Below are positions 1 through 10,587 of a DNA stretch of 10,587 bases, one piece after another. The notes beneath the pieces were generated by a model that was not told the origin of the DNA, did no database searches, and worked only from the letters and a program-made list of their open reading frames with translations. Made by a program: the position numbers and the translations under genes. Position 1 is the first letter of the stretch; each line of letters starts with the position of its first letter. Source of the stretch: an uncultured archaeon (GTDB lineage Archaea; Asgardarchaeota; Heimdallarchaeia; Heimdallarchaeales; Heimdallarchaeaceae); the NCBI GenBank assembly GCA_964534625.1, contig CAZHRF010000074.1:1-10587 (forward strand), written 5' to 3'.

Positions 1-49
1 TTCTTTTCATCCCCGCCCTCAAGGACGGGGTTTTCAAGAAGACGTTCAA
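1..49 (-). mobile_element. Probable left end (LE) of an IS200/IS605-family element or derived non-autonomous element, continuing off the window
   Basis: Minus strand reads TTAT(53-50)^TTGAACGTCTTCTTG-AAAA(34-31)-CCCCGTCC-TTGA-GGGCGGGG(30-11)-ATGAAAAGAA. The GC-rich hairpin stands out in AT-rich DNA. Target tetranucleotide, guide at +16..+19 and hairpin from +20 match the IS608 LE geometry. No tnpA/tnpB is visible in the window. Confidence 0.7.
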
Positions 50-1869
50 ATAAAATGTTTAAGAATTGTATTACCTTGTTTTTCAAATGGTCTCATATCT
101 CCATCCCAATTTTCAAGCAAATGCTGATTTTCTTTTTCAAAATAATCCATAAATTGCTTGGTCTTTTCAATCAAGGTATCATTTATTATATTTGTTACTA
201 CTATTAGTTCTACATATTCTCCTTTTTCTATCAAAACCTTCTTATCTCCTGCATCAATAACTGGTATACCTTTTGTATTTAGCGCTTCTTCTAGTAACAT
301 TTGTATTGCTGTTAAGCTTCCAGCGAAGAGTTGATCTTTACTTTCTTCGAAATTCCCTGCTATGTTCTTTGAGACGATCATACGACCATCATTATAGATG
401 ATTAATACCGTATGCACAATAATATTCTCTGGTTCAATCAAATTTTTCAATGCTGAAATTGTTTTTCCTTTTTCTTCTTCTCCTTTCAATAATTCTCTTG
501 CCAATAGTTGAATCTTGGATATTTTTTGTATTTCTCTTTCCATATGCACTTCCACGTCTTTTTCAATTTCACTTCTTAGCACTATTGGTTCTAACAATGA
601 AAATATAGCGGTTATAACGTCCTCTAATTTGTTTCTTGGGGTCTCTATGACAAACAGAACTAGAGCCTCCATCCCCTTATTTAGTGCCTCTTTTGCCCCC
701 TCATATTTTTTATTATTCATATAAATGAGAACGGTAGCCAGATAATTTTGTGCTTGAATCCGGCGAATTGTATAAATATTGTTTTCCATCGCTTCTTCTT
801 GTTTATATAACCCTATGTATTTAAACATTGAACGTGCTAAAGAATAAGCGTTTATTGCTTGTGTGTGTTTACCTATCATACTTTGTATATTAGCTAATCC
901 AGCGTAAGTTAGAGCATATTCTGGGATAATTTTTAATTTGGAGCTTGTCAATGAAATAGTTTTATAATATTCTTTTATACTATCAGAATACATTTTTGCT
1001 TTTTCATATATTGCTCCTTTTACTTGATAATATTTAATAGATCCCTCTAGACTCAGATTTTTCATGTGTTCTTCATTAATATCTTGAATTAATTGTAGAG
1101 CTAGTTCTGTATCTTTGACAAAGATTTTTTTTGCAATAAGTGCTTTTGAATAGTCACCAAACCGTTTACTATCACTGTTTATAACCTTGAATAAAGAGTT
1201 CACAAGGAATTCATCATTAATAATTGTAGCATAAACTAACAAATTATACAATATTTTCGATGCGTCACGATTATTTTGTTGTGCTTCACTAGCTAATTTG
1301 GTTATTGCTATTGCTTTCTCATTCTCACCTATATTTTTATCCACGATTGTTTCTATTAATTTCAATATACATCCTTCACTTTCATTTTGTTTTAGTGAGG
1401 ACTGTTTAGATAGGTGGTCTTCAAAATATCTAGCTGTTATATGTGGAAGAAAAACGAATAGATCTTCTTTAATATGGTTTCCATATTCCTCGTCTATTTT
1501 AGCTAATATCCGGTTTATCTGCTCTTTATTGAGCTTTTTTTTGCTTTTTATAATCTCTTTTATTCTCGTTATAAAAAATTCTATTAAATCAGCATATCTA
1601 AAGAAATAATTGCATAATACAAATAGTTGATCCGCTCTTTTCTCTATTATAAGAACAAAATTAGTTTTATCAACTGAAATTTTCATAACTCTTGGTTCTT
1701 CCCTTCCTGATTGAGAGATGATGATATTTATGAGGTTCTCAAGCTTAACTTTTTCCCCAAGTTCTGTTATTTTTTCCTCATAATTTAATACTACTTTTTC
1801 TGATGATATTTTCCCGTCTATAATTGTTGTACATCCTTCTAAAATGGATAGCATTAACAACAAAAGCAT
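46..1869 (-). CDS. TPR-repeat protein with a C-terminal longin/roadblock-like domain and possibly an N-terminal longin-like domain
   Basis: 607-aa ORF. TPR-like units: YYQVKGAIYEKAKMYSDSIKEYYKTISL, ALTYAGLANIQSMIGKHTQAINAYSLA, AQNYLATVLIYMNNKKYEGAKEALNKG. The C-terminal ~125 aa (VLIIYNDGRMIVS...LFAGSLTAIQMLLEE...GDKKVLIEKG...FEKENQHLLENWDGD) fit the archaeal longin-like pattern common in Asgard proteins. The start could be M6 (1854). Confidence 0.8.
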   Translation of the reverse strand: MLLLLMLSILEGCTTIIDGKISSEKVVLNYEEKITELGEKVKLENLINIIISQSGREEPRVMKISVDKTNFVLIIEKRADQLFVLCNYFFRYADLIEFFITRIKEIIKSKKKLNKEQINRILAKIDEEYGNHIKEDLFVFLPHITARYFEDHLSKQSSLKQNESEGCILKLIETIVDKNIGENEKAIAITKLASEAQQNNRDASKILYNLLVYATIINDEFLVNSLFKVINSDSKRFGDYSKALIAKKIFVKDTELALQLIQDINEEHMKNLSLEGSIKYYQVKGAIYEKAKMYSDSIKEYYKTISLTSSKLKIIPEYALTYAGLANIQSMIGKHTQAINAYSLARSMFKYIGLYKQEEAMENNIYTIRRIQAQNYLATVLIYMNNKKYEGAKEALNKGMEALVLFVIETPRNKLEDVITAIFSLLEPIVLRSEIEKDVEVHMEREIQKISKIQLLARELLKGEEEKGKTISALKNLIEPENIIVHTVLIIYNDGRMIVSKNIAGNFEESKDQLFAGSLTAIQMLLEEALNTKGIPVIDAGDKKVLIEKGEYVELIVVTNIINDTLIEKTKQFMDYFEKENQHLLENWDGDMRPFEKQGNTILKHFI

Positions 1870-1893
1870 AAATTCGTTTAAAAATTTATGGTT

Positions 1894-2916
1894 TTAAAAA
1901 ACTAGTCGCCCATCTTTAAATATCCGCTCTCCATCTATTTCTAAGTTAATATTTGGTGAGGGAAAATGTCCAGTAAAATGTTCTAAGTCAAAAACTTCCG
2001 TTGGCTTCAATCCTTCCGAAATAACTAGATTACACACTCCCAGCATTTTTTCTAATTCTAATACTGAAAAAGGATTTGTAGCATTTTTATTCAATCCAAA
2101 CACAAGTTGTTGTATGGGATACAAATCTCTTTTCACTAACAAATTATTGATCCACGTCTTATTATCAGAGTTTTTAGACTCTATTTTGATAATATTTCCA
2201 TCTTTTAATTCAAAAAACAATCTTGGATTTTTGGATGAGATCCATCCTTCTGGAATAGTTGCTTTTCCGGATATTTTTGGTCGTAATAAAACCACTTCAC
2301 CACCAGGTAAATTGGAAACTTTTCCATGATAATTAACTTTTCCTGTTTCATAGCCTATTTGTACATTCTTTAGATCAATTGTTAAATCCGTACCTTTTTC
2401 TGTCCATACTTTAGCTACAGATCCTTGTTTAAATTTAACATAAACTTCCATTACTTCCCTCTCCATTTTATCGACATCTATATCTAAAGGTCCATTAGGC
2501 ATGAATACAGATTCATCAATCATTGGGCTATTCACTATACGGATATTTTGCTTTGTTTCAAGAATTGGTCTGACATAGTTCCTGTGAGTAAATTCTGTCA
2601 GTAAAACTAAGATATTACAATTGCTTAATTCTTCTTTTAGATCTTCTTCAATTGGGGGGTAATGCTGCCATGGACATTTAAAAGCTAAAAAATCAAACTC
2701 TGAATTATCAAAGTGTTTTTTTGCTATTTGGTGAATATATTTAGCAAGAATATTACGATTGTATATCCGTTCTATTACAGATAAATCTCTCATTTTAACA
2801 TCTAACTTCGAGGGATAATCAGTTGCAACTAAAACGCTCTCACCTTGCTGTATATCTATGTAATCTTGAAACATCTTAATGATTATACGATCAATTTTTG
2901 GATCAATTTGATCCAT
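1894..2916 (-). CDS. Aminopeptidase T / peptidase M29-like protein with a degenerate metal site
   Basis: 340 aa. Family landmarks: GESVLVATD, TEKGTDLTI, NLPGGEV, FELKDGNI, FGLN, LEKMLG, EIDGERIFKDG. SD-like GGGGGT at 2928-2923. Lies 24 nt from the next gene on the same strand, so probably co-transcribed. Confidence 0.8.
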   Translation of the reverse strand: MDQIDPKIDRIIIKMFQDYIDIQQGESVLVATDYPSKLDVKMRDLSVIERIYNRNILAKYIHQIAKKHFDNSEFDFLAFKCPWQHYPPIEEDLKEELSNCNILVLLTEFTHRNYVRPILETKQNIRIVNSPMIDESVFMPNGPLDIDVDKMEREVMEVYVKFKQGSVAKVWTEKGTDLTIDLKNVQIGYETGKVNYHGKVSNLPGGEVVLLRPKISGKATIPEGWISSKNPRLFFELKDGNIIKIESKNSDNKTWINNLLVKRDLYPIQQLVFGLNKNATNPFSVLELEKMLGVCNLVISEGLKPTEVFDLEHFTGHFPSPNINLEIDGERIFKDGRLVF

Positions 2917-2922
2917 TTTTTT

Positions 2923-2978
2923 ACCCCCAATTTTTTATATTTACTTACTTTAAGCTGTTTGGCTATTTATAGATTTTT
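2923..2978 (-). promoter_or_regulatory. Candidate archaeal promoter (A-rich BRE-like + TATAAATA) and SD-like motif for the 2916->46 operon
   Basis: Minus strand AAAAATC-TATAAATA (TATA at 2971-2964). GGGGGT sits 6 nt before ATG 2916. The AT-rich background lowers specificity. Confidence 0.35.
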
Positions 2979-3124
2979 ACGTATCTTTATAAATTCAATC
3001 AATAAGTGACTGATTGCATGATTGAAGCATAAACTAACAATTAGTTTGACAAAAATAAAAACTTTAACAGTATATAACACAACATGAAGATACAAACAAG
3101 CTTATTTTAATGAGCATTTAATCA

Positions 3125-3150
3125 ATGAAAAATGAAAAAAAAATAAAGAG
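3125..3150 (-). terminator. Oligo-T archaeal-type terminator candidate
   Basis: Minus strand CTCTTTATTTTTTTTTCATTTTTCAT, about 15 nt after the stop of 3166-3459. Confidence 0.4.
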
Positions 3151-3165
3151 CCATTCTAGTTATCA

Positions 3166-3459
3166 TTATTTCTCTTCAGGCACGGGTGCAGCTATCTGAT
3201 AGGCTCTAATTCCTCCAACTAGCATATAATAAAATCCTGTGCACACTATCGGAACAATAAACAATATGCTAAACATTAATAACCCCCCTTTTTCCATGTT
3301 AGGTGCTACGTTTTCGTAAAACCATAGAGAAATATCTTCAAAAAATAGCCAAAAAATAATAAACCCTGTAACTATGATTGTTCCACCTATTGCTTTAAAT
3401 AATGATTGGTAAAATTCCTTATCTTGTTTTCTCGTTTCTTTCTTGCTCATATCCTTCAA
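3166..3459 (-). CDS. Small two-TM membrane protein, unknown function
   Basis: 97 aa from TTG, or ATG at 3450. Charged N-terminus, then two hydrophobic helices (AIGGTIIVTGFIIFWLFF; LLMFSILFIVPIVCTGFYYMLVGG). GAGG upstream at 3467-3464. Confidence 0.75.
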   Translation of the reverse strand: MKDMSKKETRKQDKEFYQSLFKAIGGTIIVTGFIIFWLFFEDISLWFYENVAPNMEKGGLLMFSILFIVPIVCTGFYYMLVGGIRAYQIAAPVPEEK

Positions 3460-3585
3460 ATATCCTCACTCTATGACTCTTTAAATTTCTTTTGTTTAGT
3501 ATTTTATTTTTCTGTTGGGTTACTTTAACTTACAAAACAATTTTATGTGTGGCTTAATTATTATATTTGTCAAAAGGTTTTATTT

Positions 3586-4395
3586 ATGTCTAGTCCAAAT
3601 ATTAATGTTGAATTATTTGATAGAAATGAATTTGAATTTTATCGTAGAATGGCAGATTCAGAAGTAAGAGATAATAAATATGGTTTCTTCTACAAAAACA
3701 AACGTATTGAAACCTATAGTTATGTAACACCAAAAGATGAGGGAGTTAAAGACTTCCAAGAATTTCTTTCCTTCACTTTTTCATTCTTTGGAGGTGGAGA
3801 GGAGTATATTATTATCAAACACCCACTAGGTAAGTACTATATGAAAAATTCTAAAATACTCAGATCTCGAGGGTTCATTCCTTTTGACATGGGTGTTTTG
3901 GTTCAATACTGGACTCCCACACCAACTAGTAAACAAAAATTAAAACCAGATCCCTCAATAATTATAAAAGAACTCACCCGAGATTCTTTAGACATATGGA
4001 TTGAAGTTTTTTATCAATCCTTTCTATATCCCAAACATTTACGTGAAACACTTAGAAGGATGATTAGTCATCAAATTGAGCGCGATGTTAAATTTTTTGT
4101 AGGATGCAAAAACAATAAATCAGTTTGTTGTTTTAGTTCTTTTCAAATCGATAACATTATTGGTCTCTATGGAGTTGGTACCGCAGAAAAATATCAACGC
4201 CAAGGGTATGCTACCTCCGTAATGTCCAATTTTATGAGTGATTTGTTAGAAAGAGATTCTTCCATAATCTTTTGTCTTCAAACATATAAGGGACGACCAG
4301 CGGAAAAATTGTATACTGGATTAGGGTTTGAAACTGCTTATACTCAAAAAAGATTTGATTGGGATCCCCAATCAGTTGATTGTTCAAATCTCTAA
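3586..4395 (+). CDS. GNAT-family N-acetyltransferase (C-terminal GNAT domain)
   Basis: Acetyl-CoA motif A LYGVGTAEKYQRQGYATSVM and motif B AEKLYTGLGF. ATG 3586 is preferred over GTG 3547 because an AT-box (TTAATTATTATA, 3554-3565) lies about 20-30 nt upstream, consistent with a leaderless transcript. The 3' end overlaps the convergent gene by 12 nt. Confidence 0.85.
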   Translation: MSSPNINVELFDRNEFEFYRRMADSEVRDNKYGFFYKNKRIETYSYVTPKDEGVKDFQEFLSFTFSFFGGGEEYIIIKHPLGKYYMKNSKILRSRGFIPFDMGVLVQYWTPTPTSKQKLKPDPSIIIKELTRDSLDIWIEVFYQSFLYPKHLRETLRRMISHQIERDVKFFVGCKNNKSVCCFSSFQIDNIIGLYGVGTAEKYQRQGYATSVMSNFMSDLLERDSSIIFCLQTYKGRPAEKLYTGLGFETAYTQKRFDWDPQSVDCSNL

Positions 4396-5088
4396 GCCAG
4401 GCCATTCTTCTTCTGCCTTTTTAAAGTCTTTTGAGGTATCTATACTTCTCCAATAATACCCCGGATCAATTTGATACGCAAGTAGATTTTTCTTTTCAGC
4501 TAGATCAATAAACACAGTATCTTCCATTTGTCCTTTGTCTGGAAACAGTTTGAGTGTTTCGTGTGCAAATATATCTACTCCTGCATGTATCCAATGGTTC
4601 AAGAGTGGTTTTTCTCGGAATCTATTTATAATAGCATTATCATCAAATTCTACAATGCCATAAGGACTTTGCATTTTTGCTACTGCAACTGACCCCTTCT
4701 TATCTTGCTCTTTATAATCTGCTATCATTTTATCCAAGGGAAAATTTGTCATTATATCTCCATTCATAATAATAAAATCTTCAGATTTTATCTTGTTTTT
4801 ACCAAAACTAATTGCGCCACCCGATCCCAATTTTTCAGGCTCTCTACTATATAGAATATTTACTACACCGTATTCTGTTTTATATTTCTCCCCAATATTC
4901 TCTTGAATGTAATTGGCTAAATGTCTAACTGCTAATATTACATTTTCTATATTATATTTCCTTAGCCAGTGTAATTCCCATTCTAAAATAGTTAGTCCTT
5001 GTATTTTAATCATAGCTTTTGGAAAGGAATCTTGTGTAATTGTTCTTATTCTTGTTCCGAGTCCTCCACAGAGTATTACAGCATACAT
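4384..5088 (-). CDS. Sugar-phosphate nucleotidyltransferase (NTP_transferase; mannose-1-P guanylyltransferase/Gcd1-like, single domain)
   Basis: ILCGGLGTRIRTIT...PKAM signature, EPEKLGSGGAI, MNGD, YGIV, FREKP and W-x-x-IDT. No left-handed beta-helix tail. Confidence 0.92.
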   Translation of the reverse strand: MYAVILCGGLGTRIRTITQDSFPKAMIKIQGLTILEWELHWLRKYNIENVILAVRHLANYIQENIGEKYKTEYGVVNILYSREPEKLGSGGAISFGKNKIKSEDFIIMNGDIMTNFPLDKMIADYKEQDKKGSVAVAKMQSPYGIVEFDDNAIINRFREKPLLNHWIHAGVDIFAHETLKLFPDKGQMEDTVFIDLAEKKNLLAYQIDPGYYWRSIDTSKDFKKAEEEWPGLEI

Positions 5089-5131
5089 AAATCGCTATGT
5101 AAGGCTGAGATTAAAAATCTTTTTTCGATAC

Positions 5132-5263
5132 TAGTACTTCAGAATTAAGAAATTAATTTTGCTCTCAACATGTTCAGAACAAATTTAAGGCATTTTATTC
5201 TTTAACATCGATGTGTTTTAGCACTATTTCTGAAGTACTATATACAACTATGCTAGAGCAAAA
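5132..5263. repeat. Two interleaved inverted-repeat pairs in the divergent intergenic region
   Basis: TAGTACTTCAGAA (5132-5144) / TTCTGAAGTACTA (5228-5240), perfect 13 bp. TTTTGCTCT (5157-5165) / AGAGCAAAA (5255-5263), perfect 9 bp. Confidence 0.8.
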
Positions 5264-5317
5264 ATAGATTTGATAAAAAACTCGAAAAACTAATAAACCT
5301 TGAATCTATTATTGACT

Positions 5318-5833
5318 ATGGAAAAACAAACAACCCCACTTGATTCATTTAAAGAAGCATATTCAGAGACAAAGGACTTTTTAGAACGATTACCTTCTTT
5401 ATTAGAAAAATTGATTTCTTATGGTGAAACAATCAAAGAAGAGAATTCTAATCTTAAAAAAGAACTAGACACCATACAGTCAGAATTAGATTCCCACAAA
5501 CAACATTATGGAGAAGTTGAGGAACAGATGCAAAAATTTAGAGAAATGTACGAGGAGATAGCACAAGAACAAGCTGAAGAATTAGATATTAAGAAATTGT
5601 TATCAATTTATTCTATATTGTTCGAACAGGTTTTTGCTGCAAATCCGCACACAAAGATTCTACTTCTTCTACAAAGTTCTTCAAAGAAGGTATGGACTCG
5701 AGATGAGCTAACCAAAACAACCGGGTTTAGTCCCGCCGCAGTCTTGAAATCGTTACATGATCTAAGAAATAACAATTTGATTGATTTAGATGAAGAAACA
5801 AATGAAATTAGATTAATCGAAAAATTAGCTTAA
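5318..5833 (+). CDS. Coiled-coil protein with a C-terminal winged helix-turn-helix domain
   Basis: Heptad-like E/K/Q-rich N-half (IKEENSNLKKELDTIQSELDSHKQHYGEVEEQMQKFREMYEE). The C-terminus PHTKILLLL...WTRDELTKTTGFSPAAVLKSLHDLRNNNLIDLDEETNEIRL fits wHTH. ATG 5318 is preferred over TTG 5300. Confidence 0.8.
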   Translation: MEKQTTPLDSFKEAYSETKDFLERLPSLLEKLISYGETIKEENSNLKKELDTIQSELDSHKQHYGEVEEQMQKFREMYEEIAQEQAEELDIKKLLSIYSILFEQVFAANPHTKILLLLQSSSKKVWTRDELTKTTGFSPAAVLKSLHDLRNNNLIDLDEETNEIRLIEKLA

Positions 5834-5999
5834 AATATATTTATATGGTTTTTAATCTCCTTAAACCCTTTTTATTTCAAAAATAATTGCATTCGCTCTA
5901 ACTAATAGTCTTTATTTGAATATTCATGTCTGCTTGAAAAATAAAGGGATTTCTTTTTGTTCTTTTAAGAGTAAAAACAGAGCGAATATTTTTTCTCTT

Positions 6000-6569
6000 T
6001 TAGTCTACAAGAGAATAGAAATGCTCTTCGATATCTTTTTCTTTATACTTATTTTCATGTATGATTTTTTCTATTGGAATTTTCCTTGGGGTGGTAGGCT
6101 CTTCGTTTGGATATCCAATTGGTAATAATGCCATAATTTGCATGTTTTGAGGTATATCTAAAACTTTAGCTATTCTATCGTCATTAAAAGCACCAATCCA
6201 ACATGATCCTAGACCAAGTGCATTAACCATTAATAACATATTTTGAATTGCTGCCCCCGAATCATGATGTAAATATCTTTCTTCTGCTCTTTCTCCATAT
6301 CTAGAGCCAGATCTTCTGGTATCTGCAAAAACGACAACAACTACAGGAGCGTCTCCAACAAACTGTTGTACAGAAAGTTTTTGTTTTAATAAATCATCTC
6401 GAACTATAATATATTCTACTGGCTGCCTATTCCCTGCTGAGGGGGCAAACCAACCAGCTTCTAGTATTTTTTGCAGATCATCTTCTGATATATCTTTATC
6501 TTTGTAACTTCTAATACTCCTCCTTGTACGCAAAATCTCTCTTAGGCTTTCAGACTTATTTAAACGCAT
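6000..6569 (-). CDS. Nitroreductase family protein (FMN-dependent)
   Basis: RRSIRSY, APSAGNRQP, DSGAAIQNMLL, LGLGSCWIG and LPIGYP motifs. Confidence 0.95.
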   Translation of the reverse strand: MRLNKSESLREILRTRRSIRSYKDKDISEDDLQKILEAGWFAPSAGNRQPVEYIIVRDDLLKQKLSVQQFVGDAPVVVVVFADTRRSGSRYGERAEERYLHHDSGAAIQNMLLMVNALGLGSCWIGAFNDDRIAKVLDIPQNMQIMALLPIGYPNEEPTTPRKIPIEKIIHENKYKEKDIEEHFYSLVD

Positions 6570-6626
6570 ATCTATCAGAACAACTATAAATTTCGATTAT
6601 ATTAATATTAAGGTGTTTTTTTAAGT

Positions 6627-7526
6627 TCAACTGTTGCCTTTTTCATCAAGAGAGGAAGAGCCTTTTTTATTCAATGCCAATTTAACATATCCCAAATCTG
6701 CCAAAAAGGCTTTCAAAGGTACAATCGTCAAAATAATTAAATAAAGAATAAATGCAAGTCCGCCTAAAATTATTCCCCATTCTGCTTCTATTAAAAACAA
6801 AGGGGCTATTATCAAGCTTAATAAAGATAATATGCTTACTGATAGACTATAGTTTATTACCATTTTTATTCCAGTTAATGGTTTTTTAATATTAAAGGTG
6901 TTGTATAACCATGTTGATGTAACATAATATATTCCAAAAAAAGGAGCAGAAAGTATTAATATACTTGCCCATATTAATCCAATTATAAATAATACGTCTA
7001 ATCCTGTAATTCCAAACAATGCTAGGATAGAGAAAGCCGCAGCTATTAACGCACATCCATATGCTAAGGAAGAAATTGCACTAACTAAAACATTTGATGT
7101 AGGTAATGGCCCACTTAAAAACCCCATCAGTTTCACTGTTTCATATGGATGTTCTATTTCTTTTGGATAATATTGATCTTCTTGTCTTTTTAGAGGGGAG
7201 AACATTCCTTGTTGCCAATTGGGTTGATAATCACCTTTTTGTGGTTCCATATAATCAGGTATAACTAAGCGATCACCATCTGTTTCTTTCATTCCAGGGG
7301 GTAAGTCTTCCACCTCAGAAGCTTTTTTTATTGGAACCGCTACTCGTTTCTCAGGAGCAGAAACCTCAGTAATATCACTACCGCAATTAGCACAAAATTT
7401 ATCGGTTACTGTATTTGGGTGAGAGCAGTTAGGGCAGAATTTAATGGGTTCACCACAATATTTACAGAATTTTGAAGATTTTCGTATTTCATTATGACAT
7501 TTAGGACAAGCTATACTATCAGACAT
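6627..7526 (-). CDS. Double zinc-ribbon (DZR) membrane protein with about 4 TM helices
   Basis: Four CxxC pairs (CPKC, FCKYCG, CPNC, FCANCG), a P/E/Q-rich linker, then about 4 hydrophobic helices. Confidence 0.85.
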   Translation of the reverse strand: MSDSIACPKCHNEIRKSSKFCKYCGEPIKFCPNCSHPNTVTDKFCANCGSDITEVSAPEKRVAVPIKKASEVEDLPPGMKETDGDRLVIPDYMEPQKGDYQPNWQQGMFSPLKRQEDQYYPKEIEHPYETVKLMGFLSGPLPTSNVLVSAISSLAYGCALIAAAFSILALFGITGLDVLFIIGLIWASILILSAPFFGIYYVTSTWLYNTFNIKKPLTGIKMVINYSLSVSILSLLSLIIAPLFLIEAEWGIILGGLAFILYLIILTIVPLKAFLADLGYVKLALNKKGSSSLDEKGNS

Positions 7527-7768
7527 TAAAGTTCATGTAAAACCAATTCATGTTAATATATATTACTTACGATTTGCTGAAATTGAATCAAGAATAAAAC
7601 TTAGAGGATCATTAGTAGTTGAATTTGATAAATGCTTGCATCAGTTGAAAATAGGTACCTACTAATCTTATCCCAGTATTCTCTACCTTTAACTGTTTTT
7701 TTCAATTTTTTGCTATCTTAGAAGTCATTTTATCTACCATTACAATTTGCATAGATTAATGAAATAGT

Positions 7769-7786
7769 GGAAGAGAAAAAAGAAGC
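7769..7786 (-). terminator. Pyrimidine/oligo-T terminator candidate after the tubulin-like gene
   Basis: Minus strand GCTTCTTTTTTCTCTTCC immediately after TAA at 7789-7787. Confidence 0.4.
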
Positions 7787-8932
7787 TTACCGTTCATATA
7801 TCTCAATTTTTGCATTCTTTATCTCTTTTTCTTGTTTTAAGATTTCTTTTCTTGTATCTCTTCCAGTTTTAAGCAGTTCCCAGAATCTTTCAACAAAATC
7901 GGGATTAATACCCATTAATACTCCCCTTATTGACAGCAATGGTTCGTCTATTGACGTTAATGCAACAGATATACTACCCTTTTCGAATCTTTTTGCTATT
8001 TTTTTGGTTTCAAAAGTTACTTGATAAGAATCGGGTGCTGTTATAGCCAAGAAACCCCTTTTTGCACGAGTTATTTCTGCAGTCAAACTTGAATTTTCCT
8101 CAAGCGACTCAAAGAACATATCAGAGAATCTAACATTTCTAGATCTTTGTTTTTCTTCAAAGGTTTTATCTAACGACACTATAACTCCTATTCCTTTTGT
8201 TTGATGACTTATAGCTCTAAAGAAATCATCTAATCCAGCATTGTATTCTTCATGGTTACTTTCTTGCATTGCAGCTAATATTGTTGTTACTAAAGTTTCA
8301 GCTAAACTTTCGTTACTTTTCTTTATTGCTTTTTCAACGGGATCTTTTTCATTTTTCTGTATTAACTTATTGTTATCAAATAGAATGATAGGTGATTGTG
8401 GTCCATCAGATCCGAATCCGAGATAATACAATGCTTTGGATGCGTTATATTGTATCATGGATGGTTCATTCTTTTCCGGTACAATAAATACCACAGTTGG
8501 AGCATTTCCAGTTATTCGTTCTATCATCTTTGAAGCTAGCATTGAACCAGCAGCCCCTGTTCCACCACCACTACCTATTACTAAATGTAGAGCTAGGGGA
8601 GATTCACCTTCTTTTATGTCTTCTTTTTTATAGTATACGACTTTTTCCACTTTTTTGTAAAGATCCTCTTCCTTGTGTTGTATATCTTTTTGAGCTTCTT
8701 CTATACGATAATTTGATGTCTTTTTTTTCTCTCCAAACCAGAATTTTTCTCCATAATTTTTTATTTCGGGTTCAAAATCATCTGTATAATTGATAGCCAA
8801 TGATTTTACATTAATATCATTTTCTTTAAAGTGGGCAATTATCAAATCACCAATTTTACAACCAGCATTTCCTGCCCCAATAACAGAGACAGAGATAGTT
8901 TTTCCGAATATTTTTCGTTTTAACCAAGACAT
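7787..8932 (-). CDS. Divergent tubulin/FtsZ-superfamily protein (CetZ/FtsZ3-like, not canonical FtsZ)
   Basis: T1 VIGAGNAGCKIGD, T2 LAIN, T4 GSGGGTGAAG (GGGTG at 8569-8555), T5 IVPEKNE, YNASKAL, T6 IILFDN, SNESLA and T7-like YNAGLDDF. C-domain EITRAKRGFLAITAP and IRGVLMGI, followed by a long C-terminal helix. Confidence 0.9.
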   Translation of the reverse strand: MSWLKRKIFGKTISVSVIGAGNAGCKIGDLIIAHFKENDINVKSLAINYTDDFEPEIKNYGEKFWFGEKKKTSNYRIEEAQKDIQHKEEDLYKKVEKVVYYKKEDIKEGESPLALHLVIGSGGGTGAAGSMLASKMIERITGNAPTVVFIVPEKNEPSMIQYNASKALYYLGFGSDGPQSPIILFDNNKLIQKNEKDPVEKAIKKSNESLAETLVTTILAAMQESNHEEYNAGLDDFFRAISHQTKGIGVIVSLDKTFEEKQRSRNVRFSDMFFESLEENSSLTAEITRAKRGFLAITAPDSYQVTFETKKIAKRFEKGSISVALTSIDEPLLSIRGVLMGINPDFVERFWELLKTGRDTRKEILKQEKEIKNAKIEIYER

Positions 8933-8947
8933 TAGTTAGCCTCTCCT
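8930..8947 (-). promoter_or_regulatory. Translational coupling site: SD-like AGGAGAGG plus TAATG stop/start overlap
   Basis: Minus strand AGGAGAGG (8947-8940), 7 nt spacer, ATG (8932-8930). The TAA (8934-8932) of the upstream gene shares nt 8932. Confidence 0.7.
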
Positions 8948-10332
8948 GCAAATACTTTCAAAATTCTTCTGATATTCAATATATATATCCATACTGCCAA
9001 GAAACTTTTTAGTATCTTACCTGTTGATATAGGTACTGTTTTCATTGCTGATATATATTCTCTTAAAGAAAACACTGTTATAGTTTCTTGTTTTGCATAT
9101 TCAGCATATTTTTCTTCGAACTCCATAACAGAGCTGTAAATATAATTATCCAATTCGGACAATGCCTTAACTTTAAACTTTTTCATCTTGATATTAAACT
9201 TGTACAATGGAATGATCACAATTAGAACCATTACCGCTGCAACAACTATGGATACAAGCATGACTAACACGGGGACAGAAGCATTATCAGTCACCATGGG
9301 AATATTCATTGTAGGCATAAATCCAGCATATGTTCCATCTCCTGGATAGACCATACCTATAATTGGCAAAGCTATTTGATTGCTTATACCCATAAACATG
9401 GCTAGAGTTATGATTAATGTTGATAATATACCTGCAATAGGGATATTTTCAAGTTGTCTTATCGATCTACCTGGTGTGTCACCTAAAGCCCATATTATTT
9501 CATAGTTCTCTGTTGTTAGTAATGTTCCATATTGTTCTACATATTCACTTATGCGTTCTGTAATCTGGTTTAACACTTCCGAATAAATCCGCGTGTTAAG
9601 TATTGAATAATATACAGCTACTAGAAATATATATAGTAATATTGGGTTGAATACAAGAGAAAGATAACCACATACTATTGTAAATGCAGAAACAGTTTTT
9701 ATGCCCCCATAAATTATTAAGGGTACCTGCATTCCTGCCCCTATAATAATAGATAGCGTAACTATTAGCCAATTGAAGGGCAGTTTTCGATCATAATATT
9801 TGTTATAATAATTACGTACTGGACTTTCTAACCAATCAACCTTCTTTTCGATTATTAAACCTAAGTAGCCATCATGAGTGAATTTCAAATAAAAAAGCGC
9901 AAAAAAGACTGAAACTAAAATGGGTATTATAATCAAGAAAGGCACTGCCGTTATCATGGTCTGTTCATTAGCTGGTGTAGCTCCATCTAAAACTTTCCAT
10001 ATATCTCCTTGAAACGATAGAATGGAAAATAAACTTGTTGGAACCCCGAATAGAGCTATAAAAAACCATAGTTTTACATAATCAAACCAATTTAGGGATA
10101 AAATTGTATTCAGTTTTACCTTGAAGAAACAAACAGGTAACAGATGTATTTTTCTAAATGGGTTCATTAATGCCTTTACATACCGAGGGTTCTCAATTAA
10201 ACCAGCTGTGCTCGGAAACTTCTTCTGGTGTTCAATAATTAGTCTTTCAAAATCAAATTCAGAAGACTCTTTTTCTTTAGATATAACAAATTTAGCCCCT
10301 ATTTTAGGGCGTTCTTCAGTTGTTGTTTCCAT
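8932..10332 (-). CDS. Polytopic membrane protein (about 6-7 TM), unknown function
   Basis: 466 aa with a largely hydrophilic N-terminal ~85 aa. Hydrophobic segments at about aa 88-107, 127-149, 185-208, 214-245, 297-328, 353-377 and possibly 440-454. Charged helical loops at aa 246-296 and 378-432. Confidence 0.85.
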   Translation of the reverse strand: METTTEERPKIGAKFVISKEKESSEFDFERLIIEHQKKFPSTAGLIENPRYVKALMNPFRKIHLLPVCFFKVKLNTILSLNWFDYVKLWFFIALFGVPTSLFSILSFQGDIWKVLDGATPANEQTMITAVPFLIIIPILVSVFFALFYLKFTHDGYLGLIIEKKVDWLESPVRNYYNKYYDRKLPFNWLIVTLSIIIGAGMQVPLIIYGGIKTVSAFTIVCGYLSLVFNPILLYIFLVAVYYSILNTRIYSEVLNQITERISEYVEQYGTLLTTENYEIIWALGDTPGRSIRQLENIPIAGILSTLIITLAMFMGISNQIALPIIGMVYPGDGTYAGFMPTMNIPMVTDNASVPVLVMLVSIVVAAVMVLIVIIPLYKFNIKMKKFKVKALSELDNYIYSSVMEFEEKYAEYAKQETITVFSLREYISAMKTVPISTGKILKSFLAVWIYILNIRRILKVFAGEAN

Positions 10333-10587
10333 ACTATTGTGTACAAGTCAACACTATTTTTAACTCTATCGCCTTTTTGGAAAAATAATAAACTATTATC
10401 TCCTAAATGTGAGATATATTGAATCTTACGATACATCGCTTTGTCGATAAAATGAAAAAGAATCAAAATTAAGTTACTATTACGATGTTATATTTTTTGG
10501 AGAGATTATATCATTACAAATCCTAATTAGACCTGTTCACTAAACCAACATCGTTAACACTATAAAGAGAAGTTACGCTGAGCAGTT

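Follow-up and report, generated by a model that had tools for sequence, protein, structure and literature searches.

Results

A tubulin-superfamily gene coupled to a membrane protein gene

The window, by which we mean the whole stretch of 10,587 nucleotides that was analysed, comes from an uncultured archaeon of the Heimdallarchaeaceae and carries on its minus strand a gene of the tubulin/FtsZ superfamily between two genes for membrane proteins:

7787..8932, minus strand: tubulin/FtsZ-superfamily gene encoding the 'short-type' subunit P0001, 381 aa (open reading frame and translation)
8932..10332, minus strand: gene of a polytopic membrane protein, 466 aa, upstream of the P0001 gene (open reading frame)
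6627..7526, minus strand: gene of a zinc-ribbon membrane protein, downstream (syntenic within the Heimdallarchaeaceae-like family f1 only)

The stop codon of the upstream membrane protein gene overlaps the ATG of the P0001 gene by one base (T-A-A-T-G), and the two genes are translationally coupled. The 466-aa protein has about 6-7 hydrophobic segments; it matches no Pfam or NCBIfam family, and only unnamed clusters in the ESM Atlas. In families f1 and f4 alike, its orthologs immediately precede the short-type gene. Two single-contig genomes show the locus to be chromosomal, and it is syntenic across the order, where it adjoins pyruvate kinase.

The open reading frame of P0001 is full length and syntenic, shares 52-63% identity with its orthologs and keeps the loops of the nucleotide pocket. 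One ortholog is present in 29 of the 30 genomes of the family, and internal stops occur in none. In four public runs of a single microbial-mat study, each assembled separately, the gene is identical over its full length (0 differences), on contigs with a word depth of 20-142; these runs may be the source of the analysed DNA and rule out an assembly slip only, not being independent biological replicates. No RNA dataset was listed as carrying the gene.

Distribution of the P0001 subfamily

A search of 5.8 billion proteins returned 55 full-length orthologs of P0001. Those with a named source all belong to Heimdallarchaeaceae or to 'Heimdallarchaeota' MAGs, and one public record bears the annotation 'Tubulin-like protein CetZ'. 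An exhaustive search of 1.84 billion representative proteins yielded only 28 clusters at E values up to 1e-3. Beyond the orthologs lie two groups at 19-28% identity, a 'short' one of ~385 aa and a 'long' one of ~440 aa with an N-terminal extension. In a genome search, the family profile matched 45 of the 46 other genomes belonging to one Heimdallarchaeial order, and in the other three families of this order most genomes carry two adjacent paralogs. Among the about 353 other Asgard genomes that were searched, one has the paralog pair; this count leaves out two further Asgard matches at the FtsZ-like level of 58-59 bits. The genome that encodes P0001 also encodes a separate, canonical FtsZ. We found no paper describing the P0001 family in the literature, and the subfamily, which is small and Heimdallarchaeal, is apparently undescribed.

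Predicted fold and superfamily membership

An AF2 model built on 78 relatives (pLDDT 87.8, pTM 0.87) predicts a complete two-domain fold of the tubulin/FtsZ type followed by a long C-terminal helix; an earlier model from 22 close orthologs had a poor C-terminal domain. The predicted, ligand-free structure comprises a Rossmann-like GTPase domain, the core helix H7 and a C-terminal activation domain. Foldseek matched the model to CetZ (E 3e-18). VIA-align gave Z scores of 35.3 for CetZ2 (4b45) and of 32.7 and 32.5 for other CetZ structures, with 315-330 residues aligned, followed by 32.3 for B. cereus TubZ (TubZ-Bc, 4ei7), 28-30 for TubZ-Bt, about 27 for FtsZ and about 26.5 for tubulins. Superfamily matches from the two programs span residues about 8-368. 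As modelled, the fold is closest to those of CetZ and TubZ (Z 35-32). Two terminal elements accompany it:

7817..7891, minus strand: long C-terminal helix, residues 348-372 (secondary structure of the model; VIA alignments with TubZ and CetZ reach residues 366-381)
8897..8932, minus strand: conserved basic/hydrophobic N-terminal peptide, residues 1-12 (ortholog counts)

Within the N-terminal peptide, S2, W3, L4, K5, K7, K11 and K12 are each found in at least 90% of the orthologs. The partner paralogs described below have a peptide like it, and VIA alignments with TubZ begin at residue 1 of the model.

Sequence profiles place the protein in the superfamily at a greater distance. The Pfam Tubulin profile (PF00091) covers P0001 almost end to end (profile positions 2-187 of 190; 30.8 bits, E 4.4e-7), a score below the 33-bit gathering cut-off, and is listed in the precomputed annotations of all orthologs. 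The NCBIfam ftsZ profile (TIGR00065) gives 21.8 bits against a cut-off of 295.2, which places P0001 outside the FtsZ equivalogs. The best PDB sequence matches are to CetZ, at E about 0.06 for the single protein and 3.6e-5 for the profile of its orthologs. No match to Pfam Tubulin_2 (FtsZl1), reportedly the family of Makarova and Koonin from 2010, was obtained at E up to 0.01. We rejected an identity with FtsZl1/Tubulin_2, with eukaryote-like tubulin or with AtubAB, all of which gave no match or weak partial matches only.

The nucleotide-binding loops deviate from the consensus in a family-wide manner

The motifs that a preliminary description of this DNA had singled out (T1, T2, T3, T4 and T7) are all present in the translation of 7787-8932 on the minus strand, and they do deviate from the FtsZ/tubulin consensus. 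In what follows, residue counts refer to the 55 orthologs and conservation scores to 24 non-redundant ones. The elements of the nucleotide site are:

8861..8878, minus strand: T1 loop G-A-G-N-A-G, residues 19-24; canonical G-x-G-N-A-G, top-residue frequency 0.88 among the 24 non-redundant orthologs
8780..8800, minus strand: T2 region, residues 45-51; Asn48 invariant, Asp51 at 0.88
8705..8740, minus strand: T3 loop, residues 65-76 (column counts and model)
8546..8572, minus strand: T4 signature S-G-G-G-T-G-[S/A]-A-G, residues 121-129; mean conservation 0.96
8444..8479, minus strand: T5 loop and start of H5, residues 152-163; Pro152, Glu156, Gln161 and Asn163 conserved
8369..8383, minus strand: T6, L-F-D-N, residues 184-188; Asn187, at the guanine-contact position, invariant
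8312..8314, minus strand: Asn207 of the core helix H7, invariant; paired in the alignment with the base-contact Asp of the genome's own FtsZ
8225..8242, minus strand: T7 loop and start of H8, N-A-G-L-D-D, residues 231-236 (sequence and alignments)

T2 contains A-I-N-Y at residues 46-49, and its spacing is N-x-x-D as against N-T-D in FtsZ. In every ortholog T3 lacks glycines after Gly67; Trp65 is invariant, the pair Trp65-Phe66 is conserved, and the core Ser/Thr72-Ser73-[Asp/Asn]74 is nearly fixed, with Ser in 51 and Thr in 4 of the orthologs at position 72 and Ser73 in 52 of the 55. The glycine-poor segment noted earlier is present; it begins at Phe66 (nt 8737), the former start at 8743 having added Phe64 and Trp65. 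In the model T3 connects the strand 62-65 to the helix 77-98. FtsZ has a T3 longer by several residues, whose glycine-rich stretch faces a 3-residue gap in the hhalign alignment. The overall conservation of the loop in the P0001 family is 0.64, against a protein average of 0.75.

T4 of P0001 reads G-G-G-T-G-A-A (residues 122-128, nt 8549-8569). It matches the signature [SAG]-G-G-T-G-[SAT]-G at six of the seven positions, and so not in full: Ala128, which replaces the last Gly, is found in all 55 orthologs, as are G123, G124 and G126. T6 aligns with the D-N or P-N of CetZ, TubZ and FtsZ, and the nucleotide pocket as a whole is conserved above the protein average. By these counts, the deviations in T3 and T4 are fixed traits of the family.

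We consider it very likely from these patterns that P0001 binds GTP. Binding and guanine specificity are probably retained, because the residues that contact the phosphates, the ribose and the guanine are conserved (T1, T4, Glu156 of T5, Asn187 of T6 and Asn207 of H7). An altered nucleotide preference, which had been put forward on the strength of the unusual loops, is unlikely given the conservation of the guanine and ribose contacts Asn187, Asn207 and Glu156.

The T7 loop retains its last acidic residue

The preliminary description read T7 as non-canonical, which holds for one residue. In the N-x-D-x-x-[D/E] motif, Asn231 is the first position and Asp236 the last, and the middle Asp alone is absent (Gly233). 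When the ortholog profile is aligned by hhalign to the genome's own FtsZ, N231, G233 and D236 pair with the N, D and D of N-V-D-L-A-D, so that Asn231 and Asp236 are in register with the Asn and the last Asp of FtsZ; profile alignments with TubZ and CetZ give the same register. Helix H8 begins at Leu234 in the AF2 model. Aligned in this way, Asp236 is at the main catalytic position. This residue is Asp in 54 orthologs and Glu in 1, and is Asp also in the short-type outgroup from family f4. Around it, Ala232, Leu234, Phe237 and Phe238 are invariant, and position 231 varies.

Position 233 is more variable, with Asp in 42 orthologs, Gly in 10 and Asn, Ser and Thr in one each. The Gly233 codon is GGA (8234-8236), and GAT or GAC are two changes away, as had been stated. 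In the tree, the basal lineages of the family, including that of P0001, carry G, N, S or T at this position, and the sister short type is also non-Asp; Asp233 marks the crown genus, with several reversions to Gly. Since the residue is non-Asp in both the basal lineages and the sister short type, Gly233 is a tolerated and probably ancestral state, neither a lesion nor an error. Asp235 is unique to P0001. An acidic residue at 235 might compensate for Gly233, but it is seen in two lineages only (Asp in P0001, Glu in P0005), too few to make the claim.

The consequences for catalysis can be gauged from better-studied relatives. The FtsZ of S. aureus holds the pre-catalytic water with D210 and D213 of T7 and with Gly72 of T3, and the mutations D210N and D213N block assembly (PMC8936486). 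P0001 has no equivalents of D210 and Gly72 and keeps that of D213. A slowed hydrolysis is thus plausible by analogy, because both the first T7 Asp and the T3 Gly that hold the water in FtsZ are missing, and P0001 could even be nearly hydrolysis-dead. On the other hand, the TubZ of phage PhiKZ is an active tubulin-like protein despite its non-canonical T3 (PMC3678025); going by this example, a non-canonical T3 does not abolish activity on its own. The conservation of Asp236 could have structural reasons. A dead site is nevertheless disfavoured, because Asp236 and the interface residues around it are nearly invariant and the pocket is better conserved than the protein on average. From these alignments, assembly-dependent hydrolysis through Asp236 seems probable, if not strongly so, and whether it would be clearly slower than that of FtsZ is about an even call.

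A degenerate paralog in the same genome

The same genome encodes a 445-aa paralog, P0088, which together with pyruvate kinase opens contig C40. A 16-nt repeat is common to the window (10518-10533) and to C40 (68-83), which suggests that these contigs adjoin each other on either side of an inserted repeat. In the f4 operon the long type is followed by the membrane protein gene and then by the short type; in f1 the long-type ortholog lies behind pyruvate kinase in a divergent transcription unit. The f1 partner is present in 26 of 30 f1 genomes and in the genome of P0001 itself. Its profile matches nothing among PDB sequences at E up to 1, and its tubulin ancestry is deduced from hhalign to the long-type paralogs: it is homologous to the f4 long type with a probability of 99.9%. 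Partner paralogs diverge faster than P0001 orthologs, with 30-37% identity as against 52-61%.

T1, the entire T4 signature and the Asn of T6 have disappeared from the f1 partner, which has Asn at the catalytic position of T7. Judged by its sequence, P0088 is a pseudo-GTPase, because T1, T4, the T6 Asn and the T7 acid are gone, and it is P0088 rather than P0001 that is the degenerate subunit of the system. In f4, the long type retains canonical T1 and T4 and a D-x-x-E T7, and the short type retains a TubZ-like T3.

Comparison with known systems

CetZ proteins are archaeal tubulin-like proteins involved in cell shape. They provide the best structural matches to P0001 (PDB 4b45, 4b46, 3zid), with similar T5 and T6 patterns and a C-terminal helix, at 14-18% sequence identity; this relation is one of structural and profile similarity. 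CetZ differs in its Gly-rich T3 (G-H-G-V-G) and in its T4 (G-G-G-T-G-S-G-G). P0001 is also set apart from CetZ by its context, with a membrane protein and a paralogous partner, and by its range, which is one Asgard order.

TubZ/RepX proteins are the partition GTPases of type III plasmid and phage systems. P0001 resembles them in structure (4ei7, 2xka, 3m89, 4xcq; Z 32.3-28) and in its long C-terminal helix. RepX is the first match, at full length, of the wider-clade profile comprising short and long types (E 1.1e-20), of the f4 short-type profile (1.4e-13) and of the long-type profile (5.9e-11). These matches link the clade as a whole to the part of the superfamily around CetZ and TubZ. The f4 short type also shares with TubZ a G-x-A-R-[N/D] T3 and a G-L-P-x-P-x-R junction. 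In contrast, the P0001 subfamily has replaced the TubZ-like T3, and its own profile does not match RepX at E up to 1. The P0001 locus further differs from those of TubZ/RepX in being chromosomal, vertically conserved and adjacent to pyruvate kinase, and directly beside the gene no TubR/tubC-like partner was seen, the neighbours being the membrane protein and the paralog.

With FtsZ, P0001 shares the fold and the alignable registers of T1, the T4 core, T6 and T7; it lacks the T3 glycines and the first T7 Asp of FtsZ. Alpha/beta-tubulin, BtubAB and AtubAB offer an analogy to P0001 and P0088, in that a paralogous pair is encoded close together and one member is catalytically asymmetric. Tubulins differ from P0001 in giving weak partial sequence matches only (E 3e-5 to 8e-3) and a Z score of about 26.5. 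They also differ in that P0088 appears to be without nucleotide binding altogether, and we know of no tubulin that has lost it entirely.

Finally, the Asg.Tub of Santana-Molina et al. (2023; PMC9871819) is a CetZ-like divergent group of the tubulin superfamily that occurs in Heimdallarchaeia and Lokiarchaeia and whose neighbours are unknown. Two of its members, OLS26264 and PWI48967, have a length of about 455-460 aa, with G-I-G-E-C-G-S-N as T1 and G-G-G-T-G-C-G-G as T4. We rejected P0001 as a member of Asg.Tub after a by-eye comparison with the printed sequences, from which it differs in T1, T4, length and the C-terminal half.

Discussion

The comparisons made here indicate that the P0001 gene is intact and strongly conserved, that its unusual GTP-site loops are traits of its lineage rather than damage, and that these loops are under purifying selection, not decay. 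The explanation that we find best overall, and hold to be slightly better than an even chance, is that P0001 is the nucleotide-binding subunit of a chromosomal, order-specific module of the tubulin superfamily. Given the conserved contacts, GTP would be held by T1, T4, T5 (Glu156), T6 (Asn187) and H7 (Asn207). Subunits would probably stack head to tail, in the manner general to all tubulin/FtsZ proteins, with the Asp236 of the upper subunit entering the pocket of the lower one and activating hydrolysis there. The site of the gamma-phosphate and of the water appears to have been rebuilt, with a Ser-rich, glycine-less T3 and without the first T7 Asp, so that hydrolysis and the nucleotide switch would likely follow different, probably slower kinetics than in FtsZ. 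P0001 would be made together with the membrane protein and, judging from synteny, probably acts at the membrane with P0088.

The preliminary description had suggested slow or absent hydrolysis, in which case P0001 would bind GTP and hydrolyse it very slowly or not at all, yielding stable, non-treadmilling filaments or serving as a cap or nucleator. We regard this as rather unlikely. An altered or slower activity is a fair reading of a shortened T3 and of the missing counterparts of FtsZ D210 and Gly72, the holders of the pre-catalytic water (PMC8936486), but a dead site is at odds with position 236, whose near-invariance (D54/E1, and Asp in the f4 outgroup) is hard to explain without a role in catalysis or at the interface. 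Asp233 is moreover present in most orthologs, T3 variants can be active, and the clearly degenerate subunit is P0088. A capping or otherwise inactive role fits P0088 much better, with its loss of T1, T4, the T6 Asn and the T7 acid, and P0088 is the better candidate for a cap, a nucleator or an adaptor as far as the two sequences tell.

An obligate heterodimer or co-polymer of P0001 and its pseudo-GTPase partner, organised like alpha/beta-tubulin, seems less likely still. The Asn-bearing T7 of the partner would then face the GTP of P0001, which would be structural, and the T7 of P0001 would face a dead pocket. The paralogs do co-occur throughout the order and are adjacent in f3 and f4 genomes, constraint on the first T7 Asp of P0001 is only loose, and the f1 partner is missing T1, T4, the T6 Asn and the acid of T7. 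However, such an arrangement leaves the near-invariant Asp236 unexplained, facing as it would a nucleotide-free pocket, and the partner evolves much faster and has moved in f1 to a divergent unit behind pyruvate kinase.

That the copy is decaying, or that sequencing or assembly errors account for its odd residues, has practically no chance and is effectively refuted: P0001 has Gly at 233 where the majority of orthologs have Asp, one arm of a refutation test proposed earlier that took canonical orthologs as the mark of a decaying copy, but its reading frame is complete, syntenic and 52-63% identical to the orthologs, its pocket loops are conserved, Gly233 is seen again in 10 orthologs and in basal lineages, its codon is two bases from Asp, four assemblies agree and the T3 and T4 changes are family-wide.

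We return to P0001 as the nucleotide-binding subunit of an order-specific module. Asgard cytoskeletons are central to present ideas on eukaryogenesis, and attention has so far gone to FtsZ1/2, OdinTubulin and AtubAB. The P0001 family is a variant new to the tubulin/FtsZ superfamily and part of an order-specific three-gene module. On the narrow question of the loops the outcome is more modest: they belong to a functional gene as traits of its lineage, and they do not point to a dead enzyme. The family, with its natural D/G polymorphism at the first T7 Asp, amounts to a natural experiment that bears on the question of which residues of T3 and T7 the GTPase of tubulins really needs, and the paired pseudo-GTPase paralog and the membrane partner are open to direct testing. 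More tentatively, and on a reading that we hold to be possible but doubtful, the Heimdallarchaeales may possess a three-part, membrane-associated cytoskeletal module made of a GTP-binding CetZ/TubZ-like subunit with a Ser-based, Gly-less gamma-phosphate loop, a co-assembling, nucleotide-free pseudo-tubulin paralog and a dedicated membrane protein. If true, tubulin subunits would have specialised independently, one active and one structural, in the close archaeal relatives of eukaryotes.

A partner paralog with a degenerate GTP site

The genome that carries the tubulin/FtsZ-superfamily protein P0001 also encodes a paralogous partner of it, P0088, a 445-aa protein related to the long-type group of these tubulin-like proteins.

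G000 (the genome of the window) contig C40:1606-2940 (L022:1486-2820), plus strand, outside the window: P0088, paralogous partner of P0001

Judged from its sequence, P0088 is a pseudo-tubulin, because loop T1, the G-G-G-T-G signature of T4 and the Asn of T6 have all been lost and the catalytic position of T7 is occupied by Asn. This partner is kept in 26 of the 30 genomes of the window's own family, and its gene follows a pyruvate kinase gene.

P0001 itself has Gly at position 233, where the first Asp of T7 would stand.

Window 8228-8236, minus strand: residues 233-235 of P0001

An acidic residue at position 235 occurs in only two orthologs, P0001 (Asp) and P0005 (Glu), both of which lack Asp233. 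The acidic residue could compensate for the missing Asp233, a reading that has two lineages behind it.

The sole canonical FtsZ found in this genome (90% complete) is the following copy.

G000 C34 (L001:1009-2235), minus strand: canonical FtsZ

The glycine run of its T4 loop is interrupted by Lys (G-L-G-K-G-T-G-T-G), and the protein is extended at its N-terminus by about 85 aa.

Genomic context

Two other genes of the window keep their synteny within the window's family.

Window 6627-7526, minus strand: double zinc-ribbon protein, three transmembrane segments at its C-terminus
Window 5300-5833, plus strand: 177-aa protein, coiled-coil in its N-terminal half and winged-helix-like in its C-terminal part

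The zinc-ribbon gene lies directly downstream of the P0001 gene, and its synteny is absent from the other families of the order. At the contig end, window 10518-10533 is identical, in the same orientation, to the 16 nt at the start of C40 (68-83), past which the two contigs are unrelated; four separately made assemblies also stop near this point. The 16-nt stretch looks like a target duplication on either side of an inserted repeat, at which the assembly broke.

Outside the order, the paralog pair was found in one of 22 genomes of another order of the class, where it could reflect horizontal transfer or binning contamination.

G061:C52:667-1794 and 3166-4011: tubulin-like paralog pair

A shared N-terminal peptide

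Window 8897-8932, minus strand: basic/hydrophobic N-terminal peptide of P0001, residues 1-12

A basic/hydrophobic N-terminus is kept in short-type and long-type paralogs across the order, and in P0001 and its partner paralogs it could be a membrane-targeting helix. Against this, structural alignments of the P0001 model to TubZ start at residue 1, so the peptide may be equivalent to TubZ helix H0.
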